In this document: piece after piece, positions 1 to 44,453 of the stretch | Position numbering within the stretch: the first letter of the stretch is position 1 | Layout of the letters: each line of letters starts with the position of its first letter | Assembly (NCBI GenBank): GCA_037442105.1 | Contig: JBBIQV010000026.1 | Location: 1-44,453 of the forward strand | Direction: 5' to 3' | DNA length: 44,453 nucleotides | Origin: Nitrospiraceae bacterium | GTDB lineage: Bacteria > Nitrospirota > Nitrospiria > Nitrospirales > Nitrospiraceae | Program-made: the position numbers and the translations under genes | The notes under the pieces: generated by a model | The model's database searches: none | Told to the model about the DNA's origin: nothing | What the model saw: the letters and a program-made list of their open reading frames with translations, nothing else

Positions 1-54
1 CATCAGAAGCCAGCAACCAATTGAATTTGTTTGAGTAACGTTGGGACACTACTG
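1..54 (+). mobile_element. Probable right end of an IS4-family insertion sequence (last codons of a transposase plus terminal inverted repeat); element continues left of the window
   Basis: Frame 3 reads SEASNQLNLFE* (3-38), a QLNLF clamp-binding-like C-terminus I recall from IS4-family (DUF4372-type) transposases. It is followed at once by TTGGGACACTACTG (41-54), resembling their terminal IR. The endonuclease-like sequence begins abruptly at 55. Family assignment is from recall. Confidence 0.55.
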
Positions 55-610
55 GTTCCTTATGTCAAATCAAGGCCGGGAAGCAGAGGAGGATGAAGTT
101 GGCCGAATTGACAGTGTGTTGGTGCGGCAAGACAGTGACCGTCTCCACTGGTGTGCGCTAGAAATGCAGGCCGTCTATTTCTCTGGCGGGAAAATGGAAG
201 ATGATTTTGCAGTTATGCGGAGGTGGAATGAATCAGGTCTCCCCTTCCCCGCAAAGCAGCGACGTCCAGACTTCCGTTCCTCTGGCCCCAAACGACTCAT
301 GCCTCAGCTCCAAATTAAAGTCCCCACGCTTCGCAGATGGGGGAAGAAAATGGCGGTGGCAGTTGATAATGCGTTCTGGAAATCGCTTGGAGCAATGCAG
401 CGCACGCCACACATTTCAAATGCTGATATTGTATGGTTTGTGGTTGATTATGAGGGACCGACAAGAGACCGCTACAAACTCAAACCACATGAGGCGGTAT
501 TCACTACTTTGGAGCACGCGGTCGAGGGTCTTACTGGGGGAATGCCAGTGTCGCTTGAGCAATTCGAGCACGCGATACGGGAGAAGCTTGAGCGAGGCGA
601 AGCCAGGTGA
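55..610 (+). pseudogene. NotI-family restriction endonuclease, C-terminal ~185 codons; 5' part cut off, probably by the IS
   Basis: Motifs VGRIDSVLV (PD-like), CALEMQAVYFSG (ExQ) and RRPDFRSSGPKRLMPQLQIKVPTLRRWGKK match the NotI family. An in-frame TGA at 32-34 and the absence of an N-terminal Cys-rich region indicate truncation. Convergent with a DNA methyltransferase. Confidence 0.7.
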
Positions 611-1601
611 GCTCTTTCCCTACCAGGAGTTCCGTCATCCTGGCATGATGGGTATTCTTCATGGCAACAGCTTGTGTTTCGAATCCACACTCAGTAGCTA
701 GGTCCACAATCTCAACAGTGCTGTCATAGGTAAGTAACACACTTCCCTCTACTCTCTTGAGCAAGGTAAATAAACTCCGTTGATCTACCTGCCAGTGGGT
801 ATAGAGCCGACGTGCTGCAATCGTGTAGGGTGGATCAACGAAGAATGCGGCATTTCTTTCACGCGCGTAAGACCGGATGACCTCCATCCCATCTCCCTCT
901 ATAAAACTAAATCGTTCGCGCACTGCGGCAATAGTCCGAATCCTACTCGCTAGAGTATGCGGGTACCAACGAGAAGAGAGACCGCGTCCGTTTTCTCCGT
1001 TTTTCACCAGTCCGGCTCCAGTGGCCATAATCCCCCCTCGCTGGACTCGATTTCTTAAGATGGTAGAGAAGGCGCGTTCACGAGGGTTTCTTGGTGCCTT
1101 ACGGAGAGCAGCCAGAACATTCGCTTTAGTAAGCGAAAACTCTTCAATCTTTTGCGCAAGCCATTCGGCTTGTCCGCTGAGAATTACCTTCCAAACAGCT
1201 GCAACATCTGCATCTTTTTCTACTAGGATTACATGATCGGCCAATCGTTCAATGCCAGCAGTTAATCCGACTATCCCACCACCAGCAAACGGCTCAATGA
1301 GCAGTTGGGGCCTTGGCCTCAGACTATTGAGCCAGCTGCGTACATAGGGAACCAGCCAAGTTTTTCCTCCTGGATAGCGGAATGGAGATCGGTGAGGAAC
1401 AGCGGCTACATTGATTGGTTGATCCAGCTCAACATGTGCAGCGGTTCTATAGACCGCCTCGGGATCTTTTGCGATATGAACCTGCGTATCGAGCTCACGT
1501 GCGTATTCAATAACACGACTCGCGAGGATCTGCGGCACTCGGACTACCGTTGTCTTGCCGCTAAGCCATTTCCCAGAAAAAGTTGTGGACGATCTACCCA
1601 T
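531..1601 (-). CDS. Dam-like (D12 class) N6-adenine DNA methyltransferase with short N-terminal extension
   Basis: Motifs SPFRYPGGKT, IEPFAGGG (SAM-binding) and FVDPPY (catalytic). ATG at 1601 preferred over 1748. 3' end overlaps the endonuclease 3' end by 80 bp. Confidence 0.9.
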   Translation of the reverse strand: MGRSSTTFSGKWLSGKTTVVRVPQILASRVIEYARELDTQVHIAKDPEAVYRTAAHVELDQPINVAAVPHRSPFRYPGGKTWLVPYVRSWLNSLRPRPQLLIEPFAGGGIVGLTAGIERLADHVILVEKDADVAAVWKVILSGQAEWLAQKIEEFSLTKANVLAALRKAPRNPRERAFSTILRNRVQRGGIMATGAGLVKNGENGRGLSSRWYPHTLASRIRTIAAVRERFSFIEGDGMEVIRSYARERNAAFFVDPPYTIAARRLYTHWQVDQRSLFTLLKRVEGSVLLTYDSTVEIVDLATECGFETQAVAMKNTHHARMTELLVGKELTWLRLAQASPVSRARIAQATLAFPQ

Positions 1602-1820
1602 TTCGGAAGCTTGTAGCGTGGGAAATGACAGAAAGTCAATCCCTTGTAACAAGGGATTGCTCTTTTTTTTCGAAGATCGCGCTTTACTCTGATGCGGCGG
1701 TGAGGGTGTGGTGCCTGGAGCGCCATGGCCATAGGAGCAGGGCCTCAACGGAAGCAGGAAAGCTGAAACTTAGTGAGGCACGGCGCTCGTGGAGGCAGAT
1801 GCAGGCCACAGGGCTTTCTC

Positions 1821-1829
1821 TGTTATAAT
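1821..1829 (+). promoter_or_regulatory. Candidate extended -10 promoter for the VIT1/ferritin-like gene
   Basis: TGTTATAAT (TGnTATAAT) about 54 nt upstream of ATG 1883. Confidence 0.4.
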
Positions 1830-1882
1830 CTCTCACGCATCTTTGAGGACTTGGACTGGCCTCATCCTCTGTAACTTCTAGC

Positions 1883-2848
1883 ATGACAACTCCTCACCAC
1901 CATGATCCCCGTCTGGCACGCACCCTGATTCTGGATGAGCTGTTCGATCTCTCGCTCTATCGGGCGCTAAGAGGGATTTCGGCGGATCGTGACGCGCAGA
2001 AGACGCTGGACGAGCTGATTCATGTCGAAGTCCAGCACTTTGCCTTCTGGCAGAAGTTCTTCGATACGAAGCTCGATCGGCTTGATCTGGGGCGGCAGAC
2101 GAAGTTACAGGTCATGGTGCTGGCCTGCCGCTTGTTCGGCACAACGGCGGTGCATCTGGTGCTCGAAGCCATAGAGGTCCACGGAGTGCGGAAGTACCTG
2201 GCGCTGTGGAGGGAATACCAAGGCCAGCCATTGGCCGAGGCATTGAAGGGCATTCTCCTGGATGAGTTCAAGCATGAGGATGTGCTGGTCACAAAGCTGA
2301 CCGAGAGAAAGATCAACGCGGAGAAAATCAGGAACATCTTCCTGGGATTGAATGACGGACTGGTCGAGATTCTTGGTGCGGTGAGCGGGTTCTTCGGCGC
2401 ATTCGGCGATGCGGTGACGGTGTTGGTGGCCGCTTCAACCACCGCGGTGGCCGGAGCCCTCTCCATGTCGGCCGGGGCCTTCCTGGCGCTCAACTCGGAA
2501 AAGGAGGTAAAAACGACCGAGGGCGCAAAGAAACTTTTCCTGGGAACGGAATCAGACGTCAGTCCGATGGAGGAACAGCCGTTGGCTTCGGCGCTCGTGG
2601 TGGGCCTCGCCTACTTTGCCGGCGCAGTCGTGCCGGTGCTGCCCGTTTTGATCGGCGCGAAGGACGCGATGTTCTCCGTTCTCACCGCCGGACTGATGGT
2701 GATTTTCGTTTCGTCGATCCTGTCCTTCCTGTCCGGCATGGATATCAAGCGCCGCATCCTGCTGAATCTCGTGATCATCACCATAGCCGTTAGCGTCACC
2801 TACACCATCGGCCTGGCCGCCAAGTACTTCTGGGGGATCGCGGTCTAG
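1883..2848 (+). CDS. Rubrerythrin/ferritin-like domain fused to VIT1/CCC1 transporter (MbfA-like iron exporter)
   Basis: N-terminal ExxH di-iron motifs (EVQH, EFKH). C-terminal GLNDGLVE and AGALSMSAG VIT1 signatures with about five TM helices. Confidence 0.85.
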   Translation: MTTPHHHDPRLARTLILDELFDLSLYRALRGISADRDAQKTLDELIHVEVQHFAFWQKFFDTKLDRLDLGRQTKLQVMVLACRLFGTTAVHLVLEAIEVHGVRKYLALWREYQGQPLAEALKGILLDEFKHEDVLVTKLTERKINAEKIRNIFLGLNDGLVEILGAVSGFFGAFGDAVTVLVAASTTAVAGALSMSAGAFLALNSEKEVKTTEGAKKLFLGTESDVSPMEEQPLASALVVGLAYFAGAVVPVLPVLIGAKDAMFSVLTAGLMVIFVSSILSFLSGMDIKRRILLNLVIITIAVSVTYTIGLAAKYFWGIAV

Positions 2849-2939
2849 AAAGGCTACGATGCACGAACCCGGAGAGCGATGCCAGGAAGACTGTTTCAAC
2901 ATCCTCCTGGAGGGAGAGGCGGCATCTTCAACGGAGGCC

Positions 2940-3395
2940 CTATGGCTGCGGCTTCTTGAAGATCAACGCCAGAAACGCGGAGTCCGTTCCATGCAACCCC
3001 GTCAACGCTTGGACCATTTGCCATCCGTTCTGGCTATAGGAGTTCCCCTGGACTTCCAACTGGAGTCTCGTCGCTTCGATCAGCGTTGAGTCGCTTTTCG
3101 AGGAGAAATTGGCGACCACAACCTTGTAGGCAATCGGCTTTGCCGCAGTGGGACGCACACAGATAACCAGATGCAAGGTCAGGTTGCTCACGCTCGGTTG
3201 CATCGCCATGACGGCTTCCCACCCCTTTTGTCCTAACTCATTGAGCACATGCTCCCACTTGAATGGGTCACTCGGTAGGACCACAGTGTACCGATCACTT
3301 GTTGAGAGAGGCACACCTTGCGCCAATACAGACTGCGAGGGCCAGAAGAGCAGCCCAACGATGGCGAGGCTCAGGAGTAGGTGGCAACGGTTCAT
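2940..3395 (-). CDS. Secreted hypothetical protein with two DUF4177-like repeats
   Basis: Signal peptide (..SQSVLA|Q). Two repeats Y.VV...LNELGQKGWEAV and YKVV...NSYSQNGWQMV. Confidence 0.65.
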   Translation of the reverse strand: MNRCHLLLSLAIVGLLFWPSQSVLAQGVPLSTSDRYTVVLPSDPFKWEHVLNELGQKGWEAVMAMQPSVSNLTLHLVICVRPTAAKPIAYKVVVANFSSKSDSTLIEATRLQLEVQGNSYSQNGWQMVQALTGLHGTDSAFLALIFKKPQP

Positions 3396-3557
3396 TCAGA
3401 GTATCGGCCTTGTGTCGCGCTATTATGATGAACGCGGGCGGCTTCAGACCATACCCAGTTTGAGGTACTGCGCGATGGCGAACATGCCGAGATGGCAGGT
3501 TACCGTTGTAGGAATGGACTGCGTAGCACAGGTACTGGATGGATGAAGAAGGGCGAC

Positions 3558-4430
3558 CTATCGGCCTAGAGCGACTTTGACGGTGTTGCCAATCTCAGCG
3601 GGGTTCTTGACAACACGGACTCCGGCGGCTTCCAGCGCATTCATTTTCTCTGACGCCGTGCCTTTACCGCCGGAGATGATGGCGCCGGCATGGCCCATGC
3701 GGCGGCCAGGAGGCGCCGTGATGCCGGCGATAAAGCTGATCACCGGCTTTTTGACGTTCTCCTTGATAAACGCAGCGGCTTTTTCTTCCGCATCGCCGCC
3801 GATCTCACCGATCATGACGATGGCTTCAGTCTCCGGGTCTCTCTCGAAGAGCGGGAGCACATCGACGAAACTGGTCCCGTTCACCGGGTCGCCGCCGATG
3901 CCGATACAGGTAGTTTCTCCCAGCCCCAGCGTGGACAATTGGTGAACCGCTTCGTAGGTGAGGGTTCCACTTCTGGAGACGACACCCACCATCCCGCGCT
4001 TGTGGATGAATCCGGGCATAATGCCGATCTTGCTCTCATCCACGGTGATAATCCCCGGGCAGTTTGGCCCGATCAGTCGGACATCGCGGCCACGCAACGC
4101 GCGCTTCACACGCACCATGTCGTTGACGGGAATGCCTTCGGTGATACAGATCACAAGCTGGATGCCGGCATCGGCCGATTCCAGAATCGCATCGCCCGCA
4201 AAAGCCGGCGGCACAAAGATCAAGGACGTGTCGCACTGGGTCTTCTGCACCGCGTCACGAACCGTGTTGAAGACCGGAATGCCTTCGACTTCCTGCCCCG
4301 CCTTCCCCGGCGTCACGCCCGCGACGATCTTGGTGCCATAGGCCTTACACTGGGTCGCATGGAAGGAGCCTTCCTTCCCCGTGATCCCCTGCACCACCAC
4401 CCGCGTATTCTTATTGACCAGAATGCTCAC
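3558..4430 (-). CDS. sucD: Succinyl-CoA synthetase alpha subunit
   Basis: [20 protein letters not shown] and MGHAGA (phospho-His) motifs. Confidence 0.98.
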
Positions 4431-4678
4431 AGCGATCCCCTTTCCAGAAGACGATCACTTCGTTTGTCAAGCCTGATTTGGAACCGGTATCCGGCCTTCG
4501 TCCATATCAATTAAATCAGAAACATTTATAGCCACCAGGTCCACATGAGACGCCAAGTCGGGATAGACCTGCTTGCGATACGTTATCTTGCATGATCGGC
4601 CCGATATGATTCGATTTGCCTCGCCCACTCCTCTTTCTCTGCCATCGTATGGGGTCGAGCAGGGCAGATTGGCTATCA

Positions 4679-4800
4679 GCGGGGTGACTGAGTTGTCCTC
4701 CACTGCGCGCGTCCACCGAGCACATCGTCCACCACCAGTAGAAATCCGATTATCAGATGTGCGGGGTGCGCGAGCACGGAGGGCAACTCGCTCGCCCCGC
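4679..4800. repeat. ~120-nt imperfect inverted-repeat element (REP/MITE-like) in the sucC-sucD spacer
   Basis: GCGGGGTGACTGAGTTGTCCTCC (4679-4701) pairs with GGAGGGCAACTCGCTCGCCCCGC (4778-4800) at 19 of 23 positions. Nested stem GCACATC/GATGTGC (4720-4726 / 4756-4762). Confidence 0.6.
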
Positions 4801-4806
4801 CGACTC

Positions 4807-5985
4807 CTATGCCGCTTTCCCCGTCATCCTCACGATCTTCTGCGCCGCCTCCCACAGATCATTCGCCACTTCCACCTTGAGACCGGATTCCTGAAGAAAT
4901 TTCCGTCCTTCCTCGGCGTTGGTTCCTTGCAACCGCACCACCAAAGGCACGTTGATCTGCACTTCCTTGGCCGCCTCGATGACGCCGTGCGCGATCCGCT
5001 CGCAGCGGACGATGCCGCCGAAGATGTTGATGAAGATGCCCTTGACGTTCTTGTCCTTGAGCAGGATACGGAACCCCGCCGCCACGGTCTCCTTCGTCGC
5101 ACCGCCGCCCACATCCAAAAAATTTGCCGGCTCGCTGCCCGCCAGCTTGATCACGTCCATCGTCGCCATGGCGAGGCCTGCACCGTTCACCATGCAACCG
5201 ATGTTGCCGTCGAGCTTCACATAGTTCAGGTTGTTCTCGCTCGCTTCGATTTCGAGCGGCTCCTCCTCATTGAGGTCCCGCATCTTTTGCACATCTTCAT
5301 GTTTGAAGAGACCGTTGTCGTCAAAGGACACCTTGCCGTCCAACGCGAGGAGTTGTTTTTCTTTCGTGATGATGAGCGGGTTGATTTCGACCAGGGCTGC
5401 GTTCTTCTCCATGAACAAGCGATAGAGATTACCGAGCATCTGCACGAAGGGGTTGATGACGGCTGGTTCGATGTTCTGAAGCCCCAGCGCAAACGCCACG
5501 TTGCGGCCGTTGTGGCCTTGGAACCCCACAGCCGGATCGATCGCTTCCTTGATGATCCTTTCCGGCGTCTTGGCCGCCACCTCCTCGATCTCCATGCCAC
5601 CCTCGGTGCTGGCGATAAAAACAGGCCAGCCCGAATCACGATCTACGAGTAGGCTTAAATACAGTTCCTTTCCGATATTCGCGCCTTCTTCGACGAGGAG
5701 GCGCCGGACAGTTCTCCCTTTTGGTCCGGTCTGGTGCGTCACGAGCGTCTTGCCGATCAATTCCTTGGCCAAGCCCGGCACCTCGACCTTGTTCTTGGTA
5801 ATCTTGACGCCACCGGCCTTTCCCCGGCCGCCGGCATGGATCTGCGCCTTGACGACAAAGACCGGGGTATTCAGCTCGTTGGCCCAAGCCGTTGCCGCTT
5901 CAGGGGAGGTAATCTCTTTTCCGCGCGGCACCGGCACCCCAAACTGTGCAAACAACGACTTGGCCTGAAATTCATGAACGTTCAT
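4807..5985 (-). CDS. sucC: Succinyl-CoA synthetase beta subunit
   Basis: MNVHEFQAK, KAQIHAGGRGKAGG, NGAGLAMATMD and ANFLDVGGG motifs. Confidence 0.98.
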   Translation of the reverse strand: MNVHEFQAKSLFAQFGVPVPRGKEITSPEAATAWANELNTPVFVVKAQIHAGGRGKAGGVKITKNKVEVPGLAKELIGKTLVTHQTGPKGRTVRRLLVEEGANIGKELYLSLLVDRDSGWPVFIASTEGGMEIEEVAAKTPERIIKEAIDPAVGFQGHNGRNVAFALGLQNIEPAVINPFVQMLGNLYRLFMEKNAALVEINPLIITKEKQLLALDGKVSFDDNGLFKHEDVQKMRDLNEEEPLEIEASENNLNYVKLDGNIGCMVNGAGLAMATMDVIKLAGSEPANFLDVGGGATKETVAAGFRILLKDKNVKGIFINIFGGIVRCERIAHGVIEAAKEVQINVPLVVRLQGTNAEEGRKFLQESGLKVEVANDLWEAAQKIVRMTGKAA

Positions 5986-6000
5986 TTCTTCTCCTCAAAA

Positions 6001-6088
6001 AGCGAATAGCCAATAGCTCGTAGCGAATAGCCAGAATCGCTTATTTCTTCCTCTGAGCCATTCGCTGTTCGCCGCCAGCTACCCGCTA
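6001..6088. repeat. Inverted pair of heptamer arrays (GAATAGC / GCTATTC-like)
   Basis: AGCGAATAGCCAATAGCTCGTAGCGAATAGCC, then GCCATTCGCTGTTCGCCGCCAGCTACCCGCTA; period 7. Confidence 0.7.
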
Positions 6089-7666
6089 CTCTTTTCTCGC
6101 GTATGCCGGCAACACCATCGGCGAGATCACCGAGGACGACACGCCGTGTTGTTTCGCTTCCGCGCGGAAACGAGTCAAGTGCTCCAGCGTCAGCGGCCTC
6201 TGTTTCATCGACGCAGCACGCTGTGCCGCAGTCGTCCCCGATCGTTTGCCGAACACCATCAGGTCCAGCAGCGAGTTCCCCATCAAGCGATTGCGCCCGT
6301 GCAATCCGCCCGAGGCCTCTCCTACCACAAACAAGTTCTTTGACTCGGACTCGCCATTCACATCAATCTTTACGCCGCCGTTCTGATAGTGCAGCGTCGG
6401 GTAGATCAACACCGGGTCTTTGGAGATATCGATCCCGAACCGTTCGAACTGGGTCACCATCGCCGGGAAATGCTTCTTGACCGTTCCCTCTCCATGCTCG
6501 ACCTCGAGTAACGGGATATCCAGCCAGACGCCAACGCGGCCGGACATGGTGCGAATGCCTCGTCCTTCCTCGCACTCCCGGATGATCGAGGAGGACACCA
6601 CATCGCGTGTATCGAGCTCGTTGACGAACCGTTCGCCTTTGGCGTTGACCAGGTGGCCGCCTTCAGAACGAATGCCTTCCGTCACCAAGGCGCCGATCAA
6701 CTGTTCCGGATAGACCGCGCCGGAGGGATGGTACTGGAAGGTATCGATCTGGAGCAGCTTCGCGCCCATCCGATAGGCCATCGCAAGCCCATCGCCGGTC
6801 GCGCCGTAGTGGTTGCTCGTCGGAAAGCCCTGAATGTGCAACCGCCCGATGCCGCCCGTCGCCAGAATGACTACCTTGGCCGCCACGACCACAAACCGCT
6901 TGTTATCGAGATCGCGGAAGACCGCGCCGGAACAGATACCCTGCCCGTCACTCAAGAGCTCGACTGCCGCACAAAATTCGAGGAGCTGAATCTTCTGATT
7001 CAGGATCTCGTCCTTGAGCACGCGCATGATTTCGAGCCCGGTATAGTCCGACGCCGTAATCAGGCGAGGTTTCGAGCTGCCACCGCCCTTCTTGACGTGG
7101 AGATTGCCGTCTCCATCCCGGTCGAACAACACTCCGAGGCTCAACAGCCACTTGGCCACTGAAGGGCCTTCCTCCACCATCGTCTTCAACAATTGGTGGT
7201 CGTTCTTCATGTGACCACCTTTGAGGGTGTCGAGAAAGTGCGTGATGGGGGAATCTTCCTCGGTCACGGCTATTTGCATGCCGCCTTGGGCCATTACCGT
7301 GTTCGAGTCGCCTAGCCGAAGTTTCGTCGCCAACATGACTTGCGCGCCCTGCGCATGCGCATGTAATGCTGCCGCACAGCCGGCTCCACCGCCTCCGACG
7401 ACTAGGACGTCCGTCGTGTAGTCAGGTTTGAGAGCCAGATCGGCCGGGACAGGGCTTTCGCCCTCTAATAAAGCGGCCAGCTCACGCACGGTCATTTCGC
7501 CGGCATTGGGACCGAACTTAATGGGACGATAGGCGCTCTCGCGAAAGTCGGGGTGGTACTTCTTGATGAGCTGATCACGGTCGGCCAGTGAATACTTCGG
7601 AACGGTCTGCTTACGCCGGGCGTCTCGGCTCTTATGAACGATCTCTTGTAGTTTGTGGATGTCCAT
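6086..7666 (-). CDS. frdA: Fumarate reductase / succinate dehydrogenase-family flavoprotein (rTCA fumarate reductase A)
   Basis: GGGGAG Rossmann motif, TVMAQGG, FQYHPSG, TEGIRSEGG, HYQNGG, LHGRNRLMGNSL; lies inside the rTCA operon. Confidence 0.85.
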   Translation of the reverse strand: MDIHKLQEIVHKSRDARRKQTVPKYSLADRDQLIKKYHPDFRESAYRPIKFGPNAGEMTVRELAALLEGESPVPADLALKPDYTTDVLVVGGGGAGCAAALHAHAQGAQVMLATKLRLGDSNTVMAQGGMQIAVTEEDSPITHFLDTLKGGHMKNDHQLLKTMVEEGPSVAKWLLSLGVLFDRDGDGNLHVKKGGGSSKPRLITASDYTGLEIMRVLKDEILNQKIQLLEFCAAVELLSDGQGICSGAVFRDLDNKRFVVVAAKVVILATGGIGRLHIQGFPTSNHYGATGDGLAMAYRMGAKLLQIDTFQYHPSGAVYPEQLIGALVTEGIRSEGGHLVNAKGERFVNELDTRDVVSSSIIRECEEGRGIRTMSGRVGVWLDIPLLEVEHGEGTVKKHFPAMVTQFERFGIDISKDPVLIYPTLHYQNGGVKIDVNGESESKNLFVVGEASGGLHGRNRLMGNSLLDLMVFGKRSGTTAAQRAASMKQRPLTLEHLTRFRAEAKQHGVSSSVISPMVLPAYARKE

Positions 7667-7670
7667 GGAA

Positions 7671-7773
7671 CAGCTCTCAGCTGTCAGCCTTCAGCTATCA
7701 GCAGGGACCAGCCAAAAGGAGTGCATGTTCTTTTGTCCTTCAGGCTGAAAGCTGATTGCTGATCGCTGAAAGC
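7671..7773. repeat. Inverted pair of heptamer arrays (TCAGCnn / GCTGAnn)
   Basis: CAGCTCTCAGCTGTCAGCCTTCAGCTATCAGC ... GCTGAAAGCTGATTGCTGATCGCTGAAAGCT. Confidence 0.8.
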
Positions 7774-7778
7774 TTTTC

Positions 7779-8492
7779 TTATTTCAACTCCGCACACATC
7801 ATCGCCAGTTCTTGATCTTTCATCTTCAGGATGCGGTCCCACTCCTTGTTGTATTTGCCTGACTCAATTTCTTTGATGCGATGGTCGAGTTGCTCCGGCT
7901 TCTCCACAAAGTGCACCCCCTGGGCCCGGCTCACATAGAGCGCAACGAGGCTGGGCGCGATATCGGCGATGCAGACCGGTGCGCAAAGCCCGCACATAAC
8001 GCAGTCCATGAACATTTCAGATACGCTCTTGAAATCTCCGAAAACGGCTTTCCAGACTCCCTCGCGCACGTCGATCTTCTGCGGACAGGCTTCCGTGCAG
8101 GCGTTGCAGTTCCGACACAGAGGGGCCTCGGGATAAAGATTGAACAGGTCTTGCTTGGGATCTTGAAGCTTCGCGATGTCGTAGACCGCTTTGCGGGCTG
8201 GGAACGGCGGCACTATCGAGAACGACATCCCGTCCTCGACCGAAGTCTGACAGGCCAGGCACGTCTTCACCTTGGGATCATCTTTCGTCCGGTAGTAGGT
8301 CGCGCAGGCGCCACAGAATCCGCCGAGGCATCCGGCCCCACGCACCACCTCGTGTCCCGTATACCACAGAGCCTTGATGACGGTGATCCCTTCCGGCACC
8401 TCGAACTTCTTGCCGTAGATTTCAACCGTGACCATCTTGTGCCGGATCACTTCCGGCTGGTCGATGATGTTCTCTGTGGTTTCTTGGGCCAT
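7779..8492 (-). CDS. frdB: Fe-S subunit of fumarate reductase (2Fe-2S plus two 4Fe-4S motifs)
   Basis: CLGGFCGAC...C, CRNCNACTEAC and CVMCGLCAPVC; adjacent to the flavoprotein. ATG 8492 chosen over TTG 8501. Confidence 0.8.
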   Translation of the reverse strand: MAQETTENIIDQPEVIRHKMVTVEIYGKKFEVPEGITVIKALWYTGHEVVRGAGCLGGFCGACATYYRTKDDPKVKTCLACQTSVEDGMSFSIVPPFPARKAVYDIAKLQDPKQDLFNLYPEAPLCRNCNACTEACPQKIDVREGVWKAVFGDFKSVSEMFMDCVMCGLCAPVCIADIAPSLVALYVSRAQGVHFVEKPEQLDHRIKEIESGKYNKEWDRILKMKDQELAMMCAELK

Positions 8493-8505
8493 GTCTTGCA
8501 AATCC

Positions 8506-8575
8506 GCTTTCAGCTCTCAGCCGTCAGCTTTCAGCTTCGGATGTCCGAGCTCTGATCGCTGACAGCTGATGGCTT
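8506..8575. repeat. Inverted pair of heptamer arrays (TCAGCnn / GCTGAnn)
   Basis: GCTTTCAGCTCTCAGCCGTCAGCTTTCAGC ... CTGATCGCTGACAGCTGATGGCT. Confidence 0.8.
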
Positions 8576-8577
8576 TC

Positions 8578-10833
<2,256 letters not shown>

Positions 10834-13080
10834 TTAGTTCAGCGCATTCAACGCCGAACCAGCCTTGAACCACGCAATCTGCTGCTCCGTCATGCTGTGG
10901 TTCGCCTGGATGGTGAGCGCGCGCCCATCCGTCTTGTGTACGGTCACCATCACCGGCTTGCCAGGCGCCAGATTTTGTAGCCCCGTCACGCTGATGCGGT
11001 CCTGCTGCTCGATCTTCTCGTAGTCCTTCGGATCGGCGAAGGTCAACGCCAGGATTCCCTGCTTCTTGAGGTTCGTCTCATGAATGCGTGCGAAGCTGCG
11101 CACGAGAACGACCTTGACGTTGAGGAAGCGGGGCGACATAGCCGCATGTTCGCGGCTGCTGCCCTCGCCGTAATTCTCATCCCCGACGACGACGGAACCG
11201 ATCCCCCTCGCCTTATAGGCGCGGGCGATTTGGGCAATCGTCAAATTCGACTCGCCGGTGAGCACATTGGTGCCCTTGCCCGGCTCGGAGGAAAACGCAT
11301 TGTTCGCACCCAAGAACATGTTGTCGCTGATCTTATCCAAATGGCCGCGGAACTTGAGCCATGGACCGGCGGGAGAGATGTGGTCAGTCGTCGTCTTCCC
11401 CTTGGTCTTGATCAAGAGCGGGAGTTTCTCGAAATCCTTGCCGTCCCAACGAGGGAATGGCTGCAAGAGTTGTAACCGTTCGCTGGTCGGCGGAATGTCC
11501 ACGCTCAGAGCATCGCCATTTTCGGCGGGGGGCATGAAGCCTTCCTCTCCCTTGGCGAATCCCTTGGCCGGCAACTCCTCGCCGACCGGCGGCTCCAGCT
11601 TGAGTTCCCTCCCGTCTGCCCCTTTGAGCGCCTGATGCACGGGATCGAACCTAAGATCGCCGGACAGCGCGTAGGCTGTCACGATCTCAGGACTTGCCAG
11701 GAACGACAGGGTTTCGTTGATCCCGTCGTTGCGACCGGGGAAGTTCCGGTTGAAGGAACTGACGATCGAATCCGCCCTGCCCTTGACGCCGTCGGCCCGT
11801 TTCCATTGCCCGATGCAGGGGCCGCAGGAATTCGAGAGGACCGTTCCGCCGAGTTTCTCAAATGTGTCCAGGAACCCGTCCCGCTTCATGGTGTGGTAAA
11901 TCCGCTCAGACCCCGGCGAAATCAGGAATGATGCCTTGGCCTTGAGCCCGGCCTTCAACCCTTGTCGCGCGATGTGCGCCGATCGGCTGATGTCTTCATA
12001 CGACGAGTTCGTACAGCTACCGATCAGCGCCGCCTTGATCTCGATGGGATAGCCCTTCTCTTTCGCCTCCACCGCCATCTTGGAGATGGGCCTCGCCAAA
12101 TCCGGCGTGTGTGGGCCCACGACATATGGTTCAAGCTTGGAGAGATCAATTTCCACGAGCTGGTCGTAATATTTCTCCGGGGCCTGCAGCACTTCAGGAT
12201 CGGCGGCCAACAATTCCTTGTTGGCCTGTGCCAGATTGGCAAGATCCGCACGATCCGTGACGTTCAAATAGGCGACCATCTTCTGGTCGAAGGGGAACAC
12301 AGAGGTCGTCGCGCCGAGTTCCGCGCCCATATTGCAAATCGTGCCCTTGCCCGTCGCGCTGATGGTCTCCGCGCCTGGGCCGAAGTATTCGACGATCTTG
12401 TTCGTGCCCCCCTTCACGGTGAGCAGACCACAGAGGTACAGAATCACATCCTTGGGTGAGGTCCAGCCATTCAGCTTGCCCGTGAGCCGCACGCCGATCA
12501 GTTTGGGATGCAGAACTTCCCAAGGCAATCCCGCCATGACTTCCCCGGCATCCGCGCCGCCCACGCCGATCGCCAGCATGCCGAGCCCGCCCCCGTTGGG
12601 CGTGTGCGAGTCGGTCCCAATGATCAAGCCGCCGGGGAAGGCATAGTTTTCCAGGACGACCTGATGGATAATGCCCGCTCCCGGTTTCCAAAAGCCGATC
12701 CCGTACTTCTTCGCCGCAGACGCCAGGAAGTTGTAGACTTCTTTGTTCTCCTCCATGGCGCGGAGCAGATCCTTTTGCGAGCCGACCTCGGCACGGATCA
12801 GGTGATCGCAATGGATCGTGCTCGGCACCGCCGCTTTTTTCTTGCCCGCCTGCATGAACTGCAACATCGCCATCTGCGCCGTCGCATCTTGCATGGCAAC
12901 ACGATCCGGACGGAGCGCAAGCATGGCCTTGCCACGTTCCCAGACTTGCGTGTCGAAATTGTCAGCGTGCGAGACGAGGATCTTTTCCGCAAGCGTGAGC
13001 CCGCGGCCGAATCTCTTTCTAGCCTTGGCCAATACGTCCGGCATCTTCGTATAGAGTGTCTTCACCATTTCGATGGACAT
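10834..13080 (-). CDS. acnA: Aconitate hydratase (mitochondrial-type AcnA family)
   Basis: RVAMQDATAQM, HCDH, GTDSHT, IGSCTNSS, CGPCIG, TTDHISPAG and GEGSSREHAA motifs. AAGGAG RBS before ATG 13080. Confidence 0.95.
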   Translation of the reverse strand: MSIEMVKTLYTKMPDVLAKARKRFGRGLTLAEKILVSHADNFDTQVWERGKAMLALRPDRVAMQDATAQMAMLQFMQAGKKKAAVPSTIHCDHLIRAEVGSQKDLLRAMEENKEVYNFLASAAKKYGIGFWKPGAGIIHQVVLENYAFPGGLIIGTDSHTPNGGGLGMLAIGVGGADAGEVMAGLPWEVLHPKLIGVRLTGKLNGWTSPKDVILYLCGLLTVKGGTNKIVEYFGPGAETISATGKGTICNMGAELGATTSVFPFDQKMVAYLNVTDRADLANLAQANKELLAADPEVLQAPEKYYDQLVEIDLSKLEPYVVGPHTPDLARPISKMAVEAKEKGYPIEIKAALIGSCTNSSYEDISRSAHIARQGLKAGLKAKASFLISPGSERIYHTMKRDGFLDTFEKLGGTVLSNSCGPCIGQWKRADGVKGRADSIVSSFNRNFPGRNDGINETLSFLASPEIVTAYALSGDLRFDPVHQALKGADGRELKLEPPVGEELPAKGFAKGEEGFMPPAENGDALSVDIPPTSERLQLLQPFPRWDGKDFEKLPLLIKTKGKTTTDHISPAGPWLKFRGHLDKISDNMFLGANNAFSSEPGKGTNVLTGESNLTIAQIARAYKARGIGSVVVGDENYGEGSSREHAAMSPRFLNVKVVLVRSFARIHETNLKKQGILALTFADPKDYEKIEQQDRISVTGLQNLAPGKPVMVTVHKTDGRALTIQANHSMTEQQIAWFKAGSALNALN

Positions 13081-13103
13081 TGCAAACTCCTTACATAAGC
13101 TCA

Positions 13104-13164
13104 CAGCTGTCAGCTTTCAGCAGTCAGCTTGAGCTGAACGCTGATGGCTGATTGCTGATCGCTA
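13104..13164. repeat. Inverted pair of heptamer arrays (TCAGCnn / GCTGAnn)
   Basis: CAGCTGTCAGCTTTCAGCAGTCAGC ... GCTGAACGCTGATGGCTGATTGCTGATCGCTA. Confidence 0.8.
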
Positions 13165-14988
13165 CTTCAGCGGCGGCACTTCCCGCCGTTTGGGCGCCGC
13201 GTAATTCACCAGATAATCGAACAGCCGGATGAGCCGGCTCTCCTGCCGCTTCTGATCCACCCAATGGCCGATCAACCCGATCGTACGAGAAAGGATAAAG
13301 AACCCGTTGAGACTCTCAACCGGGAAGCCGATATCCACGAGCACCGCAGCCATCGTACCATCCACATTGAGGATCAAGTTGTCCTTCTTCGCCGATGTGA
13401 CTTTCTCGACTTCCAGCGCAAAGTCGAGGTGCGGCGTCTTGATACCTAGGCTCTTCACGTAGCCCACCAGTTCTTTTACGCGTTTGTCGGGGTTGCGGAC
13501 GCTCTTCACACGGTGACCGATGCCGGGCACCGGCCCGACATTCTTCTTCATGTAGGCGAGGAAGTCCTCCACGTTCATTTTATTGTCCACCGCGTACTTG
13601 AACCAGCGGCCCGCATCGGTCACCGCGCCTCCGAAGCGCGGGCCGATCATGATCAACCCCGCCGCCACCGCCTGGGACATCCCGATGCCGGCACAGGCAG
13701 CGATGATTGTTGCGAACGCGCCGCTCACGCATGGGCCGTGGTCGGCGGAGAGCATCATGATCCGCTTGATGATTTCGGCTTCCTGCTTCGAGATCAGGCG
13801 CTTGTCCCAGAGGAGCCCGATCACGTGGGGGATTTCATAGCCTTTATTAATCAGCTCGGACGCCGGATACCCGTCATAGCAGGGCTCGTCGCCCCGGTCG
13901 TCGCTGATGGTTGTTCTGATCAGCGGCGCTACCGCCACTTCCCCGGCCTTCATGGCTTCGTCCACCGTCTTAGGAAGTTTGGGCATTTCGGCTGGGCTGA
14001 GCTCGGGAATTGGTTTCACTTGTCCCGACTTCAGCAGCTCTTCATAGACTTCCTTGATCGCAGGCCCCAACGCGCCAAACGTCGGCGGGACGATCGCGCC
14101 GGCCTTCTTAAGCGCGTCGGACTTGGCACGAGCCGACCCCTCGCCCTTCATGCCCTCCTTTGCGCCGGCGTGCCCGAACTTCATGCCCTTCGGCAGACTC
14201 TCCTGGCAGAAGCCGGAGACGACGGCCAGCAATTTGATGCGCCGCCTCTCGGCGCCGTACCACTCGGCCGCGCGCTCCTCGAGATCGCCGCCCATCTCAC
14301 CGACAATGACGACTGCTTTGGTCTGAGGGTCCTGCTCGAATTTTTCAAGGTAGGAGACATAGTCCGTGCCGGGATAGGCATCCCCGCCGATACCGATCGC
14401 GGTCGTGATGCCGTCGGCAAACTGCGAACAGATCCAGATGATCTCGTTCGACAGGCCGCCGGACTTCGTGATGACCCCGAACGATCCTTCGCGATACAAC
14501 TTACACAGCACCAGGTTGTCGAACGCGCCACCGATGACACCCAGGCGGCACGAGCCGGCTGAGATGATGCCGATCGACGACGGTCCATTAAAAGTCTTGC
14601 CGAGCTTGATCGCATGCCGGGCCAGCAGCTTCGCATCCTTCTCCGGTACTCCTTCGGTAATCATGGACACGACCTGGATTTTCGCATCATTGAGCGATTC
14701 CATGCCGCCCGCGCAGGCCCGATCTGCGCCGATGTAAACCAGACTGGTATTGATTTGAGGATGGGCTTTGGTAGCCTCCGCTACGCTCTTGTATACCGGA
14801 ATGGCCAGGAGACCGCTGCCGTAAGGAATCTCATTGGTTTTGCCCGCGTCGGGCGGATATACGAAGGCTTCGACGTTCAGCGGGCGCTTAATCATGTAAC
14901 AGAACTCCGCCATGCGACGCGCCGCATTCACTCCCGCTGCGCCACCCTGAATGACCACCCGGGTGTCTTTGTTGGCTACGATGCTCAT
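13162..14988 (-). CDS. aclA: ATP citrate lyase, large (alpha) subunit
   Basis: SucD-like N-half with FGHAGA and citrate-synthase-like C-half (ADHGPCVSG, GPRFGGA, PGIGHRVKS, LNVDG). GGAGG RBS before ATG 14988. Confidence 0.97.
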   Translation of the reverse strand: MSIVANKDTRVVIQGGAAGVNAARRMAEFCYMIKRPLNVEAFVYPPDAGKTNEIPYGSGLLAIPVYKSVAEATKAHPQINTSLVYIGADRACAGGMESLNDAKIQVVSMITEGVPEKDAKLLARHAIKLGKTFNGPSSIGIISAGSCRLGVIGGAFDNLVLCKLYREGSFGVITKSGGLSNEIIWICSQFADGITTAIGIGGDAYPGTDYVSYLEKFEQDPQTKAVVIVGEMGGDLEERAAEWYGAERRRIKLLAVVSGFCQESLPKGMKFGHAGAKEGMKGEGSARAKSDALKKAGAIVPPTFGALGPAIKEVYEELLKSGQVKPIPELSPAEMPKLPKTVDEAMKAGEVAVAPLIRTTISDDRGDEPCYDGYPASELINKGYEIPHVIGLLWDKRLISKQEAEIIKRIMMLSADHGPCVSGAFATIIAACAGIGMSQAVAAGLIMIGPRFGGAVTDAGRWFKYAVDNKMNVEDFLAYMKKNVGPVPGIGHRVKSVRNPDKRVKELVGYVKSLGIKTPHLDFALEVEKVTSAKKDNLILNVDGTMAAVLVDIGFPVESLNGFFILSRTIGLIGHWVDQKRQESRLIRLFDYLVNYAAPKRREVPPLK

Positions 14989-14998
14989 AGAATCCTCC

Positions 14999-15079
14999 AG
15001 CAAGTAGCTAGCAGCAAGCAGCGAATAGCAAAGATTCTGGACCGCGGAGTTACTAGCTACTCGCTATTCGCTATTAGCT
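14999..15079. repeat. Inverted pair of heptamer arrays (GAATAGC / GCTATTC-like)
   Basis: AGCAAGTAGCTAGCAGCAAGCAGCGAATAGC ... GCTACTCGCTATTCGCTATTAGCT. Confidence 0.7.
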
Positions 15080-16273
15080 CTCTTGAAGTGCCTTATCGAC
15101 GATGTCCGTCAGCGGTGTGTAGCGGTCGAACACGTGGATGTCGAACCCTTCCTCTTGCAGAGCACGCATGGCGTCGAGACCTTCCTTCTCGCGCGGGCCG
15201 CCGCGACGCACCCAAATCCTCACGCCGTTCAACTTCCCGTCGGTCTTGGCCTTCCGGAAACCATTGATGATACCCCCGAACGTTTTCTTCACGTCGGTAA
15301 AGTTCGCAATCGCCCCGCCGACGATGATGTTTTTGATCCCGGGCAGAGAACAGACTTTCTCCGTGAGGATTTCCACCGCCCAATCGGGCGGATCGCCGGA
15401 ATACTCGGCATAGTTCGCCAGCTTGCCGCCACGCGCAACGACGGCATCCGAATAGTACACGCTGGCGCCGCCACCGGCCGGCAACATCGCCGTGTCCCCA
15501 CCGGGGATCTCGATGAACTTGACCGACCCCTTGATCTTGGCATCCACCGCCATCACTTCCAATTCATGCTTGGTGTAGGAACGGCCGAACTCGGCAGCGA
15601 AGGCAAAGTTCCAATCGGGGTGACGGAATTTGGCATCCGCATCGAGCAAGGTCACCGCATCGAGCGCGACCAGTTCGCCGTCGCTCTCCCGGGTCACCAC
15701 AGGATTCACTTCCAAGTACTGCGCATCCTCGTTGTCGAAGCAGGCGAACATCTTACCGGCGAAGTCCGCCATCTTCTTGGCCAGAGGGCCGGCGAACCCG
15801 GCCTCTTTGGCCAGCTTTTCCAACGCATCCGGTGTGGGCGCCTGCCCCACTTCGAGCGACAACCGCTTGACCCGATCCCAATTCGATTCGACCTCGACCC
15901 CCCCACAGTTGGCGACAAGGATATCGGAGCCCTCCCGAGTCGACTTCACCGCACAGTAGTATTCTTCCTTGTGCGGAATCATCTCGGAGACAATGACCTG
16001 CGACACAGTGATGCTCCCGACCTGACGGCCGATCATCTCCTTGGTGGCAGCTTCAGCGCCTTTGAGGTCCAGACCGACTTTGACCAATCCCAATTTGAAT
16101 CGTGACCCGAGCGCTTCGTGCGCTTTCGCAACGAGCTTCGACTTCTGCAGCCAGTCATTCGCCTGACCAAGCTTGGTCAGCTCAGCAACGGATGTGACGA
16201 CCACATAATTCGGGACGGTCATCCCCCACTTCCTCATCAGCCCCATTCCAGGGCCCTCCAGCACCTTGGCCAT
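15074..16273 (-). CDS. aclB: ATP citrate lyase, small (beta) subunit
   Basis: ATP-grasp-like N-part; AGGGASVYYSD, ANYAEYSG, GGAIANFTDV and VRRGGP motifs. AAGGAG RBS before ATG 16273. Confidence 0.97.
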   Translation of the reverse strand: MAKVLEGPGMGLMRKWGMTVPNYVVVTSVAELTKLGQANDWLQKSKLVAKAHEALGSRFKLGLVKVGLDLKGAEAATKEMIGRQVGSITVSQVIVSEMIPHKEEYYCAVKSTREGSDILVANCGGVEVESNWDRVKRLSLEVGQAPTPDALEKLAKEAGFAGPLAKKMADFAGKMFACFDNEDAQYLEVNPVVTRESDGELVALDAVTLLDADAKFRHPDWNFAFAAEFGRSYTKHELEVMAVDAKIKGSVKFIEIPGGDTAMLPAGGGASVYYSDAVVARGGKLANYAEYSGDPPDWAVEILTEKVCSLPGIKNIIVGGAIANFTDVKKTFGGIINGFRKAKTDGKLNGVRIWVRRGGPREKEGLDAMRALQEEGFDIHVFDRYTPLTDIVDKALQES

Positions 16274-16598
16274 GCACCTGCTCCTTTGAGATTTTGTACG
16301 CAATCCTACCGAGGAGAATGACAAGTCTAGCGGAAATGCCACGATGACTCAAGTTACCAGATGGACTACACCGAGGGGCGCAAAAGACCTATTCGCGCCT
16401 CAATCTTCGATCGCAAAGTAACCGGAAACTAAAGAAAAGATCGGCTCAAACTCCGGGCATCGCGCGAGAGGTCTTTTGAGGTGATGAGATCCTTCTGATC
16501 TCAGTCCCTGAACCGAAGGAAAGGGTAATCTGACAATTCCTCTTGGAGGGTATTGCGGGCTTGCCTATCCTGAGGCAGGTGAGCTCCGTTCGCATATC

Positions 16599-16952
16599 TT
16601 ACTCTTTCCGCCTAAGTTCGATCACTTTGTTCGTGTCAACCCTTGTGTCCAGCACATTCCGGTAAAGGAGAGTGACCCCCTGGGACACCTCCAGGAGATA
16701 CCGCCCCTTCTCGACATTCGCAAAGCTGAACTTCCCGTCCTGGTCGGTAGTCGTGACCTTCTCAGGAAAAGGAACAGTCTTGGGTGGAATGAGTTTAACT
16801 GTGAGATTGGGCACACCGGTCTGCTCGACTCCCGAAAAGATTCGTCCCTCAACCCTTCCTTCACGCACCTCGATCTTCATGCCATTTGCTTGCACGGCAA
16901 GAGCCAGAACCAGACAGGCGACCAGTGAAGCTTTCAAGCCGGAATGTGTCAT
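16599..16952 (-). CDS. Small secreted beta-sandwich protein (carboxypeptidase-regulatory-like / Cna-B-like domain)
   Basis: Signal peptide (..ALAVQANG), G.VEGRI...GVPNLTVKL and TTTDQDGKFSFANVEKGRYLLEVS. GGGAG RBS before ATG 16952. Confidence 0.75.
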   Translation of the reverse strand: MTHSGLKASLVACLVLALAVQANGMKIEVREGRVEGRIFSGVEQTGVPNLTVKLIPPKTVPFPEKVTTTDQDGKFSFANVEKGRYLLEVSQGVTLLYRNVLDTRVDTNKVIELRRKE

Positions 16953-16966
16953 GGGAACTCCCTTTT

Positions 16967-17503
16967 TCATCGAAAATCAGGAGGAACAGGTGTGAGATCG
17001 GGTACGAATTCTGCTGTGCGACCGAGCGAAATATCTTTGGCCGGCAGAAGCACTTCGCCATTGGTTCTTTTGCTAAGGTCTGCGCGATCTTCGAAGATGG
17101 CGTTGCCCACCACATAAATGATCTTGTATTCCTCACCGACACCGGCCAGTCGAGGCAACTGCAGGCTGAAGTCACTCCCCTGGAGCAAAGAATCCGAACG
17201 GATCACCGCATAGATAGTGACCGGGAACCTGGATGAGGTCACACTCCCTTTGAGGCGAACCTCCTCTACAAACGTAGCCGATTTCACCAGAGGGTAAATC
17301 AGCGGGAAGAATCCCAAGGCAAAGAGGGCCAGGGCAGGAACGTTCGTTTTGAACTTCCCCACCGGCGTTTCGATCTCCGTCACCTGCTTGGATTCTCGAT
17401 CGATATAGATCTTCTCCTTATAGAGAAGCCAGATTCCTCCCAGGACCATGACCAGTCCGGCCAGTGAACTCAAATAGTAGAGAGGTACGATTCTCGGATC
17501 CAT
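16967..17503 (-). CDS. Hypothetical membrane protein (two N-terminal TM helices plus soluble beta-rich C-domain)
   Basis: Hydrophobic segments LYYLSSLAGLVMVLGGIWLLY and VPALALFALGFFPLIYPLV. GAGGAG RBS; co-oriented with neighbours. Confidence 0.75.
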   Translation of the reverse strand: MDPRIVPLYYLSSLAGLVMVLGGIWLLYKEKIYIDRESKQVTEIETPVGKFKTNVPALALFALGFFPLIYPLVKSATFVEEVRLKGSVTSSRFPVTIYAVIRSDSLLQGSDFSLQLPRLAGVGEEYKIIYVVGNAIFEDRADLSKRTNGEVLLPAKDISLGRTAEFVPDLTPVPPDFR

Positions 17504-17563
17504 CCCAGTCTCCTCAAGGTTTGCAATAGCCAGTCACCACCTCGATCTTCCTCGGGCTCTCCT

Positions 17564-18454
17564 TTAGATGAGCGCTAGCCCGCATTGATTGATCACGCGC
17601 TGCCACTGGAAGCCGGGATGGACGTCCGACTTATCCGGCCGGAGATGATGATGACCGAGTATCCCTTCGAACTCCCGATATGCGTCATCGGCATCCAGAT
17701 GGTTAGCCGGCGTCTGGCGAGGAATATCCAACCGTCCGCAGAGCCAATCGATCAACGCCGCGACGGCCGTTATCTGGGCGTCCGAGTAGGCGTCGAAGAA
17801 CCGGTAGCCGCGCCACGGCATCCCGCACTCGTAATGCTCCTGCGTGAAAAGCGTGCGGTCTGACACCCTGTCAAAGCAATAGAGTTTGTCATCGCGCAGA
17901 GTCAAGCCGCCCTCGCTGGCGAGCTCAATTCCGACACTCCGCTTGTCCACCGCACCGCCCGTTCCCTTCAGCCCCAAGTGGAAGGCCCAATACGTGGGCT
18001 CGAACACCTCGTAGATCTCGCCGTTGCGCTCGATGACATAGGCGGTCCCGACGCGCTGGGGATCGGTCTTCCAATAGTCGATCGTACTCTTCGCCGAACC
18101 CCCGACTGTGTGATGAAGAACGATGAGGTCCTTCCTCGTCTCCGTCTGAATGTAGTCCTTGTCCTCCAGACGTTGGCTCCGGTTGATCTGAGGCTCCGCC
18201 CGTTCCGAGGCGGGCTGTGGCTCCGGCGTCACAGACCCCGGCTCTTCACGACTCTCGAACAAGGCCGCCCAGGTCCCCTTTCCGACTTTTCCGTCCGCAG
18301 CCAGACCAGCGCTTTGCTGAAAGGCCTTGACCGCTTTCTCGGTGCCGGGACCAAAATCGCCATCAACCGGCCCCCCATAGTGACCAAGTGCCAGTAGTCG
18401 CTGCTGGATGTCTTTGACCGGTTGGCCTTTCGATCCTCGTTTGTATACCGCCAT
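17564..18454 (-). CDS. Peptidoglycan-binding domain + N-acetylmuramoyl-L-alanine amidase (Amidase_2), no signal peptide
   Basis: PG_binding_1 pattern (VDGDFGPGTEKAVKAFQ...ADGKVGKGTW), P/E-rich linker, then IVLHHT, WAFHLG, SVGIEL and GHHHLRPDKSD Zn ligands. GGAGGAGG RBS before ATG 18454. Confidence 0.88.
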   Translation of the reverse strand: MAVYKRGSKGQPVKDIQQRLLALGHYGGPVDGDFGPGTEKAVKAFQQSAGLAADGKVGKGTWAALFESREEPGSVTPEPQPASERAEPQINRSQRLEDKDYIQTETRKDLIVLHHTVGGSAKSTIDYWKTDPQRVGTAYVIERNGEIYEVFEPTYWAFHLGLKGTGGAVDKRSVGIELASEGGLTLRDDKLYCFDRVSDRTLFTQEHYECGMPWRGYRFFDAYSDAQITAVAALIDWLCGRLDIPRQTPANHLDADDAYREFEGILGHHHLRPDKSDVHPGFQWQRVINQCGLALI

Positions 18455-18600
18455 ACGCCGCCTCCTCCCAAAGCCCTGGTCGCCCAACCGTCTAACGCCT
18501 CCGTCCGCTCCGCAACGGATGTCCGGGACAAGCTATTCGCACTTGCATCTCAGCGGCCGAGATCTGCCGTGTCGGCGTTGGCTTCCCGTTTTCCGCAATC

Positions 18601-20061
18601 TCAATCCCGGCTCAGGTATTCCAGCCTGCCATCCGGACCAGGCTTCAGTTGGTGAATGTCCCATTTCTTGGCTGCCGAACGAGCTTGCTCCAGCTTTTGC
18701 GCGATTACGACTTTCCTCCCGTCCGTGCGTAGACTGATCATCCCGTAGACGGCCACGCTCCGTTCAAGCTTGCGGTAGGTCCGATCCAACTGCTTCTGGA
18801 GGTCCTTCCTCTTGCTCTCGCTCGCCGCATTTGCGAGTTCCCGGTTCAACTTGTTGATCTCATCCCGCAACTGCTGGGGAACCGTGTTGTACTCCTTGGT
18901 GGAACGGGCCAGTTCGGTGCTGAAGATCAACGGCCGCCGGCCGCGCCCGTACTTGCCGAAGGCGCCCAGCGCATCAGGCCTGGGATGGCTGTAGGACTCC
19001 TCGTCGCCGCTGGAGACCACCGTGGCCACCGCATTCACCGCCCTCAGGTACGTCTCTCTGAAATCTCCGCTTCCGTGATGACAGGCCTTCGCGATATCCG
19101 ACTCGAAGATCTGACGGGCTGCTGTGACCAGGTGGTCCTCATCGGCGGTGGTCTCGGCTTCCGGATTCAAGCCGGTGTATCGCTCCAGGAGATAGTCTTC
19201 GGACGGAACGTTCAGATCGCCTCCGAGCAGCATGTTGACCTTCCGATATTGGAGCTTCAGGATCACCGAATGCCCGTTCTTCGTCTTTCCTTCGTCACCG
19301 AACCACCGCAGCCGGCGTTCCCCGTTCGGTCCCGGCTCGGGCACCGGTCCCAGCACCTTGAGGCTCAGTTCGGCACCTTCATCGTATCCGGGAAGAAATC
19401 CATCCTCGGAGCAGAGCATCCGGATGTCCCCGACCCGTCCGCTGGAGGCCGCTAGGCGCAAGAGATTCGGATACAACATCCTCCCGCGTCGCGCCGGATT
19501 GTCGATGATGCCCCTGAGCGCCGCCTGATCGCGAATGACATCGGTCAGGTAGGACACCGCTCCCTCCTTGACGCGCGGGCCGAGCGACTGCGAACCGGTC
19601 CGTTCCACGATCCCGTTATGGCACAGCAGGTTCACACGAACATTCTGCTCCGCCAGGATGGGCTTGAAACCGGCATAGTGGTCCATGTCGGGGTGGGTGA
19701 TGACGGCACACTCAAACGTGATCGGCTGCTTAAATCCGCCAAACCGCCAACGCAGAAAGCGGTACATGTTATCGCCCTCGCCGGCATCGATGAGGAGAAA
19801 TTTGTCGTCCGGCGTCACGATCAAACAGCCGTCGCCCTGGCCGATATCGACGAAATTCACCTCAAGAAGCCTTTCCTCCTGAATATCGTCTTCGTGCATC
19901 CATCCCGTCTGATTCCGGGCTCTGACCTGCACCCACTTCCCTTCCTTTATCCCCAGTGGCTTCAGCCAATCCCCCCACAACAGGTGCTGCACAGCGGCAC
20001 CAGGCTCTCTCTTGCCCGGCTTCTTGTACACGCCCGCTGATGGGTAACCTGCAAAGGGCAT
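18601..20061 (-). CDS. ComEC/Rec2-type metallo-beta-lactamase-fold hydrolase with N-terminal SH3-like domain
   Basis: FVDIGQGD, LIDAG, THPDMDHYAG, GDLN, KACHHGS and YSHP motifs. N-terminus LLWGD...WVQVRARNQTGWM is SH3-like; C-terminal coiled coil. AGGAGG RBS. Confidence 0.85.
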   Translation of the reverse strand: MPFAGYPSAGVYKKPGKREPGAAVQHLLWGDWLKPLGIKEGKWVQVRARNQTGWMHEDDIQEERLLEVNFVDIGQGDGCLIVTPDDKFLLIDAGEGDNMYRFLRWRFGGFKQPITFECAVITHPDMDHYAGFKPILAEQNVRVNLLCHNGIVERTGSQSLGPRVKEGAVSYLTDVIRDQAALRGIIDNPARRGRMLYPNLLRLAASSGRVGDIRMLCSEDGFLPGYDEGAELSLKVLGPVPEPGPNGERRLRWFGDEGKTKNGHSVILKLQYRKVNMLLGGDLNVPSEDYLLERYTGLNPEAETTADEDHLVTAARQIFESDIAKACHHGSGDFRETYLRAVNAVATVVSSGDEESYSHPRPDALGAFGKYGRGRRPLIFSTELARSTKEYNTVPQQLRDEINKLNRELANAASESKRKDLQKQLDRTYRKLERSVAVYGMISLRTDGRKVVIAQKLEQARSAAKKWDIHQLKPGPDGRLEYLSRD

Positions 20062-20132
20062 AGTGCCTCCTGAAAATCCAGGCCAATCCGGCGGCCTATT
20101 CTCCGTCCACGTGGAGCAACCGGAATGCGGGA

Positions 20133-22625
20133 TTACCGTTGCATGACAGTGTTATCGCGCACCGGGCATGGCGTTCCGGCCTCTGCCCATTTCTTAATGC
20201 TGTTTTTTATACTATCCGTATCTGAGCCGAGATCGAACGGACAAACAAGGTCCGAGCTGAATAGTCTCTGCATGAACTCTCGAATTACGGCAGGTCTCCC
20301 GGCTCCTCCGACTTTCACCATATAGCCAGAAATAGGCAACTTGGTTCTCTCATCGACGGTTTCTTGCTCTTCAATAACGAGCGGGGTCCTGTCACGATAG
20401 TCGAAAAGTATCATGCCGTTCTTGAATTCGTATCGTGGCCGTCCTTCCTTCTCTTGATCTTCTTCCAGGCTTTTCTCGAGCTGCTCCTTCCGCGCAATTT
20501 TCACAGTGATCTCAGCATCCGCCTGGTCCTTCATGATCTTAATCATGTCAGAGAGTTGGGTTTCGTCCTTCATGATCTGCTCGCTGAAGACAAACAACCT
20601 CTCGATCTTGACCTTGCGATCCCTTGCGGCATCCAGATTCGCCTCCTGGTACTCCCTAAACCGATCATTCTTTGTCCAAGGGAAAACGGCATAGTCGATC
20701 GCCCAGACCGTATCCCCTTCCTTGGTACTGCGGACGGCCCAGAGAAGTTGATCAAGCGCGGCTCGTTCGATGGCCTCGTCCAAACGCCGCCGCCCACTCA
20801 TACCGCGCAACTGCCCCCACAGTTCATCAAGCCGAGCTTTGAACGGGAGTTGATAGAGTCTTTCATCCCACCCTGTTGGCCAACAGAACTTCTTTTTGCT
20901 ATTAATAAAAACGTCTCGGCAGCCGGCTCTAAATTCTCGATCGAAGATCCTGACCAATTCCCTTTCTATCATCGGCACAGGCTCGCCCGCGGCTTCACCT
21001 GCACAGACTTGCTTCGCGTTAGTTTTGTCGATACACCGAAGCACCTCGTCTTTAGATCGTAACGACCCTCGAACCAGCCGTCTCGCAGCACCGACGAGCG
21101 TATCACGCTGTGCTTGCGTCAACGAGAGCGAGGTCCCGATGCTATTAATATCATTAAGGAGTTTCGCTTCGGCCTTGGAAGCAGAAAACAGTCCGGCAAT
21201 GTCGCCTTCCTCAGGCTGAACAACACGCGGCTCGTTTAACAGACCCTTGAAGCTCAGCTCCACGATGTTGATCCCGAACAGGGGGAAGAGTGCCTTGTAC
21301 AGAGAGAGCGAGAGCTCGGACCGTTGGGTCGTCAGGGAGTCAAAGCTTTGATTCAACGTCTCAACAAGGCTCCCCCCGCCCGTCGTCAATAGGGAGGGGA
21401 CTTCGGCGTTCACCACAATGATGATCATCTGCCGCCGCTCCCCCCCGCGCAGTCTCTTTTGCTTGAACAAATAGGGCATCAGGCCCTCGATGCTGAGATT
21501 TTCGTACACACCGCCATCAATGAGAGAGAGATGCTCACTATGCACACGATCGTCATAGAACTTGGAGCAAACCTTCGGAAGGAATTCTGGGCGGCTTGTC
21601 GGTTTGAGCCTATAGGGCTCGAAAATGCCGGGGAGCCCCGTGGTGGCAGCTAGCGCTGCGGCAATCGGGAAGCTTTCAAAATTCCGTCGGTCACGCCATT
21701 GGTCCATCGTTTGAGCCAGCAGGCACTCGATCGACACCCAATCAAATGTAAAGATTCGTTGGTTGTTCAAATCCGTCGCATGGATCAAAAGCTTCGATTC
21801 CTTCAGTGGCTTCGGCAAATTGTCGGCCTTCTTGCCAGATGTCAGCAAGGAATCATCATCCACAGAGAAGCGGTTATAGAGCGTTCGAATGTCTCCAAAC
21901 CGTTTGCCCCCAAGGAATCGTCCGCCCAGGATCGCTTGGTCATAAATGCGTTCCACTTCACGGATGTTCACCACGCCGGGAACCCCCTTCAACACGACAT
22001 ACCCGGTGAGCGAGGGGGTTGGATAACCCAAGAGTTGAAGAGGATAGGTGGCTACAGACACCGGAATGTCGAGCGCCGCGAGCAGGCCGCGCAAAGGAAA
22101 CGCCCAAGGCTCGAAAAACCAGTGTAGATTGCGGAGCAATTCGCTTTCGATATTTTTTCCGAGAATGGAGGGAAACTCGCGCCTGAGCTTGTCAACGCCA
22201 TACAGCGAGTAGTAGGCGGCGGGAAATGCCCCACCCGATGTCGCAGAGATGAAGTCAACATAATGGAGAAGTTTTCCATTAATGACCGCATCTTCAGGGC
22301 ATTTGGTCTTGGCATCGGCATCGGCTTTCGCATTCTCAGGTTCTGTGTCCCCAGCCAAATCATGATAGACAAACTTTAGTTTGTACTTCGGTTCCTCTTT
22401 CTTTGCCTTCTCATCCTTCCCTTCTTCATCTGGAATGAGGCACAAGTACACACGGTCAAGCTCTTGAATCACACCGTAGGAAAATGCTGCGGCTCTGAAC
22501 CCCCCACCTGACAGGGCCAACGCGATGAGCGGCCGCTGGTCGTCAGCAGTGGGCTCCGCTGAGCACAGCACGACAGGAATCACCATGCACATTCCTACGG
22601 TCGCAGCAACTACAGTAAGCTTCAT
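20133..22625 (-). CDS. Secreted patatin-like phospholipase with additional ~200-aa C-terminal domain
   Basis: Signal peptide MKLTVVAATVGMCMVIPVVLCSA, ALSGGGFRAAAF oxyanion loop, SATSGG nucleophile elbow and LIDGGVYEN catalytic Asp. ATG 22625 lies 7 nt after the upstream stop. Confidence 0.82.
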   Translation of the reverse strand: MKLTVVAATVGMCMVIPVVLCSAEPTADDQRPLIALALSGGGFRAAAFSYGVIQELDRVYLCLIPDEEGKDEKAKKEEPKYKLKFVYHDLAGDTEPENAKADADAKTKCPEDAVINGKLLHYVDFISATSGGAFPAAYYSLYGVDKLRREFPSILGKNIESELLRNLHWFFEPWAFPLRGLLAALDIPVSVATYPLQLLGYPTPSLTGYVVLKGVPGVVNIREVERIYDQAILGGRFLGGKRFGDIRTLYNRFSVDDDSLLTSGKKADNLPKPLKESKLLIHATDLNNQRIFTFDWVSIECLLAQTMDQWRDRRNFESFPIAAALAATTGLPGIFEPYRLKPTSRPEFLPKVCSKFYDDRVHSEHLSLIDGGVYENLSIEGLMPYLFKQKRLRGGERRQMIIIVVNAEVPSLLTTGGGSLVETLNQSFDSLTTQRSELSLSLYKALFPLFGINIVELSFKGLLNEPRVVQPEEGDIAGLFSASKAEAKLLNDINSIGTSLSLTQAQRDTLVGAARRLVRGSLRSKDEVLRCIDKTNAKQVCAGEAAGEPVPMIERELVRIFDREFRAGCRDVFINSKKKFCWPTGWDERLYQLPFKARLDELWGQLRGMSGRRRLDEAIERAALDQLLWAVRSTKEGDTVWAIDYAVFPWTKNDRFREYQEANLDAARDRKVKIERLFVFSEQIMKDETQLSDMIKIMKDQADAEITVKIARKEQLEKSLEEDQEKEGRPRYEFKNGMILFDYRDRTPLVIEEQETVDERTKLPISGYMVKVGGAGRPAVIREFMQRLFSSDLVCPFDLGSDTDSIKNSIKKWAEAGTPCPVRDNTVMQR

Positions 22626-22632
22626 GGCCGCG

Positions 22633-23202
22633 TCACCATTGGAACCCCACACCCAATCCAAAGAGAATGAACATTTGGTGTCGTCCAGGTCCTGTAAGGT
22701 TGTACCCGACTCCCACACTGACCAGGTCCCGCAAGAACCCGGCAACGATGGCCGGCTGAAGGATGAGATCGGGCGAATCTTCGGATTTGGCTATGAACAT
22801 CGTGGGAGCAATCGAAAACAGCGGAGACACCATCGGCTTCGGCTTGCCATCGGTCGGTTTGCCATCAGTAGATAACGTCTTCGCACGACATTCCTGCTTG
22901 ATCCGACGGATGTCTCCACGCGCATCCGGCACCTTTGCCAGTTCCGAATCCGGATAATACCGAAACGCAATGCCGGTCCCGAGCCCCGGCGCATTCAACG
23001 CTGCTTTCTTGGTAGACAAATTGTAACGGATCAATTGAGTCGTGACGTAAGACCCAACGGATATATTCGGCGAAATGTCACCACCCGCTAGCCCGCTGCG
23101 TTCATCCTCACTCTCTGCTACACAAGGATGACCTTCCGCAGACCACGCATTTGACGAAAACAGCAGCGTTACGATAACGCCCATGGTCATGAGCCTGTTC
23201 AT
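22633..23202 (-). CDS. Secreted hypothetical protein, probable small outer-membrane beta-strand protein
   Basis: Signal peptide (MNRLMTMGVIVTLLFSSNAWS), amphipathic strands (GIAFRYY, VSVGVGYNL) and C-terminal FILFGLGVGFQW beta-signal. GAAGGGG RBS before ATG 23202. Confidence 0.7.
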   Translation of the reverse strand: MNRLMTMGVIVTLLFSSNAWSAEGHPCVAESEDERSGLAGGDISPNISVGSYVTTQLIRYNLSTKKAALNAPGLGTGIAFRYYPDSELAKVPDARGDIRRIKQECRAKTLSTDGKPTDGKPKPMVSPLFSIAPTMFIAKSEDSPDLILQPAIVAGFLRDLVSVGVGYNLTGPGRHQMFILFGLGVGFQW

Positions 23203-23264
23203 AAAAATCCCCTTCGAATCGTCCATGCAGTCGCCCGGAACTGCGTGGAAGCTCGGCACATGGG

Positions 23265-24119
23265 TCACTTGAACAGATCCGTGTCCACGTACTCTGCCTT
23301 CACCAAGGTCCAGTAGTCCTCGGCCAGTCCGCTTTCCACGTAGCTGTACGGCAGCCAGCCGTAGCCCTTCTCGCCCCACTCGGTGCCCCAGGAGTTGCGG
23401 ATCAGCAGCGCGCCCTTGTCCTTGCCGATCTTCTTGCCGTCGTCATAGCCCACCGCCACGACCGCATGCCCGCCATCCATCCTGTCGCCGGGGCCGGGAT
23501 AGGGAATCTCCCCCTTGCCGTCGCCTGTGCCGGACATCGAGCTGTAGACGGAGAAGCCGAACATCACGGGGAGCTGCGCGGCCAGCGACTTCTTGATCTC
23601 ACTGAGAGCCTTGGTTGGTGCCGTTCCCGGCGGATCGAGGCGGTAGTATTTGACCGCTTGGTAGCTCTGCGCGAACGCATAGCAAAAGGAGGTCGGCTCG
23701 TCCTCGAACTTGGCGATGCGGTACGGCCAATACTTCTCCGGCGGCACGCCGAACAACACCATGGCCTTCATCGTGTCGCGGAGTTCGGCGCCGGTGTCGC
23801 CTTTCGCGCCCATGAGATTGCGCGTGACCTTGTAAAGAAACAGACGAGACGCGTCCAAGTGCTTGCCGAACGCCCGCCGCTCAAAATATTCGAAGAGGGC
23901 GACCCCCGCGTTGGCGGTGCATGAGCCCAACTCCCCCTGGTCCTCGATCGGGGAGCACCACGCACGGAGATCCGCCGATGGCGGCAGAACCTTGGCTACG
24001 GCTTTGAGCGGCCTTGACCTCACAAGCACTTCTTTGATCGTGTCGCTCTCCACGTTGAAATCGCGCACGTCCGGCAAATCCGGCCGCCACCCCATTCCCC
24101 GCCATCCCATTCCGTTCAT
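23265..24119 (-). CDS. Papain-family (C1A) cysteine protease, no signal peptide
   Basis: DQGELGSCTANA (Q/C), GGHAVVAVGY (H) and IRNSWG (N). AGGAGG RBS. Confidence 0.93.
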   Translation of the reverse strand: MNGMGWRGMGWRPDLPDVRDFNVESDTIKEVLVRSRPLKAVAKVLPPSADLRAWCSPIEDQGELGSCTANAGVALFEYFERRAFGKHLDASRLFLYKVTRNLMGAKGDTGAELRDTMKAMVLFGVPPEKYWPYRIAKFEDEPTSFCYAFAQSYQAVKYYRLDPPGTAPTKALSEIKKSLAAQLPVMFGFSVYSSMSGTGDGKGEIPYPGPGDRMDGGHAVVAVGYDDGKKIGKDKGALLIRNSWGTEWGEKGYGWLPYSYVESGLAEDYWTLVKAEYVDTDLFK

Positions 24120-24286
24120 CAGCCGCCTCCTTCCTGAAGAACATCACTTGGTCGGATAACCGGATCGTTGAATCTTCCAGAGACTGGAATGACTCTTATC
24201 CCCCTCAATCGCATGTTAATGTAGGAATCAAACTGTCTCCCATTTCTGAATAGTCATTTCCTACGAACCAGATCGGTCAGGCACTA

Positions 24287-25315
24287 TCACAGTTTTCGCA
24301 CCTTGATTGAGTACTTTCCTGTCCCACTTTGACGACTATAGTGACGCACCTGCGCAAAATACTCTCCAGCGATCAAGTCCGCGGCGATCCTGGCATTGGT
24401 ATCCAGGCCGGAGTCATCATCTTCTGCAATCAACGCGGTATCGCTGTTCGGTCCAAACAGCTTCATAACCACGTCCGTGGGGCCGAGCGTGTCGATGACA
24501 TATCGCCCATCCGACGGGGCGGTAAACCGATACAGATCTTCCTCTCCGATCTTCCCGATCGAAGCCTGCGTACGACGCTTGGCATTCACACGTAGCTCAA
24601 CAGCAGTGGCCGTCGTCCCTCCCGTCTTCGGATACATCTTGGCCCCGGCGACGAATGCTTTGTCCATCTGTGACAGCACATCGTTCGCCTTGGTCCCGAT
24701 GCCGTTGAGCGTCCAGGAGGCCGGGAAGAAATACAGCATGATGGAGTCCGGATCGAACGCAGTCCCATTTATCTGATCCGCGCTGTACTTCCGAAGGATG
24801 TTGTGGCGCGTGGTCGCTTCATCCCAGAAATTCGGCGACTTGGCCGCTTCCCGGATCACTACTTCCTCGTTCCATTGAATCCCTCCAGCGGGGTTTTGAT
24901 GCTCATGCGCCAATCCGATCGCATGACCAAACTCGTGCGCCGCCGTACCGCCATCCAGAAACCCCAGATTCATGGTCGGCTCGTCCAAGGGAATGCTTCG
25001 GCAGTCCGTGCCGACGTAGGACCATGCCCCATCATTGCGATCGAAAGCGACGCGAATTTCGGCGTTCAGAGCATCGTTAAAAGCGAATTTGAGGTTGGCG
25101 ACCTGGGCCCACCAATCAGCCTGCTCTCGTGCCACCTTCTGCTCGGTCGTAGTGCCTCCCATGAATCGGACTCTCAGCGTCGAGCCATTCATCCAGGTCT
25201 TCCCGATCGGAGCGATCGCACGCCTCCCTCCATCTCGCATTCGGCGGACCGGCTGAAAACGCATGAGATCACGAGGCAACACACGGTCAATGCACACCTT
25301 AGGGCGTTCGTCCAT
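24287..25315 (-). CDS. Astacin/M12A-like metzincin metalloprotease with C-terminal PPC domain, no signal peptide
   Basis: HEFGHAIGLAHEHQ zinc motif and SIMLY Met-turn. C-terminal EEDLYRF...DVVMKLFGP...AEDDDSG...L.AGEYFAQVRHY is PPC-like. Confidence 0.9.
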   Translation of the reverse strand: MDERPKVCIDRVLPRDLMRFQPVRRMRDGGRRAIAPIGKTWMNGSTLRVRFMGGTTTEQKVAREQADWWAQVANLKFAFNDALNAEIRVAFDRNDGAWSYVGTDCRSIPLDEPTMNLGFLDGGTAAHEFGHAIGLAHEHQNPAGGIQWNEEVVIREAAKSPNFWDEATTRHNILRKYSADQINGTAFDPDSIMLYFFPASWTLNGIGTKANDVLSQMDKAFVAGAKMYPKTGGTTATAVELRVNAKRRTQASIGKIGEEDLYRFTAPSDGRYVIDTLGPTDVVMKLFGPNSDTALIAEDDDSGLDTNARIAADLIAGEYFAQVRHYSRQSGTGKYSIKVRKL

Positions 25316-25412
25316 CTGTCACCTTCCTTTTCTATAGAGTGTTCGGGTTACATACCGTTCCCAGTAGCGGAGATGTAGAGCAAGTTTGTACCTCGACGAC
25401 CTCCTTGTCGGG

Positions 25413-25754
25413 CTAATGGCCGCGTCTTGCTCGTCTTTCGTCCTTCGCCCTGGGTTTTGGGCCTCGCATGAAACGCGCGATTTCTTTCAGGTGTTTTTGC
25501 TCGAGTCCGTAGAGGTGATCCTCGGCGGCAATTTTCTTCTCGCGCCGCGTCACCCATCCCATGAAGACCAGCTCATCAATAGCCGCTTGGACATCCTTCC
25601 GGCTCCACCGCTTTTCCTTCTTTGAGATCCACCAGTCTGCAATTCCGCTGATCGTATCCTTCGCTTCAGGATGTTCGATCCAGTAGCGAAGGATGCTGTT
25701 GACGATCCTCGGATCTGTCTTCAAAGAAAATGTCCGCTCATCGCGCCGCGGCAT
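25413..25754 (-). CDS. Small hypothetical protein, probable winged-helix fold
   Basis: ILRYWIEHPEAKDTISGIADWWI...VQAAIDELVFMGWVTRR...HLYGL helix-helix-wing pattern. ATG 25754 lies just downstream of a sigma-54 promoter motif. Confidence 0.7.
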   Translation of the reverse strand: MPRRDERTFSLKTDPRIVNSILRYWIEHPEAKDTISGIADWWISKKEKRWSRKDVQAAIDELVFMGWVTRREKKIAAEDHLYGLEQKHLKEIARFMRGPKPRAKDERRARRGH

Positions 25755-25784
25755 TGGACTTCTCGTTAGAAGGTGGTAAGCGTC

Positions 25785-25800
25785 AGCAAGCAATGTGCCC
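25785..25800 (-). promoter_or_regulatory. Sigma-54 (-24/-12) promoter of the hydrolase cassette
   Basis: Minus strand GGGCACATTGCTTGCT is GG-N10-GC and close to the TGGCAC-N5-TTGCW consensus. It sits 30 nt upstream of ATG 25754 and next to a bEBP gene. Confidence 0.75.
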
Positions 25801-25850
25801 CCTGACAGGTTGCAAATTCTTCGGTCAATCGCCGGCTTAGGTAGATCACA

Positions 25851-25972
25851 CTCCGGCCCTGCGGCAGAATTGCCGCAGGGCCGGAGCAGGCAATTGGACG
25901 ATTCTCATCGAAAGATTGAGCGATTAGTGGTGCGGCAAAGTCGATCCCGGTCCTGCGGCAGGCAGGCCGCAG
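25851..25972. promoter_or_regulatory. Palindromic sites, candidate upstream activator sequences (TGCGGCA-N4-TGCCGCA)
   Basis: Perfect 16-bp inverted repeat CTCCGGCCCTGCGGCA-gaat-TGCCGCAGGGCCGGAG (25851-25886). Second copy TGCGGCA-ggca-GGCCGCA (25954-25971) and half-site TGCGGCA (25931-25937). Confidence 0.55.
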
Positions 25973-26025
25973 AAGAGCGGTGCGCGATTATCCGCTACCG
26001 CGAGGGATGGCAGCGTGCTTGCGGG

Positions 26026-27429
26026 TTAAGGATTGACTTCGAACGTGCGGCGATCGAGGTGGTGTTTCTGAAGGAGCCGTTGGAATGACCGTCGCTCCTT
26101 GCCTGCTGTACGAGCCGCTTGCGACACATTCCCTTGGGCAATCGCCAGAAGCTTGGCGAGGTAGGACCGTTCAAATTCTCGAATGACCGAGTTTTTGGCC
26201 TCACGCAGCGACTCACTTGTGGTTACCAAGAACTCATCACCGGATGAGATCGCCAGACTCTCTGGTTGAATGGGAGGCTCTGTGGTAGTCAGCACCGCCC
26301 GCTGAATCACGCTCTCGAGCTCCCGAACATTCCCCGGCCATGGGTAGCTGAGCAATTTGCGCAGAGCGGCAGGTGTAAGTAAGGCTCCGGACATCTCATT
26401 GCGCACACCATGGATCTGGGCAAAATGCCGTGCAAGCAGCGGGAGATCTCCCAAGCGATCCCTCAGCGGCGGTATCTCCAGCGCAAGCACATGAAGCCGG
26501 TAGTACAGGTCCTCTCGGAATATCCGCTGCCGGACTTTTTCCTTCAGATCAGCGTTGGTCGCGACAATGACGCGTACGTCCGCCTTCTTGGTTCTGACCG
26601 ACCCCAAGGGGCGATACTGTTTATCCTGCAGGAATCTGAGCAATTTTGTCTGCCCTGTGAGGCTCAGCGTATCGATTTCGTCGAGGAACAGGGTACCTCC
26701 CTCTGCTTCTTCTATGAGTCCTGCCTGACGGGTAAAGGCATTGGTGAAGGCTCCGCGTTCATGCCCGAATAATTCGTTCTCGAAAAGCTGATCCGGCAAT
26801 GCGCCGCAATTCACCGGGATGAACGGTTTCCCTTGGCGCCTGCTGTGATAGTGAATCGCGCGCGCAAAGAGTTCTTTTCCTGTTCCGGTTTCTCCACCAA
26901 TCACCACCGTGGCGTCGGAGCCCGCCAGAAGAGGGATTTGCTCAACCTGCCGGAGAAACGCTTCGCTCTCGCCGATCAGTGATTCAACCCGGAAGGTTGC
27001 CAAGGCGATCTTGGTGCGGGCTGGTTCGAACGGTGCTCGGCTGCGCGTAATGAGGCGCCGCAAGCGAGGAATGAGGTCAGGCCCTGTGACAGGACAGGTG
27101 ACAAAGTCGTCCAGCCCAAGGTCCAACGCTTTCTGAATCACTTCGTGGCAGAGAGACCCGCAGAAGGCACCGATGAGAGGCGTCGCTTTCCATGAAGGGC
27201 TCGCGGCATGGAGGAATTCTTGTAACGGAAGCTCCCCCTCCCCGTGCAGGATCACCGCATCGGGAACCACCGTCTCATTCTTGATCTCCGTGAGCCGCTT
27301 CTTGGAAACGTCGAGCAAGGCCTTTTGCCCAGTACCAGTCCGGTTATCGAAGAGGCGCAGGCAAGCATCGGGCTGGGGAACGAACGGAAGCGTGTCGACA
27401 AACACAACTCGAAAAGGCTGCATGAGCAC
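26026..27429 (-). CDS. Sigma-54-dependent transcriptional activator (degenerate receiver + AAA+ + Fis-type HTH)
   Basis: GETGTGKE Walker A, ENELFGHERGAFTNA, LFLDEID Walker B, FREDLYYRL, WPGNVREL and C-terminal GNVSQAAR HTH. Start GTG 27429 or ATG 27423. Confidence 0.93.
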   Translation of the reverse strand: MLMQPFRVVFVDTLPFVPQPDACLRLFDNRTGTGQKALLDVSKKRLTEIKNETVVPDAVILHGEGELPLQEFLHAASPSWKATPLIGAFCGSLCHEVIQKALDLGLDDFVTCPVTGPDLIPRLRRLITRSRAPFEPARTKIALATFRVESLIGESEAFLRQVEQIPLLAGSDATVVIGGETGTGKELFARAIHYHSRRQGKPFIPVNCGALPDQLFENELFGHERGAFTNAFTRQAGLIEEAEGGTLFLDEIDTLSLTGQTKLLRFLQDKQYRPLGSVRTKKADVRVIVATNADLKEKVRQRIFREDLYYRLHVLALEIPPLRDRLGDLPLLARHFAQIHGVRNEMSGALLTPAALRKLLSYPWPGNVRELESVIQRAVLTTTEPPIQPESLAISSGDEFLVTTSESLREAKNSVIREFERSYLAKLLAIAQGNVSQAARTAGKERRSFQRLLQKHHLDRRTFEVNP

Positions 27430-27513
27430 AATCCGCTAACACGCGACAACCCTACAAGAGAGGCTCGCGTGCGGCATGAAGACTATTTCTCTATCGAACG
27501 TGTCGATAAGAAC

Positions 27514-27530
27514 TGCATCTGCCATACCAG
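27514..27530 (-). promoter_or_regulatory. Possible second sigma-54 promoter upstream of the activator gene
   Basis: Minus strand CTGGTATGGCAGATGCA is GG-N10-GC, a weaker match (ATGC at -12). Confidence 0.35.
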
Positions 27531-27752
27531 GATGTCCTCAAAGCGTGCTAAGTGTATAACGATGCGACATAAAGGTCTAGTGTAAAGGAAGGAGCTATAC
27601 TTAGGTGCGTCATCGTGCTAGAACCACGCTATGGCATGTATTGTTTCTGATACTCGGTGTATCCAAACAGATACCCCTTATTCTGATGTCGAATTAGAAC
27701 CGTGAAACCGTAGCGCCTGTCTACAGACCCGCTCATTGGCATTACACCTGAG

Positions 27753-28589
27753 CTAAACACAAGACCGCCGTTGGCACGTAGGGCAATAAAACGAGCTGCG
27801 TTCTCCGCGGAGACGGCGGATGTTGGAGCCACAGTGACTTGGGCAAGGCTGACCTTGTTTGCCATACACGAGATGGTGTTGCTTGTAACCACCTTCGGTG
27901 CCGTCAGGCGCAAAGAAATCTCGGATGCTCGACCCGCCGCAGTCGATGGCGTCCAAGAGCACCTGTCGCATCGTGTCGTACAGGAGATCGATCATCTCCC
28001 GCCGCATGCGACTCGCGATCCGATGTGGATGCAGGCGGGCTCGGAACAGAATTTCGTTGGCGTAAATGTTCCCGATCCCGGCGATCGCCTGTTGCTGCAT
28101 CAACAACGCTTTCAGACATCCCCGGCGCGCCCGAATGAGCCTCGCAAAGTCTTCTCGTGAAACCGTTAAAGGATCGCAACCAAAGCGTCGTGCGGTGAAT
28201 CGATCGAGCCCCCCCTTGTCTACCAGATAAATTCTCCCGAACCTCCTGGGATTCCAATAACGCAGTTCCGATTCGATTGCTCCCTCAAGGGTGAGCACCA
28301 CGTGGGTGTGGTGCGGGTGTTTCACCTTCGCCGACGGAAATAACAGCAGCCCTGTCATACCGAGTTCCGCTACGAGGTAACGCGTATCCCCAGCACGAGA
28401 GAGAGACAGCACGACACACTTGCCTCGCCGCTCGACGCCTTCGATCCTCGCCCCTCGATACCAGGAAAGGGCATCAAACCCTTCGCGCACGATATCTTTT
28501 CGCCCAACCCAGCAGTGCTTCACGGTCGCACCGAGAATACGGGCTCGCAGTTGGCGACTCGCGACCTCCGCTTCAGGAAGTTCCGGCAT
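27753..28589 (-). CDS. mutM: Formamidopyrimidine-DNA glycosylase
   Basis: MPELPE N-terminus, RRGK, LGMTG, GIGNIYANE H2TH motif and C-terminal zinc finger. Confidence 0.95.
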   Translation of the reverse strand: MPELPEAEVASRQLRARILGATVKHCWVGRKDIVREGFDALSWYRGARIEGVERRGKCVVLSLSRAGDTRYLVAELGMTGLLLFPSAKVKHPHHTHVVLTLEGAIESELRYWNPRRFGRIYLVDKGGLDRFTARRFGCDPLTVSREDFARLIRARRGCLKALLMQQQAIAGIGNIYANEILFRARLHPHRIASRMRREMIDLLYDTMRQVLLDAIDCGGSSIRDFFAPDGTEGGYKQHHLVYGKQGQPCPSHCGSNIRRLRGERSSFYCPTCQRRSCV

Positions 28590-28787
28590 CCACGTACCTC
28601 AATCTCGCCTCACCTGTTCCGATCACTGGGCGGCGAACGCTTACCGTGAAACAACAGCTTTGCACAATATAATCTAACGAGTGATTAGGCCACGACCCTA
28701 CAGAAAAGGCAACCGACGCGACAGGCGCAGAAGGAGTTTCGCGAGGAGACGACAAGGTCTGAGAAAAAGCGGGGGAAACGCAGGTGC

Positions 28788-29252
28788 TTATGCAACCCGC
28801 GGGGTAGCCTGCGACCGTTTTTTGATGCCCTCCGCGAGGCGATCCCGGTCATGGCGGAAGCGGAGCACTTCCTGAATGGCCTCCTGGAGCTGCGGCAACG
28901 GCATGGCACCGGGCCGTCTGGTCATAACAAACCGCACGGCCTCGCTATAGGCCATGCCCCGCGCACAGCAGAGATACGCCACTGCGACGGAAGCTGAACG
29001 GCCCATTCCCGCTCGGCAGCAGACCATAACGCGATTCGACGGCAGGTGCGTTTCGAGCCAATCTACCGCCCGGCTGAGGGTCCCCGGATCAGCCGGCGCA
29101 AACTCCTGCATGGGAATCTTGATAAACGTAACCCACGGCGGAGGGGTTACCACATACTCTTCTGCCACGAACATCAGTGCGCTCACGGCCGCAGCAGGCT
29201 GACGGGCATCATCGATGTTACCGATCAGGAGTGATTCCGTAATGACGTGCAT
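28788..29252 (-). CDS. Dual-specificity protein phosphatase family protein
   Basis: CX5R active-site loop CRAGMGRS, AVAYL and N-terminal ITESLLIG. Confidence 0.85.
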   Translation of the reverse strand: MHVITESLLIGNIDDARQPAAAVSALMFVAEEYVVTPPPWVTFIKIPMQEFAPADPGTLSRAVDWLETHLPSNRVMVCCRAGMGRSASVAVAYLCCARGMAYSEAVRFVMTRRPGAMPLPQLQEAIQEVLRFRHDRDRLAEGIKKRSQATPRVA

Positions 29253-29261
29253 AGCAAGCCT

Positions 29262-29289
29262 AGTATAGCGAGGGACAGAGGCGCGTCAA
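29262..29289 (-). promoter_or_regulatory. Sigma-70-type promoter of the phosphatase gene
   Basis: Minus strand TTGACG-N16-TATACT; the -10 ends 9 nt before the ATG. Confidence 0.55.
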
Positions 29290-29341
29290 GCTCAGCCTGC
29301 GTTCCGGCAGATCGGTGTAACCGATCCGTCACACCGCGCGA

Positions 29342-29370
29342 TTGCACATCCTGCGTGAGGTCCCTATACT
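29342..29370 (+). promoter_or_regulatory. Sigma-70-type promoter of the zinc-ribbon gene (divergent)
   Basis: TTGCAC-N17-TATACT. Confidence 0.55.
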
Positions 29371-29427
29371 CCGTTTGCCTACTCACGTGAAGCAGTGACG
29401 AGGCGTATCTTAGGAAACATCGCGTTC

Positions 29428-29787
29428 ATGAGCAGGCCCACAGTGGAAGAGGTCGAAGCCAGGCTCAAAGGAGTCCGCTGCGCCGTGTGCAAACAGAGCG
29501 GCTTCGCAATCGATCGTCGCACTATGCAGGCGGAAGGCGAATGGCGGGCAATATGCTTGAAATGCCGATATAGTTTTCCTGTTTACACCGACATGGAGTT
29601 TTATCTCAGAACCCAGCCCGATATCCCTTACCGCCTCAAAGAGATTTCCTGTCCGGCCTGCGAACATCGCGGGGTGGCACTGGACTTCCGGATCATGATG
29701 TCGGTCCGAGAAGGGATCTATTTCGTCACGTGCTCGGCCTGCGCACACCAGTTTCCGGAGCACTCCTCGCTCGAAGCCTTCGAGTAA
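29428..29787 (+). CDS. Hypothetical double zinc-ribbon protein
   Basis: Four CxxC motifs (CAVC, CLKC, CPAC, CSAC) in two similar units. ATG 29428 follows AGGA; GCCCCC/GGGGGC hairpin follows the stop. Confidence 0.75.
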   Translation: MSRPTVEEVEARLKGVRCAVCKQSGFAIDRRTMQAEGEWRAICLKCRYSFPVYTDMEFYLRTQPDIPYRLKEISCPACEHRGVALDFRIMMSVREGIYFVTCSACAHQFPEHSSLEAFE

Positions 29788-29881
29788 AGCCCCCCTGCAA
29801 GCCGGGGGCATTATTGGTATTTGGGATCATAGACCGTTCCTCGCACACGCCGGAGCCCCATGCCGAGGAGGATACCACTTG

Positions 29882-30490
29882 CTACAGACTGCCTTTTGTC
29901 GAAAGCACTCTGCCGGAGAGCCGCTCTTCCAGCATCGTCGCCTGGTCGAGCGCCTTCGCCGTCGCCTTGAAGATGGCCTCCATGATGTGGTGCGGATTGC
30001 GGCCGTAGAGAAGGTTCACGTGTAAGTTGAGCCCACCGTGGGTGACAAAGGCCTGAAAAAAATCTTCGAACAGTCCAAGGTCGAACGACTTGATCTTCCG
30101 ATCCGGCAGCTTAACGTTGTAGACCAGGTAGGGCCGGCCGCTGAGATCGATGGTCACTTGCGCGAGCGTTTCGTCGAGCGGCGCTGAGGCGAACCCGAAT
30201 CGCTTGATCCCCGCCTTGTCGCCCAGCGCCTGCTGCAGCGCCTTACCCATGACGATCCCGACATCTTCCACCGTGTGATGCTCGTCGATGTCGATATCGC
30301 CCTTCGCCTGAACGGTGAGGTCAAAGAAGCCGTGCTTCGCCAGGAGCTCGAGCATATGGTCGAAGAACCGTATGGAAGTTTCGATCTTGGCTTCACCGGT
30401 GCCATCCAGCGTCCATTCAACACGGATGTCGGTTTCCTTCGTCGCTCGTTGAAGGACCGCCTGCCGTGGAGCTGCTCCGTTCTTCTTCAT
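29882..30490 (-). CDS. hisB: Imidazoleglycerol-phosphate dehydratase
   Basis: [25 protein letters not shown] and [12 protein letters not shown] motifs. Confidence 0.97.
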
Positions 30491-31770
30491 GAAAACCTGC
30501 TCTGGGCCGACTTGGCATGCGCGTCGAACCCTTCAATGTGGGCCAATCGAATCAGCGGATCTTTCACTCTCGCCAGCTCCTGTTTCGTATAGTGGACGAT
30601 GTTGCTGACCTTGACATAGTCGTTCACCGACAACGGCGAGAAGAACCGCGCTGTCCCGCCCGTAGGCAAGACATGGTTCGGGCCGGCCACGTAATCGGCC
30701 ACCGACGGCGGCGTGTAGCGGCCCAGGAAGAGCGCCCCGGCGTGCCGGATCTTCTCCAGATAGTCGAACGGGTTGTCCACCGATAGCGTCAAGTGTTCGG
30801 CCGCGATTTCGTTGGCCACGCCGATGGCTTCGTCCATCGTGCCGACAACGAACGCCACCGAGTGGCGGGCGATCGACCTCGCGGCGATCTTTTCCCGCTG
30901 AAGGCCTTTGAGCTGGCTCTCGATCAATTTCACGACGTCTTTTGCCAGCCGCTCGGACGTCGTCACCAAAAAGACTTGGGCATCTTCGTCATGCTCGGCT
31001 TCGCAGAGCAGATCGGCTGCCACGTGGGCCGGATTGGCTTGTTCGTCCGCGACGACCAGCAGCTCGCTGGGACCAGCCACCATATCGATGCCGGCTGTGC
31101 CGTACAACAATCGCTTTGCGGTCGCCACATAGATGTTTCCCGGCCCGACGATCTTGTCGACCCTGGCAATGGTCTTGGTACCGTACGCCAACGCCGCCAC
31201 AGCTTGCACGCCGCCGACGCGATAAATTTCTGTCACCCCGGCAATATCGGCAGCGACGAGCAGGTAGGGATTGATCCCGCCTTTCTGCGGCGGCGTGACC
31301 ATCACGATCCGCCGGACACCAGCCACCTTGCCCGGGATCGTGCACATCAGGACCGACGACGGATAGACCGCCTTCCCGCCCGGCACATACATGCCGACCG
31401 CGTCGACCGGCGTGACGACTTGCCCAAGCGTAGCATCGTTGTCCTGATACATCCACGTCTTGGTCCGCTGCCGCTCATGAAAAGCCGTAATCCGTTGAGC
31501 CGCGAGCCGGAGGGCATCGCCCTCATCCTTCCGGATGTGGAAATAGGCGTTCTTGATTTCTTCGGGGGTGACGCGCAAGTCTGCGGGCTTGAGCGAGACC
31601 TTGTCGAATTGCTTCGTGTAGCGCAGGACAGCCTTGTCCCCCCCCCGCTCGACGGCTTGCAGAATCGTGCGGACGGTCTTTTCCACCGCCGCGCCGGTCG
31701 CCTGGCCTCGCATGGCCGCCTTCTTCAGGTTGGGAATAAAGTTACGATCGGCTTGGGTGACGATCTTCAT
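30487..31770 (-). CDS. hisD: Histidinol dehydrogenase
   Basis: [30 protein letters not shown] and GPNHVLPT motifs. Confidence 0.97.
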
Positions 31771-32465
31771 GCGCGCGCCGCTTTGGTTTTGCCCGTGCGT
31801 GAAGCCGGCCGGCGGCCAGCGGGAGACACCGGCAGCCGGTTCGCTGTCGCCGCTCGAAGCCTGCGGATCAGCTCCATCAACGGTTCGTGTTTCAGGCGAA
31901 GACTGGCCCGGTTGACGATGAAGCGCGCCGTCGACCGGGCGATCACTTCCACTTCAACGAGGTCGTGGGCCTTCAATGTGCTGCCCGTTTCCACAAGATC
32001 GACGATGCGGTCTGCCAACCCGACCACCGGAGCCAGCTCGATCGATCCGTAGAGTTTGATGACCTCGACAGGTATACCCCGCTGGTTGAAGTAGCGCTCG
32101 GTAATTCGAGGATATTTGGTCGCTACCCGTATCTTGGAGGACAGCCGTTCGCGCGATTCCTGTCCTCGGAGTGCGGCGACGGAGATTCTACACGCTCCGA
32201 AGCCTAAATCCAATGGCTCATAGACGTCGCTGTCTTGCTCCATGAGGACGTCCTTACCGACGATGCCCGCATCCGCCCCTCCATATTCCACATAGGTCGG
32301 CACGTCGCTGGGACGAACCACCAGCAGCGTGGCACCCATGTCCGGGCACAGAAACACCAGCCGACGGCTCTCGCCCGACAGCTCCGGGCTCCCGTAGCCG
32401 GCTTGCTTGAAGAGAGCCACGGCTTCGTCGAACAATTTCCCCTTGGATAACGCAATGGTCAGCAT
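31767..32465 (-). CDS. hisG: ATP phosphoribosyltransferase, short form
   Basis: IALSKGKL, DVPTYVEYG, VATKYP and GSIELAP...IVDLVETGSTL; no C-terminal regulatory domain. Confidence 0.96.
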   Translation of the reverse strand: MLTIALSKGKLFDEAVALFKQAGYGSPELSGESRRLVFLCPDMGATLLVVRPSDVPTYVEYGGADAGIVGKDVLMEQDSDVYEPLDLGFGACRISVAALRGQESRERLSSKIRVATKYPRITERYFNQRGIPVEVIKLYGSIELAPVVGLADRIVDLVETGSTLKAHDLVEVEVIARSTARFIVNRASLRLKHEPLMELIRRLRAATANRLPVSPAGRRPASRTGKTKAARA

Positions 32466-32477
32466 CGGATTACGCTA

Positions 32478-33752
32478 TCAAGCCGGCACGGCTGCCGCCC
32501 CTTCCTTTCGCCGCTCGATCTTCGAGCCCAATCCTCGTAACTTCTCTTCGATCCGTTCATAGCCTCGATCCAGGTGGTACACCCGTAAGATCTCCGTCAC
32601 CCCTTCGGCTGCCAACCCCGCGACGATCAAGCCCGCGCTGGCACGGAGGTCCGAGGCCATCACTGGAGCACCTGTCAGGGTTTCGCGACCGGTCACGACC
32701 GCCCGGTTTCCTTCCACCCGGATATCCGCCCCCATGCGCCGCAGTTCCTCCACATGCATAAACCGACTTTCAAAGACCGTTTCGGTGATGACGCTCGTCC
32801 CTTCAGCGATAGTCATCAAGGCGACTATTTGCGCCTGCATGTCGGTGGGAAATCCCGGATAGGGACAGGTCCGGACGTCGATCCCTTTCGGCCGCCGACC
32901 GGCCTTCAGACGCACCTGTTCCTTTTCTTCGTAGATCTCATAGCCGGCTTCCCGCAATTTGATGAGCAAGGACTCCAAATGGCTCGGACGACAACCGCTG
33001 ACGCACACATCCCCCTTGGTAATCGCACCTGCAAGAAGAAATGTCCCGACCTCGATGCGGTCCGGAATGACTTCGTGATCGGCCCCACGGAGCGCCCTGA
33101 CGCCTTCGATCGTGATCACGTCCGTGCCCACCCCAGCAATGCGCGCTCCGCGCCTGACGAGGTAGGCAGCCAGATCGACGACTTCCGGCTCCTTGGCCGC
33201 GTTTTCGATGACGGTCGTGCCCTCCGCCAGGCAGGCCGCCATCATCAAGTTCTCCGTGCCGGTGACGGTGGGCGTATCGCAATAGATTCTCGCCCCTTTG
33301 AGTCCCTTCGCGGTTGCTTTGATGTAGCCGTGTTCGATCCGGATGTCGGCCCCCATTTTCGCCAGTCCGGCTAGATGGAGATTGACCGGTCGCGAACCGA
33401 TCGCGCAGCCTCCCGGAAGGGACACGGTGGCCTCCCCCCAACGGGCCAACAAAGGCCCCAGTACCAAGACCGAGGCCCGCATGGTTTTGACCAGGTCATA
33501 CGGCGCCCGCGTGGAGTGCAACTGGTCGGCATTGACGATCGCCCGGTTCCCTTCCTGCCGGACCGAGACTCCCAGCATGCTCAGGAGCTTGCCCATCGTC
33601 ATCACATCCACGACCCGCGGGAGGTTCGAGATAACGCTCTCGCCTGTTCCGAGGATCGTCGAGGCTAGGACCGGCAGCGCCGAATTTTTCGCGCCGCTCG
33701 CGCGAACTTCGCCCCGCAAAGGGATACCGCCTGTGATGACGATCCGATCCAT
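32478..33752 (-). CDS. murA: UDP-N-acetylglucosamine 1-carboxyvinyltransferase
   Basis: [30 protein letters not shown] and [10 protein letters not shown] motifs. Confidence 0.98.
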
Positions 33753-33774
33753 ACCTACCTACGACGGTAATGAG

Positions 33775-33852
33775 AAATTCAAAATGACCAATGCAAAATT
33801 GGAGGCCGCCCGCAGTCTGTCATTTTTACTTTTGCATTTTTCATTTTGCATT
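33775..33852. repeat. Inverted pair of AT-rich heptamer arrays (AAAATGC / TTTGCAT-like)
   Basis: AAATTCAAAATGACCAATGCAAAATT ... CATTTTTACTTTTGCATTTTTCATTTTGCATT; overlaps the prmC stop codon. Confidence 0.7.
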
Positions 33853-34755
33853 CGTTGACAGTTCCGCACAGACGACGCGGTCGATTCCCCCCGCATCCTG
33901 CCTGATTCGGATATTTCCATACCGCCCCTGCCGACGAGCGTGCTCACACACTGCTTCCGCCTGGCCCTGTCCCACTTCCATCACCAGTAATCCACCTGGA
34001 ACCAGGAATTCATGGGCGCTTTCCAACAATCGACGATGGACCGCGATCCCGTCAGGTCCGCCACTGAGAGCGTTCCGAGGTTCAAACAGCCTGACCTCCG
34101 GCTGTAATCCGGCCCAGTCTGCATCAGAAATGTATGGAGGATTCGACATGACGACGTGGACATTGGCCTTCAGTTCCAACTGATCCAACGCCGCGAAAAG
34201 ATCACCTTGACGACGATGTACGCGATCGCCGACCCTGTGACGCTCGATATTCCGGCCGGCAACTTCCATCGCCGCCTCGGAACAATCCAGCGCATACACG
34301 GACACCGACGGCATAGCCTTGGCCAGCGCCACGGCCAGACAGCCCGACCCGGTCCCGACATCAACAACCGTCGCTGCTCGGCCGGACGGCAAGCACCGCA
34401 CTACTTCGTCGAGGAGCAGTTCCGTTTCCGGCCGAGGAATCAACACCGCAGGCGTCACCTCGAAATCAAGCCCGCAAAACTCCTGGGTCCCCAAAAGATA
34501 CTGGAGCGGCTCGCGGTTCGCGCGCCGGGCGAGCAGGTCCAGGGCCCTGGCTTGTTCACCGGAAGACACAGCGCGGTGCGGGTTGAGCCTGAGAACCAGA
34601 TGTGCCGAGGCAAGCGCAGCTTCCAGCAGCCAGACGGTCTCCTGAGCCGCATTGTCTATACCGGCCTGTTCCAGCATTGCCAGGCCGTCCGTTAACAGGG
34701 TCGCGACGGTGGCCTCTTTCTCTTGGCTGCCAGGGGAAGCCAGACCATCCATCAT
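33841..34755 (-). CDS. prmC: Release factor glutamine methyltransferase
   Basis: EPLQYLLG, LIPRPETE, DVGTGSG and SNPPY motifs; ATGA overlap with the prfA stop. Confidence 0.95.
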   Translation of the reverse strand: MMDGLASPGSQEKEATVATLLTDGLAMLEQAGIDNAAQETVWLLEAALASAHLVLRLNPHRAVSSGEQARALDLLARRANREPLQYLLGTQEFCGLDFEVTPAVLIPRPETELLLDEVVRCLPSGRAATVVDVGTGSGCLAVALAKAMPSVSVYALDCSEAAMEVAGRNIERHRVGDRVHRRQGDLFAALDQLELKANVHVVMSNPPYISDADWAGLQPEVRLFEPRNALSGGPDGIAVHRRLLESAHEFLVPGGLLVMEVGQGQAEAVCEHARRQGRYGNIRIRQDAGGIDRVVCAELSTNAK

Positions 34756-35831
34756 GATTCTCCCGCAAGTTGAGTGTCCTGCTGCGCCCGTAGGGCTTCG
34801 ACGATCTCATCCAACGCCCCTTCGAGCACCTGATCGAGCTTGTGCAGGGTGATACCCACGCGATGATCCGTCACGCGGTTCTGCGGGAAGTTATACGTGC
34901 GGACCTTTTCGCTACGGTCGCCGGTGCCGACCTGCGATTTGCGACTCTGAGCAATTTCCGCCTCTTGTTTCTCCCGCTCGGCCTCGACGATCCGTGCACG
35001 CAACGTCCGCATGGCTTTGTTCCGGTTCTTCAGTTGGGATCGTTCGTCCTGACACGACACCACGACGCCGGTTGGTATATGCGTGATCCGGACGGCCGAG
35101 TAGGTCGTGTTCACGCTTTGACCACCGGCGCCCGACGAGCAGAAGGTGTCGATGCGTAAATCTTTCGGATCGATGTGGACATCCACCTCATCCACCTCCG
35201 GCATGACCGCCACGGTCACAGTCGACGTATGGATGCGCCCGCTGGCTTCCGTTACCGGTACCCGTTGCACGCGATGAACCCCGGCTTCGTACTTGAACTG
35301 GCCGTAGGCGCCCTTGCCCTCGACGAGGGCGATCACTTCCCGATACCCCCCGATGCCCGTCTCGGAAGCTTCTACCACCTCCAATCTGAGCCCTTTCCGC
35401 TCCGCATATTTCATGTACATGCGGAACAGATCCCCCGCAAAGAGCGCGGCCTCGTCTCCTCCCGTCCCTGCCCGAATTTCCAGGAACATATTTTTCTCGT
35501 CCCGCGGATCTTTGGGGATGAGGAGGACTTGCGCCCGTTCCTCGATCTCTCGCTGACGTTCGTGCAACTGCACGGTCTCTTCTGTGGCGAGCATATGCAG
35601 ATCCTCGCCGGCCGATGGATCGCCCAACACTTGCGCTGCCTCTTCGAGATGTTTCGTCAAGCTCCGGTAAGTCTGAAACAATTGAGCCAGTTCCTCGATC
35701 TCGGTTCGCTCCTTGTTGACCTTGTGCAGCATCGCGGGTTGGCCGATCACGGAAGGATCCATGAGCTGCTGAGTCAGCTCGTCGTAACGGCTCGCGACCG
35801 ATTCCCATTTCTTGAGGAGTGGCGATTCCAT
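34752..35831 (-). CDS. prfA: Peptide chain release factor 1
   Basis: EIRAGTGG, GVHRVQRVPVTE (PxT), GAGGQSVN and RTYNFPQ motifs. ATG 35831 chosen. Confidence 0.97.
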   Translation of the reverse strand: MESPLLKKWESVASRYDELTQQLMDPSVIGQPAMLHKVNKERTEIEELAQLFQTYRSLTKHLEEAAQVLGDPSAGEDLHMLATEETVQLHERQREIEERAQVLLIPKDPRDEKNMFLEIRAGTGGDEAALFAGDLFRMYMKYAERKGLRLEVVEASETGIGGYREVIALVEGKGAYGQFKYEAGVHRVQRVPVTEASGRIHTSTVTVAVMPEVDEVDVHIDPKDLRIDTFCSSGAGGQSVNTTYSAVRITHIPTGVVVSCQDERSQLKNRNKAMRTLRARIVEAEREKQEAEIAQSRKSQVGTGDRSEKVRTYNFPQNRVTDHRVGITLHKLDQVLEGALDEIVEALRAQQDTQLAGES

Positions 35832-35873
35832 TGAGTCCGCTCGGTCTATTGGGATATTGATTTTCACGTGTCC

Positions 35874-35911
35874 AAAAAACAAAAGACCCTGCCCCTCAGC
35901 GAAGCAGGGTC
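35874..35911 (-). terminator. Intrinsic terminator after rpmE
   Basis: GACCCTGC/GCAGGGTC stem followed on the minus strand by TTTTGTTTTTT. Confidence 0.7.
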
Positions 35912-35933
35912 CCTTGCATGTTCAGGTGCGTCG

Positions 35934-36140
35934 CTACTTGCCCTTCTTGGCGTACTTTTTCTTGAACCGTTCCACCCTGCCTTCGGTATCGACGATTTTC
36001 TGTGTGCCCGTAAAGAATGGATGGCAGTTCGAACAAATGTCGACATTGAGATTGCCGACCGTGGTCCTGGTCTTGAATGTGTTGCCACAGGCGCAATGAA
36101 CGGTTGCCACGCGGTATGCCGGATGAATGCCCTTTTTCAT
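35934..36140 (-). CDS. rpmE: 50S ribosomal protein L31 (zinc-binding type)
   Basis: MKKGIHPAY...CACG...[10 protein letters not shown]...GRVERF, 68 aa. AAGGAG RBS. Confidence 0.97.
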
Positions 36141-36241
36141 GTCGACTCCTTGCACATCTCTGTTCCTGAGACCCGTCTGACTCAGCCCATTGACTTGCGG
36201 AGGCACTTTACCCTCCCCGACGGAGCCCGCGCAAGCCCGTT

Positions 36242-37489
36242 TTAACGGTTCATGGATTGCAGGAATTCCTGATTCGCCTTGGTTCCTTGCATCTTGTCCA
36301 TGAGGAATTCCATCGCCTCCATTGTGCCAAGCGGGCTCAGGACCTTGCGCAAGATCCACATCTTGTTCAGCCGGTCCTTATCGACCAACAATTCTTCCTT
36401 GCGCGTACCGGACTGGCTGATATCGATGGCCGGGAAGATCCGCTTATCGGCGAGCCGGCGATCCAAATGTACTTCCATGTTTCCGGTGCCCTTGAATTCT
36501 TCAAAGATCACATCATCCATACGGCTGCCGGTGTCGACCAGCGCCGTGGCCATGATCGTCAAGCTGCCTCCATTCTCGATGTTGCGAGCTGCCCCGAAAA
36601 ACCGCTTGGGCCGCTGCAAGGCGTTGGAGTCCAAGCCGCCCGACAACACCTTGCCGCTTGGCGGGGCAATCGTGTTGTAAGCGCGGGCCAGCCGCGTGAT
36701 GCTGTCGAGAAGGATCACCACATCTTTTTTATGTTCGACCAGCCGCTTGGCTTTCTCCAGAACCATCTCCGCTACCTGCGCATGCCGCTGAGCCGGCTCA
36801 TCAAAGGTCGAGCTGATCACCTCAGCCTTGACTTGGCGCTGCCAGTCCGTCACTTCTTCAGGCCGTTCGTCGATCAGCAGCACGATCAGGGTCACCTCTT
36901 TATGGTTCTTGAGGATGGCCCGCGCGATGGCTTGCAGCAACATGGTCTTTCCGGTTCTGGGCGCCGCCACGATCAGACCGCGCTGCCCCTTCCCGATCGG
37001 CGTGATCAAATCCATCACGCGCGTGCAGTACTCTTCCCGATCAAATTCGAGGTTGATGCGTTGTTCAGGATAGAGTGGGGTAAGGTTGTCGAAGAGAATC
37101 TTGTCTCGCGCAACCTCGGGATCTTCATAGTTGACCTTCTCGACCTTGAGCAGCGCAAAGTATCGCTCGCTTTCTTTGGGGGGACGAATCTGCCCGGAGA
37201 CGATATCCCCTGTCCTCAGATTGAAGCGACGGATCTGCGAGGGGGAGATGTAAATGTCGTCGGGCCCCGGAAGGTAATTGGAGTCCGGCGCTCGGAGAAA
37301 CCCGAACCCATCCGGAAGGGTTTCCAGGACACCTTCTCCGAAGACAACCCCGTTCTTCTCCGTCTGGGCCTGCAAGATTGCGAAGATCAGCTCCTGCTTG
37401 CGGAGATTTGCCGCGCCTTCAATTTTGAGCTCGCGCGCCACTTCGTTCAGATCGGCGATCGTCTTTTGCTTCAATTCTGCAAGATGCAT
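36242..37489 (-). CDS. rho: Transcription termination factor Rho
   Basis: [37 protein letters not shown] and EEFKGTGN motifs. ATG 37489 follows AAAGGGGG. Confidence 0.98.
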
Positions 37490-37835
37490 GATCTCCCCCT
37501 TTACTTGTTGCATGCCGCTTCCACCGAGCCCCATGCTCCGCGGTCAGGACGAGCCACAAGCAAGCGCTGTTGAATGATCGAACGTGTCACAACCGAAGGA
37601 TACGATTTGGTGATTGCCTATCTCTGGAGAGGATGAGCCGTGAAGGAGAATCGCTCTAACATCACGACGCCGGTTTATTTATTTCGAAAGGGGGCTATTT
37701 CCACGGAACGACGGACATCGCACAACGACGTTTTCACTCTGGCGACCACAGAATCTACTTGGCTTGGCTCGAGATGGGCTCCAGAAGTTGAATCGGAGAA
37801 GAGGCAACCGTCCAGCAAACCGGAATACTGGCGAA

Positions 37836-37864
37836 ATCATAGCTCTCACTTCTTCGTTTGTCAA
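37836..37864 (-). promoter_or_regulatory. Sigma-70 promoter of rho
   Basis: Minus strand TTGACA-N17-TATGAT. Confidence 0.75.
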
Positions 37865-38010
37865 CACAGTTTTGACTGTTTCTGAAACTTTCGAAACACT
37901 CGCCGGGCAAGCACATTCCGGCTGTGCGAATTCTCGGGGTCGTGGACTGCTGGGGCCGCCATTGCACGCCCTCGATCTGTTGTGTTAAACACATAACAAG
38001 GTATATCGCT

Positions 38011-38424
38011 ATGGGCTCTCCTGACGAAGACGAATCCCCTGAGCGTCTCTTTACCCTTTCGGAAGCGAACCGGCTTCTCCCGCAACTTCAATCTCATCTG
38101 AGCGCCGTGAAAAGAGGTAAGTCGGTGCTTCTGCAAACCAGAGAGGAGATCCAACACGCTTCGTCCAAGGCGGCACTGGGCGGAGGCAGCGCGGTCGGAG
38201 TGCTTTACCTTCAGGCCCTGCAACAGATCAGCACCCATCTTCAGGCCATCCAGGAAATGGGAGTACTGGTCAAGGATGTCGATATGGGTCTCTGCGATTT
38301 CCCCTATCTCCTGGATGGCCGCACTGTATATCTGTGCTGGAAGCTCGGCGAGCGTGAAATTTGCTGGTGGCACGAAGTCACTACGGGTTACAAGGATCGC
38401 CACCCGCTTGAAGGAACAGCATAA
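38011..38424 (+). CDS. DUF2203-family protein
   Basis: RLFTLSEANRLLP...GVLVKDVDMGLCDFP...VYLCWKLGE...WWHE..GYKDRHPL pattern. Confidence 0.85.
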   Translation: MGSPDEDESPERLFTLSEANRLLPQLQSHLSAVKRGKSVLLQTREEIQHASSKAALGGGSAVGVLYLQALQQISTHLQAIQEMGVLVKDVDMGLCDFPYLLDGRTVYLCWKLGEREICWWHEVTTGYKDRHPLEGTA

Positions 38425-38450
38425 CAATCGATCAAATATACAGCGCCGGC

Positions 38451-38732
38451 ATGAAATTCGTCATTCTTGGCTTTGACAGCCCTGAAGGGGAGGCAAAGCG
38501 AAAAATCTATAGGCCGGCCCACCTGGCCAAGCTCGAACCGCTTCATGCCAAAGGCCGCGTCATCCTCGCCGGGCCACTGACCGACAAAACCGGCAGCCTT
38601 ATTGTTATTGAAGCCGCCTCGCTCGCAGAGGCCGAGCAATTCGCAAGAGAAGACCCCTACACCGTTCACGGAGTGTTTGAGCGTGTGGAGGTCCATCCCT
38701 TCATGCAGGTACTCCCCAAAGAAACCCCTTAA
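38451..38732 (+). CDS. YciI-family protein
   Basis: RPAHLA, LAGPL, GSLIV and EDPY motifs. Confidence 0.9.
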   Translation: MKFVILGFDSPEGEAKRKIYRPAHLAKLEPLHAKGRVILAGPLTDKTGSLIVIEAASLAEAEQFAREDPYTVHGVFERVEVHPFMQVLPKETP

Positions 38733-38839
38733 CGGGCCACCACCCTCAGCACCACAATCACCCTACCCACCCTCCTAATCATCCTGAAGATACGGTGTGG
38801 TTTATTGCGGCGCCTTCGTACGCGCGGTATAGTTTTACC

Positions 38840-40105
38840 ATGAAGCGATCCCCTGTGTTCGGCGCATACCTGACGTTATTCCTCTTCATAGCAGGCCCGA
38901 TAGTCCACGCGTCCAACACGAAGGTAATCTTCTCCGACGCCTCCTACACCATGGCCGATGGCGATACCCTGGGCGCAGCCGAAGAGAAGGTGCTGCTGCA
39001 CGCAAAGCGCAAAGCGGTCGAAGAAGCAGGCATCTATCTTGAGGCCTCCTCGTTGGATTCTGAGAAACAGGTGAACGGGAAAACGTCGAGGACAAACTCC
39101 CAGGAGATTCGCACCGTTGCGGCCGCAGTCACTGAAACTGAAATCATCGAGAAACAGCGATCGTTCGAGGGCGACCGGCCGGTATTCTCCATCAAGATCC
39201 GAGCGGTGGTGAATCTGGATAAGCTGGAGGAAGCCATTCGACGCTTCCATTCAGACGAACAACTCGCTCATCACTATCGCCAGCTACAGAAAGAAAACGC
39301 CGAGCTGCGCTCCATACTGAGCGAGCTCACTGCCAGGCCCCCCGGCGTCCGGACCGTCGTCATCGATCCGGCACCGCACTCAGAGGCTCGTGAACACGTC
39401 AAGGCACTTGTCCGCGCCGCCATGCATACCCGAAATCTGACTGAAAAGATCGACCTCGCATCACAAGCGCTGGCCGCCGACGATCAAGCCATCGATGCCT
39501 ACATCGTCCGGGGTCAGGCTTATTTGCGTATCGTCTCCGCGTCCTTCTCTCAGAAGTCACCCGCTGAAGAATTCTCACGCTATCTGGAGAACGCCCGTAC
39601 CGACTTCGATCACGCCCTCTCGCTCGATCCTCTCAATACGTGGGCTCTCCTTGGGAGGGCAGACACCGACACCTGGTACAAGCGCACCGACCAGGCTGCT
39701 GCCGATTATGAACAGGTCCTGAGAATCGATCCCTTGTTCGATGTTGCCCGGCAGCGGTTGATCACCCTCTACACCACGCTCGCACGGCAACAAGCGGCCG
39801 GCAAACACTGGCACCAAGCTCTGGGAACCATCGAAAAACTGCTCAACGCCCAGACATCCGACAGTTGGCTTCCCTATCAAAAGGAGGCATACCTGCTCCG
39901 CAGTGAAATCTACACCAGACTACACCAGACTCAACGCGCAATCGACGACCTGACCATTGTGGTGCAGATGGATGCGACCAATGCCCATGCCTTCCTCCAT
40001 CGCGCAAAGCTCTATAAGAAGCTTCTGCAGGGCCGGTTGGCCAAGGATGACTTCGAACGCGCGTGCGTTCTTGGTGCGACGTCGGCCTGTGAGGAACTAC
40101 CTTAG
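38840..40105 (+). CDS. Exported tetratricopeptide-repeat protein
   Basis: Signal peptide (..IVHA|S), N-terminal AKRKAVEEAG domain, coiled coil, several TPRs (AYIVRGQAY, ALLGRAD, AYLLRSEIY, AFLHRAKLY) and terminal ACVLG...AC. Confidence 0.8.
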   Translation: MKRSPVFGAYLTLFLFIAGPIVHASNTKVIFSDASYTMADGDTLGAAEEKVLLHAKRKAVEEAGIYLEASSLDSEKQVNGKTSRTNSQEIRTVAAAVTETEIIEKQRSFEGDRPVFSIKIRAVVNLDKLEEAIRRFHSDEQLAHHYRQLQKENAELRSILSELTARPPGVRTVVIDPAPHSEAREHVKALVRAAMHTRNLTEKIDLASQALAADDQAIDAYIVRGQAYLRIVSASFSQKSPAEEFSRYLENARTDFDHALSLDPLNTWALLGRADTDTWYKRTDQAAADYEQVLRIDPLFDVARQRLITLYTTLARQQAAGKHWHQALGTIEKLLNAQTSDSWLPYQKEAYLLRSEIYTRLHQTQRAIDDLTIVVQMDATNAHAFLHRAKLYKKLLQGRLAKDDFERACVLGATSACEELP

Positions 40106-40156
40106 TGCGAACCGATCGAACCCAAAGAAGAGGCCCGAGCTTACTCCTGCCGCTCG

Positions 40157-40186
40157 TTGACAGCAAAAAAGAGCGCCACCTATAAT
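40157..40186 (+). promoter_or_regulatory. Strong sigma-70 promoter of the oxidoreductase operon
   Basis: TTGACA-N18-TATAAT with both hexamers at consensus. Confidence 0.8.
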
Positions 40187-40403
40187 TAGTCGAATTAGCC
40201 TTGAGCTCCGTTTACAGAAGGCTCGGCATCTTAGTTCAAAAGGCCTAGCGTCCAGTGGGCGAGTAGCCCAAAATTTCGTACCCGTGGGCCTTCTGCCGGG
40301 TTGCAGAACGCATTGAAAAAGCATAGAGTGTCCGCAGGCTTGGCTTGTCAGTTGTCAAACGTCGGACTGTCGGAATAACCCCTTACGCGGAGTGCAATTC
40401 GTA

Positions 40404-41039
40404 ATGAGCCAATATCGCGTCCTCCCAGGTCCTGAGCATTTCCTCCCTCCGGCTGCAGCCACCATGGGAATCCGGCTGCCCAACCCGGGTGAAGCGCACA
40501 TTAACGGCGTCATCGTTCCGGAAGAGCAGGCCTACGAGGAGGCGGCACGACAATTCCTGATGGCCAGAGTACCGACAATCTTCCCCGGTCCGCTCGTGTT
40601 GTGGGCCTGGAACGAGAAAGCGGCCAAGAAAGCCACGGCCATCCGCCACCTCTACGAAACCATCAAGGAATGCGTCCAGCCCGGGCAAAAGCCGATGCTG
40701 ATTCCCATGCCGGACTACAGGCCTAAATATCCCAAGATCAATCCCGAAATTGAGATCAACCCCAATCACCCAAACCTCACGATCTGGCACAACAAGATCG
40801 ACTGCTGCATGTTCGTGGGAGTCCATTGCCACCAAGCCAATCTCTCGCTGAAAATCATCAGGGGTGGAACATCCTGCTACACAATCGCGATGTGCGCCCA
40901 GGCCGGCCACGAGGATGCCATGCTGTCCTTCCGCGATGCGTCCGTCGAAAAGATCATGCGTCTGGCTGAGTGGGTACGCAAGTTAAAGGGCACTGTCCAA
41001 CCACGGCTGATATCAGCCAAAAGCACCGCCTCAAACTGA
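40404..41039 (+). CDS. porD: Five-subunit 2-oxoacid:ferredoxin oxidoreductase, delta subunit (CO dehydrogenase beta-like fold)
   Basis: First gene of a delta-alpha-beta-gamma-epsilon cluster of the Aquificae/Nitrospira type; MPDYRPKYPKINPE and VGVHCHQAN. Pyruvate versus 2-oxoglutarate specificity cannot be resolved by eye. Confidence 0.7.
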   Translation: MSQYRVLPGPEHFLPPAAATMGIRLPNPGEAHINGVIVPEEQAYEEAARQFLMARVPTIFPGPLVLWAWNEKAAKKATAIRHLYETIKECVQPGQKPMLIPMPDYRPKYPKINPEIEINPNHPNLTIWHNKIDCCMFVGVHCHQANLSLKIIRGGTSCYTIAMCAQAGHEDAMLSFRDASVEKIMRLAEWVRKLKGTVQPRLISAKSTASN

Positions 41040-41077
41040 CCGTTTGAGCGCGCCGCGGAGTGAAAGGAGGCTGGTCC

Positions 41078-42289
41078 ATGGCGGATACACACTCGGTCAT
41101 CGGGACCAAGAATAAAAAAGGGCAAACCATCACGGATGCCTGGAAGCTGTTGAACGAGGCACCCCGTACTCCCTCGTTCTACACAGGCAGCGAGGTAATC
41201 AAGGAAGCGATTCGGCGCGCCAACGTGGATGTCATGATCGCCTATCCGATTACTCCACAGAGCGAGGCCGCAGCACTGATTGGCGAGCTATTCGCAGAAG
41301 GCTATGTCAAGGAGTACTTCCGGGGCGAAAGCGAATTTGCAGTAATGTCTCAATGCGCCGGCGCGGCCTTTGGCGGCGCCCGGGTCTTTACCACCACGGC
41401 GGGCCCTGGCACGATGCGTGCGATGGAGAACTTCCCGATGTGGGCTGGGGCCCGGTTGCCGATCCAGATGATCGTGACTTGCCGCGGAATCAACTCTCCA
41501 CTCTCCATCCAACCTGACACACTCGAGATCTCATACCTGCTCAATACCGGCATGCTCGTTTGGCACGCCGAGACAGCGCAAGACTTCTACGACTGGATTC
41601 TTAAGGGTTACATGGTGTCAGAGGAGCCGGACGTGCATCTCCCGTTGGCCCTCTGTTGCGATGGTTTTTTCGTCACCCATACGAAGGACGTTGTGCAACT
41701 AACCCCGGCCGATATGTGTCTGCCGCCCTACGACCCCTATCGGTCGCCCGTGCCCTGCATGGACATGGAATGCCCGCCCGTCCGGATGATGCGCGACCCG
41801 TTCGTCATGAAGAGCAACTACATCAGCTACGCCACCCACGCGAGCTGGCAACAGGAAGTGTGGGCGGCCGTCGAACGGTCGCGCAAACACACGATCATGT
41901 GGCTGGACGGCTTAATCGACACCGAGAACACGGATGCCGACATCATGATTGTGGCGTCCGGCACAGCGGTCTCTCAAGGCCGCGAGGCCATCCGGCTTCT
42001 GGAGGAGGAAGGCGTGCGATGCGGGTTGGTCAAGGTCAAGACCCTGCGCCCCTGGCCCGGTGAGGAAATTCGTGAGGCAACCAAAAACGCGAGATACATC
42101 TTCGTGCCGGAATTTAACGTCACGGGCTGGCTTGCAAAGGAAATCAAGGCGAGCATTCCTAACAGCGGCCGTGTCATCGCCGGACCGCATGTCTGCGGCG
42201 GAATGACGATGCCGCCCGAGATCATTGTCTCCGAGATCAAGCAGACCTTGGGAATGCGCACGGAGTCGCTGGCCGGGCGGGGAAGCTGA
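41078..42289 (+). CDS. porA: 2-oxoacid:ferredoxin oxidoreductase alpha subunit (probably pyruvate synthase)
   Basis: AYPITPQSE, ESEF, TTTAGPG and DGFFVTH motifs. AGGAGG RBS before ATG 41078. Confidence 0.85.
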   Translation: MADTHSVIGTKNKKGQTITDAWKLLNEAPRTPSFYTGSEVIKEAIRRANVDVMIAYPITPQSEAAALIGELFAEGYVKEYFRGESEFAVMSQCAGAAFGGARVFTTTAGPGTMRAMENFPMWAGARLPIQMIVTCRGINSPLSIQPDTLEISYLLNTGMLVWHAETAQDFYDWILKGYMVSEEPDVHLPLALCCDGFFVTHTKDVVQLTPADMCLPPYDPYRSPVPCMDMECPPVRMMRDPFVMKSNYISYATHASWQQEVWAAVERSRKHTIMWLDGLIDTENTDADIMIVASGTAVSQGREAIRLLEEEGVRCGLVKVKTLRPWPGEEIREATKNARYIFVPEFNVTGWLAKEIKASIPNSGRVIAGPHVCGGMTMPPEIIVSEIKQTLGMRTESLAGRGS

Positions 42290-42300
42290 TCACCATAAAA

Positions 42301-42337
42301 GAAAGCTGACGGCTGACAGCTAACGGCTGTCGGCTAC
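42301..42337. repeat. Short heptamer array (GCTGAnn)
   Basis: AAGCTGACGGCTGACAGCTAACGGCT between the alpha and beta subunit genes. Confidence 0.6.
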
Positions 42338-42352
42338 TTTGAGGAGGCGTTC

Positions 42353-43258
42353 ATGAGTAAAGAGCGGATAAAAATTGCACCGGAATTCTTCGATATTATG
42401 CCGCCCGAATATCAAGATCTCGTTCAACGGGCGACATACGGCAAAGAGGACCGGGGCTGGAAGGATATCGGACAAGCTAAGGAACTGATCGAACAACATT
42501 CGCTCTGTGCCGGTTGCCCGGAGTCCATGGCCTTCCGGTACATTCTCGCGTCACTGCCGAATCCTGAGGACACCGTCATGGTCGGCTCCACCGGCTGCAC
42601 CAGCTTGGTATTCCCCATGGTAGCCGTCCACAACATTCACTCTCTGTTCGGCAACCAGAACGCCATCGCGTCCGGCCTGAAGCGAGCCCTCACCGTGCGG
42701 TTCCCGGGCAAGATCAAGGATGTGGTCGTGCTGGCAGGCGACGGAGCGACCGTAGACATCGGACTCGATATGACGTTGCAGGCCTGGTTCCGCCAGGAGA
42801 AGTTCACCACCATCTGCTTCGACAACGAACTCTATGCCAATACCGGCGGCCAGGAGAGCGGTTTGATGCAGAAAGGATTCGTCGCCAAGATGGCGCCGGT
42901 CGGAAAGCAATTCGAGAAAGTCCGGCTGCCGGAGATCGCCCGGGAGTCCGGCTGTCACTACGTCGTCCAGTGCACCGTCAGCAAGCCGTCGGTAATCGAG
43001 AAGGTGATCCGGAACGCCGTGCACGTCGCGCGGGAAATCGGGCCGACTTACCTCCAGTTCTATACGCCGTGCATCCTGGAAATCGGCAAGAACAGCATGG
43101 AGGGGCTGCAGGAAATGCGCGACTCGGAAAAACCGACGGAACGATTTTCGTACAAGGAATACGTCAGCGAACCGGCGAAACAGTTCCTCGCCGAAATCGC
43201 GGCGAAGGAGAAAGAAAAGAAAGCCACCGCCAAGCAATTGGCCGCGCAGGAAGCCTAA
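42353..43258 (+). CDS. porB: 2-oxoacid:ferredoxin oxidoreductase beta (TPP-binding) subunit
   Basis: LCAGC, STGC, AGDG...DNELYANTGGQ TPP motif and TPC. Confidence 0.87.
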   Translation: MSKERIKIAPEFFDIMPPEYQDLVQRATYGKEDRGWKDIGQAKELIEQHSLCAGCPESMAFRYILASLPNPEDTVMVGSTGCTSLVFPMVAVHNIHSLFGNQNAIASGLKRALTVRFPGKIKDVVVLAGDGATVDIGLDMTLQAWFRQEKFTTICFDNELYANTGGQESGLMQKGFVAKMAPVGKQFEKVRLPEIARESGCHYVVQCTVSKPSVIEKVIRNAVHVAREIGPTYLQFYTPCILEIGKNSMEGLQEMRDSEKPTERFSYKEYVSEPAKQFLAEIAAKEKEKKATAKQLAAQEA

Positions 43259-43299
43259 CCGACCGCAGCCGGATCTCACACGAGCCGAGAGGAGCCACG

Positions 43300-44004
43300 A
43301 TGATCAAGAAGAGACTGAACATCCGGATGTCCGGGTTGGGAGGGCAGGGAGCGGTGACGGCTGCGCACGTCATGGCCATGGCCGCGTCAAAAGACGGAAA
43401 GTTCGCGATCTCGAACCCGTTTTTCGGCGCAGAGAAGCGGATGGCCCCTGCGGAAAGCTATTGCCGGATCGGCATCGAGCGAATTTACGACCGGGGCGAG
43501 CTGGTGTTTCCGGACGTGATCGAAGTTTTCCATCCTCAAGTCATCACGATGGGAAAAAGTTACACGATGCCGTTCTATTCCGGCATCAAGGAGGGTGGCG
43601 TGGTGATCATCAACTCCGATGTCCCATTGCTCGCAGATGAAGACATCCAACGGCTGAAGGATCTCAATGTTGCCGTATTCTATATTGCAGGTACCCAGAT
43701 CGCACTTGAGATTGCGGGGACCGAGTTGTCTACCAACATGACCATGATCGGATCGGTCACCGGCATCACCAAGTGCGTGTCGATGGAAGCCCTCGACCAG
43801 GCACTTCAGGAACGGTTCGGCAAGAAGTTCGTCGCGTCCGGCGGGACCGCCACACTCGACGAGGCCATCAAGAAAAAGTTCGCCAAGAAAGAAATGCTCC
43901 TTCAGAAAAACCTGGCCACCGTCAAGCGCGCTTACGAAGTCGCATCGGAATGGGCCGAGAAGAACAACGTGGAGCTCAAAGTCGCGGCCATGGCTGCCGC
44001 TTAA
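43300..44004 (+). CDS. porC: 2-oxoacid:ferredoxin oxidoreductase gamma subunit
   Basis: IRMSGLGGQGAVT and FFGAEKRMAP motifs. True start is ATG 43300 after GAGGAG (the ORF track over-extends to 42970). Confidence 0.87.
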   Translation: MIKKRLNIRMSGLGGQGAVTAAHVMAMAASKDGKFAISNPFFGAEKRMAPAESYCRIGIERIYDRGELVFPDVIEVFHPQVITMGKSYTMPFYSGIKEGGVVIINSDVPLLADEDIQRLKDLNVAVFYIAGTQIALEIAGTELSTNMTMIGSVTGITKCVSMEALDQALQERFGKKFVASGGTATLDEAIKKKFAKKEMLLQKNLATVKRAYEVASEWAEKNNVELKVAAMAAA

Positions 44005-44025
44005 CGTACAAGGACACACGCACGC

Positions 44026-44304
44026 ATGTATAACGTTGCGCAAGTCATCGAAGAGAAGTGTGTAGCGAAGAAAGGCTGCCGCCTCTGTATCATGTATTGC
44101 CCGGAGGCGAATTGCCTGGACCTGAACGTCACGAAAATGGTCGCGGAGGTGAACATCAACCGCTGCAAAGGTTGCGAACTCTGCGTGGTCGTCTGCAACG
44201 CCGCCAAGCATCAGGCAATCGTCATGCAGGCGGTGAGCGCGGACGGCACTCTAATGACGCATAAAGGAGAAGCAGCCTCGTTGGGGCAAGCCTATCAAGG
44301 CTAA
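44026..44304 (+). CDS. porE: 2-oxoacid:ferredoxin oxidoreductase epsilon (ferredoxin-like) subunit
   Basis: C-x5-CRLCIMYCP and CKGCELCVVVC Fe-S motifs; last gene of the cluster. Confidence 0.82.
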   Translation: MYNVAQVIEEKCVAKKGCRLCIMYCPEANCLDLNVTKMVAEVNINRCKGCELCVVVCNAAKHQAIVMQAVSADGTLMTHKGEAASLGQAYQG

Positions 44305-44325
44305 CACTGACCGCTCGGAACACCA

Positions 44326-44360
44326 AGACCCCCATAGCGGTTCCGCTATGGGGGTTTTTC
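44326..44360 (+). terminator. Intrinsic terminator of the oxidoreductase operon
   Basis: ACCCCCATAGCGG/CCGCTATGGGGGT perfect stem followed by TTTT. Confidence 0.9.
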
Positions 44361-44453
44361 GTTGGGGCTATGAGTAAAGGAGATTCTATGAATAGGGCCC
44401 CCTTTCAATTGGTTGACAGTCGAGGTCCGATGGGCCGACTGTCAGCGGTGAGC

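Follow-up and report, generated by a model that had tools for sequence, protein, structure and literature searches.

The ten-gene cluster that fills the interval between aclB and mutM in the window (the whole 44,453-nucleotide stretch of Nitrospiraceae DNA analyzed) is likely to be what is left of an extracellular contractile injection system (eCIS) locus, of which the predicted sigma-54 head and the 3' accessory tail were kept and the structural operon is missing. We regard it as probably a relic and not as a new system; rather than having been relocated, the structural genes seem to have disappeared at this exact position. According to the parts of the literature consulted on eCIS loci (Afp/PVC/MAC; PMC6899500, PMC8213781), these likewise start on the 5' side with a regulator and finish on the 3' side with enzymes that vary; the latter source states that the 3' ends usually encode effectors and that the particles are released by lysis. 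Relatives carry core genes at the site in question, whereas the locus in the window has no core gene, so that no particle can be made from it.

A sequence-only reading had described ten co-oriented genes in this interval, and we recovered all of them at the same coordinates as minus-strand open reading frames (ORFs). The upstream border is mutM (27753..28589, minus strand; Pfam Fapy_DNA_glyco/H2TH; 87% identity to the related genome G002) and the downstream border is aclB (15074..16273, minus strand; Pfam match). The head comprises the gene for a sigma-54 enhancer-binding protein (bEBP; 26026..27429; Pfam Sigma54_activat) with a divergent N-terminal region, an AAA+ domain and a Fis-type HTH; two palindromes predicted to be enhancers, one distal (25954..25971; TGCGGCA-N4-TGCCGCA with 1 mismatch) and one proximal (25851..25886; 16-nt perfect arms, perfect core at 25860-25877); a predicted sigma-54 -24/-12 promoter (25785..25799, minus strand; GG-N10-GC); and a small gene for a 113-aa winged-helix protein without a Pfam family (25413..25754), which was assigned by structure model and Foldseek and opens eCIS and Tad operons in relatives. 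After the junction (25390..25412, minus strand), the tail encodes a putative myroilysin-like M12A metallopeptidase with a PPC domain (24287..25315; Pfam Astacin and PPC), a putative C1A cysteine peptidase (23265..24119; Pfam Peptidase_C1), gene 5 for a predicted exported protein without a Pfam family (22633..23202; 88% to G002), a predicted patatin-family lipid hydrolase with an N-terminal signal and a long C-terminal extension (20133..22625; Pfam Patatin; 80% to G002), an SH3-like plus ComEC-type MBL-fold hydrolase (18601..20061; Lactamase_B below the cut-off), a predicted cell-wall amidase with the endolysin-like layout PG_binding_1 plus Amidase_2 (17564..18454; Pfam), gene 9 for a membrane protein without a Pfam family (16967..17503), coupled to gene 10, and gene 10 for a predicted small exported protein of CarboxypepD_reg fold (16599..16970, start at 16970 or 16952; CarboxypepD_reg just under the cut-off). 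Start codons were corrected from Shine-Dalgarno (SD) spacing and N-termini, which placed the ATG of the small gene at 25754, of gene 5 at 23202, of the patatin gene at 22625 and of the amidase gene at 18454; an alternative TTG start of the small gene at 25793 falls within the predicted promoter. As that reading had also noted, the window contains no eCIS, T6SS or phage structural gene.

The same site was inspected in G002, the sole other genome of the genus among those compared, in which the orthologous flanks hold a full eCIS. There, on contig C18, mutM, the bEBP gene (73%) and the small gene are followed by genes for Pvc16, a CarboxypepD protein, the sheath, two tubes, eCIS_core/DUF4157, CIS_tube-LysM, the GPD hub, the spike OB protein, PAAR, gp25, baseplate J, Tail_P2_I and an AAA ATPase, after which come the M12 (91%) and C1 (90%) peptidases, gene 5, the patatin, other genes and aclB. 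Identities between the window and G002 ranged from 71 to 91% for the four shared tail genes. The structural operon of G002 spans ~21.9 kb, and the window has 97 bp at that point. BLASTN aligned positions 26017-28591 of the window with 46843-49414 of G002, and 20231-25389 with 19265-24467; similarity at the DNA level stops at 20231, inside the patatin gene. The last four genes of the window (MBL, amidase, gene 9 and gene 10) are absent from G002, with only a PG-binding domain in common. Since the winged-helix gene and the intergenic DNA are unrelated or distantly related to those of G002 (36% at the amino acid level), the lost core was, judging from these sequences, probably not identical to that of G002. 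No relative with the winged-helix allele of the window and an intact core was found, the comparison within the genus covering one other genome. An assembly artefact at the junction was ruled out, as it is crossed by a single contig in X1 (possibly the source of the window) and in X2/X3, the latter representing a second strain that differs by SNPs (probably one data set), and no loose end is listed at 25390-25412. The junction contains an AAGGAGG (25406-25400) that is not followed by a start codon at SD spacing; G006 has an SD and the sheath gene after the small gene.

The sequence-only reading had also considered cargo or release genes separated from a contractile injection system encoded elsewhere. 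That comes close, in that both ends of an eCIS locus, head and tail, are present, but the core was apparently lost here and none was found in the rest of the genome, whose assembly is 86.7% complete in 62 contigs. Neither the tube (PF06841) nor the sheath (PF04984) family was detected in this assembly; the PF06841 search was positive in 84 of 250 relatives and in 0 control genomes. Baseplate and spike genes (gp25, baseplate J, hub, LysM, PAAR), the Pvc16 terminator and the Afp15-type ATPase were likewise not found in it, apart from generic AAA matches (29-33% over 81-220 aa), and the T6SS sheath TssC/VipB (PF05943) was absent, with E. coli as positive control. When 94 queries were used (20 ORFs of G002 plus 74 taken from a Tad locus and five further eCIS loci), the only matches were generic AAA ATPases, the small gene itself, a Tad locus and a stretch of an unrelated housekeeping gene; the last, a 59% match of a G126 ORF on contig C32, was therefore dismissed as an eCIS gene.

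Sigma-54 control of the cluster, predicted in the sequence-only reading, has good support: the motifs are conserved, and the same genome contains an rpoN gene. The bEBP has the motifs GETGTGK and GAFTNA, the loop departing from the canonical GAFTGA. In a midpoint-rooted tree it is sister to the eCIS-head bEBP of G002 (support 100/99), within a 12-row clade made up of the window and 11 eCIS-head bEBPs that is separate from 8 Tad-head bEBPs (99/98). The bEBP gene lies upstream of the small gene in all 20 long loci (11 eCIS, 9 Tad), and 36 short loci with this pair, a set overlapping the 20, comprise 27 eCIS loci, 7 Tad pilus operons and 2 that were not resolved. The -24/-12 motif was present in 20 of 21 homologous head regions compared with 0.75% of 2000 random 330-nt genome windows, and the palindrome (≤3 mismatches) in 17 of 21 compared with 2.3%, an enrichment that is somewhat overstated because both patterns were tuned on the same loci. 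The motif at 25799-25785 is the sole minus-strand match between 16300 and 27760, and nowhere else in the assembly does a palindrome like the proximal one lie close to a sigma-54 motif. Scans for sigma-70 promoters and terminators gave matches at or below chance level. For the small-gene product, a structure model (pLDDT 74) had MarR/ArsR-type winged-helix proteins as top Foldseek rows (best E 2.9e-3). The homologue search with this protein recovered only the protein itself, the ESM Atlas returned only unnamed clusters, and its long branch is poorly placed in the small-protein tree. Five 28-residue hits in other contigs were discarded as chance matches; in G126 and G063, the small ORF that follows GerE had no detectable homology to it. 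The regulators named in the part of PMC8213781 consulted are RfaH, GerE and BTAD, unlike the pair of sigma-54 bEBP and winged-helix protein observed here. Our literature search, which mostly covered papers available without subscription, retrieved no description of this head or of eCIS regulation in Nitrospira.

The catalytic motifs had been read as intact, and we found them in the M12 (HEFGHAIGLAH, SIMLY), C1 (QGELGSC/GGHA/IRNSWG), patatin (SGGGFRA/ATSGG/DGG) and MBL (HPDMDH/NGHS/GGDL/HHGS) enzymes and in the amidase (VLHHT/IELAS), for which the expression for the C-terminal His motif gave no match, although the translation holds HHHLRPDKSD. The M12, C1 and amidase proteins lack a Sec-type signal, and the hydropathy of the first 50 residues of these three and of the MBL protein lies between the 12th and 24th percentile of 1007 long ORFs. 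Gene 5 encodes a hydrophobic N-terminus and a C-terminal aromatic residue, and its product is possibly located in the outer membrane; recognition in the ESM Atlas was low, with only unnamed, phage-dominated clusters, and PagP/PagL at 0.86 serve as leads only. The NCBIfam ComEC_Rec2 match of the MBL protein is partial. Genes 9 and 10 were kept together in 16 of 23 metagenome loci. The C1 peptidase has as its closest solved relative PDB 3OIS, which we take to be xylellain (E 6e-41 over residues 8-272, catalytic motifs kept), in a different genomic context. The M12 peptidase matched myroilysin (M12A, PDB 5GWD) at E 9e-39 over the catalytic domain, with HEXXHXXGXXH in common. According to the part of PMC9848320 consulted, myroilysin is kept latent by a cysteine switch; the window protein also has an N-terminal Cys (Cys8), for which a similar function is possible by analogy, but differs in its lack of a Sec-type signal and in its C-terminal PPC domain. 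It also scored 167 bits over residues 44-334 against NCBIfam AbsR1, under the cut-off of 650. Compared with the tailocin/phage lysis cassettes described in parts of PMC10598620, the window shares an endolysin-like PG-binding amidase without a Sec-type signal, but has no identified holin or spanin and is not under SOS/PrtN-PrtR regulation. The rows listed from the eCIStem gene table include at least 48 Sigma54_activat, 21 Amidase_2, 17 Lactamase_B and 10 Patatin entries, and at least one each of Astacin and Peptidase_C1. Toxins associated with eCIS (EAT) are characterized by a 3' position, a DUF4157 within or close to the gene and a hydrophilic N-terminus without a Sec signal; of these traits, the 3' position holds in relatives, and DUF4157 lies upstream of M12 in G185, G129 and G110.

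In the family, mutM and aclB were adjacent in 56 of 68 genomes (80 taken, 7 of them hand-picked; in 9 a gene of the pair was missing and in 3 the pair was split between contigs), and the site is thus a variable insertion slot. Three of the 68 have fills of 28-41 kb (G002, G045, G050), all consisting of head and eCIS, an arrangement also read in this slot in G129, G185 and G202. The proposal of an undescribed ten-gene multi-hydrolase system was not supported: the ten genes do not co-occur as a set in the other genomes searched, the block from M12 to patatin was shared only with G002 among 250 family genomes, and the block from MBL to gene 10 was found in none of them at the DNA level (two candidates scored per genome). 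Of 19 close M12 homologues (73-91%), 5 adjoin eCIS genes, 5 lie directly between mutM and aclB without head or core, 2 precede aclB, the genes upstream being different or unknown, and 7 are elsewhere; since most are away from eCIS genes, M12 may be an independent resident of the slot and not eCIS cargo. The homologues of MBL (9 of 9 family loci read) and C1 (4 of 5 loci) were mostly not next to eCIS genes either. In G164 a C1 homologue directly follows a DUF4157 gene, and in G110 M12 comes after ATPase and DUF4157 genes while its own slot is empty. In 12 of 19 relatives (two of these split or fragmentary), the gene after M12 is peptidoglycan-active and belongs to one of several families, namely amidase-SH3, GH46 plus PG-binding, or a PG-binding protein.

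The tail is probably in early decay. In the second strain, M12 has a nonsense codon at W41 (one data set, contig depth ~8), and M12 is split in G218 and G110. The window strain has no interrupted ORF among the ten, and the bEBP and small genes have zero differences between the two strains. The dN/dS relative to G002 was 0.066 for M12, 0.065 for C1, 0.15 for gene 5 and 0.26 for patatin, and the strain differences in the tail comprise 13 synonymous versus 11 non-synonymous codons (~24% synonymous expected without transition correction). The low dN/dS and the synonymous excess argue against plain decay, although the dN/dS interval may include time with the core present.

Under the remnant interpretation, the bEBP would bind the TGCGGCA-N4-TGCCGCA enhancers and open the -24/-12 promoter, the first gene transcribed being that of the winged-helix protein. 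In ancestors this promoter would have driven particle synthesis and then the tail genes. The M12, C1, MBL and amidase proteins, which lack a signal, would serve as cargo or in lysis and release, and the exported patatin would act on the envelope as an accessory, together with the small envelope proteins. After core loss, the promoter would read straight into a tail without a particle to serve. A less likely alternative, with the same loss of the core, is that the remainder still functions without particles, in self-lysis or the remodelling of biofilms; the bEBP would then induce proteases held in the cytoplasm as zymogens, along with an amidase against the cell wall and an exported lipase. The promoter and both palindromes at or near consensus, the open ORFs, the identity of the head genes in two strains, the recurrence of peptidoglycan-active genes of several families after M12 and the intact state of the four distal genes missing from G002 are consistent with it. 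The nonsense codon in the second strain, the lack of an identified holin or spanin and the absence of a second coreless head-plus-tail lineage among the loci read argue against it, as does the M12 relative SCO6992/AbsR1, reported in the part of PMC9705864 consulted to have glucuronidase and no protease activity.

It is unlikely that the slot is only an insertion hotspot, where an M12/hydrolase module met the bEBP head in a lineage that never had a core, cores having been inserted between head and tail in relatives. This would fit the many empty slots, an M12 that is often alone and whose divergence parallels that of aclB, and a small gene strongly unlike that of G002; however, in 34 of 36 loci eCIS or Tad genes come after the pair of bEBP and small gene, the sister of the window bEBP in the tree heads an eCIS, M12-only alleles have no head, and an SD-like heptamer without a start stands after the small gene where G006 has an SD and the sheath gene, a weak point. 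Even less probable is that the cluster supplies cargo or regulation in trans to an eCIS located in sequence absent from the assembly, a situation that the incomplete assembly and the tube genes located away from the slot in some relatives would accommodate: a whole core of ~20 kb would have to be missing, and the 94 queries and three eCIS families matched no core gene. An anti-phage defence island centred on the MBL hydrolase is highly improbable. Fusions to TIR, RNase_H_2 or DUF2779 domains occur in some MBL homologues, and PADLOC and NCBIfam gave weak MBL-domain matches to LmuA, Avs1a, RTasMBL and 6A-MBL, but these span ~70-90 residues and are far below the cut-offs where these exist; partner genes of Lamassu, AVAST-1 and DRT are absent, and the other tail genes had no PADLOC match.

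Taken together, the remnant interpretation removes a false lead, in that a set of hydrolase genes downstream of this bEBP can be the residue of an eCIS. The regulatory head is a more interesting by-product. We speculate, with considerable reserve, that the bEBP and winged-helix head with its TGCGGCA-N4-TGCCGCA sites may govern both eCIS and Tad pili as a master switch in Nitrospiraceae that oxidise nitrite and ammonia, that the loss of the needle genes may have rewired it here to particle-free self-lysis or matrix remodelling, and that the module for eCIS release may pair the myroilysin-like protease, which is cytoplasmic and strongly conserved, with a hydrolase of the cell wall that can be exchanged. 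The enzymes that are candidates for cargo or release include, foremost, the M12 peptidase, which is about as conserved as ATP-citrate lyase. The mutM–aclB interval is a defined chromosomal slot in which eCIS of differing layout are gained and lost, and the predicted regulator, enhancer and promoter would offer a way to induce eCIS particles in nitrifiers.

The ten minus-strand genes described between aclB and mutM by the sequence-only reading (16599..27429) are present as claimed, and a motif search located the catalytic motifs that it had called intact in the cluster enzymes. Pfam and NCBIfam assigned a sigma-54 activator (bEBP), an astacin-like M12 protein with a PPC domain, a C1 peptidase, a patatin, a ComEC-type MBL fold, a PG-binding amidase and a CarboxypepD_reg protein; three of the ten proteins have no Pfam family. 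The GC content of the cluster (53-60%) matches the remainder of the window, and proteins clustering with M12 and its relatives carry the source labels Nitrospira, Nitrospiraceae or Nitrospirota, consistent with the rTCA gene neighbourhood. The contig end, where GC is lower, carries a gene for a D12-class adenine methyltransferase (531-1748, minus strand).

Comparison with G002, the sole other same-genus genome in the comparison set, revealed an eCIS structural operon at this site. Its gene order is mutM, bEBP, small gene, Pvc16, sheath, two tubes, DUF4157, CIS tube-LysM, hub, spike, PAAR, gp25, baseplate J, Tail_P2_I and ATPase genes, followed by M12 (91% to the window), C1 (90%), gene 5 and patatin. 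Past the patatin it differs from the window, with an M48 peptidase, a PG-binding protein, a Cache-domain protein and a second patatin before aclB. The DNA of both genomes matches on either side of a gap (window 26017-28591 and 20231-25389), at which ~21.9 kb of G002 corresponds to 97 bp of the window; among the 250 family genomes searched, only G002 shares a multi-gene block with the window at the DNA level. The gap in place of the core is real. One contig of run X1, possibly the source, bridges the junction, and so does one contig of X2/X3, apparently a single data set, from a second strain for which 30 differences were listed over 14 kb; no loose ends were listed at the junction. The proposed whole-genome scan for eCIS and T6SS genes yielded no match to the tube, sheath, baseplate J and VipB families in the organism's own assembly. 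It was also searched with 20 ORFs of G002 and with 74 drawn from one Tad locus and five additional eCIS loci; apart from the small gene itself, the matches were limited to generic ATPases, an unrelated gene and a Tad locus on contig C2. Since the assembly is 86.7% complete, absence of the core from the genome is likely rather than proven. The idea of a detached contractile-injection module comes close, in that orthologous head and tail genes flank an eCIS core in G002, but a core encoded elsewhere was not found in the assembly.

The head consists of the bEBP gene and a small gene whose 113-aa product matches no Pfam family; it was modelled as a winged helix (pLDDT 74) with a weak fold likeness to MarR/ArsR (best E 2.9e-3). 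A GG-N10-GC motif was detected in 20 of 21 head regions, as compared to 0.75% of random windows, and a TGCGGCA-N4-TGCCGCA palindrome (up to three mismatches) in 17 of 21, as compared to 2.3%, both patterns having been tuned on these same loci. In the window, the two palindromes precede the predicted promoter at distances of ~60 and ~155 bp, and this head is the only place in its assembly where the palindrome lies near a sigma-54 motif; rpoN is present in the genome. Another GG-N10-GC motif, at 26009-26023 on the plus strand, just beyond the bEBP stop and antisense into the bEBP gene, reflects either chance or autoregulation.

The small gene matched 62 of 250 family genomes, and in a 200-genome sample of the phylum its profile also hit 12 genomes from outside the family. 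In the 20 of these 62 loci read at 20 kb (representatives confirmed by Pfam), a related bEBP always lies directly upstream, and an eCIS operon (11 loci) or a Tad pilus operon (9 loci) follows. The 45 short loci, which overlap these, show the bEBP upstream in 36 cases, leading to eCIS in 27, to Tad in 7 and without clear assignment in 2; eCIS follows in one of the 9 with no visible bEBP. In the bEBP tree, the window protein is sister to that of G002 (100/99) within the eCIS-linked group, separate from the Tad-linked group. The paralogous Tad-leading heads (L038-L040, L045, L046, L049, L051-L053; 9/20 loci) share the promoter motif and carry a degenerate form of the palindrome, and the genome's own Tad locus (C2, ~95400-103700) has no such head. 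A second eCIS head type in the family combines a GerE regulator with a ~130-aa gene (L143 in G126, L146 in G063, L136 in G164) and occurs once in the same mutM slot. The window small gene shares 36% identity with that of G002 and 47% with that of G006, in which the sheath gene, with a Shine-Dalgarno sequence, directly follows. In the window, AAGGAGG immediately follows the small-gene stop and lacks a start codon at normal spacing. This orphan motif and the closeness to G006 hint weakly that the lost core may have been sheath-first.

The suggested synteny comparison of the aclB-mutM interval showed the slot empty in most relatives and eCIS-filled in some. Among 80 genomes, 71 contained both genes, 68 of them on one contig; the gap measured at most 500 bp in 56 (median 231), 0.7-3.3 kb in 9 and 28-41 kb in 3, all three of the latter holding a head and an eCIS. 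In G126, a GerE-headed eCIS lies behind mutM, and an eCIS end with M12 precedes aclB on another contig. The empty state is thus the rule, and several eCIS layouts share the slot.

A single ten-gene hydrolase system is not supported. Of the 19 close M12 homologues in 250 genomes, 5 adjoin eCIS genes, 5 lie directly in the mutM-aclB interval with neither head nor core, 2 precede aclB behind other or unknown upstream genes, and 7 are elsewhere. M12 is followed in 12 of the 19 by a peptidoglycan-active gene, from different families (two split or fragmentary). C1 homologues adjoined eCIS in 1 of 5 loci and MBL homologues in none of 9; MBL belongs to a broad family, with 965 representatives at E<=1e-10. 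MBL homologues fused to DUF2779, RNase_H_2 or TIR domains (P0002, P0009, P0058) suggest nucleic-acid or defence roles for this family. Genes 9 and 10 were paired in 16 of 23 metagenome loci; in L158, a contig of another organism, this pair, an S8 peptidase and an emfourin-like gene are divergent from a winged-helix-headed eCIS operon. M12 (24287-25315) of other genera is 86-91% identical to that of the window, about as conserved as ATP-citrate lyase yet patchy (19/250). A conserved 255-aa protein without Pfam family (L061:250-1014, P0272; 80-91% between genomes) follows M12 in many relatives, occupies the slot without M12 in G009 and is missing from the window. Across 10 genomes, M12 (84-96% identity) and aclB diverge roughly in step, also at synonymous sites, and both trees place one eCIS-bearing and one M12-only allele as sisters, which fits cores having been repeatedly lost or gained next to a resident M12.

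Evidence on whether the tail is maintained is mixed. Relative to G002, the tail genes in common have dN/dS values of 0.065-0.26, and neighbouring housekeeping genes values of 0.025-0.21. The tails of the two core-less strains differ by 13 synonymous and 11 non-synonymous codons, one of the latter turning M12 residue 41 of the second strain into a stop; split M12 genes also occur in G218 and G110. Early decay is somewhat favoured over kept function. The closest solved relative of M12 is myroilysin, described as latent through a cysteine switch (PMC9848320); SCO6992, the NCBIfam relative of M12, reportedly showed no protease activity (PMC9705864), so that "protease" is a prediction here. The patatin and genes 5, 9 and 10 have hydrophobic N termini, which M12, C1, MBL and amidase lack; the latter four are moderately hydrophilic, resembling, though not strikingly, described eCIS cargo signals (PMC11297309).

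Loci of eCIS are defined by their core of tube, sheath, baseplate, spike and related genes (PMC6899500), with variable toxins at the 3' end and particle release through lysis (PMC8213781). The gene set observed by the sequence-only reading stands, and its interpretation in part: the cluster qualifies as an eCIS-derived locus, but is neither a functional eCIS nor a single tail system. Most likely, it is an eCIS locus stripped of its structural core. Regulators named in the main text of Geller et al. are RfaH, GerE and BTAD; the accompanying gene table has Sigma54_activat in at least 48 rows, and the data include an NtrC-family gene in one Nitrospirae eCIS (PMC8213781). We found no description of the bEBP and winged-helix head or of core-less eCIS remnants in the literature searched. 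As reviewed, regulation is unclear for many eCIS loci (PMC10598620). The main value of the locus lies in the predicted regulator, enhancer and insertion slot.
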